The notes under the pieces are model-generated. The model made no database searches. It was given only the letters and a program-made list of their open reading frames with translations, and had not been told where the DNA came from. A stretch of 64,000 nt of DNA, taken from Deltaproteobacteria bacterium (GTDB lineage Bacteria > Bdellovibrionota_C > UBA2361 > JAGFJO01). Below, piece after piece: positions 1-64,000 of this stretch. A program made the position numbers and the translations under genes. The stretch is from NCBI GenBank assembly GCA_024102635.1, contig JAGFJO010000136.1:17133-81132 (forward strand). The letters run 5' to 3'. The first letter of the stretch is position 1; every line of letters starts with the position of its first letter.

Positions 1-1
1 G

Positions 2-235
2 CAGGCTTGGTTCTTTTCAGGAGCGATCTTGATGCCCCAGGACGAAGTCATCGCGGAAGTTCGTAACTTTCGGCAGGAGCGAGGAGTTTCATCTGACATT
101 GTCGCTGCCTCCCCGCAGGCTCAGGAGCTGGCAGGCGCAATTGCAACGCGGTTTGAGATATCGAACGATTTCGCTAAGGTACGCCTAATCAGGCTCAATC
201 TCTTAACCACATCAGGATCGGCTTCACTGTTTTGA
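2..235 (+). CDS. C-terminal fragment of an ImmA/IrrE-like (M78-type) metallopeptidase-domain protein, truncated by the window edge
   Basis: The frame is open from base 2 with no upstream stop, and the stop is at 233-235. 'QAWFFSGAILMPQDEV' resembles the 'E..AN.FA..lLmP' segment that follows the HExxH helix in ImmA/IrrE peptidases. The catalytic motif itself would lie outside the window. Confidence 0.35.
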   Translation, partial: QAWFFSGAILMPQDEVIAEVRNFRQERGVSSDIVAASPQAQELAGAIATRFEISNDFAKVRLIRLNLLTTSGSASLF

Positions 236-315
236 CCCGCATGGTGACGTCGGAAGACTTGCGCTGATACAAAAAATACGCTAATCTGCGTATCAGCAGA
301 TATGCAGTTAGGCGT

Positions 316-912
316 ATGATTCTGGACATGAACGATAAAGTCATTGAAAACGAAGCGTCGCCAATGGAAGGGCGTCTTCAATATATTCTTGGCGAAGTGA
401 ACGAGTGGCTTCGTTATGCGGAACAGAAGAACGCAGGAGTGCTAGTCTTCAACTGTACCCTCGCGGCAGCGATCGTAACTATCCTTCCGCAGTGCGCGTC
501 AGCAGATACGTTATGTGCCTGGTGGGTTCGATCCATCCTTTTACTTTTAGCGCTCTCAGCGGTGACGGCACTGTGTTCATTTATACCTCGCATCGACTTA
601 GCGTTTTTGAAGCGGAGAAAAGAACATCACCGTGCTGACAACCTTGTCTTCTTTGGGGAAGCTGCGAACTACGACCCAGAAGCCTACCTTAAGGCGTTAT
701 ATCTCTCGTGCAATCTGGCTGAATCCGAAAACGCTCCCGCCTTCATGCGCCATTATGCCGAGCAGATTGTTCAAAATTCCCGAATAGCTAAACGAAAATT
801 TGAAGTTTTTAAGGTGGCGGTATGGCTGACGGTCGCGGCCTTCGTAACCATCCCTGTAGCCTTAGTTTTATTTATCTTTTTATGTTGGAAAAAATGCAAT
901 GACGATTACTGA
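316..912 (+). CDS. Three-TM membrane protein resembling the Pycsar effector family (formerly DUF5706; SLATT-like topology)
   Basis: 198 aa. It has an N-terminal helix 'LQYILGEVNEWLRYAEQKNAGVLVFN' and two hydrophobic helices ('LAAAIVTILP', 'WWVRSILLLLALSAVTALCSFI'). A cytosolic helical insert follows ('NLVFFGEAANYDPEAYLKAL', 'QIVQNSRIAKRKFEVFKVA'), then a terminal TM 'VWLTVAAFVTIPVALVLFIFLCW'. It overlaps the downstream cyclase gene by 14 nt. Confidence 0.55.
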   Translation: MILDMNDKVIENEASPMEGRLQYILGEVNEWLRYAEQKNAGVLVFNCTLAAAIVTILPQCASADTLCAWWVRSILLLLALSAVTALCSFIPRIDLAFLKRRKEHHRADNLVFFGEAANYDPEAYLKALYLSCNLAESENAPAFMRHYAEQIVQNSRIAKRKFEVFKVAVWLTVAAFVTIPVALVLFIFLCWKKCNDDY

Positions 913-1732
913 AACACAACTTCCGGACATTTATCGGCAGATAATTGACGAGCAACTCGCGACATTCTCGCAGCGAAGATCCATCTCGGACTGGAATAGT
1001 ATTCCCGACACATCGCAGATCCCGCTGGACAATCAATCACATTGGCTGAAGATTCCAGATGTGATCAGCGTGTTTGTGGACATGAAAGGCTCCACCAAAT
1101 TGAGCGCAACCACAGCTGACCGAGACACTGCCGGAGCCTATCAACTTTTCACGGGAACTGCGGTGAGGTTGTTTCATGAGTTTGAGGCTTCTTACATCGA
1201 TGTAAGAGGAGACGGAGTATTCGGACTGTTCAACCGTGACGAGCCGCATCGGGCGCTCGCTGCTGCTGTTTCATTCAAAACTTTCTCAAGCCTCGAATTT
1301 GCGGGACGGGTTAAGAAGCTCACCGGCGTAGACGTGGGATGTCATGTCGGCATTGATCAGAAGACCGTGCTAGTGAGAAAGATTGGTCTGCGCAGCGTGG
1401 GCGGCAGAACCGATCGCCAAAACGAGGTCTGGGCTGGAAAGCCCATAAACATGTCAGCCAAGCTCGCGTCCCTGTCGGCTGACGACGAGGTGTTGGCCTC
1501 CGAGCGCTATTTCAGAAGGCTCACTCATCCATGTGCTACTATGAGTTGCGGATGTCCTGACGGGCAGCGAAAGGCACTCTGGACAGAAAAGACTTTAATA
1601 AATGACGATAGATTTGATTTCACCGCAGCTTATTCGTTGAAGAGCAAATGGTGCGCGACTCATGGCGCAGCCTTTTGCGCTACTCTTATGGAGGCGGATA
1701 CAGTGCCGAGGGGTAAATGCGTAGGCGAGTGA
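899..1732 (+). CDS. Class III nucleotidyl cyclase-domain protein (Pycsar PycC-like) with a Cys-rich C-terminal tail
   Basis: 277 aa. Cyclase core motifs are 'VFVDMKGSTKL' (F.D..G.T metal Asp), 'RGDGVFGLF' (second metal Asp), 'GIDQKTVLVRKIG' and 'VWAGKPINMSAKLAS' (N..a.rL-like). The tail is 'CATMSCGCPDG...KWCATHGAAFC'. It overlaps both neighbouring ORFs. Confidence 0.7.
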   Translation: MTITETQLPDIYRQIIDEQLATFSQRRSISDWNSIPDTSQIPLDNQSHWLKIPDVISVFVDMKGSTKLSATTADRDTAGAYQLFTGTAVRLFHEFEASYIDVRGDGVFGLFNRDEPHRALAAAVSFKTFSSLEFAGRVKKLTGVDVGCHVGIDQKTVLVRKIGLRSVGGRTDRQNEVWAGKPINMSAKLASLSADDEVLASERYFRRLTHPCATMSCGCPDGQRKALWTEKTLINDDRFDFTAAYSLKSKWCATHGAAFCATLMEADTVPRGKCVGE

Positions 1733-2304
1733 CACCATTGAAGACTGAAACAGAATTGAAAATTATCGACGCGAGCACTCAGATTAAACTCGCTATGGCG
1801 AATCGCCATGACGAAGGCATTTTTCGCTCATGCCTTAACAGCTTTATCTCGACTGCTCGCAGCATAACGTTTGTAATGGAGTCTGAGAGTTCCGATCCCG
1901 AGCTTAAAAGTTGGTACAAGTGCCAGACAGCCGTCTTAGGGGCGACGCCCCTTTTTAAATTTTTTAATCAGCAGCGGGTATACACAGTTCACAAGGGAGT
2001 CATTAGCCCCACGAAGTTCGCTCATCCTGTCACCGATGCAAGTTTTCAACAGGTAGCGGACGAAGACGGGAACCTTCGATGGACTGGCACGGTACGAATT
2101 CCATTGGGAAAGAACCTAGAGCCAATCTCTGCGAAACCGGAAGATCGGGATTATATTTCCTATTGGCTCTTCGATGATGTCAGTGAATTCCTTCCCGCTC
2201 ACTCTGGTAATGTGGATTCATTGTGCAAGCAGTATTTCCAAGCGTTAAAAGTCCTCGTTAAGGGATGGCTTGGGAAGAGACGAGAGCTTGGATTGCCTTG
2301 TTAG
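1717..2304 (+). CDS. Hypothetical protein, third gene of the cyclase operon, possibly HEPN-like
   Basis: 195 aa with a 16-nt overlap with the cyclase stop region. The N-half is helical ('IFRSCLNSFISTARSITFVM', 'ELKSWYKC', 'PLFKFFNQQRVYTVHKG') and contains an Rx4H motif ('RVYTVH'). No other recognisable family motif was found. Confidence 0.45.
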   Translation: MRRRVTPLKTETELKIIDASTQIKLAMANRHDEGIFRSCLNSFISTARSITFVMESESSDPELKSWYKCQTAVLGATPLFKFFNQQRVYTVHKGVISPTKFAHPVTDASFQQVADEDGNLRWTGTVRIPLGKNLEPISAKPEDRDYISYWLFDDVSEFLPAHSGNVDSLCKQYFQALKVLVKGWLGKRRELGLPC

Positions 2305-2495
2305 GATCTTGTCCACCGCACTGAGCCACCTTCATTGACAGCAACGCACTAAAGTCGCACACTTCAGAGGTCGCTTAACGCGAGAACCCGGCCAAATTTG
2401 TTGCAAGTTTTGTTGCAATGTTTCGGAAGAAACAGCTCGAAAGTGAGCCTTACCGCACAATCCTGAGCAAACAAATTGGCCGGTAAAATATGTGT

Positions 2496-2521
2496 AAACA
2501 GTTGAAATATTCACTGTTTTT
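2496..2521 (+). terminator. Weak AT-rich hairpin with a T-run downstream of the three-gene operon
   Basis: 'AAACAGT' (2496-2502) pairs with 'ACTGTTT' (2513-2519) across a 10-nt loop and runs into TTTTT (2517-2521). The stem is only 7 bp and AT-rich. Confidence 0.3.
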
Positions 2522-2548
2522 AAGGATTCTCAAGGGTTAGCATGTCAT

Positions 2549-2622
2549 TGGGCTGCTAGGCAGTTTGATGCAGAGTTCCCTTGGGGTGGGAGAGGTCGGA
2601 GGTTCAAATCCTCTCAGCCCGA
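2549..2622 (+). tRNA. tRNA-Pro(GGG)-like gene with a degenerate D-arm (possibly decayed or hybrid)
   Basis: Hand fold. The acceptor is TGGGCTG/CAGCCCG (U1-G72 wobble) with discriminator A. The anticodon stem is TTCCC/GGGAG with loop TTGGGGT (U33, anticodon GGG, G37). The variable loop is AGGTC and the T-arm is GGAGG-TTCAAAT-CCTCT. The 3' half matches the proteobacterial tRNA-Pro 'GGTCGGAGGTTCAAATCCTCTC' as I recall it. The D-stem has only 2 of 4 pairs and the D-loop 'AGTTTGAT' lacks GG. No encoded CCA. Confidence 0.55.
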
Positions 2623-2637
2623 TACCCTATTTTTGGC

Positions 2638-2659
2638 ATCTTCACCTGACGGTGAAGAT
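2638..2659 (+). terminator. Perfect 9-bp hairpin just downstream of the tRNA
   Basis: 'ATCTTCACC' TGAC 'GGTGAAGAT'. No T-run follows, so terminator function is uncertain. Confidence 0.3.
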
Positions 2660-2675
2660 CGCAGATCAATTCTTA

Positions 2676-2693
2676 GCTGAGAGGATTTGAACC
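2676..2693 (-). repeat. Inverted copy of the tRNA T-arm/acceptor segment
   Basis: 'gctgagaggatttgaacc' is the exact reverse complement of 2601-2618 ('ggttcaaatcctctcagc'). The flanks do not fold into a tRNA. Confidence 0.85.
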
Positions 2694-2718
2694 CAAAAGA
2701 TAGGGCAAATCCGAAGGA
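2690..2718 (+). repeat. 29-nt direct repeat, copy 1
   Basis: 'aacccaaaagatagggcaaatccgaagga' recurs identically at 2836-2864. Confidence 0.9.
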
Positions 2719-2751
2719 TTGCAAGCGAAGCGTGCAATCCTCTCAGCCCGA
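2716..2751 (+). repeat. tRNA 3'-end duplicate (att-like scar) preceded by an 8-bp hairpin
   Basis: Bases 2736-2751 ('aatcctctcagcccga') are an exact 16-nt copy of tRNA positions 2607-2622. They are preceded by the hairpin 'ggattgca'-agcgaagcg-'tgcaatcc', which mimics a T-arm. Confidence 0.8.
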
Positions 2752-2835
2752 CCAATTTCTCGATCAATTCTATTATTCAAGACAGCCGTCTCACGCTGGA
2801 ATTTGCTTGTCCCCCGAAGCCTTGGCGAAGGGGGA

Positions 2836-2864
2836 AACCCAAAAGATAGGGCAAATCCGAAGGA
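2836..2864 (+). repeat. 29-nt direct repeat, copy 2
   Basis: Identical to 2690-2718. Confidence 0.9.
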
Positions 2865-2937
2865 CGCCTTAACTTTTTAATCTTCCAGGAATTGGGGAAG
2901 AATTGACCTACTAGTCGAGCGTACGTCAGAAGAATAT

Positions 2938-3648
2938 TCAATCACCGTAGATACCTTCGAAGACGTCCTGATCCCAGTCCCATCCTTCGAGAAAATTAGA
3001 TATCCTTCTCACTGCATCATGTTTTCCGCGCAAATGTAGCTGCTCAGCCACTTTCCTGGCATATCGAGCTACCGGAGCGTGTAGAAACAGGGATCCCTTC
3101 GTCCTGAGAATCAACGCCATCAACTGATTCTCGTTTCCATAGTCAGCGCTGCAGGCCTCAAGTGTAAGTTTTATTACGTCGAATCGGCCTGCTTTCAACA
3201 AACGATCGAGCTGCTCATGAAGATTTACAAGTTCACTAGATGGATCGCCGGTCTCCGGGACAGCCCGCAGCGCCGCAATCAGCTCTGAATCAATTTTCGC
3301 TTCCGGGATATTGTACGGCTCCACGTCTATCTTCAATTCACCGAGGAGGGGATGCGATCTAACCTCCTTCCAGAGATCCCGAAGTCTTTCTGCCAAGGGC
3401 CATGCAACTAAAAAATCTTTTTTAAAGGCCAGTAATCTCGCGTCCTGCTCTTTGGTTAAGTCGGCGCGAGCTTCCGCTATTACATGTGCAGCACGGCGTG
3501 GGCTAAGAGGGGCGGGGTGAACAGTTGGGACTTCAATATCAGTAAACGCCTGCAACAGATCCCCGTCACCTCCTAAGTGTCCCTTAATCTCTCTTGCTAA
3601 AGCTGAAGCGCGTTCAACAATTGAGCGAGGTTTATCTAATTGATGCAT
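2938..3648 (-). CDS. Hypothetical protein (orphan)
   Basis: 236-aa ORF, helical and charged in composition, with no motif I recognise. It is divergent from the 491-aa ORF. Confidence 0.5.
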   Translation of the reverse strand: MHQLDKPRSIVERASALAREIKGHLGGDGDLLQAFTDIEVPTVHPAPLSPRRAAHVIAEARADLTKEQDARLLAFKKDFLVAWPLAERLRDLWKEVRSHPLLGELKIDVEPYNIPEAKIDSELIAALRAVPETGDPSSELVNLHEQLDRLLKAGRFDVIKLTLEACSADYGNENQLMALILRTKGSLFLHAPVARYARKVAEQLHLRGKHDAVRRISNFLEGWDWDQDVFEGIYGD

Positions 3649-3926
3649 AGTGATACTTAAGTTTGCTTAAATCTTTATAATTATTCAGCGGCAAATTCAA
3701 TATAAATACCTCTTTCCTGCATCAGGATCGAACCGGCTGTAAGATGATAGAAGGAGGCTTTACACGCGGCGCGATAAGTCAGTTCAATTGCCTTAACTGG
3801 CATCACTAGTTGAAACTTAGAGAAGTAATTGATTCATGATTACTTGAATCTCATTAAGAGGTTATCCGGCTGAAATAGGTCATGCCTCGCCTGAAGCCTC
3901 TCAAGATGGAGTAAGAATGGTTTTGT

Positions 3927-5402
3927 TTGTATTATTCCGGGATGAGCCCTTCACAGGATCAAAATGAGCCCAACCGCCCTTCGGAGCGGGCAGTCCCGGC
4001 TACATCGCACTTTTACGGCGCTAGTTCCATTTTCATTCCTGGCGCCGAGCGGGTGCCTCTATCTCTGTTGGGCACCTTGCGCGATGGCATGCCCCGTTCT
4101 GAGATTCGGCGCGGTGTGATCGACACTTTGGGTGGAAATAAGCTTGTATATACGGAAGTTGCGCTCCGCTTACAGGCCGAAGACATTCACGAAAAAGGAG
4201 GGCATAAAATCCTCTCCGACCTCGCTCGAACTAATTACACGCCGCGAACAAAGCAGTTTGTAAGAGGACTGGCATCGATAAGAGGCACCTCCGGCATTGA
4301 AACCGAACTTAATCAGAATGAATCGGGAGAGAACACTTCCCTTACACTCCTTCAGCGTATACATGGGGAGGTTTTCGATTGGCACCCGCAGGTAATGATA
4401 GCCGCTTTGGCGGAGCTTTACGATCTTGCAGATCAATACTTTCAAGCTAAGCTGCGGCGTGATGCCAGCGAGCTTTTCGGCCTTAAAAATAAAGAAGACC
4501 CGTCGCTCGAAGTCCGTACTCAGCATGGAAGCTATTACATTCCACTCGCCGGAACCATACCGCACACGCGCACTCCGTATTCAAAACTTTTACCGCAAGA
4601 GGTGCAGGTTAATATTCCAGCTGCGGTGATACATCCGGCTAACGGTGACCGAATACTAAGACAACTTGATATGGAGCCTGAGCATCTGGCAACTCTTCAC
4701 GCACTTTTCGAGGGACTGCCGCTTTCCTCTCAGGAACAGATCCAAGTGAGAGTCGGCGGACATAGAACCGCTAACAATTATAAGAATGCCTTCCTCAGGA
4801 TCAGCTTTCATCACTCTGCGTCCTTGGGTGAATTTGATGTTGACAGTGAACGGCGGGCTTTCGCCATGAACGCCGTAGCAACTTCACTACAGTATATTGA
4901 GGACAATGTTCCTGGAATGAGCTGGGTTGACCGGCAGGTTCAAAAGATATTGAAGCAGCAGCAAGCCCCCGCGACACTTTCTGACCTGTTCGACACCACG
5001 CTTCTCAAGGACAAGTTATACGTTCCGCCAAAGTGGCGTGATTTCGAGAACCCCCGCCCTTTTACCCCGGTTGAAGAGAGCGGATTTCACGGTTGTATTA
5101 GAATGTTCCCTGTAAATCATCATCCTGTCTTGAAAGGCGGGGACTCACGCGATTACTTTGTCCGGACACTGAATGACTCGCCGGCTGCCGTTAGTGGAGG
5201 GCTTGTTATTACCTTCGTTAATTTTGAAACTCCAACAGACCTGCTCGCCGAAGGATACTGGAGAATTGACGTAGAATGGAACGATGAAGAATCACGACAG
5301 CACAATTTTCTAATGCTGCAGCAATTCTTAGAAGATTACTATCTCACGCTTCGAAGCGGACTGCCGGTTGATGAGCTAAATATCCGCAGGGTAGACGATT
5401 AA
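3927..5402 (+). CDS. Hypothetical protein (orphan)
   Basis: 491-aa ORF, soluble in composition, with no signal peptide or known motif. The track start is TTG at 3927 and the first ATG is at 3942. Confidence 0.55.
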   Translation: MYYSGMSPSQDQNEPNRPSERAVPATSHFYGASSIFIPGAERVPLSLLGTLRDGMPRSEIRRGVIDTLGGNKLVYTEVALRLQAEDIHEKGGHKILSDLARTNYTPRTKQFVRGLASIRGTSGIETELNQNESGENTSLTLLQRIHGEVFDWHPQVMIAALAELYDLADQYFQAKLRRDASELFGLKNKEDPSLEVRTQHGSYYIPLAGTIPHTRTPYSKLLPQEVQVNIPAAVIHPANGDRILRQLDMEPEHLATLHALFEGLPLSSQEQIQVRVGGHRTANNYKNAFLRISFHHSASLGEFDVDSERRAFAMNAVATSLQYIEDNVPGMSWVDRQVQKILKQQQAPATLSDLFDTTLLKDKLYVPPKWRDFENPRPFTPVEESGFHGCIRMFPVNHHPVLKGGDSRDYFVRTLNDSPAAVSGGLVITFVNFETPTDLLAEGYWRIDVEWNDEESRQHNFLMLQQFLEDYYLTLRSGLPVDELNIRRVDD

Positions 5403-5424
5403 ACGCCCGTTTCATGGCCAGCCG

Positions 5425-6327
5425 TCAGGCGTTGGAAGCACGTGATGAGGTGGTCAGTTTATCTGGTGCAGACCGCACATGTTCCGGCACTCCATGCAGA
5501 TCCCAAACGAGGCCCAGGTACTGAAGTACTTTAAGTCCATAGTAGGTAAGGTCTATTTCCCACCAGTAAAATCCCTGCCGGGTTGAGCGCTGATAATAGT
5601 GGTGATTGTTGTGCCACCCTTCCCCAAGAGAGATAAGCGCGAGCCATAGGCTATTCTTTGACTCATCACCTGTTTTGTATCGCGCGCGGCCGAAGCGGTG
5701 CATAAGAGAATTGATTGAAAAGGTAGCATGGTAAAGAATTACAGTGCTGAGAAAGAAACCGATCCATAAGGTGGACCAACCGGCACTAAAGGCTGTGTGT
5801 ATTGATCCACCGTTCACAACCCCTCCCGTTATTGTCACTAAAGCACCAAGAAGGATGGGAGGAATTAGATAATAGCGGTTCAGCCAAACAAGTTCCGGAT
5901 ACTTTTGCAGGTCCTTAACCAGCTCAAACCGTGTCGGCTCATAATCAGGCACCATTATCCAGCCGACGTGCGAGTACCAGAATCCGAAGCGCTTCATTGA
6001 ATGAGGGTCCTTTTCAGTATCGCTGTACTTATGGTGGGTGCGGTGATTTGCGCTCCACCAGAGAACGCCCTTTTGAGCGCTTGTCTGTGCCATGAATGCA
6101 AGAACGAACTGGAAAAAGCGTGAGGTCTTGTATGTGCGGTGCGCAAAATAGCGGTGATACCCTGCGGTCACGAAGAACATGCGGACCAAGTAGAGTACGC
6201 CACAAACGATCCAATCGAAGCGGGTAGCTCCGGTATAGAGCGCGGCAAATGGTAATAAATGCACGAGCAGGAATCCGATCTGGCTCGCTGGCCGCACTTT
6301 GCTGGATCTCGAACTAATGGCCATCAC
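5425..6327 (-). CDS. Acyl-CoA (delta-9-type) fatty acid desaturase
   Basis: Three His boxes, 'HRYFAHR', 'HRTHHKYSD' and 'HNNHHYY', plus N-terminal TM helices. Confidence 0.9.
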   Translation of the reverse strand: MMAISSRSSKVRPASQIGFLLVHLLPFAALYTGATRFDWIVCGVLYLVRMFFVTAGYHRYFAHRTYKTSRFFQFVLAFMAQTSAQKGVLWWSANHRTHHKYSDTEKDPHSMKRFGFWYSHVGWIMVPDYEPTRFELVKDLQKYPELVWLNRYYLIPPILLGALVTITGGVVNGGSIHTAFSAGWSTLWIGFFLSTVILYHATFSINSLMHRFGRARYKTGDESKNSLWLALISLGEGWHNNHHYYQRSTRQGFYWWEIDLTYYGLKVLQYLGLVWDLHGVPEHVRSAPDKLTTSSRASNA

Positions 6328-6413
6328 TCATCTCAATAGATAATGTCATCTGCTGATAACTGGTTTTTGTGTGACTTGCAACTTTTTCAAGTGGCCTCGC
6401 CCAGAATGTATCT

Positions 6414-6860
6414 TTACTTCGGGTAATCACTCACGCGGGTAAGCCAGTCCGACTTAACGGCATCATTCTGAATATCGGCAAGCGAGGTGTGGCGCGCCCA
6501 TTCTTCAAACGAACTGCTGACGGCATTCCACCTATGGTGAAGAATACATGGATTGTCAGGATTACATTTGCGCCATCCAAAGATACACTGCTTCACCTCT
6601 TTAACAGGCTGTACAGCTTCCAATACATGGCAAAATAAAATCTTCTCGGCTGGCCTAGCGAGCACAAACCCGCCTCCATGGCCCCGCTCGGCTCTAAGCA
6701 ACCCCGCTGTTACCAACTTCCTAAGGACCTTAGATACGTATGGACTTGGACTGCGAATACTCATTGCTATCTCCTTGGCGCGCACCGGGCGCGCGCCTTG
6801 GACAAGAGATATATGGGTCATGATCCGAAGCGCGTACTGCGCAGTTTGTGAGAGAATCAT
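6414..6860 (-). CDS. Rrf2 family transcriptional regulator
   Basis: 'LSQTAQYALRIMTHI' winged-helix N-terminus and the Cys triad 'CIFGWRKCNPDNPC'. It lies directly upstream of, and co-directional with, the desaturase. Confidence 0.85.
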   Translation of the reverse strand: MILSQTAQYALRIMTHISLVQGARPVRAKEIAMSIRSPSPYVSKVLRKLVTAGLLRAERGHGGGFVLARPAEKILFCHVLEAVQPVKEVKQCIFGWRKCNPDNPCILHHRWNAVSSSFEEWARHTSLADIQNDAVKSDWLTRVSDYPK

Positions 6861-7099
6861 AGTGGGCTGTATTATCCATTGAAATTATTTTTTCATCAAT
6901 TACCATGTTCGGTTGCAACACAATAAAATCCCTCTGATTCCGTAAACTACGAGTATTTTCCATGCTTTGCAAAGGCACCTAAAACTAAGGCCTTCCGAGT
7001 AAATTTTCTCATCTTAATGGACTTGATGGTCGATTAAGTATCTGGCAACATCAACAGACTGACGGTCGTCAATGCTGGAGCTACCTAAGGAGAAGAACG

Positions 7100-7300
7100 A
7101 TGAATAAAAAAGTGATTTTCACAATTACAGCGATGGCATTGGGGACCGCCGCCACCTTGGTATCGGCCTCCTTCGGAGCTCGCATCGACATTACGAACTA
7201 TATTATTTTCGGTGCCGCTTACCAAATCCCGCTGACAAACGGTGCGGGTTCTAAGATTCTCGATTACCGCGTAACAACCGACCTCATTTTCAAGCTTTAA
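7100..7300 (+). CDS. Small secreted protein (66 aa)
   Basis: A strong SD 'AAGGAG' (7087-7092) sits 7 nt before the ATG. The signal-peptide-like N-terminus is 'MNKKVIFTITAMALGTAATLVSASFG'. Confidence 0.5.
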   Translation: MNKKVIFTITAMALGTAATLVSASFGARIDITNYIIFGAAYQIPLTNGAGSKILDYRVTTDLIFKL

Positions 7301-8079
7301 TGAGTGTGATGAATATGCGCGTGGTTCGGGTGCTCGTGGGAGTGGTGCTGATGCGCGAGATGCATCATGAAAGATAGCAGTCCTGTAAAAATTAGAATAA
7401 GCGCTGTTAACCGCGGGAAGGATGCCGCTAGCCGTCCTGAAAGAAATCGGGTTGCAGCTCCGAGCGCCGCCATTGCAGGCAGTGTGCCGAGCCAAAAACA
7501 GACCATTATCAGCAGAGCAGCACTAACATCAGCACTTCCCAGGCATAGCGCTACAAACACATATAACCACCCACACGGGAGCAAAGTAGTGACAAGTCCT
7601 ATCGCGTACGGCTTTAGCGCTCCTCTGCCTTGCAGGATCGGCTTGGCGAATGAACTTACAAGCGTTGCTGCCCGCTTGTGGACGCCTTCAAAAAAACCGG
7701 CGCGTCCTTTCACAAGCTGGAAGATTCCCACGGATACTAAAGATACCGCCACCAGCAAGGAAGAAATATGGGTTGCGCCGGAGATGATATCGAATTTCTG
7801 TCCGAGAAGGGCGGCGCTAGCGCCAAGAAACATGTAGGTGGTTAAGCGGCCGAGGTTATAAAGAATATGAGGCATGATAGTACCGGAGGAATTGTGGCTG
7901 TAGATAGCGACGAATCCGCCGCACATGCCTATGCAATGCGGGCTTCCGAGCAGGCTGGCCATCAGAACCGGGATGGCAGCGATGGTTTCAGGGGTAATCA
8001 CAGCCCGATCAGTATGCGCGCCGGTGATGAGGTAGGCAATACGTCCGCCGCAGCTGTTCTGCCGAACGCATGCAAGCAC
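7297..8079 (-). CDS. TauE/SafE-DsbD_2-like membrane protein with a His-rich tail (accessory gene of cbb3 clusters)
   Basis: 'SPHCIGMCGGF' and 'LLPCGWLY' motifs, multiple TM helices, and the C-terminus 'HQHHSHEHPNHAHIHHTH'. The start is uncertain. Met at 7962 would avoid an overlap with ccoI. Confidence 0.75.
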   Translation of the reverse strand: MLACVRQNSCGGRIAYLITGAHTDRAVITPETIAAIPVLMASLLGSPHCIGMCGGFVAIYSHNSSGTIMPHILYNLGRLTTYMFLGASAALLGQKFDIISGATHISSLLVAVSLVSVGIFQLVKGRAGFFEGVHKRAATLVSSFAKPILQGRGALKPYAIGLVTTLLPCGWLYVFVALCLGSADVSAALLIMVCFWLGTLPAMAALGAATRFLSGRLAASFPRLTALILIFTGLLSFMMHLAHQHHSHEHPNHAHIHHTH

Positions 8080-10500
8080 TGCGGGCAGCGGCTTTACACC
8101 TCTAAAGAGCTCGATTGCGGGTTCTGCTGCAACGGATGCAGCGCCGCATACTCACTCATTAACGGGCTTGGTTTGGGATACTACTACTGTCTTCGCGATA
8201 GTGCGGGCGAGCGCCAGACCATCAGAAAGACCGCTGCTGACTCTCAGTTCAATCACTTCGATGGCGCTGAGTTCAGGGCGCGTTTCGTACGAGAACTCTC
8301 CGGCTCTCAGAGCCGCATAGACTTTCAGTGCAACGCTGTACATTGCAGCGCGTGTGTTTGGCTCCTAGAGAAACTGCCTGAGGTACTCCCCGGCGTGGAC
8401 CAAGTCCGAGTGGACCTGGCGCGGGCAAAGATAGCGGTGTGGTTCGATCCATCGAAGATTGATTTAAGCACTCTCGGCAGAACGCTTGCCGGCCTCGGTT
8501 ACGATCCGCATCCGATAGCGAGCCGCTCCACGGCCTTTAGTGATCAAGCAGCCGATGTCACCTTTGCCCTACAGATCGGCGTAGCAGCGTTCTGTTCGAT
8601 GAATGTCATGCTGCTTTTTATCGGAAGATACCAAGGACTTTTCAGTGGGATGGAAGAACAGTACGCCGGTTTCTTCTCTTGGGTCTCGCTGGCCCTGGCA
8701 GTTCCTGCTGTTACCTTCTCAGCGCTGCCATTTTATCGCACCTCTATTGGCGCGCTTAGGCTGAAGAGATTTCATATCGATCTTCCGATCTCAATCGCTA
8801 TCGTGGGCGGATTTCTCTCAAGTGCCGTAAACACCGCGCTCGGCCGCAGTGAGATATATTACGATACTGTTACAGCACTGATATTTCTTCTGCTTCTTGG
8901 AAGATGGTTCCAGCGGCGCGGGATGAAGAAAGTTGCTTTGGCTTCAGAGATGCTGTACGCGATTGCGCCGCTCTCGGCGATAAAAATTACACATGAAGGA
9001 GCTCAAGAGGTGTTCGTCGAAGCGCTTAGAAGCGGCGATACCATTAAGGTTCCAAATGGAGCGAGAATACCAGCTGACGCGATACTCCTTTCAGGGGATG
9101 CGATTATAAACAATGCTCTAATTAGCGGAGAGAGCGCCCCCTGCAAGGTGAGCCGCGGCAACGAAGTATACTGCGGAGCGCTAAACGCCGGTCCGGAGTT
9201 CACCGCACAAGTCACCGCCGTTGCGGCACACTCCCGGATCGGGAATATTCTGCAAGGCATTGAGTCCGCTTCAGTAAGAGATAGCAAGACAGCATCATTT
9301 ACCGACAAGGTTGCGCAGTACTTTGTTGCCGGCGTTCTAGCGCTCTCGGTTCTTACCTTTCTTCTCTTTATCGGTGAAGGGATGGCCCCGGCTCTTGACC
9401 GTGTCTTTGCGCTTTTAATTGTTAGCTGCCCGTGCGCACTAGGGATCGCCACTCCCATCGTAATGAGTTTAGCTAACGCCCGCGCCGCAAGGGCGGGTAT
9501 ATTGCTAAAAAGCGGCTCTGCTTTGGAGCGCTGCGCGAATATAGAAAAGATCTACTTCGACAAGACCGGCACCCTGACGCATGGAAAGCCCGCTGTAGTT
9601 TTCAGCCACCTGCAAGGCGGTAGCGATGCCTCTCGGCAAAAGATCAATCATATCATTCAAAAGTTGGAGAGCGGGATCGAGCATCCTGCCGCCGAAGCGC
9701 TAAGAAATTTTGCCGGCAGCGGGCCAGTAGGACCAGATGAACCGGAGTTGGTCTCCCGCACCGTTATAAATGGTGCGGGTGTAATGGGGGAGTTCTCGGA
9801 CGGAGTGCGCCGGCGGATCGGCTCTCTTCGCTGGATTAAGAGCGAGGGTGTGAATCTAGAGCACCTGCAACTGATTCCGGACGCTCACACTTCCGGCTCG
9901 ACAATTGTTGCACTTTCAGAGGACAACCAGCTTAAAGCGCTTTTTGCATTACGCGACAGCGTTAGAGATGAAGCAGCCGAGGCAATAGCCGATCTAGCCC
10001 GGCGGGGAGTTACAAGCGGCATTATCTCGGGCGATTCAAGCGGGGTGGTTGGAACGGTCGGAGAGTCGATCGGACTCTCGCAAAGCGATCTTATCTCGGA
10101 AGCATCTCCTGAACAAAAAGCTGCAATCTTGACCGAGGCAGGAGAGGGCACAGCCCTGGTCGGCGACGGAGTTAATGACGCGCTCGCCCTAAGCAAGGCC
10201 GGGATAGGAATTGGGATCAGCGGAGGAGCGGAGGTCTGCCTTAAAGTTAGTGATGTTTTTCTTCTAAGGCCGGATCTCGGATTGATTACAGAGCTGATAG
10301 ATGGAGCAAGAAGCGCCCAAAGGCTCGTCAGGCGTCACTTAATCGTATCTCTTGTCTACAACGTATCAGCGGCAGTCCTTGCCATATCCGGATTCATAGG
10401 GCCGCTCGCTGCTGCTCTCATTATGCCGGCCAGTTCAATCTCGGTGATTCTCTCATCACTCTGGAATGCGCCGTTTAAAAAGGAGGCCGCATGGAAGTGA
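8014..10500 (+). CDS. ccoI: Copper-translocating P1B-type ATPase CcoI/FixI
   Basis: N-terminal metal-binding 'CKHCG...CGFCCNGCSAAY', 'SCPCALG' (CPC), 'FDKTGTLT' and 'GDGVNDA'. I chose the start at ATG 8014, because the track start at 7867 overlaps the divergent gene. Confidence 0.9.
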   Translation: MRAGDEVGNTSAAAVLPNACKHCGQRLYTSKELDCGFCCNGCSAAYSLINGLGLGYYYCLRDSAGERQTIRKTAADSQFNHFDGAEFRARFVRELSGSQSRIDFQCNAVHCSACVWLLEKLPEVLPGVDQVRVDLARAKIAVWFDPSKIDLSTLGRTLAGLGYDPHPIASRSTAFSDQAADVTFALQIGVAAFCSMNVMLLFIGRYQGLFSGMEEQYAGFFSWVSLALAVPAVTFSALPFYRTSIGALRLKRFHIDLPISIAIVGGFLSSAVNTALGRSEIYYDTVTALIFLLLLGRWFQRRGMKKVALASEMLYAIAPLSAIKITHEGAQEVFVEALRSGDTIKVPNGARIPADAILLSGDAIINNALISGESAPCKVSRGNEVYCGALNAGPEFTAQVTAVAAHSRIGNILQGIESASVRDSKTASFTDKVAQYFVAGVLALSVLTFLLFIGEGMAPALDRVFALLIVSCPCALGIATPIVMSLANARAARAGILLKSGSALERCANIEKIYFDKTGTLTHGKPAVVFSHLQGGSDASRQKINHIIQKLESGIEHPAAEALRNFAGSGPVGPDEPELVSRTVINGAGVMGEFSDGVRRRIGSLRWIKSEGVNLEHLQLIPDAHTSGSTIVALSEDNQLKALFALRDSVRDEAAEAIADLARRGVTSGIISGDSSGVVGTVGESIGLSQSDLISEASPEQKAAILTEAGEGTALVGDGVNDALALSKAGIGIGISGGAEVCLKVSDVFLLRPDLGLITELIDGARSAQRLVRRHLIVSLVYNVSAAVLAISGFIGPLAAALIMPASSISVILSSLWNAPFKKEAAWK

Positions 10501-10646
10501 TCTTTATTCTGCTTCCGCTATCACTGGCGCTAGGAGGCGTATTTCTATTGGCATACTTTTGGGCGGCCCGTTCAGGCCAGTTTGAGGACCTTGAGACTCC
10601 TGCCGTGCGAATACTGCCGGATGAGGAACGAGAAACAGATTTGTAA
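10491..10646 (+). CDS. ccoS: cbb3 oxidase maturation protein CcoS/FixS (51 aa, below the ORF-track cutoff)
   Basis: My own translation is '[51 protein letters not shown]', which carries the CcoS hallmark 'W....SGQF.DLE.PA.RIL.D'. It overlaps the ccoI stop, and its own stop overlaps the ccoNO ATG (TAATG). Confidence 0.85.
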
Positions 10647-12802
10647 TGGAGGGTTTCGTGAACAAGAATCTAGAAAAGTTTGCCTACGACGACAAAATAG
10701 TCCGCTACTTTGTCTTGGCTACAGTTTTATGGGGGATTGTCGGCATGCTGGCCGGATTGCTCGCGGCGCTACAGCTTGCCCTGCCCGAACTTAATTTTGG
10801 GCTGCCTTGGTTGACGTTCGGAAGACTCCGTCCGCTTCACACTAACGCCGTGATCTTTGCCTTCGCGGGCAACACAATCTTTGCCGGGGTATACTATTCA
10901 ACTCAGCGCCTCTGCAAAGCCCGGATGTTCAGCGACGCCCTAAGTAAGTTCCACTTTTGGGGATGGCAGCTGATTATCGTCGCCGCAGCCATAACACTGC
11001 TGAGCGGGATAACTGTCTCAAAAGAATACGCCGAGCTGGAGTGGCCGATAGACATAGCAATTGCCGTGGTTTGGGTGGCTTTCGGCGTGAACTTTTTCGG
11101 CACTCTAATTAGAAGACGGGAGCAGCACATCTATGTGGCTCTATGGTTTTATATCGCTACCATCATAACAGTTGCGCTGCTTCATATCGTAAACTCGCTC
11201 GCAATTCCGGTCTCCTTGTTTAAGAGCTACTCTGTCTTTGCAGGAGTCCAAGACGGTTTGGTTCAGTGGTGGTACGGGCACAATGCGGTAGCTTTTTTCC
11301 TTACCACCCCGTTTTTGGGCCTAATGTATTACTTTATGCCGAAGGCCGCCGAGCGCCCGGTTTACTCTTACAGGCTCTCTATCATTCATTTCTGGTCATT
11401 GATTTTTCTCTACATCTGGGCCGGACCACATCATCTTCTTAATACCTCTCTTCCGGAATGGGCACAGACTGTCGGCATGCTTTTCTCGGTAATGCTTATT
11501 GCACCATCCTGGGGTGGGATGATCAACGGCCTTCTAACTCTGCGCGGCGCATGGGATAAACTCCGCACTGATGCGGTTCTTAAGTTCCTAGTGGTCGGAA
11601 TCACCTTCTACGGCATGGCGACCTTCGAGGGTCCTATGATGTCCATCCGCTCCATCAATGCGCTCTCTCACTACACAGACTACACCATAGGACATGTGCA
11701 CGGCGGCGCGCTCGGATGGAACGGCTTTATAGCCTTCGGCATGATCTACTACCTTATGCCGCGGCTTTGGAAGGTGCCGATGTATAGCTCGCGGCTCATG
11801 ATGGTGCATTTTTGGACGGCAACCATCGGCATCGTTCTTTACATTACCTCTATGTGGACCGCCGGAGTCACTCAGGGCCTGATGTGGAGAGAGTTTAACG
11901 AACAAGGGATGCTGCAGTACCCAGATTTTATCGAGACCGTAATAAAACTTAAACCTTTCTACTGGGTGCGGGCGCTCGGCGGGGCTCTTTATCTTTTTGG
12001 AACGTTGATTGCTGCTTACAACATGGTGAAGACCATTGCCGCCGCTAGAGCTAAAGGTGCGGATCTCTCCGATACCCCGGCAAGTGCAGTGCGCTTCAGT
12101 GTTGTCGATGCTACCAAAGCACAAAGCACATGGCATCAGAGGCTGGAGGGGCGGCCCGTAATGTTTTCTGTACTAACCCTCGTGGCAGTTACGATAGGGG
12201 GAATGGTTGAGATCGTGCCGATGCTCGCAATAGCTAGCAACATACCTACCATTAAATCCGTTAAGCCATATACGCCGCTGGAGCTGGAAGGGCGGGATAT
12301 CTATATCCGCGAAGGTTGTTACACCTGTCACTCACAAATGGTGCGCCCATTCAGAGACGAAGTAATTCGGTACGGCGAGTACTCGAAGAGCGGCGAATTC
12401 GTGTATGACCATCCATTCCAATTCGGCTCGAAGCGCACAGGGCCCGATCTGCACCGCGTGGGAGGAAAGTATCCGCACCTCTGGCACTACCGCCATATGC
12501 TCGACCCTACCACCATTAGCGCCGGCTCAATAATGCCGCCTTATCCATGGCTCTTTACTGGCGAACTCGACACCAGCACAACTGTAAAGAAACTTGAAGT
12601 GATGAAACGGCTAGGGGTGCCCTACAGTGAAGAAGAAATTCGCCATGGGAGAGCGCTTGTTGAGGCGCAGGCTACAAAGATCGTAGATGAGCTAATCGCC
12701 CAGGGCCTTAGGCGTGAAGAAGGCCTTGAGAAAAAAGAGATTATCGCTCTTATTGCGTATCTTCAACGGCTAGGGAGCGACATCAAAGGAGAGGTAAAAT
12801 GA
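10646..12802 (+). CDS. ccoNO: Fused cbb3-type cytochrome c oxidase subunits I and II (CcoN-CcoO)
   Basis: 718 aa. The N-part is a haem-copper oxidase with 12 or more TM helices ('[11 protein letters not shown]', '[10 protein letters not shown]'). The C-part is CcoO with '[11 protein letters not shown]' haem c and '[11 protein letters not shown]'. Confidence 0.92.
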
Positions 12803-12972
12803 GACTTAAGCACTTATTGGGCCCTTTGCCGAATGTTAGTGCTGCCGCCCTGATAACGGCGATATTCTGTCTCTTCTTCATTGTACTGTGCTGGTACGTA
12901 TTCCGAAGGGACCGCCGCAGCATATACGAGCATCTTGAAAAACTTCCATTTTCGGAGGACGGCAATGAGTGA
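12799..12972 (+). CDS. ccoQ: cbb3 oxidase small subunit CcoQ/FixQ-like (57 aa, below the ORF-track cutoff)
   Basis: My own translation is '[57 protein letters not shown]'. It has a single TM followed by a basic patch. There is an ATGA overlap with ccoNO and an 8-nt overlap with ccoP. Confidence 0.65.
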
Positions 12973-13525
12973 GAAAGATGAACTGCGAGAGCATGAGTTC
13001 GATGGCATTCAGGAGTATGACAATGACTTGCCGCGCTGGTGGGTGTGGCTTTTCTGGATAACGATTATTATCAGCGTAATCTATCCTTTCGTGTACGACT
13101 TCGGACCGGGCCAATTCGCTTCAGAGAGTGTTGACGCGGAAGTGGCGGAGCTAATGAAAAGCCGCGCGGCGCTCGTCACGGGGAATGGCAGCGATGAACT
13201 CTCGCTGCTTAGACTAGCTTCCGATCAGGAGGCTCTCAGCAGCGGGCGCGAAATTTACGCCACGCGATGTGCGGCCTGCCATGCAGAAGCGGGACAAGGG
13301 CTTATAGGGCCGAACCTTACCGACGATAACTGGCTGCACGGCGGCAAGATAACCGATCTTCACCGTGTGGTGGTTAATGGCGTCCTCGAAAAGGGCATGG
13401 TGCCGTGGAAGGATCAGCTAAGTCCTGAGCAGCTAAATTCGGTGGTAGCTTTTGTATGGTCTCTGCATGGGACAAATCCTCCTAATCCTAAAGCACCGGA
13501 AGGTGACAAGGTAGTAAGAGAGTAA
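12965..13525 (+). CDS. ccoP: cbb3 oxidase subunit III CcoP, mono-haem form
   Basis: 'HEFDGIQEYDNDLPRWWVWLFW' is a CcoP N-terminal signature. There is a single 'CAACH' haem c site. I chose the start at Met 12965 rather than 12881. Confidence 0.85.
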   Translation: MSEKDELREHEFDGIQEYDNDLPRWWVWLFWITIIISVIYPFVYDFGPGQFASESVDAEVAELMKSRAALVTGNGSDELSLLRLASDQEALSSGREIYATRCAACHAEAGQGLIGPNLTDDNWLHGGKITDLHRVVVNGVLEKGMVPWKDQLSPEQLNSVVAFVWSLHGTNPPNPKAPEGDKVVRE

Positions 13526-13528
13526 GCA

Positions 13529-14920
13529 ATGGTGACAATGGGTGACTTCAGGGACACCTTATATACAATAGATAAAACCGGGAGGCGCAAGTGGGTATAT
13601 CCACACTACGCCCCCGGCCGTTACTTTAGAACGCGGACCGTAGTAGCCTACCTGCTGCTGGCTATCTACCTCTCATTACCCTGGATAACAATCAGCGGGA
13701 CGCAGGGAATTCTCCTTGATATTCCTCACAGGCGCTTCATTTTTTTCGGCGCTGAGTTCTGGGCCACTGACACTATTTTTCTATTTCTCGTACTGGCCGG
13801 CCTAGGTATGTCGCTTTTCTTTTTTACCTCTGTATTTGGGCGTATCTGGTGCGGCTGGGCCTGCCCGGAAACGGTATTCCTCGAGTTCCTATTTAGGCCG
13901 ATCGAAAGACTCATCGAAGGCTCCGACTCCGCTCGCCGCAAACTAGACCGTGCGCCATGGACTTTTGAAAAGATAAGAAAGAAGTTTTTAAAGCACGGTT
14001 TTTGCGCGGCAGCAAGCTGGGTTATTGCGAGTACTGCATTAGCCTACTTCATCGGAAGAGAACCGCTGCTTGAGATGATGAGCGATTATCCATGGAGAAA
14101 CCCTGGCCCGTTTTTTATGACATTGGTACTGATGGGAGTTATGGCTTTCCAGTTCGGCTGGTTCAGAGAGCAGTTCTGCACAATCCTCTGCCCTTATGCC
14201 CGTTTCCAATCGGTGCTGATGGATGAGCAATCGCTCCTTGTCGGGTACGATAAAGAACGCGGGGAGCCGCGCGGCAAAGTAAGAGCTCGGGAAACTACCC
14301 CGACCGGCGACTGCGTAGATTGCGGTTTATGTGTTCGAGTATGCCCGACCGGAATTGATATCAGAAACGGAACGCAACTTGAATGCATCGCCTGCACCGC
14401 CTGCATTGACGCCTGTGACTCCATAATGGACGGTCTGGGACGGCCACGCGGCCTGATAAGATACGATAGTGAGTCAGGCTTGGCAGGAGAGAAGAGAAGC
14501 ACTCTCCGCCCCCGGGTTTTCGTGTATGGCGCGATACTGGGGGTATTGGCCGCTGTCTTCATTTATAAGATTAACCACCGCTCACCGATCGAGATTGAAA
14601 TAATGCGGGCTAGCACCTCGCGTTTCGTTGTGGAAACAGAAAGTGGTCATGTCATCAATCAGTTTTCGCTAAGACTCGCAAACAGAAGCTCGTCTGCACG
14701 CCACTTCGAGGCGAAAATAAAGGGAGAATCTGCCGCAGAGATCGTTACACCCCTTAAGCACCTCGAGCTCCATCCTGGTGAGAACCTAAAGGTTCCCCTT
14801 TTCATAAAGGCTCCGCAGTCGCTTTTCATCGAAGGAAAAGCTGAGGTTGAGGCCGAGATATTAGACAGCACGGGCTTTGCTTTTTCTCGCTCTCTAAGTT
14901 TATTCGGACCGGAGAATTAG
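13529..14920 (+). CDS. ccoG: CcoG/FixG 4Fe-4S membrane protein (cbb3 assembly)
   Basis: 'CGWACP', 'CVDCGLCVRVCP' and 'CIACTACIDACD'. Confidence 0.9.
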   Translation: MVTMGDFRDTLYTIDKTGRRKWVYPHYAPGRYFRTRTVVAYLLLAIYLSLPWITISGTQGILLDIPHRRFIFFGAEFWATDTIFLFLVLAGLGMSLFFFTSVFGRIWCGWACPETVFLEFLFRPIERLIEGSDSARRKLDRAPWTFEKIRKKFLKHGFCAAASWVIASTALAYFIGREPLLEMMSDYPWRNPGPFFMTLVLMGVMAFQFGWFREQFCTILCPYARFQSVLMDEQSLLVGYDKERGEPRGKVRARETTPTGDCVDCGLCVRVCPTGIDIRNGTQLECIACTACIDACDSIMDGLGRPRGLIRYDSESGLAGEKRSTLRPRVFVYGAILGVLAAVFIYKINHRSPIEIEIMRASTSRFVVETESGHVINQFSLRLANRSSSARHFEAKIKGESAAEIVTPLKHLELHPGENLKVPLFIKAPQSLFIEGKAEVEAEILDSTGFAFSRSLSLFGPEN

Positions 14921-14937
14921 AACATGAGGAAATTTAA

Positions 14938-15411
14938 ATGACTGCCCACATCCACCGCCGCTCACCATGGCCCTACGCAATTGTCGCCAGCTTTGCAGCC
15001 TTGGCAGTATTCGACGCCATTATTATCACCCTCGCTTTAAAAAGTGGTGTCGCCTCCGTTGAAACCCGGCCCTACGATGCTTCGCTTAAGTACGATGAGG
15101 TAATTGCTGCCAAAAACGCCGTCAAGCAGGCAGGCATCGAGTACAGCGTCACTTCTAACGGAGACAGGATATTGGTAAAGCTCGCCGGACTCCCTTCAGA
15201 CTCCCGGCTAGAGGCCACCTTGAACATGATGCGGCCAAGTGATTCGAAACTCGATTCAATAGAACATTTCGAGTTAAGGGAGTCGCGGGAGAATCTTCTT
15301 TCAGAGCCACTCAAACCCGGCCTTTGGGTCATGACGATAAAAATAGCGGGCGAGAATGCGCGCTATCAGATCGGGCCGCAAAAGGTGGTCGTGAATAAGG
15401 GAGCCTTATAG
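14938..15411 (+). CDS. ccoH: FixH/CcoH family protein
   Basis: 'RSPWPYAIVASFAALAVFDAIIITLA' N-terminal TM, together with its position after ccoG. Confidence 0.7.
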   Translation: MTAHIHRRSPWPYAIVASFAALAVFDAIIITLALKSGVASVETRPYDASLKYDEVIAAKNAVKQAGIEYSVTSNGDRILVKLAGLPSDSRLEATLNMMRPSDSKLDSIEHFELRESRENLLSEPLKPGLWVMTIKIAGENARYQIGPQKVVVNKGAL

Positions 15412-15450
15412 TGCATCGGACGCTCCAGAGCGGCGCATGGGAGCATTGGC

Positions 15451-16749
15451 TTGGGAGAGTTCCTAAAGAGGACCTCCCAAGAGCGCTCACTATTAGCCTC
15501 TCCTTTTCGATATAGAGGGACCGATGATAACGCTAAGCTGGCTTTAGCGGGTCCATTGCCATACTTCGAATTTTCGGGCATAATTCGAAGTATGGTACCG
15601 AGACTTGTCAAACCCTTAAAATCAACCAGCTTTTTCCTATTCGGAGCGCGCGGCACGGGAAAAACCCATTTTCTTAGGCGCTTTTTGGACCCAGAAACCA
15701 CTCTTTCCATTAACTTACTGGAGGCTTCTGAATTTGAAGAACTGAGCCTAAATCCTGACTCACTGATAAGCCGAGTGCGGGCAGCGAAACAACCCCTGGA
15801 CTTTGTCTTTATTGACGAAGTGCAAAAAATTCCACAACTACTTGACGTGGTGCATCACCTTATCGAAAGTCAACAGATCAAATTTGCCCTCTCCGGCTCA
15901 AGTGCACGCAAGCTGCGGCGGGGCGGTGCAAATCTATTAGCAGGTCGCGCGTTTCAATACTATCTCTTTCCACTTACCCAAATGGAACTTCAAGAGCGAT
16001 TCTCTCTTGAAGAGGCTCTTAACTTTGGAACACTTCCTCAGCTTCTTCAATACACACAACACGAGGAGAAAGAGCAGTACCTTCGAACTTACGTCGACAC
16101 CTATTTAAAAGAGGAGATTCTCGTTGAGCAGCTAGTGCGCGACCTTGTGCCGTTTCGAAAATTCCTCGACGTTGCTGCACAGTCGTCGGGCAAAATAATT
16201 AACTACAGCGCTATTGCTCGCGACATAGGTTCAACCGATCAAACCGTAAAATCGTACTTTCAGATACTTGAGGACACTCTACTTGGCCGATTCATAGAGC
16301 CGTATCATCGATCGATCCGCAAAAGACAGCGGGGAAACCCAAAATTCTACTTTTTCGATATCGGAGTTAAACGCGCAGTTACGAAGATGCTCACCGTACC
16401 TCTGCGACCGGGAACGTATATGTACGGAGAAGCCTTCGAACACTTCATCATTCAAGAGATCAATGCTCGTCACCAATATCTTAAGCCGGACTACGAACTT
16501 TTTTATTTGAAATCCGCCGACCATGCGGAGATTGATTTAATCATCGACAGACCCGGCCTACCCTCTATCTTGTTAGAGATAAAATCCACCGACAGAATTA
16601 CCGAACATGACCTTCGCCACCTCTATTCACTCGGAAAAGATCTTCCGAATGCCCAAAGCCTCTGCTTGTCGCGAGACCCACATCCAAAAGAGATAATCGG
16701 CATTCGCTGTTTACCCTGGCAGCAAGCACTAGACGAGATCGGGTGGTGA
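15451..16749 (+). CDS. AAA family ATPase with a DUF4143-like C-terminal domain
   Basis: Walker A 'LFGARGTGKTHFL' and Walker B 'VFIDEVQ'. The start is uncertain, either TTG 15451 or ATG 15592 ('MVPRLVKPL'). Confidence 0.75.
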   Translation: MGEFLKRTSQERSLLASPFRYRGTDDNAKLALAGPLPYFEFSGIIRSMVPRLVKPLKSTSFFLFGARGTGKTHFLRRFLDPETTLSINLLEASEFEELSLNPDSLISRVRAAKQPLDFVFIDEVQKIPQLLDVVHHLIESQQIKFALSGSSARKLRRGGANLLAGRAFQYYLFPLTQMELQERFSLEEALNFGTLPQLLQYTQHEEKEQYLRTYVDTYLKEEILVEQLVRDLVPFRKFLDVAAQSSGKIINYSAIARDIGSTDQTVKSYFQILEDTLLGRFIEPYHRSIRKRQRGNPKFYFFDIGVKRAVTKMLTVPLRPGTYMYGEAFEHFIIQEINARHQYLKPDYELFYLKSADHAEIDLIIDRPGLPSILLEIKSTDRITEHDLRHLYSLGKDLPNAQSLCLSRDPHPKEIIGIRCLPWQQALDEIGW

Positions 16750-16866
16750 TATTAATGATCGTATGCAGCCATTCCCTAAGCTGAGCGCCACTCTAGTCGT
16801 CATCGCCATCTCAGGGAGAGAGGGGGAGATTCAGTACTGTGAAGTAGAGCGCCTAAGTTAAACGCA

Positions 16867-18126
16867 TTATAGCGCGATAATCGAATATCTACGGATATTA
16901 TCTAGAAGCTCATCTTTCTTCGAGACGCTAACGGTGCAAGCACCTGCGTGAGGGTGACAAGCGTCGGAAAAGCCGCCAGCCTGAGCTGCGGCTTTTGGAA
17001 GAATCTCCGCAACACTAGGCCTCTCGCCGCGCTTAATTGAAGAGAGGAGCTTCGCATCAACCCGAACCGATACTTTAAGATCATCAAGCTTTATAGGCCC
17101 AAGTCCGGGAATCATGGGCGAAATGGGTTGGAATCCGACCAGATATTTTCCGCCCGGAGCGAGGCCCTCGCTTATAAGCCGCTCACATATAAGGCCGACG
17201 GTCTTGACGCCGTAGCCTATAAATCGATCCTCTGTCTCGAAAGCAGCTATGTTGCCAGATTCTGTAAAAGTCACATCTTTGCTGAAAGCCTGATAGTCTT
17301 TTTCGAACTGGTCAAGATACTGCCGGGCGGCAAAGACAAAGGGCTCCGAAAACCCCTGCTGAATACCTTTGATGGCAATATCAGGTCCGCCCTTCAGATA
17401 CCCGAAAGAGCCGAGCGCATCGACGAACCGGGTGACAAGCTGCGCTTCCTTCCGTCCGCCGGTTTCAATCCAGTAATTACTGTCGTACCCGAAAGCGCCT
17501 AGCCCTTTGTACTTTTCAAATACTGCGCCGTTTACTCCATAAAGGAGCCCGCGCCGGTCAAACATCTTGTCTCCCAAGGCACCGAGCAGCGCGGCGCTGC
17601 TTAGGTCGGTATTATAGTCGTGAAGCGCCATGCTGAATATAAAGCAGATTACACTGGATGAGCACTCGCCTCCCTCTAGGCCGCTCGAAGTACAATTTAG
17701 CAGATGAATGTTTGTATCATTTGATGGCGTTATTGAGTGATGATCCAAGACAAAGACAGGGGAACCGTTCACATTGAGGCGGCTAATCTCAGGGAGCATT
17801 CCCGAGGCAAAATCAGCAAACAGGAATAGAGAGGTTGCATCAAGCTCCTTGAAAAGCCTATCCAGCACTGCCGGATAAGGCTTTTCCAGGGCATACCCTG
17901 AGTACGGCACCTGCGCTCGCTCGAACGTTTTAAACAGTATGGCTGCCGAGCTTAGCCCGTCGCAGTCGTTGTGATGCAGTACCACCACCCGGCTTTGTCG
18001 CGCATCCAAAAAAGTCCGAGTGACGCGCGCAACCTGCTCTTCAAACCGCCTAATTGCGCTCACGGCGTCACTACCTCCAATCCGCTTACGTCCCCTCTCA
18101 GCACCCGCTCTCTCAGATGGAGCCAT
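16867..18126 (-). CDS. DHH/DHHA1 family phosphoesterase
   Basis: 'VLHHNDCDGLSSAAIL' and 'VFVLDHH' motifs. GTG at 18063 gives a GTGA overlap with the stop of the upstream kinase gene and is the more likely start. Confidence 0.7.
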   Translation of the reverse strand: MAPSERAGAERGRKRIGGSDAVSAIRRFEEQVARVTRTFLDARQSRVVVLHHNDCDGLSSAAILFKTFERAQVPYSGYALEKPYPAVLDRLFKELDATSLFLFADFASGMLPEISRLNVNGSPVFVLDHHSITPSNDTNIHLLNCTSSGLEGGECSSSVICFIFSMALHDYNTDLSSAALLGALGDKMFDRRGLLYGVNGAVFEKYKGLGAFGYDSNYWIETGGRKEAQLVTRFVDALGSFGYLKGGPDIAIKGIQQGFSEPFVFAARQYLDQFEKDYQAFSKDVTFTESGNIAAFETEDRFIGYGVKTVGLICERLISEGLAPGGKYLVGFQPISPMIPGLGPIKLDDLKVSVRVDAKLLSSIKRGERPSVAEILPKAAAQAGGFSDACHPHAGACTVSVSKKDELLDNIRRYSIIAL

Positions 18127-19514
18127 TTCTTATACCGCTCGCTAACATTTTCCCGAGGTAAAAACATGGCCTCTACCTCGTCTCTAGTCAGTTTCAGCGG
18201 CTCCCCGCCCCTCTCTATTGCGGAGATCGCCGCCAATCCCGCTCCGATCGCCGTAGTCTCACTCTGCGAAGCCCTCCTTACCGGTACCTCAAGCAAGTTT
18301 GATATATATTGCAATAGATAGTCACTACCTGAAACTCCGCCCGACACAAGAAGGCCTTCGGTACCGCTTGCAACCTCATTGCGAATAGCAAGGTCGAAGA
18401 ATGGCGTTAAGAGAAAGTGCGCTATGTTCTCAACTAACGCCCGCGCCTTAGCAGCCGCCGGGACTTCACCGTCACTAAATGCGCATTGAGCCGGTCCGGT
18501 CCAATCAGGGCTTGCAACTCCGCCGAGTGGAAAAAACGCTGTCGCCTCCGTTGGTGCAGCGGATGCGCAGAGCTGGTCAATTTCCTTTAAGCTGGAAACG
18601 CTGAAAGTTTTCATAATGTAATCTATAACCGCTTTGCATGAGTTACTAATGCCCTCGATCATGAATTTGCGAATACGGGCGCTTGCATTCTCTTGCGAAT
18701 AAAACACGCTGCTTGCGTAGCCCTTTTTATGATTAAGTTTGGCACCGGTCATTAGAGTCAGAGATGCAATTGTGCCCAAATTCAGAAGTGTCCTCTCGCA
18801 TTGAGAGTAAGCTGCATAAAGCGCGGACTGCTGATCTCCGAGCATAGCGGCAATGGGCACTCCTTCAAACGTGAAGTGCGTCCCTAAACTAGGCGTAATC
18901 TGCGGCAGCCTGCTCAAGTTCACTTTGAATAGAGAGCATAGCTCGTCGCTCCATCCCCCCTCCTTGAGAGAGTAAAGCATGGTGCGCGCCGCCATAGTGT
19001 CTTCGCTCAGAAATACCTGCCCAGAAGAAGCGTGGTAGGCAAAAAACGCATCGAGCGTTCCCACTATAGCATCGGGAAAAGCGGACTGCAGATAAGCTAT
19101 CTTCGGGGCGGCATAATGGGGTGAAACTGGAATTTTACACTTATCTCCAATTAGGTCATGGTGATCCTTAAGGCGCATGATTTCGCCCGCAAACCTTTTA
19201 TCGGCCCAGCTTATCACGGGATGCACCGGTTTGGCGGTTCCCCGCTCCCAAGCACAAACACTGCTGCGCTGAGTCGCAAACCCTGCCCCTTTGATGCAGT
19301 ATCCGTTTTTGCCGGCCCAATCGGCAGCCTGATGCCATACGGCCTTGACAGAGCTCCACAATTCTTCGGCATCCTGCTCGACTACATCACTATCAACTCT
19401 TGGAGGAGTTATTCTTTCTGCAAACAGCTTAAGCAGTTCACCAGATCGGGTAACAAGCGCTCCTTTGGTACCTGAACTACCCTGATCAATTCCTAAATAG
19501 ACCTTCTCTGCCAT
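18060..19514 (-). CDS. FGGY family carbohydrate kinase
   Basis: 'YLGIDQGSSGTKGALV' N-terminal phosphate loop, C-terminal 'GGVSGSDYLLQYISNLLEVPV', and a length of 484 aa. Confidence 0.8.
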   Translation of the reverse strand: MAEKVYLGIDQGSSGTKGALVTRSGELLKLFAERITPPRVDSDVVEQDAEELWSSVKAVWHQAADWAGKNGYCIKGAGFATQRSSVCAWERGTAKPVHPVISWADKRFAGEIMRLKDHHDLIGDKCKIPVSPHYAAPKIAYLQSAFPDAIVGTLDAFFAYHASSGQVFLSEDTMAARTMLYSLKEGGWSDELCSLFKVNLSRLPQITPSLGTHFTFEGVPIAAMLGDQQSALYAAYSQCERTLLNLGTIASLTLMTGAKLNHKKGYASSVFYSQENASARIRKFMIEGISNSCKAVIDYIMKTFSVSSLKEIDQLCASAAPTEATAFFPLGGVASPDWTGPAQCAFSDGEVPAAAKARALVENIAHFLLTPFFDLAIRNEVASGTEGLLVSGGVSGSDYLLQYISNLLEVPVRRASQSETTAIGAGLAAISAIERGGEPLKLTRDEVEAMFLPRENVSERYKKWLHLRERVLRGDVSGLEVVTP

Positions 19515-19518
19515 GCCG

Positions 19519-20361
19519 CTATATAAATGTCGGGTTTACGGGCCGGCTGATTGCGCCGCACTCAAAGCCCCGCTCTAGAAGAAAACGGATTGCTTCCCGT
19601 CCGTCCTCTCCAAGCGATACGCTGCGATCATTTACATACCATGAAACAAAGCGGTCCAGGTGCTCGGCGGAAAGTCCCCTTCTGAATTCGGAGGCAAAAC
19701 GCAGGGCCTCTGGGCGATGTTCAAGACCGTATTGTATGCTTCGAGCGACCAGCTCTTTCACGCCACCTAAGGTTTCACTGCCGAGGGCCAGGCTGGCGGC
19801 ATTTAGCCCCAGGGGAAGAAGCCGTCCGTACTGTTTGAACCACCACTCCCCCAGGTTCACTTCACATATCATACCGTGTTCTTTGTGGGTAAGCTGGCCC
19901 TCATGAATAAGTATCCCGCCATCTACCTTGCCTTCTAAAATGAACTTTTGGACATCGTCGAAGTTAACAGGGACCAGTTCGGATTCCGCGCCGATATCAT
20001 GCAGAAAGATCTGAAGAGCCAAGGCTGCTGTAGTCAGCGCACCCGGAACCGCAATGCGCGGAGTTTTGCTCCAGATAATCGGGCGCGAGGCGGCGAGCAC
20101 CGGGCCATAGTCGGAACCGGCAAAGGAGCTTCCCGCATCCAGTACACAATAGCGATCGTCAAGGTAAGCAATGGCGTGCGCAGAGATTGCGGTAACGTCA
20201 AGCTGCTCGTTGCGCGCGCGATTATTCAAGGACTCTACATCGCTAGTATGCAGCGATATTTTATACCGCACATCCTTCACATGCCCCTCTGCAATTGCAA
20301 AGAACATAAAGGCATCGTCAGCGTCCGGAGAGTGGTAAATACTTATCGCTCTAGGGTGCAT
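19519..20361 (-). CDS. MqnA/MqnD-type periplasmic-binding-fold protein (futalosine-pathway family)
   Basis: 'IYHSPDADDAFMFFAI' resembles the 'SPCPNDTF' N-terminus of the MqnA/MqnD family. The length is about 280 aa. Confidence 0.5.
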   Translation of the reverse strand: MHPRAISIYHSPDADDAFMFFAIAEGHVKDVRYKISLHTSDVESLNNRARNEQLDVTAISAHAIAYLDDRYCVLDAGSSFAGSDYGPVLAASRPIIWSKTPRIAVPGALTTAALALQIFLHDIGAESELVPVNFDDVQKFILEGKVDGGILIHEGQLTHKEHGMICEVNLGEWWFKQYGRLLPLGLNAASLALGSETLGGVKELVARSIQYGLEHRPEALRFASEFRRGLSAEHLDRFVSWYVNDRSVSLGEDGREAIRFLLERGFECGAISRPVNPTFI

Positions 20362-20499
20362 TGGATCACGTATTAAAAAAGCATTGTGAAGGTCAAAGTA
20401 TTTCTATTCGCGCAGGATAGCAAGCGCCGCCGGAACCTTTCAGCCGTAGTCATCAGCGCATACAGCTGCTATATTTCCGAATGCAAATCCGGTTTTTAC

Positions 20500-21705
20500 A
20501 TGACTGAACTGTTTAGATTAATCGCCTGCTCGGCCATCATAGTACTGGTCCATCATATTCTCTCACCAATAGAAGTGTCATCCGAACCGATTGAAGGTGT
20601 TCTTCAAGAGAGGGGGCTTTTATATAGTGAACCGGAAGCCCCTGCCCTGGAAGAGATATACTATGAGAGAGGAATTACTTGGCGATATCCCTCTGCCGGG
20701 GTCAGTGCAAATCTTAATCTCCTATTACAAAATGGATACTTTTATTACGACCATGACAGTGTGGATCAAAAAAGTGACCAATCGAGCTTTGATCTTCATG
20801 AAGCGCGCTTGATATTCTCCGGCACATCTCAGTATGAAGAGTTCCGCTACCTGCTTGAAGCGAATTTAGCGCCGAGTGATGGTGCAAGCCAAGCCCCGCT
20901 CTTGGAAGATGCATATATTATATGGGGTCCGTGCCTATGCTCATTTGCAAAGCTTGGCCAGTTCCAGACTCCCTATGGCCGGGAGAGGCAGAGTCCAGAG
21001 GTAGGGCTGCAATTCGTTGAATATGCAATCGCCTCCGATATTTTCAATCGTGGTCCGCAGGCAGGCCTTTACGGGCAATATAACTTCCTTGACGATCGTA
21101 TCATCACCAGTGCATCTTTATTCAACGGCGATAGCACAGGCGAGGGGCATAACTTATCAGCCACCGATACCAAGCACCTAGCATTATGTGCGATCAGGAC
21201 CGCTCCTCTCGGACGCATCAATCCATTTGAGGAGGGCGACCTTCACCACTCGGAGAACACCTCCCTTTCTTTTGCGCTGACTTATGGCTATGAACAATCA
21301 GAGAACTCTGTGACCGGCCTGGATTTCAAATCTCACCTTGCAAACCTTGATGTTACCTTTAAACTGCGGGGAGTGAGCCTTAGCGGTGAAGTTATGGTAG
21401 AGAAGCAAGACACCGCTTTGGATTCTCATAATCCATACGGCTTCTACTTGCAGGGAGGTATTTTCGTAGTACCTACGCGCCTTGAGGCTGCAGGACGATT
21501 TAGCCAGGTCGAGTGTGACGGTTCTTTCCTTGATGGGTGCGGCGGAAGCGACAGAGTGCGCCAGGCCACTGCGGGAATTAACTACTATTTCTGGGAGCAC
21601 AACGTGAAGCTGCTACTTAACTTCGAGCGGCGCACAAGTGATATGACTGAAGGAGGTTCGCTTGATTCGAATCGAATCATGTTTTTGAGCAGCATTTATC
21701 TTTAG
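20500..21705 (+). CDS. Phosphate-selective porin O/P family outer-membrane protein
   Basis: 'LHEARLIFSG', 'GINYYFWEHNVKLLLNFE' and an alternating beta-strand pattern. I chose the start at ATG 20500 ('MTELFRLIACSAIIVL'). The track start is GTG 20386. Confidence 0.7.
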   Translation: MTELFRLIACSAIIVLVHHILSPIEVSSEPIEGVLQERGLLYSEPEAPALEEIYYERGITWRYPSAGVSANLNLLLQNGYFYYDHDSVDQKSDQSSFDLHEARLIFSGTSQYEEFRYLLEANLAPSDGASQAPLLEDAYIIWGPCLCSFAKLGQFQTPYGRERQSPEVGLQFVEYAIASDIFNRGPQAGLYGQYNFLDDRIITSASLFNGDSTGEGHNLSATDTKHLALCAIRTAPLGRINPFEEGDLHHSENTSLSFALTYGYEQSENSVTGLDFKSHLANLDVTFKLRGVSLSGEVMVEKQDTALDSHNPYGFYLQGGIFVVPTRLEAAGRFSQVECDGSFLDGCGGSDRVRQATAGINYYFWEHNVKLLLNFERRTSDMTEGGSLDSNRIMFLSSIYL

Positions 21706-21731
21706 AGGAGGCCTTTACCGGCAGACTATCA

Positions 21732-22580
21732 TTGAAGTTGTTTAGATATAAAAGGAGCGGCGCCACTTCTCCCGGCATCATGATTGAAGGCAGGCACTTT
21801 GATGTTTCGGATAGCGGCTTTGATTATGATCCGGATTTTTTCTCTGCTGGGGGAAGCGCGCTGCTTAAGGAGTGGTTTCAAAAGAATCGCTCGAGTTGCC
21901 GTGAAATTACCGGCTCAATTCACTTCGACTCCTGTATTACAAGGCCGGGTAAAATAGTTTGTATCGGGCTTAACTTCCGCGATCATGCTCTTGAGACCGG
22001 CGCTAAGATCCCCGCGGAGCCGGTTATATTTATGAAAGCACCTTCAGCGCTTTGCGGCGTCTCGGATGATCTTGTGCTGCCCAGAAATTCTGAGAAGACC
22101 GATTGGGAGGTGGAGTTTTCATTTGTAATAGGGACAAAGGGAGCTTACGTGGCCGCTGATTCCGCACTTGATCACGTAGCGGGATTCGCTCTCTTTAATG
22201 ACTATAGTGAAAGGCACTTCCAGAAGGAGCGAGGCGGGCAGTGGACCAAAGGAAAGAGTTGTGACACCTTCGCGCCTATCGGCCCTTACCTTGTAACGGC
22301 AGAAGAGCTTCGGTACCCTCGGCCACTTTCAATGTGGCTTAAAGTCAACGGAGAGACTATGCAGAGCTCGAGTACGGCGGAGATGATATTCGACGTGCCT
22401 TATCTCATCAGCTACATAACTCAGTTTATGTCACTTCTCCCTGGGGATATCGTCACGACCGGGACACCGGCAGGTGTAGGGCTTGCACGTGACCGATTTT
22501 TACGCGACGGCGATAAAGTTGAGTATGGTATTGAAGGATTAGGCGAAGCGAGCCAGGTTGTTAGATCAACAGAACGTTAG
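21732..22580 (+). CDS. Fumarylacetoacetate hydrolase (FAH) family protein
   Basis: 'KIVCIGLNFRDHA' and 'GDIVTTGTPAGVG'. Confidence 0.85.
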   Translation: MKLFRYKRSGATSPGIMIEGRHFDVSDSGFDYDPDFFSAGGSALLKEWFQKNRSSCREITGSIHFDSCITRPGKIVCIGLNFRDHALETGAKIPAEPVIFMKAPSALCGVSDDLVLPRNSEKTDWEVEFSFVIGTKGAYVAADSALDHVAGFALFNDYSERHFQKERGGQWTKGKSCDTFAPIGPYLVTAEELRYPRPLSMWLKVNGETMQSSSTAEMIFDVPYLISYITQFMSLLPGDIVTTGTPAGVGLARDRFLRDGDKVEYGIEGLGEASQVVRSTER

Positions 22581-22660
22581 ATTAACTGGGCGTAAGATCA
22601 ACAGGGCGTTACGTCGGCTAACGTGTGGGAGTAGAAAGAAGAGAACTTGACAATCGAGGT

Positions 22661-22696
22661 AAATAATATCGCGAGGTCTCCCTCGCGATATTATTT
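22661..22696. terminator. Perfect 16-bp hairpin between convergent genes (bidirectional terminator)
   Basis: 'AAATAATATCGCGAGG' TCTC 'CCTCGCGATATTATTT'. A/T runs flank both sides. Confidence 0.75.
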
Positions 22697-22778
22697 CTCA
22701 GATGATGGATCCACGCCGTCTATTCGATAGCCTAATAAACTATCAACCTTACAACGGAGAAGGACGGCGATTCTTACG

Positions 22779-23042
22779 CTAGGCTATATCGCGACCCATC
22801 ACGGTCTTGCGGCCCGACTTTCTGGCGCTCTCGATACCGCCATTGATAGCTTCCACTACCTTACGTGTAAGAGCATCAATGCAGCACTGGCTGGTATTTA
22901 GACCTGCCCGTGATCGAACCAGTTTCTTGACCTTAGACACAACCACCAATGTCTCCGCGTCGGACGTGTCAGTTACGACCGATGAAGCGACAGCAGTCTC
23001 TGCTGACTGGATTTCACTACTGTTATCCATAGGCACCTCCAA
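22779..23042 (-). CDS. Histone-fold (DUF1931-like singlet) DNA-binding protein with an N-terminal tail
   Basis: 'LVVVSKVKKLVRSRAGLNTSQCCIDALTRKVVEAINGGIESARKSGRKTVMGRDIA' aligns by eye to the alpha1-L1-alpha2-L2 region of archaeal HMfB ('...IKLARHAGRKTIKAEDI...'). A 30-aa acidic, Ser/Thr-rich N-terminal extension precedes it. Confidence 0.7.
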   Translation of the reverse strand: MEVPMDNSSEIQSAETAVASSVVTDTSDAETLVVVSKVKKLVRSRAGLNTSQCCIDALTRKVVEAINGGIESARKSGRKTVMGRDIA

Positions 23043-23310
23043 AAGGTTTTGTTCGAGGCTTTGGGGAGCAATGGCAAAACCATCGCTCCTTTAGACGTTC
23101 GAGACGATATCATTAAATATATCGATAGCAACCACATTACAAACTATTTCGGGCCACAATCGAGCGAAAGGCTATCAGTTTGATATCACTTTGATAATTG
23201 CATACTTGAACAGCTCTATATTGATTCTAATAGGCAAATTAAGAGGGTCTATAAGAAATCTTAACCGTTGGGCATATGCCGGCAATCTAATTATGTATTA
23301 GGTTTAGACT

Positions 23311-23787
23311 ATGAAAAAAGCACTTCTACAGCTCTTAGTGATCCTTGGCCTTGCAGCTATTGACTGTGAGGGAGCGCACGCCGCCCGTCAGTATCGCTGT
23401 AACGGTATGATTCAATATCGCCCCTGTCTTGCCGAGTCAGCTACTCCCCGGGCCGGCTTTCGCGCTCTTGAACAGGCTCAAAGAAAGGCCATAATTTCGG
23501 CTAGACACGGAAGCGCTGTCCCTGCCACGGCAAGTAATTTCACATTCGCAAAAATTGTTAAAGCATCCTACAAGCGCTTGTCGAGCGTTTCCGGGCAGTG
23601 GCGCGGAATAGTGGAAGGAAACGGGAATATCAAGCTGACGCTTCACATCATAAGAAACGGCGCTATTGAATCGACACGGTTTATGGGGCAGATTGCGCTC
23701 CGCAATAAGAAGACCTCCTTCAATTTTGTAAGTGCTCCGCCTGCGGGAAAAGGTTGGACATATACAATTATCGCCGCAGCATCTTAG
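23311..23787 (+). CDS. Secreted hypothetical protein
   Basis: Signal peptide 'MKKALLQLLVILGLAAIDCEGAHA'. No known motif. Confidence 0.55.
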   Translation: MKKALLQLLVILGLAAIDCEGAHAARQYRCNGMIQYRPCLAESATPRAGFRALEQAQRKAIISARHGSAVPATASNFTFAKIVKASYKRLSSVSGQWRGIVEGNGNIKLTLHIIRNGAIESTRFMGQIALRNKKTSFNFVSAPPAGKGWTYTIIAAAS

Positions 23788-23937
23788 CCGGCTAAACTAC
23801 TCCCATAATTATCACTTTCTAGCTCTCCTGCCTCCGGATGTAAGACCGATACGGCTATGCCACATAGGAACCTAGAGCGGTAATAACATTTGGTGACATT
23901 TTGAAAAGTCACCGTTCTATCGCACTTAGGGGGTTTT

Positions 23938-24630
23938 ATGAAGAGATTACCGGTTCTTGCACTATTATTTGCAGTTCTCGCCTTTCCGCTAAACGCAACC
24001 GCTCAATTTGGCGGAGGCTTCGGCGGTGGAGGATTCGGCCAACACAATACACCAGATAAGTTAGCCGAAGGCGCTAGCCTTGGCGGCTGGGTCCGCATGG
24101 ATCAGGTATACAATCGCGTCTGGGCGGATAGCTGCGATTTCCGATTCGAACTGGAAAGTCAATCCCCAGACGAGGGAGTCCTCACCTACATTACTCCGAC
24201 TTTCATCCAATTTAGTAATGCTAACGCAGACGCTATCGCCATGAGTGCCTCCTTAGGTGCCGGTGATATAGACAGATTGGCCTCCAAACATTTAATAGAT
24301 CCGAGAAAACTGCAGTATGCTAAGGGTGTCTACGCATCGCCTATCCTGAACGGAAAGCTTACCGTTGAAATTGCAGGTGATGGCTTTCATCGCGCTGTTA
24401 GTTCTTATACGTACAGTGACGGGAAATCGTGGAAACAGAACGAATTTGACATTAGCAAATTCGTCACCGTCCTTGTGCGTTGCTCAAATGGAATTGCACC
24501 CCGAATAAAAGTGGCTGAGGAGTCGTTACAAAAGCACTCTGAAAATCTTGTGCGGGTCGAGGACTCGATTTCAAGAATTTATCAGATGCTTAGACAAGCC
24601 ATCATCACGATGAGGCGTAGCTCCAGATAA
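23938..24630 (+). CDS. Secreted hypothetical protein with a Gly/Phe-rich N-terminal patch
   Basis: Signal peptide 'MKRLPVLALLFAVLAFPLNATA' followed by 'QFGGGFGGGGFGQ'. Confidence 0.55.
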   Translation: MKRLPVLALLFAVLAFPLNATAQFGGGFGGGGFGQHNTPDKLAEGASLGGWVRMDQVYNRVWADSCDFRFELESQSPDEGVLTYITPTFIQFSNANADAIAMSASLGAGDIDRLASKHLIDPRKLQYAKGVYASPILNGKLTVEIAGDGFHRAVSSYTYSDGKSWKQNEFDISKFVTVLVRCSNGIAPRIKVAEESLQKHSENLVRVEDSISRIYQMLRQAIITMRRSSR

Positions 24631-24666
24631 TCTAAAATTGTTATCGATAGTGTGCCGGCTGAGGAG

Positions 24667-25662
24667 TTAGTACCGGCGGCTGAGAAGCTCTCCGCCGTTT
24701 TTATCTAAAAACTTTATTGAGTACCTGACAGGACTACCGAGCTTTATAGTCAGAAGCCCGAAGTTATGCTGACTATAAATAGTGGCGGTGCTGAAGGGCT
24801 CTTCGGCGCGAGCTCCTTTGCCCGCTGGCCAGGCCGTGAGTGGTGAGGAGGTAAACTCTAAAAGGCGCTTGCCGCTATGCTTTCTTTCTAAGATCTGCAG
24901 ATAGTGTTTATCGCCCGACAAAATAACCGGCGTAATCGGAGACATCGACAAAACATCCAATACCTTTTCTCTTTCCGCCGGGAAGAGACTGGCACTTTCT
25001 CCGGAACGGCCACCATTCAGAATTTGTCCGGCACTTGCGATAACGGCTGCCTTTAGCCCCGGTGCTGAGAGCTGCCGCTGAATCCAATCAAGCTGCTCTT
25101 GACCGAATAGCACACCGGCGCGGCCGGAAGCCGGATTCAATCGATATGTGCGATCGTCGGTTAGCAGAATGAGAAGCTCTCCGATTCGAATTGAGTGAGC
25201 TATGCCGAGGCCGGGAGAAGTTCCCGGCAGCTTTGATGAACGCCAAAAACGGTCGAAGGCATCTCGTGAAGCTTTTGAGTGAGCGAACGAACTGTCGCTG
25301 TTATCGGGCCCAAAATCGTGATCGCTCCAGATCGAAAAAGTCGGTATCGAACTTAACAGCCGCCGTACGGAAGGCGAACTGAACTGCCCTTTATAACGGT
25401 TATATATAGCTGTAGCGTTTCCGAACTCAGCTTCGCCCAAATAGACATTATCTCCTAAAAAAATCATAAGGTCGGGTCTCTCAGCGAGTATGGCGCTCCA
25501 GATAGATTGGTCCTGGCCTGAAATACATGAACCAAAAGCGATTTTAAGAGTCTCTCTCCCCTCAAGGCCGGAGATCTCTGTAACTATCTTCGAAGTATCC
25601 GCGTGCGCCGGCAAACTATGCCACGCTAAGGCGAAATAAATGAACACCATCGCTAAACGCAT
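24667..25662 (-). CDS. PhoD-like alkaline phosphatase/metallophosphatase
   Basis: 'MIFLGDNVY', 'WSDHDFGPDN' and 'LSGDKHY', with a signal peptide. Confidence 0.8.
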   Translation of the reverse strand: MRLAMVFIYFALAWHSLPAHADTSKIVTEISGLEGRETLKIAFGSCISGQDQSIWSAILAERPDLMIFLGDNVYLGEAEFGNATAIYNRYKGQFSSPSVRRLLSSIPTFSIWSDHDFGPDNSDSSFAHSKASRDAFDRFWRSSKLPGTSPGLGIAHSIRIGELLILLTDDRTYRLNPASGRAGVLFGQEQLDWIQRQLSAPGLKAAVIASAGQILNGGRSGESASLFPAEREKVLDVLSMSPITPVILSGDKHYLQILERKHSGKRLLEFTSSPLTAWPAGKGARAEEPFSTATIYSQHNFGLLTIKLGSPVRYSIKFLDKNGGELLSRRY

Positions 25663-25866
25663 TAAGTGGTCTCTCTTCGTGAATCAGCGCCAAGCCCCAT
25701 CGCTCCGCCCCCTCTCCGGTTAGCACTCGCTTGCTTGACTACTAGATCCATTCGATTAGAATAAATGTTAGTTGTATCTTTAGCGAGCTGGCGCGAATTT
25801 GCTTTTTTTGCCGAACCTCGACTCTCACCCCTCCACTAACCTGCTATCCTGTGCTATGCTGGCCCG

Positions 25867-28800
25867 ATGGTTGTAAGTGCTGCTTCCCATAATCAGAAGC
25901 TATTTCTCTTTCTCCGAAGGTTCGCTCCTCCCTCCATAGTAGAGAAAGGAATATCTCTTGCCCAACTGGGGTGTGTCACCGAGACAAGCAAATCCGGAAG
26001 CATTGTATCAGGATGTGTCCGCGATCAGGAAGAGCTCGTTTATAATCCATCCTTGGAGTTTATTTCGCAGAAAGACGTCCTTGCAGCATGCAGTTGCTGC
26101 AGCCGTGAGGAGATGCATGAACAGTGGTGTAGTCACGCCGTGGCTCTCCTGTGGCGCGCTACCGATCTCGGATTTTTCGAAAGCAACAGCGGGTTCGCAG
26201 CCCAAGAGTCCACGTTTCGCTTCAACATAAGTTCTCCCCAAGAGGTTGCAAACGTACTGGCCGAGTTGGGCCGCCAGGAAAATGAAGCTCCCGCACTCTC
26301 GCTGATAACTCCAGAAGTTTCGATTTATCTTGATCTGAACAGCGACAGACTCGGTGTTAGGCTGCTTTTTGACGGCGAAAGCCAAGGTCCGGCTCTGTTT
26401 GAATCGATCAGCCAGGCGTCCAGCCGCGCTTTAGATAACTTACTCTTACAGCTTCTAGATGAGCACGGAAGTTGGGACGATATTCAGCAGCTATGGTATG
26501 TGAACTCCAGCTCGGGAATTGAGAAGATACTGGGCCTCATTCAAGAGTATGAACACGCTTACCTGCAATCGAGCGGCGGTAAAATCCGATTTGACCACCG
26601 GCCAATAGGCGCCCGAGTCATATTGAACTGGAGCTCGAGCGGCCTGGAACTCAGCATGGAGTGGCTCCTTCCTGATGGGAAGGCGCTGCCTAAAGAACAA
26701 GAGCTATTGGGTACTGGCCCTTATTGGACCTGTATCGACTCTACGGTATATAGGCTCTCTCCGGTCGCAAGCCGTATCGCCGCACTTTTTGGATATGCGC
26801 CTAGAATTACTTTTTCACGCGCACAGTCAGGGCCGGTGTTGGAGGCTTTGCAGTCCATCACTTCGGACGTCGGGACCGTTATCGTGAAGAATCCCGCCTT
26901 GCAGCCGGAAACCCAGGTCTGTGCGCCACTCCCGGTGCTGGATCTTCAGCTCAGAGACACCGCACCGGAGCATTTCGATTCATCACAGACCATATACCTT
27001 AACGCCAAGCTGGAATTCGACTATCCCTCACCGCCTGCCAAGCGTAATTTGGTTTATCTGCCTGACCGCGGCATGGAGCGGGAATATGTGGGCGAGCTGC
27101 ATAAATTGGGGTTTCAAACGACCGCCGAACGAAACGTGTATCAGGTGTCTGGAGATGCCGCTCTAGATCTTATCGAGGCCGGTGAAAAGGCATTTTCCCG
27201 CAATTGGACGGTTAATGGGCTCGACACTTTGCGCAGCAGCATCCGCTTTTCGGATCTCTCAATCAACCTTTCCGTGGGCAGAGGCGCCAATGCGGATAAG
27301 AAGAGTAAATCGGCCGGAGCCCTCGACTGGTTCGATTGTCATGTTTCCCTTATACGTAATAACGCCAATATTCCAATCAGCACTCTATTCAAAAGCGCGA
27401 GAGGCGACAACGATCGCTGGATCTGCCTCGATAATGGTTCTTACGCGCGAGTTCCCGGTGGAGGCCTTAGCTACCTTAAAACCACACTGGGTGTAATTGA
27501 TCCTAACTTCCGCCTTAGCAACACCATTAAAGCCCGGCTTAACGTAGCTCAAACGGTGAGTTTGAGCCGGATAGAGGAGTCCGGTTTTAACCTGACAATC
27601 GGATCCGATGTTGAAGCTCTAGCTGATAAGTTCAAGAACTTTAAGAGTATAAAAAGCGTTAAGGCGCCCAAATCGTTTCACGGTAAGTTGCGTCACTACC
27701 AAGAAGACGGTGTCAGCTGGCTGAACTTTTTGATGGAGTTCGAGTTGGGCGGGATTTTAGCCGATGAAATGGGGTTGGGCAAAACCGTTCAAGCGCTAGC
27801 TTTTCTACAATTTCTAAAAGGAAGCGCAAAAGGCTCAAAGGGCAAGCCTGCATTGATAATTGCGCCTACATCAGTCATCACCAACTGGTGCTACGAAGCG
27901 AAGCGCTTTACACCTGAACTTAAAGTGCTGCTGCTTCACGGCCCGGAGCGCAAGTCGCAGTTTCAGTCGATCCCGGAATATGACGTCGTCATAACTTCTT
28001 ATGCACTGCTGCGGATTGACCGTTACGACTTGGAAAAATACGAGTTTTTATACTGCATATTGGACGAGGCTCAGAACATAAAAAACGCACAGGCTGCGAC
28101 CACCAAAGCAGCGAAGGCTATTCGTGCCCGCCACCGCTTAGCCATGACGGGCACTCCGACCGAGAATCGTCCGATGGAGCTTTGGTCTATAATGGATTTC
28201 TTGATGCCCGGCTACCTCGGATCTCTTGAGTTTTTCAGACAGTATATCGAGAAGCCCATTTTGGAAGGCGGCCCCGGAGTACAAGTGGCGCGCTTTCTCA
28301 ACGCGAAAACACGTCCATTCATTTTAAGGCGCACAAAAGCCGAGGTTGAAAGAGATCTTCCGCCGAAGATCGAGTCCGTACTGCACGTGGAGATGACTCC
28401 TTCGCAGCGCCAGCTTTACGGGCAGATTTTGGCTGAAGTGCGGCCAAAAGTTTTTGAAGCCGTTAGCAAAAAAGGGATTCGCGGAGCCAGTGTTTCAATA
28501 CTAGCCGCTCTGCTGCGCTTGCGTCAGGTTTGCAACCATCCGAATTCCATCGAGTCGCTTAGAGAACTTCCCGGCTTTGACTCGGGCAAATTCAATCTTT
28601 TACAGGAGCTTTTAGAAGAGGCTTTAGACAGCGGTAGAAAAATTCTTCTGTTCAGCCAGTTCAAGGATATGCTGGCGTTGATACGCCAGTGGCTAGCAAG
28701 CAAACAGGTAGAGTACCTCTACCTCGATGGAGGAACAAAGGAGCGTCAACCTCTAATAGACCGGTTCAACGGCGACGAGTCGATACGGCTTTTTCTCATC

Positions 28801-29112
28801 AGCCTGAAGGCTGGCGGTACCGGTTTAAATCTCGCCTCGGCTGATACCGTTATAATATACGACCCATGGTGGAATCCCGCTGTTGAAAGCCAAGCTGTCG
28901 ATAGGGCCCATAGAATCGGTCAAAAGCGCACAGTCAACGTCTATCGGCTTGTGACTGAAAATTCCGTAGAGCAGAAAATAATGGAGCTTAAGAGCAAAAA
29001 ATCAAAGATCGTAGACGCTCTGATTAATGAGAACGGATTATCAACGGCCAAGCTTACTCAATCCGACCTGGAGAGTTTGTTTAGCGCATTCCCGGAATCG
29101 GGTGGTTTGTAG
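25867..29112 (+). CDS. SWIM zinc-finger SNF2 family helicase
   Basis: SWIM 'CSCCSREEMHEQWCSHAVALL', motif I 'LADEMGLGKT', motif II 'DEAQNIKN' and motif VI 'QAVDRAHRIGQKR'. Confidence 0.9.
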   Translation: MVVSAASHNQKLFLFLRRFAPPSIVEKGISLAQLGCVTETSKSGSIVSGCVRDQEELVYNPSLEFISQKDVLAACSCCSREEMHEQWCSHAVALLWRATDLGFFESNSGFAAQESTFRFNISSPQEVANVLAELGRQENEAPALSLITPEVSIYLDLNSDRLGVRLLFDGESQGPALFESISQASSRALDNLLLQLLDEHGSWDDIQQLWYVNSSSGIEKILGLIQEYEHAYLQSSGGKIRFDHRPIGARVILNWSSSGLELSMEWLLPDGKALPKEQELLGTGPYWTCIDSTVYRLSPVASRIAALFGYAPRITFSRAQSGPVLEALQSITSDVGTVIVKNPALQPETQVCAPLPVLDLQLRDTAPEHFDSSQTIYLNAKLEFDYPSPPAKRNLVYLPDRGMEREYVGELHKLGFQTTAERNVYQVSGDAALDLIEAGEKAFSRNWTVNGLDTLRSSIRFSDLSINLSVGRGANADKKSKSAGALDWFDCHVSLIRNNANIPISTLFKSARGDNDRWICLDNGSYARVPGGGLSYLKTTLGVIDPNFRLSNTIKARLNVAQTVSLSRIEESGFNLTIGSDVEALADKFKNFKSIKSVKAPKSFHGKLRHYQEDGVSWLNFLMEFELGGILADEMGLGKTVQALAFLQFLKGSAKGSKGKPALIIAPTSVITNWCYEAKRFTPELKVLLLHGPERKSQFQSIPEYDVVITSYALLRIDRYDLEKYEFLYCILDEAQNIKNAQAATTKAAKAIRARHRLAMTGTPTENRPMELWSIMDFLMPGYLGSLEFFRQYIEKPILEGGPGVQVARFLNAKTRPFILRRTKAEVERDLPPKIESVLHVEMTPSQRQLYGQILAEVRPKVFEAVSKKGIRGASVSILAALLRLRQVCNHPNSIESLRELPGFDSGKFNLLQELLEEALDSGRKILLFSQFKDMLALIRQWLASKQVEYLYLDGGTKERQPLIDRFNGDESIRLFLISLKAGGTGLNLASADTVIIYDPWWNPAVESQAVDRAHRIGQKRTVNVYRLVTENSVEQKIMELKSKKSKIVDALINENGLSTAKLTQSDLESLFSAFPESGGL

Positions 29113-29236
29113 AAAATAACTTTCGGCATCAGCGAAGCGCACGCCTCCAACCGTTCGAATAAGCTGCGGCGCGTCCGCCGAAGCCATAAGGCGCAGGCGG
29201 ATAACGAAGTATGGGGCAGTTTTCTACAAAGCAATA

Positions 29237-30268
29237 CTAGATCAGCCAGCCCCACCCATGCCCCCGGCGAATCACAACCTTCGCTATATCAAGTAATTCA
29301 TTTTTGCGCTCGGCCGAGTCAATGGAGAGAGCATTCCAAAAACGTTCATCAACTTTGTCGGCACGCCCCATACGGATCTCTTCGCAAATAGTGAGCGCCG
29401 CCAACCACTTGAGTTGCTGATTGTTCTCTGCAATATCTCCTTTATTGGCGTATGCATAACTGACCGTCCCGAAAGAGGCGTCACGACCGCATCCGGCTGC
29501 TGAAAGCATCATAGCGCTAACTTGTAAGGGATCACATTTATAGATCGAATGGCCCACTGAACCGATTTCGCGGCCCGTTGCAAGCGCTTCCAACGCAGTC
29601 CGGGCTTGTTCAAGTTCCCCATTCGCAAGAAGGATCGCCAATCCTGCGCGGCTTGCGAATCCAGCGAGCATGCCTCGGCCGCGGCCAAACTCCTTGTCAT
29701 ACTGCCCCACGTGAGAGCCTATATGACAGCGCAAAATCGCATCCTCAAGAATCGGCCTCCAAATGCGCTCGAACTGGCGTGAGGCCAAACGCCTGCAAAC
29801 TGCATGTATTACACTGACGGCGGCGACCAAATTCGGCGGAACCACATTAAGGGCTTTGCGAAGATCGTTGATTTTTTCTCCCGAGCCAAGGACGGGATCA
29901 CTGGCGGCTGCAAATATTAAACGTCTAAGGCCAAGCACAAAGCCCTCAGGTAATTTAACCTCCTTTGCGGAACTAGCGAATACGAAGTTCGACAATCTCC
30001 AGATGAACCATGGGACTGGCTTGAATCTTGCCACAATTCTTCCAGCCTCTCGCCAAGCCTCGGCCTCTTCAGGGTCAGTTGCCCCGTCGGTTAGACTTAG
30101 GACTTGGGCCTCTGTCTCCCGCAGCGTGCGCTCAAGTTCGACCTCAAAGCTGTCTTTTTCGGGTGCTGCTTCAGGCTCGACTACGAGACCAGCGCGAGAG
30201 CTCTTGCCATCCCCCTGGATCACCATTTCATTAATAAGGGTGCCTGGTCCTGAAGTATCCTTCTTCAT
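29237..30268 (-). CDS. Hypothetical protein (possibly a degenerate HDOD-like domain)
   Basis: 343-aa ORF. 'GMLAGFASRAGLAILLA' vaguely resembles the HDOD 'GLLHDIGKL' region but lacks the HD residues. The assignment is weak. Confidence 0.45.
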   Translation of the reverse strand: MKKDTSGPGTLINEMVIQGDGKSSRAGLVVEPEAAPEKDSFEVELERTLRETEAQVLSLTDGATDPEEAEAWREAGRIVARFKPVPWFIWRLSNFVFASSAKEVKLPEGFVLGLRRLIFAAASDPVLGSGEKINDLRKALNVVPPNLVAAVSVIHAVCRRLASRQFERIWRPILEDAILRCHIGSHVGQYDKEFGRGRGMLAGFASRAGLAILLANGELEQARTALEALATGREIGSVGHSIYKCDPLQVSAMMLSAAGCGRDASFGTVSYAYANKGDIAENNQQLKWLAALTICEEIRMGRADKVDERFWNALSIDSAERKNELLDIAKVVIRRGHGWGWLI

Positions 30269-30482
30269 ACTAGTCTATAAACTACTAATTATTTGAATAA
30301 GTTACAAGATAACCAGCGAATCTTAAATCCGCCACCCCACGGCCAGCGTCCTAATAGCGGAGCATTTATTGAAGCAATGTAAATGCTTGTCTTAACTCGA
30401 ATACTAGGTTAGTAGAAAGAGTAAGTTTTTTGATTACCAACATGCAAGCTATTAACGCTATTTTTTAGGCTTGGGAGTTCTA

Positions 30483-30815
30483 ATGACTAATTCACGTTAC
30501 TGTCTCACTAAGGCGGACCTGGCAGACTCCATTTATGAGGCGCTGCCGATCGACAAGCAGAAAGCTGCGCAGATCGTAGAGGACTATATCGAGATCATTA
30601 AGGAAGCCCTTGAGAAGTACGGCAAAGTTATGCTCTCCGGATTCGGCTCTTACGAGGTTAAGTCGAAGCCTCCTCGCCGCGGCCGCAACCCTCAAACTGG
30701 TGATTCTATAATTCTCCGCGCACGGCGAGTTGTTAAATTCAAGCCCAGTCAGTTACTTAGAAAGGCAATCAACGGCCAGGCCATCAGTGAGGGCGACGAG
30801 GACGACGTCGGCTAG
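30483..30815 (+). CDS. Integration host factor/HU family DNA-binding protein
   Basis: 'LTKADLADSIYE', 'LSGFGSYEVKSKPPRRGRNPQTGDSI' and 'VVKFKPSQLLRKAI'. I chose the start at ATG 30483. Confidence 0.88.
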   Translation: MTNSRYCLTKADLADSIYEALPIDKQKAAQIVEDYIEIIKEALEKYGKVMLSGFGSYEVKSKPPRRGRNPQTGDSIILRARRVVKFKPSQLLRKAINGQAISEGDEDDVG

Positions 30816-30866
30816 AAAAACTGGTTCGAAACTGTAAACGGTGCCCCGGCAGTAAGCGGCTCTATG

Positions 30867-30911
30867 CCTAGCGGCCCTGTTCCTAGCAGCCCTGTTCCTA
30901 GCAGCCATGCT
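30867..30911. repeat. 15-bp tandem repeat, three copies
   Basis: 'cctagcggccctgtt', 'cctagcagccctgtt' and 'cctagcagccatgct', beginning 52 nt after the IHF stop codon (30813-30815). Confidence 0.85.
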
Positions 30912-31026
30912 CCCTCAAGCACTCAACTTGGAACTCCTGCTCACTAACTTTTGCTTAAAAGCACACCCTTTGGAGATCTCTGCTCTTCGAAAGTGGCCGT
31001 ATAAAGATTAGATAAAATTGTAATGA

Positions 31027-31371
31027 CTACGAGCGGGGCGCAACCGTCGAAGTCTCCAGGCCTTCATCGCTTCCAAACAACATGGCCGGATTGCGGGCTT
31101 GGAATCCAGCTTGCTTAATCCTCAGCCAAATATCTCGCGCTACCTCCTTGTTCTCGTTGTTAAGGAGAGTAAAAATGTCCGGTGTAGTTAGGATCTGATT
31201 CATCACCGCAAAAGCGTATACAGGGGGCGCTGTTTCCTCCGCCATCTTATCGCGTACATTTTGCAGAAAAGCCTTTAGATCCGCTTCGTTATTAATCTCG
31301 CCCAAAAATTGAGCCGGAGGAGCAGCTGCTGCTTTATTATTTTTACTCTTTCCATCTCTTTTCTGTTTCAT
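31027..31371 (-). CDS. Hypothetical protein
   Basis: 114-aa ORF with a basic N-terminus 'MKQKRDGKSKNNKAAAAPP'. No known motif. Confidence 0.5.
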   Translation of the reverse strand: MKQKRDGKSKNNKAAAAPPAQFLGEINNEADLKAFLQNVRDKMAEETAPPVYAFAVMNQILTTPDIFTLLNNENKEVARDIWLRIKQAGFQARNPAMLFGSDEGLETSTVAPRS

Positions 31372-31608
31372 TTTACCGGCTCCGATTTTAATTGCTTCCA
31401 GCTCTCTTAACTATTGATGCTCAATTGAGGCCTTCCTATTCGCAGTAAGGAAGCCATAGAACATGATTAACATTCAGCTATTGATCCCCTTAGGGATGAA
31501 TATGCGCAGCTGAACGTTTACAACATAAACGAAACACACATACCAGCACAATATCACGGAATATTAATCGTTCCTAATGTGCAGATCATGAGGCAGATCG
31601 CTGCTACG

Positions 31609-32313
31609 CTATCGATCGATAGGCGTAAACTCAATAGCCTGGCTATAGCGCGATGGATAATCGGCGGGGTCAATCAGCACCGGAGAATCCACTACCATCG
31701 CTTTTGTCTCAATCCTTCTTGGCTCTATTCCGGCGCGAATCAGGAAATTTCCCAGGATCTTAGCTCGCTCGGTGGAGAGGTGCCGTGCATACTCGGACTC
31801 AGAGCTTGCAGCCTTTGTGTATACTGCTATTTGAAAGCGTGACCATGGATAACGCTGCTTATTCATAGCAGCAAGTTCCTGAATCAATGGCCAAGCGCAC
31901 GAGCGAAGCTTCACCTGATCGCTGTAGAAGAAAATATCCGCCGGATAAATGTCGCGCGTCGGATGGAGTTCGAGCCTGCGCTTATAATGTTCATTCAGAA
32001 TTTCATGGGCTAAAGCTCTCTGTCTCTCGGCATCCGTCTCTCTTGCAAGTGACATCAGGCTAATCTCGACCTGATCCTTGAAAAACCCCTGGATACCGCC
32101 GGCCACAGCACCGACGCCGGCTCCTACGGCAGCGCCTGGTCCGCTCGCAGCCGCAACCTGAAAGCCGGTTACTGCACCGGCGCCTGCGCCTACGAGAGCT
32201 CCGCCCAGCTCTCCCTCGAACTGCTTATCCGGGCCCGGAGTAGGGCCAGCGCATGCAGTGAGCAACAAAGCGCACAACAACGGGGTTGCCAGCGTTTTAA
32301 GTTTTTGGCGCAT
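31609..32313 (-). CDS. OmpA-like lipoprotein
   Basis: Lipobox 'LLLTACAG', a Gly/Ala-rich segment, and C-terminal 'LSTERAKILGNFLIRAGIEPRRI' (OmpA_C-like). I chose the start at Met 32313. Confidence 0.65.
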   Translation of the reverse strand: MRQKLKTLATPLLCALLLTACAGPTPGPDKQFEGELGGALVGAGAGAVTGFQVAAASGPGAAVGAGVGAVAGGIQGFFKDQVEISLMSLARETDAERQRALAHEILNEHYKRRLELHPTRDIYPADIFFYSDQVKLRSCAWPLIQELAAMNKQRYPWSRFQIAVYTKAASSESEYARHLSTERAKILGNFLIRAGIEPRRIETKAMVVDSPVLIDPADYPSRYSQAIEFTPIDR

Positions 32314-32335
32314 TCCAGCCCTCTTTATGTAAAAA

Positions 32336-33829
32336 CTACGAACAGCTGCGAAGCCGCTGATCAAAGGTACACCGCTTTAGCCCTCCCATGGGATACTTGT
32401 CTGGACGGGCGAGAATGTCTTCTTTCAGCGCATTATACGCTGTTTCATTCCCCACGACAACAGCAACCATCTTGTCAGGATGCCAGCGCGACTGTGCCAC
32501 GGCTTTAATCTCTTCAGGTGTCATAGCCGAAACCTTCCCGAGGTAGGTAAGATCATAGTCTTTGGGATACTTCAGAAGCTTCAAAAGTACAGTCCGCCGC
32601 ACCAGATCGTCTGGAGTATCGAGCCTAAATATAAAGGAATTTTTAATGCTTTTCCTAGCTTGTTCCAGCTCGGCCTGGTCAAGCACTCCATCTTTCATAT
32701 CCGACAACACGTCGAGCGATTCGACGATGGCGGGAGCTGTGGACTCCGATTTCGTTTGTAAGACCATCACCGCCTGTCCAACCGGAAAGCCGGGAATGAC
32801 TCCGCCAAAAATCGCATAAACCAGTCCTAGCTCGGTGCGAATCCGCTTCATTAGTCTCGAGCCGAAATCTCCCCCACCGAATATCGTATTAAATCCTTCG
32901 ATGGCGATGTGGTCCGATGAAAGCCGCTGCGGCCCTAAATGCCCGAGGTATACTGTAGACTGGGAAAAAGGAAGTTGAATAAAGTATACTCCAGGCTCAG
33001 CCTTCATGTTTATCTCCGGCAGCTCTCCCAAAGCAGGAGATACGCCGCCCCAGCCGCTGAAGTTTTTTTCCAATATTTCCTCAAGCTCTCTGCGCGAGAT
33101 CTTACCTGTTATAGCAAGAGCGCTCCCAGCCGGCTTCACAAACTGCCGGTGCAGTCTCAAGAGATCAATACGATCAATGCGTCGAACATCCTCTGCAACC
33201 AACACCTGGCCAAGCGGAGTGTCTCCATATACAAGCTGCTTGAACGCCAAACTAGCAACCGTGTTCGGATCGTCACGCCGCCTCTTAATCGACTCGAAAG
33301 CTTGCCCCTTCCAAAGCTCTAGCCGATCCTGCTGAAAACGCGGATTCCTCACCACATCTGCCACCAGTGACAAGACGCGCGGCGCGTCCGAGCTTAGGCA
33401 GGAGAAGGAAATCGTGCCGAACTCACTACCATACTCGGTGCCGATAGCTGCTGCCAATTTCTCAAGCTCTAGATCAAGCTCATCAGCGCTTAGTTCTCCA
33501 GCGCCTCCCTGACGCATCTGCTGCCCCATTACCTGCAATGCGCCTGGAAGCTCTTGCGGCTCCCATAAAGTTCCTCCGGGAATATAAAAGGTCCCTCTAA
33601 GGATCGGAATCTCCTCATCATAGAGGAAGTACACAGTCATGCCGTTGGCGAGCTGCCAGCTCTGCGGCGCTTGTTGCTCGTACTCATCTAGATCTACCTC
33701 AGGAGGTGGCGGAATTACCGCGCTGCGGCCGGCGGCACCGGAAGAACATCCGCTCAGCATTAACAAAGTGGCGATGACGACAGCAAGAAATGCCGCGACC
33801 GAAGATTTGGAACCCTTTTCCCCGACCAT
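32336..33829 (-). CDS. M16 family peptidase, non-catalytic-type subunit
   Basis: M16 fold-length protein paired with the upstream M16 gene. It lacks HxxEH ('ALQVMGQQMRQGG' sits at that position). Lipoprotein-like N-terminus 'LLMLSGCS'. Confidence 0.75.
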   Translation of the reverse strand: MVGEKGSKSSVAAFLAVVIATLLMLSGCSSGAAGRSAVIPPPPEVDLDEYEQQAPQSWQLANGMTVYFLYDEEIPILRGTFYIPGGTLWEPQELPGALQVMGQQMRQGGAGELSADELDLELEKLAAAIGTEYGSEFGTISFSCLSSDAPRVLSLVADVVRNPRFQQDRLELWKGQAFESIKRRRDDPNTVASLAFKQLVYGDTPLGQVLVAEDVRRIDRIDLLRLHRQFVKPAGSALAITGKISRRELEEILEKNFSGWGGVSPALGELPEINMKAEPGVYFIQLPFSQSTVYLGHLGPQRLSSDHIAIEGFNTIFGGGDFGSRLMKRIRTELGLVYAIFGGVIPGFPVGQAVMVLQTKSESTAPAIVESLDVLSDMKDGVLDQAELEQARKSIKNSFIFRLDTPDDLVRRTVLLKLLKYPKDYDLTYLGKVSAMTPEEIKAVAQSRWHPDKMVAVVVGNETAYNALKEDILARPDKYPMGGLKRCTFDQRLRSCS

Positions 33830-33835
33830 AGTTGC

Positions 33836-35428
33836 CTAACTCTCTCCGCTGGAACTCAAGCCTGAAGCACCTGCCCGATCACTGCTCTTTGCACTTGAAT
33901 TTACATTTGAAATGGTACCGATAACCCGGTGATTAGGTCTTAAATACTGATCCGCCACACGCTCGACATCCTTTACAGTTACTTTCATCGCCTCATCATA
34001 CCAATCAAGTGAGGCGTCCCACTTACTGTAAAGAAGCTCTGAAGAAGCAAAATCCCGCGCCAACGACATGTTGGATTGAAGGTGCCCCAGATAATCCATT
34101 GCTATTGAGCGCTTCGCAATCGCTAGCTCTTGATCGCTCACCACGCGGCGCCGGAACTTTTCAATGACTTTATCAAACTCGTTCAGGACTTCCTCGTTAG
34201 AATGTGGCCTGTTCGGCGTAATTGAAAAAAACATCAGGTTCGGATATGACACTCCCGGCCCCTCCGAGTAATCGACCTGGGAGGCTACCTTTCTCTTCTT
34301 AACTAGCTCCGTATAAACAGGTGAAACCCTGCTTCCAACTAGTATCTCTCCCATCATTGAGATGGGAGCGTCGTCCGGATGTGGATAATTCGGCTTGGGA
34401 TACGCAATAGTTATTACCGGTGAGGCCTCTCTTTCTAAATTGATTCTCCTTTCACCATGCAGATCTCCCTCTACTATGGAGGGTCTAGGCGGCACAGGTC
34501 CGACGGGGATCCGTCCGAAGTACCGTTCGACAAACGGCAGATCCCGCTCGGGGATGACATCTCCTACCAAACTGATGACCATGTTGGCCGGGACGTAATA
34601 TTTGCGGTGAAATTTCTCGGTCATCGTGGCGGTGAGCCTCTGAAGATCTTCGGGGTAGCCGATTACGGGATTTCGATAAGGATGTTTAAGATAGGCCACT
34701 CCCAACATCATTTCGTAGAGTTTGCCCTCCGGATCGTCCTCTGAGCGCATCCGGCGCTCTTCCATTACGACATCACGCTCCTGGTAAAACTGTCTCATGA
34801 CGGGATTAAGTAATCGCTCGGATTCAGCCCAACACCAAAATTCAAATGCCGATCGCGGCAGATTCACAAAGTAGTTAGTTATTTCCTTAGAGGTAGTGGC
34901 ATTCATGCCGCTTGCGCCGCGCCGTTCATACTGAACACTGTAGTCCCCGACTATCCAAACCTTCTTCAGTTCATCGTAAATGGCGGACAGCCGTTCTTTC
35001 TCCTCTTCACTGAGCTTGATCCCGTTGCTCTCTTTCTGAGCAAGTGATTCCAACTCGTCGAGCAGCGGCGCCTCCTTGCTGTAATTTTTTGTACCGATCT
35101 GCGGGGTGCCCTTGAAAGCCATATGTTCTAACATATGAGATATGCCGGTCTCCCCCGGAGTTTCGTCAACTCCTCCAACGCGTACGGCTATTAGTCCTGC
35201 AAACACAGGTGCGATGCCGCGGCGATGCATTATCACTCGCAAGCCGTTGCTTAGAGTGAATGTCCGGACATTTTCGCGGAGCTGCCGGAGCGCGCTTTCC
35301 GAACCGGCCTTATCATCTGCAATGGTTGGGGCCGGACGAGCAAACTGCAAGATGGTGAAAAAAACACCGGCCATCAGGGCTGCGATAAAGCCGTATCGGG
35401 TTTTGACTGCACTTATGGAGATCGCCAT
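33836..35428 (-). CDS. M16 family zinc metallopeptidase (insulinase-like)
   Basis: 'HMLEHMAFKGT' inverted zinc motif (HxxEH). Confidence 0.88.
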   Translation of the reverse strand: MAISISAVKTRYGFIAALMAGVFFTILQFARPAPTIADDKAGSESALRQLRENVRTFTLSNGLRVIMHRRGIAPVFAGLIAVRVGGVDETPGETGISHMLEHMAFKGTPQIGTKNYSKEAPLLDELESLAQKESNGIKLSEEEKERLSAIYDELKKVWIVGDYSVQYERRGASGMNATTSKEITNYFVNLPRSAFEFWCWAESERLLNPVMRQFYQERDVVMEERRMRSEDDPEGKLYEMMLGVAYLKHPYRNPVIGYPEDLQRLTATMTEKFHRKYYVPANMVISLVGDVIPERDLPFVERYFGRIPVGPVPPRPSIVEGDLHGERRINLEREASPVITIAYPKPNYPHPDDAPISMMGEILVGSRVSPVYTELVKKRKVASQVDYSEGPGVSYPNLMFFSITPNRPHSNEEVLNEFDKVIEKFRRRVVSDQELAIAKRSIAMDYLGHLQSNMSLARDFASSELLYSKWDASLDWYDEAMKVTVKDVERVADQYLRPNHRVIGTISNVNSSAKSSDRAGASGLSSSGES

Positions 35429-35548
35429 AGTACTGCATTAGACAATCTCCCTTTTGGTTGCGCAAGTATCCGCGAGCCCGGAAAATAGGCGGCTCCGGCA
35501 ATAACAAACGGCTGTATCCCGCCGCTTGCCAAATTTGCTGAAAGGAAA

Positions 35549-36706
35549 TTATTTCATCGAAAGAGGAAGCGCCAGACTGACGATTGAGCCGCCCCCGGGG
35601 CGCTTGTCAAACTCTAACCGTCCCTTATTAATCGAGGCATAACGGGTGGCAATGGCTAGTCCCAATCCGCCGCCCTGCTGCTCAAGTTTATCGCGGTTTA
35701 GCTGTCCGAAGATATCTATGGCTTCTTTGATCTGCTGCGGATCGATTCCCACTCCCCTATCCCGGACCTCGAGAATCATATCCTCAGACTGAAGATAAAG
35801 TACGATCTCTATCAGAGTCTCTTTCTCGCGGAATTTCATGCTATTGCTGATTAACCGCCAGACAATGTCTCGAATGTGGGGTTCATAGACCTTGCACTTT
35901 CGCCCTTCGCTGCGATCGGTCACCTTTACTTCGAATCCTTCCTGCTGAATTACCTCGCTGTGACTCTCCAAAATCTCCCATACCAGCGCTGCTATGGCTT
36001 TGTTTTCAGCGCGCGTATCATACAGCCTCTGGGCAATACCGGCCTCTATCTGTTGCAGCAGCATAAAGTCGGTTACCAGCCTTTCAAGCCGCTGCCCTCC
36101 ACGCCTAATCGCCTCAAGCAGGTGGTGCATTTTAGATTCATCTATCGACTGTTTCTGCTCTAGCAGCAGCTCCGTGCCGGTATTGATTGCTACCAATGGA
36201 GTCCTGAACTCATGCGACAACGTATGGATAATCCGTCGCCGAAACGAATCATACTTCTCTTCTCCGGCATATTTTAGGTTTTTCGAACGAATGACCTTTC
36301 CACGCACAATAGAGAGCAGCTCGCGGGGATCAAACGGCTTGACAATATAATCGTCGGCGCCTGCCTCACGCCCCTTGCTTACCTCGCCCGAGTCCGATAG
36401 AGCGGTGAGAAAAATGAATGGGATGTGACTCAGTTCCGGCTTCTTACGCACTGATTCATGAAGCTGGTAACCGTCCATGCGAGGCATCATCACATCGCAA
36501 ATTATCAGGTCGATGCCCTTACTATTGAGAACATCCATCGCTTCGGCGCCGTTATTGGAGACATATACGTGATACTTCTCTGAGACAAGCAGGCTGCGGA
36601 GAACATTTACTATGAGAGGGTTGTCATCCACCACCAGAACTGCGGCCTGGTTCTCGACATTGGGCTGGCTCACCTTTTCCTCCGTGTTGTATGCTCGCTC
36701 CCTCAA
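35549..36706 (-). CDS. Hybrid response regulator-histidine kinase
   Basis: REC 'VLVVDDNPLIVNVL' and 'CDVMMPRMDGY', H-box 'SHEFRTPL', and G2 'GGGLGLAI'. Confidence 0.88.
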   Translation of the reverse strand: MRERAYNTEEKVSQPNVENQAAVLVVDDNPLIVNVLRSLLVSEKYHVYVSNNGAEAMDVLNSKGIDLIICDVMMPRMDGYQLHESVRKKPELSHIPFIFLTALSDSGEVSKGREAGADDYIVKPFDPRELLSIVRGKVIRSKNLKYAGEEKYDSFRRRIIHTLSHEFRTPLVAINTGTELLLEQKQSIDESKMHHLLEAIRRGGQRLERLVTDFMLLQQIEAGIAQRLYDTRAENKAIAALVWEILESHSEVIQQEGFEVKVTDRSEGRKCKVYEPHIRDIVWRLISNSMKFREKETLIEIVLYLQSEDMILEVRDRGVGIDPQQIKEAIDIFGQLNRDKLEQQGGGLGLAIATRYASINKGRLEFDKRPGGGSIVSLALPLSMK

Positions 36707-36908
36707 GTGGGCCGATTCAGGTAAATTGCTGAACCTAGGTGCGAAAGCAAGTCGGTATACGGCTAATCATCGGTAGATTCCTCGCTGTTCTAAAGGAAAG
36801 AAAGGTGTGCATAGCTTGTTGATTTGACTGACAAGATCTGGCAAAAAAGTCGGCATGGCCGGGAGCTTTTTTATAGGCGGCTGGGCAGTATTTATTGAGG
36901 AGCGTGGG

Positions 36909-37829
36909 ATGAATGAAGGAGTGCGCTACATTGGATTGTTTCCGGGGCAAGGTTCGCAGAAGCTCGGCATGGGGAAAGAGCTGCTACACTCAGAGCTTGC
37001 TCGCGATCTCTTCTCGCGCGCAGACTCAGCGCTCGGACTTCCACTTTCCACCATCTGCTTTGAAGGGCCCGAGGAGAGACTGACCGCCACAGAGATCGCC
37101 CAACCCGCCATTCTGACTGTTAGCTCCATTCTTTTTGCAATGTTTATGCAGAAGCAGGGCGGTCTTCTGCCCGTAGCCGCTGCCGGACATAGCTTAGGGG
37201 AGTATTCTGCGCTTGTAGCCGCAGGCGCCATTGAATTTGATGATGCTGTGTTACTTGTGCACAAGCGCGGGCGCTACATGCAGGAAGCTGTGGCCGCCGG
37301 AGAAGGAGCGATGTATGCAGTACTAGGAAAGGAGATCGGGGAGGTGGAGGAGGCTCTCGCTAAGCTTGCGGGGGTTGCCGAAATAGCTAATGTCAATGCA
37401 CCAGGGCAGATTGTCGTTTCTGGTCAAAAAAGCTCCTTTAATAATCTCAAGGAGGTGTTGCCTGGCACCCGTATAATAGAGCTGCAAGTTAGCGCTCCCT
37501 TCCACTGTTCGCTCATGAAACCTGCTCAGGACTCGTTAGAGAAAGATCTCGCAGCTCTTTCCATAAAGCCCCCGAAATTCCCTATATATGCCAATTATTC
37601 CGCTAAAGAGGTCTCCTCACCGGAAGATATCAGGCGCTCGCTTGCGCTTCAGGTTTGCGGCAGAGTGCGGTGGACCGAGAGTATTCAAGCCGCTCTATCT
37701 AAATATGCGCTTGAGCGCGTGTTAGAGTTTGGACACGGTAACGTGCTGACGGGACTGATGAAGCGCATAGACCCGAAAATCGGCCGGATTAATATAGACT
37801 CACAGCAGTCGATAGATTCCTTTTCCTAA
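36909..37829 (+). CDS. fabD: Malonyl-CoA:ACP transacylase
   Basis: 'FPGQGSQKLGMG' and 'GHSLGEYSALV'. I chose the start at Met 36909. Confidence 0.9.
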   Translation: MNEGVRYIGLFPGQGSQKLGMGKELLHSELARDLFSRADSALGLPLSTICFEGPEERLTATEIAQPAILTVSSILFAMFMQKQGGLLPVAAAGHSLGEYSALVAAGAIEFDDAVLLVHKRGRYMQEAVAAGEGAMYAVLGKEIGEVEEALAKLAGVAEIANVNAPGQIVVSGQKSSFNNLKEVLPGTRIIELQVSAPFHCSLMKPAQDSLEKDLAALSIKPPKFPIYANYSAKEVSSPEDIRRSLALQVCGRVRWTESIQAALSKYALERVLEFGHGNVLTGLMKRIDPKIGRINIDSQQSIDSFS

Positions 37830-37938
37830 ACAACCGACTGGAAGCTGCGTTTAAGCCGCGGCTTAGGGAAAGAATGCCACGTTAACCGCCGTAATTTTGT
37901 AGTTCGTTAACCCGGCGAACTGCTGTAAATTAGTTCTA

Positions 37939-38757
37939 GTGTTCAGGCCTGCCAAAACGCTACAGATTCCTATTCTAGCGGCTTCGCTTACATTGCCGCT
38001 TTCTCAGGGGTGTACCAGCACCACTGCGCATTCTGCGCGCAACCTTTCGGCTACTCCGGCGGTTGTATATTTTCCGGCGCGTCCACCGGGCGAGCATTCG
38101 GTTTCCCTTCGCTGCGAACTCGCCGCGCAGCCTGAGTGGGCGAACTGCTGCGGTCAAGTAGCGGTAACTACGGTCTTGAACGCTTTAGGCGATTAGGTTA
38201 ACCCTGAGGCAGTGTGCAAAGAGATGAATCCGGCAGGGATATTTACAACTCCAAACGGTATCGTTTCCTACCTTAAAAGGCGCGGAGTAGCCTCGCTTGC
38301 CGTCAATAAATCGTCGCTGGAAGACATAGCTGAGTGCATCGATTCGGGAAGGCCGGTCATAGCGTTAGTGCGAAGCGGCACATCTCCGCACTGGGTAACA
38401 CTTCCAGGATATACCAGGCAGGTGGAGTTCGAGGGTAGTTCTATTAAAAAGGGGGCTATCTTGAGCGTCGATGTCATGGATCATTGCATCGCAGATGGAT
38501 GTGAAGGGGGCCGTAAGGAGCTCAAAGCTGAAGAGTTCATGCGAATATGGAGCGATCCTTACGGGGGCTCAAGAGTTTCCGGCTTACTTAGCCATTCACG
38601 TTTTATAGTGGAGCTGATGCCCCCTGAGGGAAGAAATAACCGTCATCCCTCTACGGTTTCCAACTTGCTTGCCGACACCACATTTGAAACGGTGACGGCC
38701 GTTCACCGCCTGAATCCTTCATGGGCCAAAGGGCTGAAGAACCTTTTTGACAAATAG
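37939..38757 (+). pseudogene. C39-like cysteine peptidase lipoprotein interrupted by an in-frame TAG (38194-38196)
   Basis: ORFs 37939-38196 and 38212-38757 are in the same frame, reading '...NCCGQVAVTTVLNALGD*VNPEAVCKEMNPAG...'. The catalytic-Cys motif ('NCCGQ') is upstream of the stop and the His motif ('SPHWVTLPGY') is downstream. Lipobox 'LSQGC'. Confidence 0.65.
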
Positions 38758-38938
38758 AGAATTTTCGCGAGATCGTTACTTATTCAGCAAGAAGAGTGCT
38801 GGGGAGTTATGAATTAAGAGGTGTTCTTCTCAAAGCAGCACTTATTTCTACAAAGAGGACGGCGAGATCAGCGAGAGGGAAGTATTCTTGTCCACCTCAC
38901 CGCACTCGCAGTTTTAATCTCTTTTCCCGCTGAAGATT

Positions 38939-39835
38939 CTACGCGCCGCTTTGCAGACCTTTTGCGGCTTTGCGCTGCAGATGGTACGCGCAGTTCTTCG
39001 AGCAGGAGTTGCGGTGCGATTCAGCGTGGCACGACGCACAAATCATAGTTCCAGCACCACATTCCTCGCAATCAAGAGGTGTGTTAGCAGGGTTTCCGCA
39101 GTGCGGACAAAGCTTGAACTTCTTTGAAGGCGCCAGCTCCTGATCCACCGCTACCCGATGGTCAAAAACGAAACATTCTCCATTGAATTTCTGCTTCGGA
39201 TACTGCTCAAGATACTTAAGTATTCCTCCTTCAAGCTGGTAAACTTTCGAGTAGCCTGCACTTTGCATTGACAGGATGGCCTTCTCGCACCTTATTCCGC
39301 CGGTACAGTACATAAGCACTTTGCGATCCTTCTCTATTCCGAGCTTCTCGACCGCCTCAGGAAAGTCACTGAACTTCTCGAGTTTAAGATCGACCGCCCC
39401 ATGGAACATTCCCAGTTCGGTCTCATAGAAGTTTCGGGTGTCAATCAGAACAAAGTCCTCTTCGGCCTCAAGTATTCTCTGCCACTCGTCCGGGCTTAGA
39501 TGATTATTTTGACTAGACGCGGGCTTGCATCCGTCCGCTTTAAGAGTGACTATCTCAGGGCGGACATCAATCTTAAACCTCCGAAAGGGAGCCTGTTCAC
39601 TTGCACTGTCCTTAAAAATTAACCCCGAGAACTCGGGTACTTCAAGCAGCCTGCTCTTAAAGATCTGTAGCTTGCCGGCTGGAACGGCGAGAGTTGCATT
39701 GCAGCCTTCGGGGGCCAGAAGTAAAAGCCCCCTGACATCCAGCTCGCTCGCAACTCCGTTAAGCAGACACTTGATCTGTTCTATGCGGTCGGAACTAAGG
39801 TCGATAAACTTATAGAAAGTAGTGACGGCAAACAT
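38939..39835 (-). CDS. trhO: tRNA U34 hydroxylase TrhO (rhodanese-domain, UPF0176/YceA family)
   Basis: 'FYKFIDL', 'IDTRNFYETELGMFHGA' and 'YCTGGIRCEKA', plus a Cys-rich C-terminus. ATG 39835 follows the ProRS stop by 1 nt. Confidence 0.85.
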   Translation of the reverse strand: MFAVTTFYKFIDLSSDRIEQIKCLLNGVASELDVRGLLLLAPEGCNATLAVPAGKLQIFKSRLLEVPEFSGLIFKDSASEQAPFRRFKIDVRPEIVTLKADGCKPASSQNNHLSPDEWQRILEAEEDFVLIDTRNFYETELGMFHGAVDLKLEKFSDFPEAVEKLGIEKDRKVLMYCTGGIRCEKAILSMQSAGYSKVYQLEGGILKYLEQYPKQKFNGECFVFDHRVAVDQELAPSKKFKLCPHCGNPANTPLDCEECGAGTMICASCHAESHRNSCSKNCAYHLQRKAAKGLQSGA

Positions 39836-39836
39836 C

Positions 39837-41351
39837 CTAATAAGCCTTTGCAAAAATTGCGTCTACTGTTGCCTCGCGGCCGGTCACGATGCATTTGCCG
39901 CTTGTTCCGCTCTGTTGCAGTGGCAGGCAGCGGATTGTTATCTTAAGATCATTCAGCCGCTTCTCCTCTGCTTGATCATTGCACCATTTCCCGAGTACGA
40001 AACCACCGTGGATTTCGGGCTTTTCAAGTTTTTTAGGAGTAAAGTAACTCTTCAGTTCATCGAAGTTGCGAATTTCGGTTGATGTATGCTGCTTCAAATA
40101 TTGCCGCGCAGTATCCAGATAATTTGCTTGTATCTCGCTGAGAACTCCTGCTATACGATTTTTAAGTTCATTTAAGTTAACACTCGCCTTGTCCTTGTGA
40201 CCCTTGTCACGCCTATAGAGCATGGCAGACTCGGACTTAATATCGCGCGGGCCTACTTCAAGGCGAATAGGAGCTCCCTTTTTTATCCATTCCCAATTCT
40301 TCTCGCCGCCGCGCATATCACGGTTGTCTATGTGAACACTAAGCCGCTCGCCGTCAAAACTGCTTTCACGCAGCATCTCGCGTAGCTTCTCCGCATATTC
40401 GCGAACCTCACCCGCTGCTTCCGGCTTTGGAATGACCGGCAGTATTACCACATGGTAGGGAGCCACCTTGGGAGGTACTTTTAACCCATCGTCATCTCCG
40501 TGAGTCATGATCACCCCGCCTATCAGCCGAGTGGAGACTCCCCATGAAGTCGTATGCACGAAATCAAAGTCACCTGCCTCGTTCACAAACTTGATATCTG
40601 AAGACTTGGCGAAGTTCTGTCCAAGATAATGAGAAGTTCCGGCTTGCAAAGCTTTGCGGTCCTGCATCATAGCCTCGACACTGAAAGTGCTGACCGCACC
40701 TGGAAACCTCTCTCCGGCTGTTTTCTCTCCCGGGATAACGGGCATTGCGAGAACCTCTTCCATGAATTCGCGATACACCTCATGCATCAGCATCGTCTCT
40801 CGCAGGGCCTCCTCTCGGGTAGCGTGCGCTGTGTGCCCTTCCTGCCAAAGAAATTCCGCCGTTCTTAGAAACACCCGCGGCCTCATCTCCCAGCGAACGA
40901 CATTGGCCCACTGATTTATAAGAAGTGGAAGGTCACGGTAGGATTGAATCCATTTCGCAAAAGAGGCCCCGATAATAGTTTCGGAGGTGGGGCGGACTAC
41001 AAGCGGCTCTTCGAGCGGAGCAGCCGGAATAAGCCGCCCCTCCTTTTGTTCGAGCCTGTGATGGGTTACAACGGCGCACTCTTTGGCGAACCCTTCAACA
41101 TGCTCGGCTTCCTTTTCAAAAAAACTAAGCGGTATGAAGAGTGGAAAGTAGGCGTTCTGGTGCCCCGTTTCCTTGATGCGGTTGTCCAGCTTGCGTTGAA
41201 TATTCTCCCAGATGCCGTAGCCCCATGGCTTTATCACCATGCATCCGCGTACGGCCGAAGTCTCAGCCAGGTCTGCTGCTCGCACAACCTGCTGGTACCA
41301 CTCTGGATAGTCCTCGCTACGGGTCGGGGAGATTGCATTTTCGCTCGCCAT
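39837..41351 (-). CDS. proS: Proline--tRNA ligase (archaeal/eukaryote-like type)
   Basis: 'EDYPEWYQQVVRAADLAETSAVRGCMVIKPWGYGIWE', 504 aa, ending in the conserved C-terminal Tyr ('FAKAY'). Confidence 0.9.
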   Translation of the reverse strand: MASENAISPTRSEDYPEWYQQVVRAADLAETSAVRGCMVIKPWGYGIWENIQRKLDNRIKETGHQNAYFPLFIPLSFFEKEAEHVEGFAKECAVVTHHRLEQKEGRLIPAAPLEEPLVVRPTSETIIGASFAKWIQSYRDLPLLINQWANVVRWEMRPRVFLRTAEFLWQEGHTAHATREEALRETMLMHEVYREFMEEVLAMPVIPGEKTAGERFPGAVSTFSVEAMMQDRKALQAGTSHYLGQNFAKSSDIKFVNEAGDFDFVHTTSWGVSTRLIGGVIMTHGDDDGLKVPPKVAPYHVVILPVIPKPEAAGEVREYAEKLREMLRESSFDGERLSVHIDNRDMRGGEKNWEWIKKGAPIRLEVGPRDIKSESAMLYRRDKGHKDKASVNLNELKNRIAGVLSEIQANYLDTARQYLKQHTSTEIRNFDELKSYFTPKKLEKPEIHGGFVLGKWCNDQAEEKRLNDLKITIRCLPLQQSGTSGKCIVTGREATVDAIFAKAY

Positions 41352-41474
41352 ATCGCGGGATTATACACTTTCGCGGCGGCCAAACAAGTAAGTGGAGCTG
41401 GCTGCTTATAAGCTGCGCGGCAAGAGCTGCTGGTTTGCTTGTACCACGATGAGCGAATTCGACGACCGGTAATA

Positions 41475-42359
41475 TCATCTAACTGCGGAAGGAAATGACA
41501 TAGGACGGACAGATTTTAGAGCTTTTAGGTGATAGGACAGGAGCGCAATCACAAAAAACACTCCGCTCATCATTGCCATTGCAGCTGATATCGACGCCTC
41601 AAAATATGAAGCGAGGAAAAAGCCTGTGACAGCAGAGAGCAATGCCAGAAAGATCGCCCAACTCAACATTCCGACCAGACTGCGGGCGAAAAGATATGCT
41701 GTGTTGGCCGGCACCACCAGCATGGCCACTACCAAGATCGCACCGACGGATTCAAAAGAAGCAACTGTAGTGAGAGAGACAAAGCTCATGAGGAGATAGT
41801 GCCAAAGCGCTACATTGATTCCAAGCGACGAGGCGAGCACCGGATCGAATGATATCGCCTTTAGGTTTCTATACCCCATAAGAATGAATATTAAATTAGC
41901 GAGAGTTACAAATCCGAGCATCCATACGGCACGGGGACCGGCATCTTTGCCAAGGATCTCGATTGTATCAAGAGGTGCGAAGGCGATCTCTCCATAAAGA
42001 ACGCATTCCTGATCCAGATCCACACGGTCAGCAAAGGCAGAGATCAGTATTACGCCTAACGCAAACAGCCACGTAAACGTGACGCCTATACTAGCGTCCT
42101 CCTGCAGCTTGCCGTAGCGATTCAATGCGCTTGCTAGGTAAGCTGTAAGTAATCCGACGGCGCCAGCGCCTATTAGCATTACTGCAGTAGATCGGCTGGA
42201 GGTTAAAAGGAATGCCGCTGCAATCCCGAAAAGCACTGAATGACTTATGGCATCCCCCAGCATAGACATTTTGCGCAAAACAAGAAACACGCCTATCGAT
42301 GCGCAGGAGATCGCCACCAGGGACGCAATGATTAATATCCAGATCTCGCTTTCTATCAC
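41475..42359 (-). CDS. Metal (Mn/Zn/Fe) ABC transporter permease, ABC-3 family
   Basis: 294 aa, polytopic, with 'GDAISHSVLFGIA'-type ABC-3 motifs. There is a 4-nt overlap with the upstream permease gene. Confidence 0.85.
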   Translation of the reverse strand: MIESEIWILIIASLVAISCASIGVFLVLRKMSMLGDAISHSVLFGIAAAFLLTSSRSTAVMLIGAGAVGLLTAYLASALNRYGKLQEDASIGVTFTWLFALGVILISAFADRVDLDQECVLYGEIAFAPLDTIEILGKDAGPRAVWMLGFVTLANLIFILMGYRNLKAISFDPVLASSLGINVALWHYLLMSFVSLTTVASFESVGAILVVAMLVVPANTAYLFARSLVGMLSWAIFLALLSAVTGFFLASYFEASISAAMAMMSGVFFVIALLSYHLKALKSVRPMSFPSAVR

Positions 42360-43693
42360 TTGTGCTCTCCCTCCGCTGCGGCAGCCTTGGGTATTACCCT
42401 GCCATGAGGGTCTTCTATTGGAGACCCAAGCTCTTGCAGCAAAAGCGCTTCCAGGTCGGGAGTTAGGATGTGTTCTATCTCCTCAGCTTCATCATGCACA
42501 TGATCGGGCGCTATCTGAATTCTCTTACTAAGGTAAAGCTCCCACAAACGGTGGAATCGAGTTACTTCCTTTGCCCGCTCGAGCCCTGATGCAGTTAGGG
42601 TGAAACGGCCCTCGCTTATTTCGACGAGACCTTTTCTTCGGAGCCGCCTTAACGCTGCCTCCATCTGCTGGAGCGCCATATTGCGGTAGCTAAGCAGGGT
42701 GCCGGTATCTACCGGTATTGAAAAATCGCCGGCATTCTCTCCAATCTTGTACATTGTGCGAAGTATGTTCTCCTCATGGACCTTTCGAGAAAGACGGTTT
42801 TGCCTCTTAATCCTCGCCAATAATCCGCGGTCTGGCGCAAAAAGCAATGAAATCAAAAAGACTGCACTCACTCCCATCACCATCCACGGGCCGGTCGGCA
42901 TTCGCGGCGCGAGGTAGGAAACATTCGCTCCGAAAGCTCCGGCGAGACCACCAAAAATCCCCGAAATGAGCACCATTGCCGCCAAATTGTTAGTCCAATA
43001 ACGTGCAGCGGCCGCGGGTGTCAGGAGAACGGCTGCCATCAGTACTACGCCGACCAGCTGAAGCCCTATGACAACAGAAAGCACAAGAGAAAGCGCCAGC
43101 AACATCTCAAAAAAAGCTACCGGCAGACCGGTTGTCTGGGAAAACTGACGGTCAAATGAGATGCTCTTAAGCTGCCTGAACGATAGAATAACAAATAATA
43201 GGAGCCCCAAAGCTACAGCACCGAGAATCTTAACGTCATCCCGCACCATGCCGGCCGCCTGCCCGAAAAGCATCTTGTCCAAACCGGCTTGGGAAGCAAT
43301 CCCAGTTTTCTGTATTCGGGTTAGCTGAAAAATGCCGACGGCAAAGAAAAGTGAGAGGACTATCGCAAATGCCGAATCTTCTTTGACAATCGTTCGTTTG
43401 ATAAGGTGCTCAATAACGAAATACCCGATAAAACAGCTAACTAGCGCCCCCGCTCCTAATACGAGAGGATCGCGCGAATGGAACAGAAGAAAGGCAGTAG
43501 TCACGCCCGGCAGAGCCGCATGCGCCAGCGCGTCTCCTGTAAGAGATCTCTTTCTAAGAAACGCAAAACATCCAATTGCTCCGGCGCTCGAGCCCAACAA
43601 GACCGAACCAGTTAGCACCCACACTACATTGGGATCATTAAGCCGCCAAAATTCAAAAAAAAGCTCCAGCATCACTCGGCTCGTCTCTTCCAC
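42356..43693 (-). CDS. ABC-3 permease fused to a C-terminal DtxR/MntR-like repressor domain (YtgCR-like)
   Basis: The N-terminal ~290 aa are a permease ('GDALAHAALPGV'). The C-terminus carries wHTH-like 'LRRLRRKGLVE' and 'FHRLWELYL...HVHDEAEEIEHILTPD...PHGRVIP' (DtxR dimerisation/metal-site region). An alternative start is ATG 43672. Confidence 0.8.
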   Translation of the reverse strand: MEETSRVMLELFFEFWRLNDPNVVWVLTGSVLLGSSAGAIGCFAFLRKRSLTGDALAHAALPGVTTAFLLFHSRDPLVLGAGALVSCFIGYFVIEHLIKRTIVKEDSAFAIVLSLFFAVGIFQLTRIQKTGIASQAGLDKMLFGQAAGMVRDDVKILGAVALGLLLFVILSFRQLKSISFDRQFSQTTGLPVAFFEMLLALSLVLSVVIGLQLVGVVLMAAVLLTPAAAARYWTNNLAAMVLISGIFGGLAGAFGANVSYLAPRMPTGPWMVMGVSAVFLISLLFAPDRGLLARIKRQNRLSRKVHEENILRTMYKIGENAGDFSIPVDTGTLLSYRNMALQQMEAALRRLRRKGLVEISEGRFTLTASGLERAKEVTRFHRLWELYLSKRIQIAPDHVHDEAEEIEHILTPDLEALLLQELGSPIEDPHGRVIPKAAAAEGEHK

Positions 43694-44454
43694 TCGCTTT
43701 GGCGCAGCCGCTCAGTAATCTCAGCCAGCAGCCCTAGTCTTCCCCCATAAGTTGTATTTAAATTATCGGCATTGAAAACCTCTTCTGTAGGCCCGCACGC
43801 TACAAGGCGAAGATTTATCAATATCGTCCAATCAAAGTATTCAATTACTGTATTCAAATCATGATGCACGCAGATAACCGTTTTACCTTGCGACTTGAGC
43901 GACTCGAATAGCGTGACGATTGCTTTCTCTGTGGCCGCATCCACTCCGGCAAAGGGTTCATCCATAAGATATACGGTGGCCTGCTGCGCTAAGGCCCTTG
44001 CGATGAACACGCGCTGCTGTTGCCCCCCGGACAGCTGACTAATCTGACGGTTTTGAAGCTCAAGCATCCCCACCTGGTTCAAAGCGTCCTTTGCCAAGGC
44101 AGTATCTTCTTCCCGCAGCCTGCGGTAAAAAGGGAGCCTGCCATAGCGGCCCATGAGTACTACATCAAGCACATTAATAGGAAAATCCCAGTCCACCTCC
44201 TCGCGCTGGGGAACATATGCGACGATTGATCGTTTCTTCTGTAAAGGCTCGCCGTAGATCTTGACGTATCCGCTGGAGAGCGGCAGCAGCCCCATGACCG
44301 CCTTTAGCAGCGTCGACTTCCCCGCGCCGTTCGGGCCTACGATGGAGATGATCTTTCCCTCGGGGATTGTAAAATCAACGCCCCATAACACCGGACGGTG
44401 ATGATAGCTGACAGTTAGATCATGAACTTCTAAGGGAGATGGATTATTCGGCAT
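43672..44454 (-). CDS. Metal ABC transporter ATP-binding protein
   Basis: Walker A 'GPNGAGKST', signature 'LSGGQQQR' and Walker B 'VYLMDEP'. Confidence 0.9.
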   Translation of the reverse strand: MPNNPSPLEVHDLTVSYHHRPVLWGVDFTIPEGKIISIVGPNGAGKSTLLKAVMGLLPLSSGYVKIYGEPLQKKRSIVAYVPQREEVDWDFPINVLDVVLMGRYGRLPFYRRLREEDTALAKDALNQVGMLELQNRQISQLSGGQQQRVFIARALAQQATVYLMDEPFAGVDAATEKAIVTLFESLKSQGKTVICVHHDLNTVIEYFDWTILINLRLVACGPTEEVFNADNLNTTYGGRLGLLAEITERLRQSEWKRRAE

Positions 44455-44531
44455 CTGTTAAGATTTCAAATCAACAGTAAAGAAGGCGGGTTATCGTGGG
44501 TCATACAATAAGCCGCGAGTTTCAATAAACT

Positions 44532-44553
44532 GACAAATATGCTATTATTTGTC
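44532..44553. promoter_or_regulatory. Candidate operator palindrome upstream of the metal ABC operon
   Basis: 'GACAAATA' tgctat 'TATTTGTC' has 8-bp perfect arms. It lies 78-99 nt upstream of the ATPase start in an AT-rich divergent intergenic region. Confidence 0.3.
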
Positions 44554-44642
44554 GTAAATTTAAAGAGCCGCCGCCGAACGCGGAGGCTTCTCTCCGTTTT
44601 AAACCCCCTACAACCTAGTTTTTTATTTAGGAACTGAAAGTC

Positions 44643-45455
44643 ATGTGCAAAGGCTTTTTGATCGACATGGATGGCGTAATTTACAAGGCAGGACGGATAA
44701 TACCCGGCGCGGATGCCTTTGTGGGCGACTTGATACGCTTCAGCGTGCCCTTTCTATTTTTGACCAACAATAGCCGCCACACACAGCTTGACGTCGTTAC
44801 CCGCCTCAACCGTATCGGCATAAAGGTATCGACCGAGCATATCTATACCAGTGCGATGGCTACAGCACAGTTTCTGGCTTCTCAGAAGCCGCGCGGAACG
44901 GCGTATGTTTTGGGCGAAGGGGGTCTGCTGAACAGCCTTCATGAAGTCGGATATTCGGTTGTCGATAATGATCCAGATTACGTAATTGTGGGAGAGGGGC
45001 GCACTCTCAATCTGGAGATGGTCGAGAAAGCTATCGACTTCATCATTGACGGAGCAAAGCTGATCGCCACCAATCTTGATCCCTCGCCTAAGATTAAGGG
45101 TTGGATGAAGCCGGGTACCGGTGCAATCGTAGCCATGCTTGAAGAGGCTGCCGGGAAGAAAGCATTCAGCGTTGGTAAACCTAGTCCTGTAATGATGCGT
45201 GCGGCACGGAAGGCTTTGAACTTGAACACCGCCGACACTGTTATAATCGGCGACACCATGGAGACCGATATTCTTGGCGGTGTCCATATGGGTTACAAAA
45301 GCATTCTTGTTCTTACCGGATGGTCTACAAGGGCAGACTTGGCAAATTATGCTTTTAGGCCCGACGTCATTGTCGATTCGATCGCCGATTTATCGGTTAA
45401 AGAGCTGCTCGATTCCAGGACCAGCCCGGTATCAAAAGCGTCGAAAGCGGCTTAA
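44643..45455 (+). CDS. HAD-IIA family hydrolase (NagD-like)
   Basis: 'FLIDMDGVIY', 'FLTNNS' and 'GDTMETDILGG'. Confidence 0.85.
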   Translation: MCKGFLIDMDGVIYKAGRIIPGADAFVGDLIRFSVPFLFLTNNSRHTQLDVVTRLNRIGIKVSTEHIYTSAMATAQFLASQKPRGTAYVLGEGGLLNSLHEVGYSVVDNDPDYVIVGEGRTLNLEMVEKAIDFIIDGAKLIATNLDPSPKIKGWMKPGTGAIVAMLEEAAGKKAFSVGKPSPVMMRAARKALNLNTADTVIIGDTMETDILGGVHMGYKSILVLTGWSTRADLANYAFRPDVIVDSIADLSVKELLDSRTSPVSKASKAA

Positions 45456-45468
45456 GAGAGCCGGTAAC

Positions 45469-45693
45469 TTACTCGTCGCTCCATTTGATCTGAAACTCGA
45501 TCTCCTCCGATGCTCCTTCGCGCTCGTGCTCAATAGTATATTCCGCCCTCGAAGGGACATAGATCCGCTCGCCGGCAATCTGTATCTCGAACTTCTCGCC
45601 GCTCTCAAGCGAGTCGGCAAGCCTTCTCAATTTAGATATGAACTCAGGAAGCGAATAAACTTTCTCTATATCTCTACTCTTTTTCGCCGACAT
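45469..45693 (-). CDS. Amphi-Trp domain-containing small protein
   Basis: 74 aa. 'GEKFEIQIAGERIYVP...EIEFQIKWSDE' matches my recollection of the amphi-Trp family pattern. Confidence 0.5.
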   Translation of the reverse strand: MSAKKSRDIEKVYSLPEFISKLRRLADSLESGEKFEIQIAGERIYVPSRAEYTIEHEREGASEEIEFQIKWSDE

Positions 45694-45718
45694 TTCTGTT
45701 TCTCCCCCGGCCCTGCTA

Positions 45719-46348
45719 CTACTTCATTTTTACAAACTGAACCGACCCCAGCTCCTCGGTTTTAAGTCCATCTTCAGTCTTTTCCATCATTATCAGATAT
45801 TGATAATCTTCGCCAAGGGGGAGAACTATTCGCCCCCCGATCTTCAGTTGGCGCACCAAGTCCCGCGGAATCTCTTCGCATGCGGCAGAAACAACGATTG
45901 CATCGAAAGGAGCGGCCTCGCGCCATCCGCGCTTGCCGTCGCCCGAGCGTAGGTGAATCTCTGAATAGCCGAGCAGACGGAGCAGCTTGCCGCTTCGTCT
46001 GCTTAGTGCCGGATCGATCTCAATGGAGTAGACCTCGGCTCCAAGCTCGGCCAGCAATGCCGTCTGATAGCCGGAACCTGTTCCAACGTCGAGCACCTTA
46101 TCGCCCGCCTGAATCTCGACACTCTGGAGCATTAGCGCCACTACGTATGGCTGAGAGATGGACTGACCAGGCCCGAGAGAGATCGCCTGGTCGTTGTAAG
46201 CCTTGTCCTGAACGTCCGAGGGCACGAAGCGGTGGCGCGGCATCTTTCCCATAGCGCGCAGTACCTCACTATCCGTAATACCGCGGGCAGCAAGCTGGTT
46301 GCTTACCATGTCGGCGCGAAGCGCTGAGAAGCGATCAGAATCACCCAT
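45719..46348 (-). CDS. pcm: Protein-L-isoaspartate O-methyltransferase
   Basis: 'VLRAMGKMPRHRFVP', 'ISQPYVVALM' and SAM motif 'VLDVGTGSGYQTALLA'. Confidence 0.9.
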   Translation of the reverse strand: MGDSDRFSALRADMVSNQLAARGITDSEVLRAMGKMPRHRFVPSDVQDKAYNDQAISLGPGQSISQPYVVALMLQSVEIQAGDKVLDVGTGSGYQTALLAELGAEVYSIEIDPALSRRSGKLLRLLGYSEIHLRSGDGKRGWREAAPFDAIVVSAACEEIPRDLVRQLKIGGRIVLPLGEDYQYLIMMEKTEDGLKTEELGSVQFVKMK

Positions 46349-46351
46349 CTC

Positions 46352-47293
46352 TTATCGTAAAGCTTGCACGATTGTTGATACATTGTGCCGAAGCATGCCG
46401 GTATATCTTCCTTCCGGAGTTCCCTTCTCTCCCATTGCATCCGAAAACAGTTCTCCACCCAGAGCAACCTCGGCGCCGCGAGCCTGTACACCCTCTTTTA
46501 ATGCCAGAATGAATTTCTGAGGCACGCTGGATTCTACAAAGACGGCCTTGATACGCCTATCGATTATCACGTCCACCAGCCGCTTAAGATCGTGCAACCC
46601 GAACTCGGATGCGGTGCTTAGTCCTTGTAGTCCCATTACCTCGATATCATATGCTTTGCCGAAATACCCGAATGCATCATGCGCGGTTATCAACACCCGC
46701 TGGGCTTTAGGAATACTGGCGATCTGTTCACGGATCCATTCGTCAAGCCGAAGCAGCTCCGCCATATATGCGGCAGCATTAGATTCAAAAAATTGTTTAT
46801 CTTCAGGTCGCTGTTCACTCAAACTGAGTGTGACCGCCTCCATTGCCTTAATCCAGAGCTTAATGTCGAACCAGACGTGCGGGTCGTACTGCCCCTCATA
46901 TTCAGGAGGCTGAAGTAACAAATTAGTATCGATGCCCGAAGCTACGGCTACGCTCGGCTTTTTCTTGGCGAGTTTCTCGAGTACCTCGGCCATTTTGCCC
47001 TCTAGATGCAACCCGTTGTATAAGATCAGGTCTGCTCGCTGAAGCTGCTGAAGATCGCTTAAGGTGGCTTTATAAAGATGCGGATCTACTCCAGGACCCA
47101 TCAATGCGGCGACATCAACGCGGTCCCCTCCTACCTCTTCAGCTAGATCGGCAATCATTCCGGTAGTCGCAACGACCTTCAGCGGAGCTTTCGAAGGATC
47201 CGCCGCCGCAATTGACGCCGTGAAAGCTGCCGTGAGCACAGCGATGAATGAGAACCAGCTTAAGAAGAGATGAGGCGTCTTAATCTTCAGCAT
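46352..47293 (-). CDS. Metal ABC transporter substrate-binding protein (ZnuA/TroA/MntC family)
   Basis: 'LKVVATTGMIADLAEEVGGDRVDV', 'GVDPHLY' and 'YDPHVWFD', with a signal peptide. Confidence 0.88.
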   Translation of the reverse strand: MLKIKTPHLFLSWFSFIAVLTAAFTASIAAADPSKAPLKVVATTGMIADLAEEVGGDRVDVAALMGPGVDPHLYKATLSDLQQLQRADLILYNGLHLEGKMAEVLEKLAKKKPSVAVASGIDTNLLLQPPEYEGQYDPHVWFDIKLWIKAMEAVTLSLSEQRPEDKQFFESNAAAYMAELLRLDEWIREQIASIPKAQRVLITAHDAFGYFGKAYDIEVMGLQGLSTASEFGLHDLKRLVDVIIDRRIKAVFVESSVPQKFILALKEGVQARGAEVALGGELFSDAMGEKGTPEGRYTGMLRHNVSTIVQALR

Positions 47294-47370
47294 CCATTAA
47301 TGAAGATAGAGCTGCGCCCGCCGTTCAGATCGTACGGCAACACGCCCTTCTGAAAACGAATCAACCCAAA

Positions 47371-48096
47371 CTACTGTGCAGTGGCTGCTTGAGCTTGAGG
47401 CTCAAAAACATCTGACCAAAGACAAACTACGTCCTCGGACGGCACGGTATATACACCCAGCTCGTCGCCATTGCGATGAAAGCCGTATCGAACCGCCCCA
47501 CCGTTATCGCGCAACAGGTCCCTGCAAGCCTTATCCTGACCACTGAACCAAAGCTGTTGATACTTCTCGAGGAGACTGCTGTCGTCGAGCAGCTCGCGGT
47601 CAACCATGGCGAGACAACGGGTGTCGATGAAGACATGGCCCGCTTCGCTGGTCGCCCGCTCCGCAATTCCATCAGTCTCCACCTGAATCTCCTCCGGGTG
47701 AATTATTATCGATTGGGCAAATGGATCCCTCTCGATCCTATATGTTCCGGGAGTCAGATTTACCACCAGTCCACCGTAATAGTTGACGAGTTCATCCTTC
47801 TTAGTTGGCTCGTCATCTATAATCTCAAGCAGCTTTGCAATGAACTGAGGGTTGGCAAGCATGAACTGGTCGATCAAAACAAGATGTCCGCTTTCGACCG
47901 CTATGCGCTCTCTTTGGTTGCCGCTCTCTGCTGCCTGTCTTGGATTCGGCTTACGCCGTCCACCTCGACGACCGCCGCCTCCGCCGCCGCCGCGCTGGGG
48001 GCGGCCTCCGCCGGGTTTACCCCTGCGTCCGGAGGACTTTCGGCCTGATCTGCCTCTATAAAATCTATCGTTTCTCATGACGTGAGAGACTAGCAT
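47371..48096 (-). CDS. Hypothetical protein with an RGG/Gly-Arg-rich N-terminal region
   Basis: 'GRSGRKSSGRRGKPGGGRPQRGGGGGGGRRGGRRKPNPRQ' is followed by a ~180-aa globular part with no known motif. Confidence 0.55.
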   Translation of the reverse strand: MLVSHVMRNDRFYRGRSGRKSSGRRGKPGGGRPQRGGGGGGGRRGGRRKPNPRQAAESGNQRERIAVESGHLVLIDQFMLANPQFIAKLLEIIDDEPTKKDELVNYYGGLVVNLTPGTYRIERDPFAQSIIIHPEEIQVETDGIAERATSEAGHVFIDTRCLAMVDRELLDDSSLLEKYQQLWFSGQDKACRDLLRDNGGAVRYGFHRNGDELGVYTVPSEDVVCLWSDVFEPQAQAATAQ

Positions 48097-48246
48097 AAGG
48101 GATACAGCAAAGCCAGGGAGGGCACCCTTCAGAATACCTGAGAACGTTGGATATTTTGCTGTTTCTATGCCGTAAAGCTTCCAAGGCGACCAGACGATAT
48201 TAGAGATAATGCCGTAGAGAGATAGCGGATATTAACCTCAGCTAAT

Positions 48247-48741
48247 ATGCAGCACGAGAATTCAGAGCCACAACCAATCGAATTGACACGGGAAATTTCG
48301 GATTTCCACGGGGTACGTTTCGACGCCACCAGAGTCTGCTTAACCGGCACCTATGCCGACGAGCTCTCGTTATTCAGAGCTAAACGCTCCTGGAGTGAGA
48401 TTCTGGAGGACAATTTCCTGCTAGAGAAGAACTACGACTATGAGTTCACCTATCACTGCGATACGGAAAGATTAAATTTTATCCTAAATTGTGAGTTTGT
48501 TACCTCCTGCGGCCGCTATGCATTTTGGCGGCTGACCAACAATCAGGCCCCGGAAGCTCAGTATCTGATCGAAACTGCCCATATTCCCAATGCCGAGTTG
48601 AGGCATGATGAGTTCCTATCTGCCCCTGACTTAGAGCCTGTATGCGGAACGATAAACCCGGAAGAGTCCGCCGTATTGAACGAAAATAGCGGCAGCAGGT
48701 CTTTTCTTGATGTCATCGTACGGCTATTCCGAGGCCGTTGA
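48247..48741 (+). CDS. Hypothetical protein
   Basis: 164-aa ORF with no recognisable motif. Confidence 0.45.
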   Translation: MQHENSEPQPIELTREISDFHGVRFDATRVCLTGTYADELSLFRAKRSWSEILEDNFLLEKNYDYEFTYHCDTERLNFILNCEFVTSCGRYAFWRLTNNQAPEAQYLIETAHIPNAELRHDEFLSAPDLEPVCGTINPEESAVLNENSGSRSFLDVIVRLFRGR

Positions 48742-48925
48742 ACCGGCGATGCGCTCAGTAACGTACCTACCCGGGGAAAATGCATAAATCCCTGCCAGTC
48801 CAGCCAGTTAAGGACATCCGAGACTATGCGCGTTTACGCCGTAACAGCTCCATACCATCTATATGAGTAATAACGGGTTAGTTCCACCCCTAGCTTCTTC
48901 TACTTCTGTTAGGTGACTTAGTTTT

Positions 48926-49195
48926 ATGGCAACCAAGAATCGCGATGGGAAATTCATTCTGGCGGCGGGCGAAATCGGAAGCTTCGCTGTATGTCCCGAA
49001 GCGTGGCGGCTTAGGACAGTTGAAAAGGTACAGGGCGCCAAGAGCAGCGAATCTGAACTCGGGGAAACGCTCCATAATGAATGGGCTTCACATCACGATG
49101 AAGCCTACTTCTTTGCCCGTGGCATACGAGTGGTGCTTTTTATGATCGCTGCATCGATAGTAATTGGCGCATTGATGATGATGCAGCAGCAATAG
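48926..49195 (+). CDS. Cas4-like N-terminal module (first Fe-S Cys) with a C-terminal TM helix
   Basis: 'GEIGSFAVCPEAWRLRTVEK' resembles the Cas4/DUF83 N-terminal Cys helix. The C-terminus 'VVLFMIAASIVIGALMMM' is hydrophobic. Confidence 0.45.
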   Translation: MATKNRDGKFILAAGEIGSFAVCPEAWRLRTVEKVQGAKSSESELGETLHNEWASHHDEAYFFARGIRVVLFMIAASIVIGALMMMQQQ

Positions 49196-49205
49196 TGATA
49201 AAAGC

Positions 49206-49850
49206 ATGAGAGACGCCGCAGCGAATTATATTCTGGGCCTGATACATGAAATTGTTGCCGTCGACTCTACGTTGATTTTGCTGGCTGTGCTGGTGGTGAT
49301 GTGTGTCATGGTACTAGACAGTATAGCAAGCCACGCCCGCAGAGTTCGGGAAGCTGCCGGATTATCGCGGCGATCAAGCACAATCAGCGTGGATGGGGCT
49401 CGCTCGCTGCCATTGCGAAACTATGTCTCCGATATGCAGGGACTTGCAGGGCGGCCGGATGCATTAGTAATCGAGAACGGCTATTTAATTCCTATTGAAA
49501 GAAAGCCTACCTCAAACAAAGTAAGAGACCGTTATGTCGCTCAGTTGCTAGTGTATATGCGATTAATAGAGGAGTTTGAGGGCAAAAAGCCCCCTTATGG
49601 TTACCTCATACTCGGGGCTAACTGCCGGCGTATTAAAATAGAGAACTCCGAGGAACGTCAGGCATGGCTGCAATCCCTTATCGACGAAATGAACTCGATA
49701 CTGAAAGGGGCAGCTGCAAAAGCTTCGCCCCACCCTAGAAAGTGCTCCAAGTGCCCGGTAAAAGAGCACTGTTCCTTTAAAGCTTTGCCGGCGCCGCGCG
49801 GCGCATCCTCTTCAGCCGCTAAGCGCAAGGCGGCATTACCGGTTTTATAG
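49206..49850 (+). CDS. Cas4/PD-(D/E)xK family nuclease core with an N-terminal TM helix
   Basis: 'GRPDALV' (motif II Asp), 'IPIERKPT' (ExK), 'AQLLVYMRLI' (QhxxY) and the C-terminal Cys triad 'CSKCPVKEHC'. The N-terminus 'LILLAVLVVMCVMVL' is hydrophobic. Confidence 0.7.
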   Translation: MRDAAANYILGLIHEIVAVDSTLILLAVLVVMCVMVLDSIASHARRVREAAGLSRRSSTISVDGARSLPLRNYVSDMQGLAGRPDALVIENGYLIPIERKPTSNKVRDRYVAQLLVYMRLIEEFEGKKPPYGYLILGANCRRIKIENSEERQAWLQSLIDEMNSILKGAAAKASPHPRKCSKCPVKEHCSFKALPAPRGASSSAAKRKAALPVL

Positions 49851-50013
49851 CGAGCTACTACCTCCATATTATACTAGGAAGATTTCGTATTTTTTATCTT
49901 TGAAGCAACCTTTTGCTTTATTCAGACCATAACAGTGAGAACCAGGGCCCGCTGTCACCTGTGTATCTGCTTTGGAGCGGTTGGACAAAAGTAAGGATTT
50001 GTACGGAGGCATT

Positions 50014-51246
50014 ATGAGGAAGGTTATCGTTCAATTGATTGGCGGAGCCGCCGTTTTATCAACTGTGGGCTGCGCGAGCCTATCTGATCTAGATGTCAAC
50101 TCTTTGTCGTCCGCCCTTGACGGCAATTTACCTTCAACTGAGGCTGCATCGGGTACTGGAGATGTAGCCAATGTTCTCACCATAGCCCAAGGATTTTCGG
50201 TGAGCGATGAAGAGATCTTTCGCACGGCCCAGGAAGCGGCAATGGAAAGCGACAGTGAGAACAAGATCGCGCCCGCCAACAATCCATATGCTGTGCGTCT
50301 CAATAAACTTGTCAAAAAGCACTTTAGGGAGGATGGATTGAAGCTCGACTTCAAAGTCTACCTGTCTCCCGAAGTAAACGCATTCGCATTGGCCAATGGG
50401 AGCATCAGAGTTTACAGCGGCCTTATGGATAGACTGAAGGACGACGAGCTTCTGAGCGTAATAGGTCATGAAATCGGGCATGTAAAGCTGGGGCATAGCA
50501 AGAATCAGATTAGCGCCGCCTTAAGAACTGAAGGCGGTGTTAACATGCTAACCAATTACGCTGGCGACAAGGCAGCGGCCAAAGCCGGGGGTCTTGGGAA
50601 AGCCGGTGTCGCTCTCGCCGGAGAAGGCGCCAAAAAGATAATAAACTCTAAATTTTCACGCGACGATGAACGTTCCGCCGATGATTACGGGCTGCAGTTT
50701 TTGAAGAGACACAGTTACGATCCACAGGCTTCGGTGCGCGCTCTTCAAAAGCTGGCGAAGATGGGAGGCGGAGAGAAAGGCACATTGGCATTTCTGACTT
50801 CATCGCACCCAGACCCGGAATCAAGGGCAGAGCGATTGGCTCAGCAGTTGGGCGCGCCGATGGAAGCGCAAGGATCAGCGACGATGAAGGCCTCAGCTGA
50901 TATTACGAAAACGGAGGTCTCCGCAAACACAGCAAAAGATCGATCTACCTCGTCCCCTCAGGCAAAAGCTGTTAAGGCTCCTGCGGTCGCCGAGACCAAC
51001 TCTCTTGGATGGGCGATACAAGTTGCCGCGGAAGAGGAAGAAGTGATTGCCCGTGAGAAAATCAGCGCTTTGGCAGAGGATGGAGTCAAGGCAAGCCTGC
51101 AACCAACTATCGTCAAAGGGAAAACCTATTATCGCGTGTTAGTCGGACCGTACCGAAGCAAGTCAAGCGCGAAAGAGGACCTTGAGAGGATTACAAATTT
51201 CGATATACATCACGGCACGCCGTTTATCCGGGAACTCAAGGAATAG
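50014..51246 (+). CDS. M48 family metalloprotease lipoprotein with a C-terminal SPOR domain
   Basis: Lipobox 'LSTVGCAS' and 'HEIGHVKLGH'. The C-terminus 'GWAIQVAAEEEE...GKTYYRVLVGPYRSKSSAKEDLERI' is SPOR-like. Confidence 0.8.
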   Translation: MRKVIVQLIGGAAVLSTVGCASLSDLDVNSLSSALDGNLPSTEAASGTGDVANVLTIAQGFSVSDEEIFRTAQEAAMESDSENKIAPANNPYAVRLNKLVKKHFREDGLKLDFKVYLSPEVNAFALANGSIRVYSGLMDRLKDDELLSVIGHEIGHVKLGHSKNQISAALRTEGGVNMLTNYAGDKAAAKAGGLGKAGVALAGEGAKKIINSKFSRDDERSADDYGLQFLKRHSYDPQASVRALQKLAKMGGGEKGTLAFLTSSHPDPESRAERLAQQLGAPMEAQGSATMKASADITKTEVSANTAKDRSTSSPQAKAVKAPAVAETNSLGWAIQVAAEEEEVIAREKISALAEDGVKASLQPTIVKGKTYYRVLVGPYRSKSSAKEDLERITNFDIHHGTPFIRELKE

Positions 51247-51263
51247 TTGCTGCCGTCAAGCAG

Positions 51264-51776
51264 TCAGATTAGCACCGGTTTTCCAAGCAATCGCCGCACG
51301 ACTACGAATTGGCCGCTGTGATTTAGTTGATGCACGCCCTGCATTATGAAAACATGGCCTGCGGTCGGCGCGTAAGATCGCATTTTCTCGGGGCCAGGGT
51401 CGCTTAATCTGTCCTCGTCATACGACTGCAGGATTCCCAGGGTCGCTTCCCGCTGTGCCTCTCCAAGCTCGACATACTCGTTCTTTTGGTAGAATAGCTC
51501 AGAGCTGCTGCTCCCTTGATTCTCCTTGGCATGAGCAGAGATAAACTCTTCCGAAAGCGCCGGCGATAGCCCCGGCGCCAAGCACTGCATGGAGTTGTAC
51601 TCCGATACGATGAGGTGTCCCAACTGATACGCGATATGGCTCGCTGAGGGAGCGGGACGGACTAATATCTCGCTCTCTTCCAGGTCGCTTATATACTTCG
51701 ATACCAGAAAACTCCCGTACGAAAGGACGGCTTTAATAGCGGCCTTGGTTTGCATAAAATACTCCATCTTCAACAA
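51264..51776 (-). CDS. DinB family protein
   Basis: A His triad pattern ('QLGHLIV', 'GVHQLNHSGQ') in a ~170-aa helical protein. Confidence 0.6.
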   Translation of the reverse strand: MLKMEYFMQTKAAIKAVLSYGSFLVSKYISDLEESEILVRPAPSASHIAYQLGHLIVSEYNSMQCLAPGLSPALSEEFISAHAKENQGSSSSELFYQKNEYVELGEAQREATLGILQSYDEDRLSDPGPEKMRSYAPTAGHVFIMQGVHQLNHSGQFVVVRRLLGKPVLI

Positions 51777-51932
51777 ATAAGCAGAACCAGCTTAACCATG
51801 CCTGGGGCCGCTCCGCCAGCACCTCACAACAATATGCTGCCATGAATCATAGGAGGCTTGGCAGGCGAGAGCTAGAAGTGATGGAGAAATGTATTGATAA
51901 CTGCTACCCTTTTTGATGGAGACCGATGACAA

Positions 51933-52646
51933 ATGTTTTTCCCGGTAGGCGATGATAATACGCGGCGGCTGACGACACCATTTGTCGTGTGGCTGATCTT
52001 CGGCTTGAATGCATTCGTTTGGATACTGCAGCTCGGCTTACGTGAACAGTTCACGTACGCCTTTGCAGCCACTCCCTACGAAATTGTGAACAACATAGAC
52101 CTCGATGGCCCGCTGCTGCTTCGCATTAATGGGCAATCCCTGCCGTTGAACCACTCGCAAGGCCCTTCTCCGATTCAGCTTACGCTCTTTAGTGCAATGT
52201 TTATGCACGGCTCGTGGGCCCACATTATCGGGAACATGGTGTACCTGCTGATATTTGCCGACCAAATCGAAGATTCGCTTGGGCATCTCCGCTTTCTACT
52301 CTTTTATGTCATCTGCGGTCTTGCTGCCGGACTAGCCCATGTAGTTTTTGCTCCGGCCAGCATGATCCCATCGCTCGGAGCATCCGGCGCAATCGCAGGG
52401 GTTTTGGGCGCCTATCTGGTAGCGCATCCCACTAATACAGTGAGAGTTATGTATTGGCACCAGATCATTCATGTACCCGCCTTTATAGTGCTCGGAGGAT
52501 GGATATTCTTGCAGATGATCTCACAAATCTCGGCGGTGGGAGTGGAGACCGGAGTAGCTTACATGGCTCACATAGGTGGCTTTATGGCCGGAGTACCGCT
52601 ATATTTTATTATGAGACGGAGGCAAAGAGGAGTATATGCTCGCTAA
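51933..52646 (+). CDS. Rhomboid family intramembrane serine protease
   Basis: 'HGSWAHIIGNM', 'GASGAIAGVLGAY' and 'AHIGGFMAG'. Confidence 0.88.
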   Translation: MFFPVGDDNTRRLTTPFVVWLIFGLNAFVWILQLGLREQFTYAFAATPYEIVNNIDLDGPLLLRINGQSLPLNHSQGPSPIQLTLFSAMFMHGSWAHIIGNMVYLLIFADQIEDSLGHLRFLLFYVICGLAAGLAHVVFAPASMIPSLGASGAIAGVLGAYLVAHPTNTVRVMYWHQIIHVPAFIVLGGWIFLQMISQISAVGVETGVAYMAHIGGFMAGVPLYFIMRRRQRGVYAR

Positions 52647-52658
52647 AGGGGGAGATTA

Positions 52659-53231
52659 ATGGCAGAGGACCAGCTAGAGAAGTATTTTCGAGGAGTGCTT
52701 TCAGAGATCGGTGAAGACCCGGCCCGCCCGGGATTGTCGTCAACCCCTGAACGGGCTGCTCGCGCCTTCAAATTCATGACCAGCGGCTATAAGCAGAATC
52801 TTGATGAAATTGTCAACAACGCCGTTTTCCCCACAAACAACACCGAGATGATTGTCGTCAAGGACATCGAGTTGTACTCGTTATGCGAACATCATCTCCT
52901 CCCCTTTTTCGGCAGATGTCACGTTGGATATCTTCCCGACAAGAAGATAATCGGTCTTTCTAAGATCGCCCGTATAGTGGACGCGTTCGCCAGGCGTTTA
53001 CAGGTGCAAGAGAATTTAACACAGCAAATTGCAGAAGCTATTATTCACTACACGGGCGGACTCGGCGCTGGAGTGGTCATAGAAGCGAGGCATCTTTGCA
53101 TGATGATGCGGGGTGTTGAAAAGCAGCGTTCTTCGATGAAAACCTCTTGCATGCTGGGACACTTCCGTAGCGACCCCAAAACGCGCAGCGAATTCCTGGC
53201 GCTTGTTGCTGACAAGGAGGCCGTCATATGA
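52659..53231 (+). CDS. folE: GTP cyclohydrolase I
   Basis: '[12 protein letters not shown]' and '[13 protein letters not shown]'. Confidence 0.92.
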
Positions 53232-53680
53232 GCAGCGACACCTGCCTTATCACACGCCGAATCGAGATCGATATGGGACACCGCGTGCCAAATCATAAAA
53301 GCAAGTGCCGTAACTTGCACGGCCACCGCTACGGAATAGAAGTTGGCGTAAAAGGTCCGGTGCAAAGTGCTAGTAACAGCAGCGACGAGGGCATGGTGAT
53401 GGACTTTGGTGACCTCAAAGATATCTTACGGCGAGAGATCGACGCAAAGTATGATCACGGCTTCATGATGTATGAGGGAGACCCGTTGGCTGATACTTTC
53501 AAGCAGCTCACCGGCCAGAAGATCATCTATGTACCGTTTATTCCGACAGCCGAAAATTTTGCGCGCTTTCTATACGAATCCCTGGATGCGGAGATAGCCG
53601 CCCTTGGCTTGTCTCTGGCTTTCGTAAAAATTTGGGAAACGCCTAATAGCGTTGCTTATTATGAAGGTGGCACGCGCTAA
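53228..53680 (+). CDS. queD: 6-carboxytetrahydropterin / 6-pyruvoyl-tetrahydropterin synthase family
   Basis: 'CRNLHGHRY' and '[11 protein letters not shown]', with an ATGA overlap with folE. Confidence 0.85.
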
Positions 53681-54831
53681 GCAGCTGCCGCGCCCTTTGC
53701 ACTCCGCTCACCCAGTTTGTATTGGATGGCATGGCCGAAGATATAGACACATATCGGCACGCCTAGGACAAGCCCCCATACATTGAACATCTTTCCGCCG
53801 ATGGTAAGGATAATTAGCACCACTACTGGATTAAGATGGAGGTGATGCCCGTATATCCTTGGATTGAGGATGTAAGCCTCAATCATGTGAATAACGGTGA
53901 TCATTATTACCGAAAGGAACATCAAGCCAAAGCCGGACTCTTGCAACGCAACCAGGCAGATCGGAAGAGAACTTATGAAAACGCCGGCAACCGGAATAAA
54001 ACTGCAAAGAAAAACTATTAATGAGAGAAACGCAATCTTTTCATTGAGTCCCAGCAGCATAAGCCCCAGCGCTGTTAGAACAGTATTCAGGATCGCTATA
54101 AAAAGCTGCGCCTCAAGCGCTCGCCCAAGCACCGTGCCAAAGTCGCGCACACTGGGAGCCACCTCTTCATAGACAAACCCTAACTTAGTAGTCGCCAAAC
54201 TTTTCACACTTTTTGTCAACGCCGGAAGGTCAAGCACTATAAGGAACGAGAAAAGAAGAGATAGCAGGAATGCCGACCCGAGCGTGAACAGATATGCCCC
54301 GATATTTCTGAATGCCCCGATCACTTCGCGCACCCCGTCTTGGCCCTCGCCGTCACCGAAGCCGAGCGAAAGCTGAATAAGTTCTGAGGCAAGTGAGCGT
54401 CTCGGCTCGCCGGCCACTCTAGGCGCACCGTTTCGTTCGAGGTGTTCCGGAAAATGAAGCTGTAGGAACTCGCGCACCGCCGGATAGTTATCGGCCAGAT
54501 TCAAGATCTCGCCATCAAGATTTTGTAGATAACCCGGATAGCGATCCGCGAAAATCTGAGCCTGCTCCTTCACATGGGGGACAAGGAAAGCACCTACAGA
54601 GAGTAGCAGCGTTAATAGGACCAGAGCCGCGAGCACCACTCTTGCTGTTCTGTTCTTTATCCTGCTCTCAAGCCGCATCACTCCGTTCGCTTGAACGTAT
54701 GAGAACACGAAGGTAAGAAAAATGAGTAGAAAAAAGGAGCGCAGCAGATATACAATCCCGAAAATCAAACCCCAAACGAGCACACGATACAGAGTAGGCA
54801 CAAACTTGCCCCAGTTGATTTCGCTATCCAT
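53677..54831 (-). CDS. AI-2E family transporter (PerM-like)
   Basis: 384 aa, polytopic, with a 'GGKMFNVWGLVLGVPI' C-terminal motif region. Confidence 0.75.
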   Translation of the reverse strand: MDSEINWGKFVPTLYRVLVWGLIFGIVYLLRSFFLLIFLTFVFSYVQANGVMRLESRIKNRTARVVLAALVLLTLLLSVGAFLVPHVKEQAQIFADRYPGYLQNLDGEILNLADNYPAVREFLQLHFPEHLERNGAPRVAGEPRRSLASELIQLSLGFGDGEGQDGVREVIGAFRNIGAYLFTLGSAFLLSLLFSFLIVLDLPALTKSVKSLATTKLGFVYEEVAPSVRDFGTVLGRALEAQLFIAILNTVLTALGLMLLGLNEKIAFLSLIVFLCSFIPVAGVFISSLPICLVALQESGFGLMFLSVIMITVIHMIEAYILNPRIYGHHLHLNPVVVLIILTIGGKMFNVWGLVLGVPICVYIFGHAIQYKLGERSAKGAAAA

Positions 54832-56801
54832 TATTGCAGTGCCCGCAAATTAAAACTAAAAGTACTCCCTTTGCCCGGCTGGCTGTTTACATCCAGCCGG
54901 CAGCCATGTGCCGCCAAAATCGATTTGCAAGTGGCAAGTCCGAGCCCCAAACCTCCCGACATGAACTCCAGTTCTCCGGAGCTATGCTGCATGGCATCTC
55001 CTACTTCGTAAAACTTCTCAAAGATCACCTGCAGCTCCGATTCCTTTATGCCGATGCCCGTGTCAGCTATCGAAAATTTAACGAACCCGGCTTGCTTCAC
55101 CGCGCCGATCTTCACTTTTCCGCCATCGGGGGTGAAGCGAATCGCATTAGAAATCAGATTATTGAGCACAACAAGAATAAGCGAAAGGTCTCCCTTAACT
55201 TTTGAAACCCCCTTGCCAATCTCTTGAGAGATTAAAACTTGCCTTTCTCCAGCCTGTTCGCTGTACTTCTTGGTCAGTGTAGCGAGCAATTCGTTTACGT
55301 CAATCTCGTCCATCTCAACCTCGAGCTTGCCTTGACTGACAAGAGAGACGTTGCGTATTTGTGACATGAGCTTTGTAAGCCGCTCAACACCGCGCTCAAG
55401 GGTAGAGCTAATCTCTTTTACCGCCTCTTCGCTCTTCAAATAACCTGAGGCAATTAGATCACTAGATGTTTGTATAACGTTGAGTGGCGTGCGAAACTCG
55501 TGGGCAATAACTTGAATCATTTCGTTTTTGCGGCGATCCAACGTTTCAAGTTTAAGATTACGCTCTTTGACAGCTTCAAAGAGTCTGGAATTGTCTATTG
55601 CAAGCGCCACCTGATGCGAGAACTGTTCTACAAATAGATGATCATCTTCGGTAAAATCGGCGTTCTCGTGCTTATTGAGCACCTGAATCGCGCCGATGCG
55701 CACATTTCCCCTCACCGTTAGCGGCACACACACCAGATTACGAGTCTTGAATGCTCCGCCCTCTTTGTCGATGTCAGAGAAGAAACGCTGGTCGTTGCTC
55801 ACATCATTAACTAGTACTGAGTCCTGGTGCTCTATTACCCAGCCGACTATACCCTTGTCTGAGGGCATTTTGATTCCTTCCAGGCGGCTGTTGTCACCGC
55901 CTTTTAGCGCCCAGAAGGTGAGTTCTTTAGTCTCTTCTTCCAAAATGAAGACAGTGGCGGCTTCTGCAGAAAGTCTCGTTCGAAGATGTTCAAGAGAGAT
56001 CTCCACGACTTTGCGGGTCTCAAGCGAGGAATTGAGCAGCAGGGGGAGTTTGCTGAGAAAGATCAGCCTCTCGATTCCTACTTCAAGTTTCGCCGGATCG
56101 CTCTCTACTTGGTCGGTCCCATCAATCATGCTTTTGAGGCGCGCAATGTTCTCGGCCTTTTGATTCTGTCTTAGCTTAATAGCGGCATTGGTAAGCCAGC
56201 GGTGGTTATTTATTAACTCGAAGGTCTTCCTGAGAAACAATCCACGGTCATAGCCTAGCTCCTTGCGCTGTAGCTCTCCTCTCTCGAAGAAATCTTCGCG
56301 TCCAAAATTGCTAAGGTCCGCGTCCAAAAGATAACGGGATAGATCGGTAGTTGGCACCTGCTTAAGCCCACCCGATGTCTCCACCAGCCGGGTATCTAAG
56401 ATCATTTGCGCAACCAGCTCGACCTCTTGCCGAGAGAAGCTGCCGTGACGTTCCATGGCTGCGCGGGCCATGTTCGCTCCGATGCGCTCATTGTCTACCG
56501 GGCTCTCTATGAATCCGGCATCATGGAAAGCGGCCGCTACTGCGAGAAGTCTCATGTGCGAACTGGGAAGTCCGTCGACCAGCCCGAAAAGAACCGCTTC
56601 GCGCAGCACATCATCGGTGTGGATTTTTGAATGGTAATAAAGATTCTTGGGGAGGCGCTTATCAAGTGTGTCAAGTATCTCCGCAATAATGGGCAGGCTA
56701 TCGATGCTCTGAGTAACCAATAGCCGGCTTTGGCGCTGAACCTCCTCCGTCAGCCCCTGCGGCGCCTCACTGCCGCGCACTATCTCACCGTCATCCGCCA
56801 T
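54831..56801 (-). CDS. HD-GAF sensor histidine kinase
   Basis: HD 'HSKIHTDDV...AAAFHDAGF', a central GAF-like region, H-box 'AHEFRTPLN', and 'DTGIGI' and 'GGLGLGLATC'. Confidence 0.85.
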   Translation of the reverse strand: MADDGEIVRGSEAPQGLTEEVQRQSRLLVTQSIDSLPIIAEILDTLDKRLPKNLYYHSKIHTDDVLREAVLFGLVDGLPSSHMRLLAVAAAFHDAGFIESPVDNERIGANMARAAMERHGSFSRQEVELVAQMILDTRLVETSGGLKQVPTTDLSRYLLDADLSNFGREDFFERGELQRKELGYDRGLFLRKTFELINNHRWLTNAAIKLRQNQKAENIARLKSMIDGTDQVESDPAKLEVGIERLIFLSKLPLLLNSSLETRKVVEISLEHLRTRLSAEAATVFILEEETKELTFWALKGGDNSRLEGIKMPSDKGIVGWVIEHQDSVLVNDVSNDQRFFSDIDKEGGAFKTRNLVCVPLTVRGNVRIGAIQVLNKHENADFTEDDHLFVEQFSHQVALAIDNSRLFEAVKERNLKLETLDRRKNEMIQVIAHEFRTPLNVIQTSSDLIASGYLKSEEAVKEISSTLERGVERLTKLMSQIRNVSLVSQGKLEVEMDEIDVNELLATLTKKYSEQAGERQVLISQEIGKGVSKVKGDLSLILVVLNNLISNAIRFTPDGGKVKIGAVKQAGFVKFSIADTGIGIKESELQVIFEKFYEVGDAMQHSSGELEFMSGGLGLGLATCKSILAAHGCRLDVNSQPGKGSTFSFNLRALQ

Positions 56802-56821
56802 TTAGTGCTGCTCCCCAGGTA

Positions 56822-58969
56822 CTATTTTTCGCTCAAGTTCCAGACGTGAGTCCAGCTATCATTGACACCCTTAGCTATATCCCTCTCTATGCGGGACATA
56901 TAGACTCGCGCTACAGGATCTTGTGGTATCTCGCGAAATGCGGCCAAAGCCCTCTCAAGGCTCCCTGACTCATAAAGGTTTAAAGCGCTGCCAAACACTT
57001 CCAGACTGCTCATCTGCTCATCGCTCACTGTGTTATATGGCTCGTAAATCGCTATAACTTCGCTCTTCCCAACAACTGTGATTTCGGCAACTTTACGGGA
57101 AAATATTAGGCCGTTCAAAGCGTTATGGGTGGTACCTGACATAAGTACCTTCGTTCCGAAATACTTGTTGGCGCCCTCCAGTCTGGACGCCAAGTTAGCC
57201 GCATCGCCTACAACAGTGTAATTAAAACGGTCTTTTGAACCAAAATTACCGACACTTACCACCCCCGTATTCAAGCCAATTCGCATATTAACGGTAACCC
57301 CGAAGTCGCGCTCCAGAATCGGCTGCAGCTCCCGGATCTTCTCCTGGCAGTGCAGCGCCGCCCTGACTGCCTTGTAGGCATGGTCTGATACGATCAAAGG
57401 TGCATTCCAAAAGGCGACGATTGCATCTCCCACGTACTTGTCGACGGTCCCCTCATCTTGAAGAATTACCGTAGTCATTTCGGTTAAGAACACATTGAGC
57501 AGCTGCACAAGTTTATTCGCCTCGAGACGCTCCGAGATCGAGGTAAAGCCGGCGATGTCGCTGAAAAATATAGATAGCTCCCGCTTTTCTCCGCCCAGTG
57601 AGAGCATCTGTGGATTAATCACTATCTGATCGATGACACTCGGACTGACATAGAACTTGAATGCGTCCTTAATGAACTTATGTTGCCGCCCCTCTAACTG
57701 ATACTGCACCCCGAGCGCCAGAAGCATCGATATTACAGTGCAGCTAAGAGGAATAGCGAGAAGGATCCAATACCCGTTCAATGCCAAGAAATAAGCAATG
57801 GCTAATTGCGAAACAAGCGCCAGAATTAAGGTGAAAGCCTGCCCTAGAAGGTTAGGAATAAAAAGCAGGCCGCCTGCAGCCAGGCCCGCAAACATCATGG
57901 TGTACAGAAGGTTATGTAGCGGCGACGTTTTTCGAACGAAATCGTCGTTGATAAGATTATCGAAAACTGTGGCGTTATATTCTACCCCTTTGTACTTCTC
58001 GTCCAATGGAGTTGGCCGCAGGTCCAAAAGCCCCGGAGCGCTGACACCAACAAAAACCCACTTGTCCTTAAAAGAGGCCGGATCCAATTGCGGCTGCTCG
58101 CCGCTTTGCAGCTGGACCACACTATTTAGAACTGCATCAATATCAACCGGATCGTAGGAGCCTTGCGCCTCCTGAAAATGAACCGCCAACCTGCCTTCGC
58201 CATCGATATATTCGCGAAGAGCAAAGCTTCTGTCATCGGAAAGATCATGCACAAGATTGTAGAGCGCAAAAGGAAGATTCAGAACCGGTGTGCCATTAAC
58301 AGTACCGCCCGGCGCAAAGTGCCTGAAAACTCCATCGCTGTCGGGGGCTGCGTTGACGTTGCCTATAGCGTCAGCCGCCGAAAGCAGCTGGAGGATCGGC
58401 AGAGCGACCGATCTATAGTTCGCCAGTTTTGGATAGTCCAAATAAATCCGTTCAAAGGCGCTCCGTTGATTCTCACGCTGTTGTCCGGCGACGAATACCT
58501 TCAATTCCTGCTCGTCCACGTACTGCACTGCATCGGTAAGCACAGCAGCCAGCACAACCGGTAGAGGCCCTTTTATGGCTTCCTCGAAGTCCTTATCGTC
58601 GTTCGGTCCCCAGCTGGAACCCTCAGTGAATAGTATGTCGAAGGCCACCCCTTTGGCGCCTGCTTGCTCTAAAAACCTGATAACGGCGGCGTACATCGCC
58701 CGAGGCCAAGGCCATGTAATGCCGTCTTTCTCTCTTGCATCGAGAGAGGCTTGCGTGACCTCTATTATTCGTACATTCTTATCGGCTTTTCCGGGCACGA
58801 CGCTGAGCCTCGCCCTCCAGTCCCACATGCGATACTCAAACTCTTGCATAATGCCCAGATTGGGCAGCAGCAGTGCGTACAATAAAGAAAAGAGCAATAT
58901 TATAAGAAATGCTAAGCGCTTTTTCTCAACTTGAGTGTGCCCGAACCTTGAAAAGAGTGACGATAGCAT
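56822..58969 (-). CDS. CHASE2 sensor-domain adenylate/guanylate cyclase
   Basis: An N-terminal TM is followed by a periplasmic ~300 aa and three TM helices. Then come 'FFSDIAGFTSISE', 'YVGDAIVAFWNAP', 'GLNTGVVSVGNFGS' and 'YTVVGDAANLASRLEG'. Confidence 0.88.
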   Translation of the reverse strand: MLSSLFSRFGHTQVEKKRLAFLIILLFSLLYALLLPNLGIMQEFEYRMWDWRARLSVVPGKADKNVRIIEVTQASLDAREKDGITWPWPRAMYAAVIRFLEQAGAKGVAFDILFTEGSSWGPNDDKDFEEAIKGPLPVVLAAVLTDAVQYVDEQELKVFVAGQQRENQRSAFERIYLDYPKLANYRSVALPILQLLSAADAIGNVNAAPDSDGVFRHFAPGGTVNGTPVLNLPFALYNLVHDLSDDRSFALREYIDGEGRLAVHFQEAQGSYDPVDIDAVLNSVVQLQSGEQPQLDPASFKDKWVFVGVSAPGLLDLRPTPLDEKYKGVEYNATVFDNLINDDFVRKTSPLHNLLYTMMFAGLAAGGLLFIPNLLGQAFTLILALVSQLAIAYFLALNGYWILLAIPLSCTVISMLLALGVQYQLEGRQHKFIKDAFKFYVSPSVIDQIVINPQMLSLGGEKRELSIFFSDIAGFTSISERLEANKLVQLLNVFLTEMTTVILQDEGTVDKYVGDAIVAFWNAPLIVSDHAYKAVRAALHCQEKIRELQPILERDFGVTVNMRIGLNTGVVSVGNFGSKDRFNYTVVGDAANLASRLEGANKYFGTKVLMSGTTHNALNGLIFSRKVAEITVVGKSEVIAIYEPYNTVSDEQMSSLEVFGSALNLYESGSLERALAAFREIPQDPVARVYMSRIERDIAKGVNDSWTHVWNLSEK

Positions 58970-59077
58970 TTAGCAAACCCATTTATGCGCCGGGAACTGT
59001 GTCGGCCGCAGTGTAGTCTAAATTACTTGAAAATGCCTAACTTTTCCAGGTATCCTAATTGAACTCACCGAACCTAT

Positions 59078-59794
59078 ATGTCATTTAGAGTTCTATTCGT
59101 AGAGGACGATTTATCGTTCAAAAAGTTGGCGGAGATAAAGCTCCGTTCAATCTTCAGCACCATCGAGGTAACACACTTTGCGTCGATCAAAAGCGCCCGC
59201 GAGTATTTAGCTCAGCAAGAGAGCATTTATTTTGATCTTGTAATGCTGGATGAGCACCTTCCAGACGGCAGAGGGCTCGATCTGCTGCGGGAGCGGTGGT
59301 TCGAAGAACTTGCGGTTCTCTCAGTCAGTTCCGACACAGCGCCTGAAATTCCCGGTGAGGCGCTAAAGGCCGGCGCCGCGTACTTTCTAAGTAAGAACCA
59401 CCTCTCGGCCCCATTGTTTGAGCCGTTAGTGCGCGGGGTGATCGACCGCAATCGCCTGCAGCGGGAACTCAGCAAAGCTAAGCTTGACTCGGCCATAATT
59501 GATACCGTGAAGACTTTAGTAGCAACCCTGCGCCATGAGATTAATAATCCGCTCGGAGCTGTACTGGGAGCCGCATACATTCTAAGAAATAACGAGAATG
59601 CCAATGCTGAGCAGATACAAGCGGCAGAGCTTGTAGAGTCGAGCGGTAAACGAATCAAGCATGTCCTGGACCAGCTCTCACAAGCGATGTCGATTGAGAG
59701 GGTTAGCAAAGCTCACCAATCCGTTTTTCACATTCCCGGCGATTCTCCGTGGGAAGCGCCCCATGATAAGGGTGATGGCAAGAGGAAGAAGTAA
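59078..59794 (+). CDS. Response-regulator receiver fused to a HisKA-like dimerisation/phosphoacceptor domain (no ATPase domain)
   Basis: 'FRVLFVEDD', 'LVMLDEHLPDGRG' and 'LRHEINNPLGAVLG'. The ORF ends before any N/G-box. Confidence 0.75.
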   Translation: MSFRVLFVEDDLSFKKLAEIKLRSIFSTIEVTHFASIKSAREYLAQQESIYFDLVMLDEHLPDGRGLDLLRERWFEELAVLSVSSDTAPEIPGEALKAGAAYFLSKNHLSAPLFEPLVRGVIDRNRLQRELSKAKLDSAIIDTVKTLVATLRHEINNPLGAVLGAAYILRNNENANAEQIQAAELVESSGKRIKHVLDQLSQAMSIERVSKAHQSVFHIPGDSPWEAPHDKGDGKRKK

Positions 59795-59796
59795 GG

Positions 59797-60288
59797 GTGC
59801 CGAAGCTACGAGAGAAATTGTCTGTAGGGTCGAAAGCGCCCTCCTTCAGGCTAAAAGATAAAAATGGTAATCAGCATACTCTCGCAAGCATCAAGGGCCG
59901 CTATACAGTCATCTACTTTTATCCGAGAGACAACACGCCCGGTTGTACGGTCGAATCAAAAAGCTTTAGCGATGCTCTAGCAAAATTCGATAAGCTCGGC
60001 GCTTCAATAGTGGGGATTTCCGGCGGAGACGAAAAGAGCAAGCAAAAGTTCTGCGATAGACATAAGCTTAATGTTCTATTGCTATCTGATCCCGAGTTTC
60101 AAGTCGCCACCTGCTATGGGAGCTTTGGAGAGAAGCACTTCATGGGGAGAAAGTTCAAGGGGATATTAAGAAAGACCTTTGTAACTGATTCCAATCTTAA
60201 AATTATTAAGATTTACGAAAAGGTAACTCCCGCTTCCCATGCCGCAGAGATTTTAGGGCTACTCAATGCACTCGAAAGCAAGGAGTGA
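59797..60288 (+). CDS. bcp: Peroxiredoxin Bcp (thiol peroxidase)
   Basis: 'YFYPRDNTPGCTVE', with a GTG start at 59797. Confidence 0.88.
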   Translation: MPKLREKLSVGSKAPSFRLKDKNGNQHTLASIKGRYTVIYFYPRDNTPGCTVESKSFSDALAKFDKLGASIVGISGGDEKSKQKFCDRHKLNVLLLSDPEFQVATCYGSFGEKHFMGRKFKGILRKTFVTDSNLKIIKIYEKVTPASHAAEILGLLNALESKE

Positions 60289-60759
60289 GCAGCCCCGGAT
60301 TTAAGCGTTTTCGCCATGGTTAACAGGCTGCGGCTACAAAGGCTAGATTGTCTCCTTAATTCTGTACAGGCACTAACCTTCGGCGGGTCTCTTACTTGCG
60401 CCGCCTGTGAGGGGGCTTTGCGCTCTCGAATGCATCCGAGATCGCCCTCTTACACCAATCCGGGGTAAGGAAGCTATGCATCTTCTCGCTCAACTGAGCC
60501 CTGACATTGGGTGAGGTTCTCTCATGGCCTGCAATAGGACTGCTAACCCGGAAACCTCGCATGCTCCATACCGCTGTATGGATTCATAACCGAAGGCCTC
60601 CCGTCTGACCCAAAATACTCCTTCGCGTCAGGCTTTCAAGGAAAACCCTCGCCCTTCAGCAAATTGAAATAGAAAAACTTTTACGGGGAAAACCGTCTGC
60701 CGCTAACTCTGCCTCGAAAGGCCAAAAGGCAAGGAGACAAAGTGCAAAGAGAACTGCAG

Positions 60760-61305
60760 CTAAACGCTTGAAAACGGAATTAAGCCGAGGTTCTGTGCGC
60801 GCTTGATAGCTTTCGCAACCTTCCTCTGATTATAAGCAGTAAGCCCAGTTAAACGACGCGAAAGAATGCGCCCCCTTTCACTCAGAAAGCGGGATAAAAG
60901 GGCAACATCTTTGTAATCAATTGTACGATTGGGATCCTGGATAAAGGGATCAAGCTTCTTTCTCCTTTTAAACAGCTGCATCCGCTGAATCGGCGGAAGC
61001 GGCTCATACTTGCGTCCCTCTGAACGTCCCTCGGCGCCGCCCTCACGAGAGCCGCCCCCTTTGCCGCGATCCTCAACAACCTTCATCGGCCGACCATTGA
61101 TGACCTTGTTATTCAGACCTTCAATCGCCTTTTGGGCATCGGCTTCACTCTCCATTTCAATAAATGCAAAGCCCTTGGATCGCTTGGTCTCACGGTCTGT
61201 CGCGATCACAACACTTACAGTCGGACCAGTCTCCTGAAACATCTCCCGAAGCTGATCGTTGGTTACTTCAAAATCCAAATTACTGATAAAAAGCTTCTTG
61301 CCCAT
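60760..61305 (-). CDS. RRM-domain RNA-binding protein fused to a ribosomal protein bS18 domain
   Basis: The N-terminal RRM has RNP2 'LFISNL' and RNP1 'KGFAFIEM'. The linker is Gly/Arg/Glu-rich ('[19 protein letters not shown]'). The C-terminus '[50 protein letters not shown]' matches the bS18 signature. Confidence 0.8.
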
Positions 61306-61923
61306 TTAATTAATTACCAAAATCAAAAATCTCCCCCGCGGAACCGCCCACAAGGATGGCGGCTAGAAACAAACATGGTTGAAGAACCGCTAAGGCGAAC
61401 CGTAAGAATATAGAAAGCTTAAATTAATGTCAAACACCCCATCTCTTCAGATAGCAATGGGACGGAAGGGCGAAATGCCGCGTTTTTAGAGGTAACTATG
61501 CGAGAAAAAGTGGTTCGTTATTACGGTGCCGGCATCCAAACCGGGCCCGATTAATGGAGAGAAATGGACGGAGCGGCTAGAACCTTGAAAAACCTGAAAA
61601 CCAAGAAAGTATGCCAAAATAACTATGAAATACCTTCAAATCAATGAGCAACAAAGCCGCTCCAACAGTGTAATCGGCTGATCCCAATTTGAACTTTATA
61701 CTTTAACGCTAGAGCAAAAAGATGTTCGCAAAGCTAGAACAAAACCCCTATTCCAGAGGCAAAATGCCAACCTTTGGACGCCGAAAACTAAATTTAACGT
61801 ATTCATAAAATTACTATATTGACGCTCTCACTTTAAGCAGCTAAAAGCTTTAGGTGTGTTAAAGTAACGCTGGTTTTCTCTGATTTTTGCGTTGTTTAAC
61901 TGTATAAGTGGAGGATTTTTCAA

Positions 61924-62250
61924 ATGAGCAATTCGAACGCGGCCAACAAATTTTCCCCGGAAAGAGAAGACGAGTTTGAAGCAAATTCTCCGGTTAAACC
62001 AGAAAGAAACCTATTGGCTGCGGTGTTGGCGCGAGCAATCTGTGACGCCTTTGGGACAGCTCACTGCGAAAGACATATTGTTCGTAGTGCCCGGCAGTGG
62101 CTCTTTGGAAAACTAACTCCGAAGAAGCCTTTTAGCTTTGCATGGGTAGCGCTACATCTTGATCTTGATCCAATCTCTCTTCAGGACAGTCTCCGAGGAT
62201 ATGAGAATAATCCGGAAGAGATTCAGGAGAGGCTCACGCTGCTGCGATAG
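61924..62250 (+). CDS. Hypothetical small protein
   Basis: 108-aa ORF ('LLAAVLARAICDAF...ARQWLFG...FSFAWVALHLDLDP') with an SD-like 'GGAGGA' upstream. Confidence 0.5.
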   Translation: MSNSNAANKFSPEREDEFEANSPVKPERNLLAAVLARAICDAFGTAHCERHIVRSARQWLFGKLTPKKPFSFAWVALHLDLDPISLQDSLRGYENNPEEIQERLTLLR

Positions 62251-62348
62251 CATTTCAGGCAGACTGACGCATTGTCTTAATCGACTCTCTTCATAAGGCT
62301 CTTCTGCCGCGATTCTGCCGGGAACCGGCATCCAGCGCTTGCATGTAG

Positions 62349-63158
62349 TTAGCTTTTCTTGATCGACCAGGCCGGCGCGCGCTTCTCCATAGTCGCTCTT
62401 ACACCTTCAAGGAACTCCGTTGAAGCGTATGAAATTGCTTGGCATTGCGCCTCACGCTCCAACGCACTATCGAGTGTCGGCGCTCCCTTACGCAGCGATT
62501 CGACCAGCATTCTTACCGATTCTGGGCCGCAATGAGCTATTTCCCGAGCTACTTCAAGAGCACACTCTATCAGAGCATCCTGAGATACCACCTGTGATAC
62601 AAGACCGATCTCATGAGCTTGCGCGGCATCGATCATCCGGCCCGAAATAAGTAACTCTGCAGCCAGTGCCGGCCCGACGATCCGCGGCAGAAAGAATGTG
62701 GCTCCCATTCCAGGATGAAGCCCTAATTTCCCGAAAGTGAATCCGAGCTTAGCGCCGCTGCTGCACACCCTAAGATCACACGCCGAGGCTAAGCATAAAC
62801 CGGCCCCTACGGCGTGCCCATTGATAGCAGCTACCAGAGGGACATTGAGCGCAAGAATAGAAAGGAACGAATTATAAAAATCCAGCATCAGAAGCCGGTT
62901 CTTCTCGGGCGTTATGTTGCTTTTCGCCTCGAGCATCTTTAGGTTTCCCCCTGCGGAGAAGGCACGGCCCGCCCCAGTTAAGATAATACAACAAGGCAAT
63001 TTCGAGGATGCGGAGATCGCCTTTACCAGCGCAGAAAATTCAGCCGCCATCTCCTCACCCATGGCGTTAAGATTATCCGGATCATTAAGAGTGATCTTGA
63101 GCGCCGTCGGCCCTCCTTTGCGGCCTAAATCGATAGTTTCGGACAATACCAGCGACAT
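62349..63158 (-). CDS. Enoyl-CoA hydratase/isomerase (crotonase) family protein
   Basis: 'ILTGAGRAFSAGGNL' and 'AAINGHAVGAGLCLASACDLRV'. Confidence 0.88.
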   Translation of the reverse strand: MSLVLSETIDLGRKGGPTALKITLNDPDNLNAMGEEMAAEFSALVKAISASSKLPCCIILTGAGRAFSAGGNLKMLEAKSNITPEKNRLLMLDFYNSFLSILALNVPLVAAINGHAVGAGLCLASACDLRVCSSGAKLGFTFGKLGLHPGMGATFFLPRIVGPALAAELLISGRMIDAAQAHEIGLVSQVVSQDALIECALEVAREIAHCGPESVRMLVESLRKGAPTLDSALEREAQCQAISYASTEFLEGVRATMEKRAPAWSIKKS

Positions 63159-63169
63159 ATAGACGAGTT

Positions 63170-63961
63170 TTAGTTTGCCAGCGGAAGTGACATCTGCGCC
63201 TGAAATATATGCAAAAAGCCGAGAACGCTTTCAATCTCTGAAACAACCTCGGGCGGCCAGGTTTTGATATCTGCCCGCATCATCGTCACATCCGTAAGCA
63301 GTAGATGACATGCTAGCGTTTTATCTTCGCGCGGGTGGTGAATATTGATGCTGCGCTGGCTCGAATCCATCGAAAACAGAACGTATTCCCGCTTCTGCAT
63401 CTCAGCCTGTACCAGCAATGAGCGGGTGATGTAGTCTCGGCCGCCTGCAACCAACAGCACTTCTGGCGAGAAGTGATTCAAGAAGCGCCGGGTCGCGAGG
63501 CACATGCGCGCTGCCGATAGTAGCATACGCCTAGTCATAGGCTCGTGCTTGCGGTTGTTCAGGTCGGGAGTCTCGGTCCCGAATCTGGCGGCGAAAGAAC
63601 CTCGGCAGAGATTATACAAACTAATCCCGCGCAAAGATAAGCTCTCAAGCTGCTCACGCGGAGTAGACAAGAGCCAGCGGCGGCTGTCTACAATCTCCCC
63701 CGGGGTAAGAAATGAAGAGAGGTCCTTGACGGCGATTTCGCCCCAGCTCGCCAGCGAGCGTTGCTCAGAGGAGCATTTTAGGCAGCTGTCTAATGACCTC
63801 TTCCAGCTTGTTTCTCCGTCCCGATCACAAAGTGAGAAAGTCCCGTTGCATCGCAGCTGCGCCACCTCATGCCCCGAGCCGCGCAGATAATTAGCGATCA
63901 GGTACATCAGACCGCCTTCAAGGTTCAGGGAGCCGAAGGGTGCATGAAGAGCGATTTTCAT
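63170..63961 (-). CDS. Hypothetical protein
   Basis: 263-aa ORF, co-directional with and 11 nt upstream of the crotonase gene. No recognised motif. Confidence 0.5.
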   Translation of the reverse strand: MKIALHAPFGSLNLEGGLMYLIANYLRGSGHEVAQLRCNGTFSLCDRDGETSWKRSLDSCLKCSSEQRSLASWGEIAVKDLSSFLTPGEIVDSRRWLLSTPREQLESLSLRGISLYNLCRGSFAARFGTETPDLNNRKHEPMTRRMLLSAARMCLATRRFLNHFSPEVLLVAGGRDYITRSLLVQAEMQKREYVLFSMDSSQRSINIHHPREDKTLACHLLLTDVTMMRADIKTWPPEVVSEIESVLGFLHIFQAQMSLPLAN

Positions 63962-64000
63962 AATGCAACTACTGAAACTATCCGTTTTGCCACACTCTCT

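Follow-up and report, generated by a model that had tools for sequence, protein, structure and literature searches.

A predicted HBb-class bacterial histone with an acidic N-terminal tail encoded by an uncultured Bdellovibrionota lineage

A small histone gene was identified on the minus strand of the window, which is the whole 64,000-nucleotide stretch of DNA that was analyzed. The ORF at 22779..23042 (-), reported in an initial annotation made from the letters alone, is present in the ORF list and in the sequence, and its translation is identical to the reading quoted there. The listed TTG start at 23042 sits inside TTGGAGGTGCCTATG and overlaps a Shine-Dalgarno sequence, GGAGG (23036..23040, -), which was read from the sequence 5 nt upstream of an ATG at 23030. 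Because the TTG lies within the Shine-Dalgarno sequence, the ATG is preferred as the start. The same GGAGG-N5/6-ATG layout is kept at the orthologous loci L078, L079, and L080. The true start of the histone is therefore almost certainly the ATG at 23030, a codon that the initial annotation had proposed to examine, and the product is a protein of 83 aa (MDNSSEIQ...GRDIA) encoded at 22779..23030 (-), with the stop codon (22779-22781) included. An identical 83-aa protein is called on another public contig (L083). The open frame reaches just 16 codons above the TTG and is followed by intergenic DNA up to the divergent gene, so no upstream domain is hidden in front of the histone. The protein ends two residues after the GRD motif, with GRDIA as its last five residues, and not five residues after it as first reported.

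The histone gene and an FAA-hydrolase gene (21732-22580, +) converge, and on its other side the histone gene diverges from a 158-aa ORF (23311-23787, +). Judged by these orientations it is monocistronic, which agrees with the initial annotation. A perfect 16-bp hairpin with a GAGA loop is located between the two convergent genes (22661..22696, -). It was found as an inverted repeat and is present in the minimum-free-energy fold. Its arms span 22661-22676 and 22681-22696 around the 4-nt loop, and it begins 82 nt past the stop codon. The hairpin is real, and the terminator role given to it is plausible. Its stem lacks a following T-run, however, and for this reason a consensus scan did not call it as an intrinsic terminator. 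All orthologous loci have a strong 3' hairpin, unrelated in sequence, and the one at L081 is a canonical stem followed by U6. This pattern fits a terminator, and the hairpin is a probable (bidirectional) transcription terminator.

A conserved block of 32 nt, TTGTAATGTGGTTGCTATCGATATATTTAATG, is located upstream of the gene (23111..23142, -). It is promoter-like, with TTGTAA followed by TATATT or TATTTA. The window, L078, and L079 carry it in nearly identical form, whereas the intergenic DNA around it is ~60% identical. The sigma-70 consensus scan did not call this block; we infer from its sequence that it may function as a promoter. No Rfam matches were found in the whole window. A regulatory RNA in the 5' UTR was considered and rejected, as RNAalifold on four orthologues predicted just a 4-bp CUCC/GGAG (anti-SD/SD) pairing without covariation, which is too little to claim one. 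The window also contains an HU/IHF-family gene (30471-30815, +; Pfam Bac_DNA_binding, E 1e-28), as noted in the initial annotation. The presence of an HU/IHF gene in addition to a histone is common to this host and to the host of HBb (Bd0055), the histone of Bdellovibrio bacteriovorus.

Residues 25-83 (22782..22958, -) are predicted to form a histone fold with a truncated alpha3, based on an AF2 model, Foldseek, and a gap-free alignment with HBb. In a phmmer search against all PDB sequences, HBb/Bd0055 (8CMP/8FVX) was the first match (E 3e-12), with residues 25-82 aligned to HBb residues 2-59 without gaps, a resemblance that goes well past chance. HLp, the FtF histone of Leptospira, was among the next matches, together with HmvA, HTkC, and archaeal histones. 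When the tailed clade described below was searched as a profile, HBb was the strongest PDB match (7e-22), followed by HLp (2e-9), HTkC (1e-7), and archaeal histones (1e-3 to 3e-5). The AF2 model, built with 69 homologues, has a block-mean pLDDT of about 84-92 over residues 31-83; its helices span residues 19-42 and 48-71, and a single further turn lies at 79-81. The fold is laid out as alpha1 (about 28-42), L1 (43-47), alpha2 (48-71), L2 (72-78), and a single-turn alpha3 (79-81). A Foldseek search of the PDB returned five HBb chains first (9F0E/9EZZ/8CMP/8FVX; target-normalized TM 0.75-0.80, rmsd 1.9-2.3 Å, 49-51% identity), then HLp and HTkC. The protein alone matched no Pfam family even at E<=10, and the only NCBIfam match was sub-threshold (archaea_histone, 18.4 bits vs a cut-off of 50), so the class was assigned from the model and from sequence and profile searches of the PDB. 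The phmmer search, the clade profile, the AF2 model, and Foldseek all put HBb first. The initial reading of the gene as a bacterial histone-fold singlet related to the Bdellovibrio histone is thereby supported, with both a histone match and a predicted histone fold in hand.

Two shortened helices define the alpha3 histone family: alpha3 has only 3-4 residues, and alpha2 lacks 4-5. Within this family, the "bacterial dimer" subgroup is defined by similarity to HBb (Schwab et al., PMC11390915). HBb is the best solved relative of the protein by E-value, both with the single sequence and with the clade profile, and membership of the subgroup was judged by sequence in this way. Sequence and model together argue with high confidence that the protein is an HBb-class histone of this subgroup. 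Like HBb (8CMP, 8FVX, 8FW7, 9EZZ, 9F0E), it has a single fold, an alpha2 that is one turn short, and a one-turn alpha3. The two proteins share 51% amino acid identity over 57-58 residues in an alignment that reaches the end of HBb without a gap, while alignment with the archaeal histone HmvA needs a 4-residue gap within alpha2. The nearly absent alpha3 had been singled out as an unusual feature. However, an alpha3 of 3-4 residues defines the family, and all 95 homologues collected end 1-12 residues past the RD motif, so that the very short alpha3, followed here by the end of the protein at residue 83, is a hallmark of the family and not an oddity.

Bd0055/HBb is abundant and dimeric and binds DNA via L1/L2, K12, and R57, with an R51-D58 clamp (Hocher et al., PMC10627809; Hu et al., PMC11317129). 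Its DNA contacts are K12, T23, S24, K52, T53, and R57 (PMC11317129). With a numbering offset of 23, these contacts correspond to K35, T46, S47, K75, T76, and R80 in the protein and are all kept, and the clamp corresponds to the conserved pair R74-D81. In the stretch R74-K75-T76-V-M-G-R80-D81, residues R74, K75, T76, R80, and D81 are invariant in the 69 homologues. The alpha1 Ser-Lys motif and lysines (S9-K10, K12, and K13 in HBb) are also present, as S32-K33, K35, and K36; S32 and K35 are invariant, and K33 is found in at least 90% of homologues. The differences from HBb lie elsewhere. None of the acidic residues E17, E26, E36, and D49 of HBb is retained, a Q-C-C motif is found where HBb has A25-E26, "MGRD" is found instead of "MARD", and HBb lacks the acidic Ser/Thr-rich tail of 24 residues.

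Several other class labels were considered. The initial annotation likened the protein to "DUF1931-type" histones of Bdellovibrio. This label does not apply, as no Pfam DUF1931 (PF09123) match was obtained at E<=10 and Bd0055/HBb itself is not a DUF1931 protein; DUF1931 hits were removed when bacterial singlets were defined (Hocher et al., PMC10627809). The DUF1931 proteins (Aquifex Aq_328, 1R4V; Thermus, 1WWI) belong to the same histone-fold superfamily, and 8 of 33 clade members match DUF1931 weakly and below threshold (best E 0.0047). They are, however, pseudodimeric doublets with two folds per chain and without the DNA-binding residues, whereas the protein described here is a singlet with one fold of 59 residues that has these residues. 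A nucleosomal archaeal histone of the HMfB/HTk type was rejected on the single-turn alpha3, the alpha2 shorter by 4 residues, and the sub-threshold archaea_histone score. The FtF alpha3 histones HLp (Leptospira perolatii, 9QT0-2) and HTkC (Thermococcus kodakarensis, 9F2C) have the same truncated alpha3, short alpha2, and RD clamp, and their monomer folds are similar (TM 0.74-0.78), but amino acid identity is only about 33-35%. The FtF tetramerization residues are missing. The R and N of HLp "KRTESN", to which the FtF logo positions R48 and N52 were mapped by inference, align with S68 and S72. Bacterial FtF histones, like this protein, often carry N-terminal tails. These tails are mostly positively charged (PMC11390915), whereas the tail described here is negative.

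This tail, MDNSSEIQSAETAVASSVVTDTSD, is encoded by codons 1-24 (22959..23030, -). It precedes the position of HBb's own N-terminus and has a net charge of -5, with five acidic residues, no Lys/Arg, and 9 Ser/Thr among its 24 residues (about 36%). A signal or secretion peptide was rejected, as by eye the tail has no hydrophobic core and is net acidic. The tail is predicted to be disordered, with pLDDT of about 48-51 for residues 1-20 and about 65 for residues 21-30; at a pLDDT of about 50, the AF2 model is uninformative on where the tail is placed.

Between the window and L078 (85% protein identity), third codon positions account for 11 of the 14 nucleotide differences in the tail, and pN/pS is 0.087 for the tail and 0.139 for the fold. 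In two other orthologue pairs, pN/pS is 0.43 and 0.39 for the tail vs 0.07-0.08 for the fold. These values are raw pN/pS, because saturation of synonymous sites makes JC-corrected dN/dS not computable. The substitution pattern in the three pairs shows purifying selection on the tail at the codon level. In two of the three pairs, the rate of evolution of the tail is about 5 times that of the fold, so any constraint is on composition. Tail lengths differ between homologues while the reading frame is kept. Based on the conserved ATG and Shine-Dalgarno sequence, the pN/pS below 1 in all three pairs, and the frame kept over length changes, the tail is very probably translated. The initial annotation had described an extension of ~30 residues and had allowed that orthologues might reveal it as untranslated. 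The alignments point the other way, and the extension stands as a translated part of the protein, although it reaches about 24 and not ~30 residues beyond the HBb N-terminus. In the orthologues, the start site, the frame, and the composition of the tail are conserved, but its sequence is not conserved beyond close relatives.

If translation instead began inside the gene, at a TTG (codon 28) or a GTG (codon 29), the product would have about 55 aa and, like HBb, no tail. In the window, a GGAG is indeed found 3 nt before the TTG and 6 nt before the GTG. However, the TTG/GTG and the GGAG are missing in orthologues (L078 has CTA GTA and CGAG), while the upstream ATG and GGAGG are conserved. The differences in the tail are mostly synonymous and at third positions, and an internal start would also cut the conserved E-T-L beginning of alpha1. 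The internal start was therefore rejected as not conserved in orthologues, and we regard it as most improbable.

Searches among 1.84 billion representatives indicated that this histone family is small, with 300 clusters at E<=1e-3 and 45 at E<=1e-10. Four architectures were distinguished: tailless singlets of about 60 aa (HBb and many Chlamydiota), ZZ-zinc-finger histones of 140-216 aa (many Bdellovibrionota MAGs), doublets of 126-136 aa (Bacteriovoracaceae), and singlets with acidic tails of 72-88 aa (35 distinct sequences). Such tails are shared by about 35 related singlets, all from uncultured Bdellovibrionota/Oligoflexia. These tails are 13-30 residues long, contain at most one Lys/Arg, have net charges of -2 to -6, and are about 34% Ser/Thr. 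Their pooled composition is T 21%, S 16%, A 13%, E 11%, and D 9%. Acidic-tail singlets are found in four GTDB species representatives, and all source MAGs are labeled Bdellovibrionota, Oligoflexia, or "Deltaproteobacteria". Together with the relatives of a fused CcoNO oxidase noted below, this places the host of the window as an uncultured bacterium of Bdellovibrionota/Oligoflexia-like affinity.

The folds of the tailed singlets are nearest to a subtype with "SQCC...MGRDI" signatures that is also found in ZZ histones (Bd3044; Haliangium D0LYE7) of the same phylum. The protein shares up to 69% amino acid identity with these folds, compared with 51% for HBb, and the signatures common to both read "NTSQCC...GRKTVMGRDI". 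Membership of the ZZ histones was nevertheless rejected. The N-terminal C4 and C2H2 zinc sites of ZZ histones are absent, the tail contains no Cys or His, and the 280 bp upstream of the gene are intergenic, without coding sequence. The linkers of ZZ histones also differ from this short, acidic tail in being long, basic, and Pro-rich. The closeness of the folds and their shared signatures would also fit a specialized, low-abundance regulator like the ZZ histone Bd3044, possibly descended from a ZZ histone that lost its zinc finger, rather than a global chromatin protein; in B. bacteriovorus, expression of the ZZ histone is weak (PMC11390915). Against this stand the strong Shine-Dalgarno sequence, the gene's own promoter-like block and 3' hairpin, the intact DNA-contact residues, and searches of the window and of the four GTDB genomes with tailed singlets, which turned up no second HBb-type gene. 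We consider such a specialized role quite improbable.

The charge of the tail is coupled to that of the fold. The fold has a net charge of +7, compared with +3 in HBb. The mean fold charge of the acidic-tail class is +5.4, which is higher than that of tailless singlets (+2.8; Mann-Whitney p 1e-10) and of ZZ forms of the same fold subtype (+2.7; p 1e-9). Tail and fold charge are negatively correlated overall (Spearman -0.75, n=104) and within the acidic-tail class (-0.61). Felsenstein independent contrasts, computed on a neighbor-joining tree derived from the same 57-residue fold, retain the relationship (r=-0.48, p 8e-7; 42 opposite-sign vs 14 same-sign contrasts). The extra positive charge of the fold arises mainly from acidic residues lost at the equivalents of HBb E17, E36, and D49 and at the D of "MDRD", with K57 gained. 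Selection on overall pI or solubility, and not a direct interaction of tail and fold, could also account for this anticorrelation.

The tail may be near neutral, a tolerated low-complexity extension or solubility "bristle" on an HBb-class histone without a specific effect on DNA binding. Its poorly conserved sequence, its variable length (13 to 30 residues), its predicted disorder, and its high pN/pS relative to the fold in two pairs (0.39-0.43 vs 0.07-0.08) all suit this explanation. On the other side, the composition is kept tight over about 35 sequences, tail charge follows fold charge even after contrasts, and the window/L078 pair shows no weaker constraint on the tail than on the fold. 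A near-neutral tail is therefore judged rather unlikely.

On balance, we favor a nucleoid-associated, DNA-binding dimer of the HBb class whose acidic tail electrostatically modulates DNA binding, which we consider moderately probable as a whole; the part played by the tail, argued from anatomy and charge statistics, is put forward tentatively, with a chance a little short of even. By homology to HBb, the protein would form a head-to-tail homodimer that contacts the DNA backbone via paired L1/L2 loops, K35 of alpha1, and R80 of alpha3, and that bends or coats DNA rather than wrapping it in a nucleosome-like manner. From the anatomy of the fold, the disordered tail of 24 residues would exit the N-terminus of alpha1 on the DNA-binding face. 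There, the polyanionic tail may compete with DNA for the unusually basic ridge, either within its own molecule or between dimers. Such competition would lower or tune DNA affinity and limit the close packing of dimers. N-terminal exchange between dimers has been seen in the Bd0055 filament (PMC10627809), which is relevant to a tail that might contact neighboring dimers.

This proposed role matches that suggested for the archaeal CC histones, whose acidic tails have been proposed as intramolecular inhibitors (PMC11390915). In these proteins, a histone fold is joined to a disordered polyacidic tail proposed to occlude the DNA-binding alpha1 face (Schwab et al., 2024), an arrangement to which the tail described here may be likened. 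The CC histones, however, belong to another histone category (DNA-bridging, with a coiled-coil extension) and to another domain of life, and their tails have no sequence relationship to those of the bacterial singlets.

HMGB1 and similar proteins combine a basic DNA-binding module with a disordered, polyacidic, autoinhibitory tail that competes with DNA. This is an analogy only, as HMGB1 is eukaryotic, has an unrelated fold, and carries its tail at the C-terminus.

The Ser/Thr content of the tail allows for a further function, a regulatory or interaction handle. The tail could be phosphorylated at Ser/Thr by Hanks-type kinases, switching DNA binding, or could recruit a nucleoid protein or an SNF2-family ATPase. 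Consistent with this, 9 of the 24 residues are Ser/Thr, Thr and Ser make up 37% of the pooled tails, and the closest relatives have a semi-conserved (S/T)D(T/S)(S/T)D-A-E-T stretch adjoining alpha1. An SNF2-family ATPase gene is located 2.8 kb from the histone gene, the synteny SNF2-PhoD-158aa-histone-FAH is common to the window and L080, and SNF2 homologues are found directly upstream of ZZ-histone genes in L026, L064, and L068. However, no kinase, phosphatase, or reader is linked to the histone gene, an SNF2 gene is near the histone in 0 of 80 further metagenome loci, and Ser/Thr richness is common in disordered linkers. We regard a handle of this kind as unlikely, with a small chance of being correct. 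The SNF2-histone linkage, real in two lineages and missing at the 80 further loci, is noted as a lead only. In a still bolder version, the tail would be a regulated switch that controls DNA binding by the histone through phosphorylation or partner binding, possibly with the histone and the neighboring SWIM-like/SNF2 ATPase as a primitive histone-remodeler pair. If this long shot were true, the clade would represent the first bacterial histones with tail-based chromatin regulation.

An HBb-like histone is expected in a Bdellovibrionota genome, and Bd0055 homologues are found in 67% of Bdellovibrionota genomes (PMC10627809). The new part is the acidic-tail clade and its charge compensation. Most bacterial histone singlets have no tails (PMC10627809), and a literature search found no description of acidic tails on histones of the bacterial dimer class. 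Bacterial histones have been recognized only in 2023-2025, and an acidic tail that co-varies with fold charge would add a built-in electrostatic regulator to bacterial chromatin proteins. The 83-aa protein, with and without its first 24 residues, offers a simple system for studying the effects of tails on histone-DNA binding outside eukaryotes. Elsewhere in the window, the fused CcoNO oxidase shares 72-83% amino acid identity with proteins from Oligoflexia, Bdellovibrionales, and "Proteobacteria" MAGs.

A SNF2-family ATPase of 1081 aa (Pfam SNF2-rel_dom, 6.5e-73), in which a SWIM-like CxC...CxH motif was spotted by eye, is encoded on the forward strand of the window at 25867–29112, at a distance of 2.8 kb from the histone gene. 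SNF2 homologues were also identified at other public loci with related histones, namely L080 (2675–5920), L068 (1680–4646), L026 (1676–4639), L064 and L028. Locus L080 retains the gene order of the window, SNF2-PhoD-158aa-histone-FAH, and its histone shares 62% identity with the query. In L026, L064 and L068, a SNF2 homologue of 987–988 aa is followed 33–55 nt on by the ORF of a zinc-finger (ZZ) histone; given this spacing and the shared strand, the pair looks like an operon. The SNF2-histone arrangement was found in 0 of 80 further metagenome loci, and the linkage is therefore confined to a few lineages.

The 158-aa ORF (23311–23787, forward strand) is divergent from the histone gene. Its N-terminus resembles a signal peptide, and no Pfam match was obtained for this ORF. 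Three loci, L078, L080 and L083, keep its pairing with the histone gene, and L079 keeps it in part. In a different sub-clade of the tailed histones, represented by the homologues P0011 (locus L164) and P0023 (L165), the histone gene comes after a conserved block of prfC (RF3), DTW and TPR protein genes, indicating that the genomic context of tailed histones varies by sub-clade.

On the reverse strand, a promoter-like conserved block and a 5' UTR of approximately 80 nt precede the histone gene (23031–23142). The only consensus pairing in the 5' UTR of four orthologues is that of CUCC with the Shine-Dalgarno GGAG (4 bp), which shows no covariation among them and gives a weak hint of Shine-Dalgarno sequestration. 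A second, weaker stem-loop of 10 pairs, G-U included (22724–22746, reverse strand), lies between the histone gene and the 16-bp hairpin, beginning 32 nt past the stop codon.

The N-terminal end of histone alpha2 carries two neighbouring cysteines in a Q-C-C motif (codons 48–50; 22881–22889), whereas the Bdellovibrio histone HBb has A25-E26 at the position of these cysteines, A25 being a DNA-backbone contact. The QC[C/A] motif occurs in 39 of 43 acidic-tail folds and 24 of 42 ZZ folds, but in only 5 of 42 tailless ones. A redox or metal role of the cysteines is conceivable. Residues 41–70 of the query, the alpha2 region, are weakly matched by 14 stretches of the 3708-aa protein P0275. This protein may contain many histone folds, or the matches may be an artefact of repeats or coiled coils.

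At 30471–30815 on the forward strand lies a gene of the HU/IHF family (Bac_DNA_binding, E 1e-28), whose product is acidic at its C-terminus (EGDEDDVG). As in B. bacteriovorus, the genome thus codes for a histone alongside a classical nucleoid protein.

A 718-aa CcoN-CcoO fusion of a cbb3-type oxidase (COX1 plus FixO in a single ORF; 10646–12802, forward strand) served solely for taxonomic placement. A heavy-metal P-type ATPase gene (7867–10500) lies ahead of it, and cco assembly genes, a FixG-like one among them, come after it.
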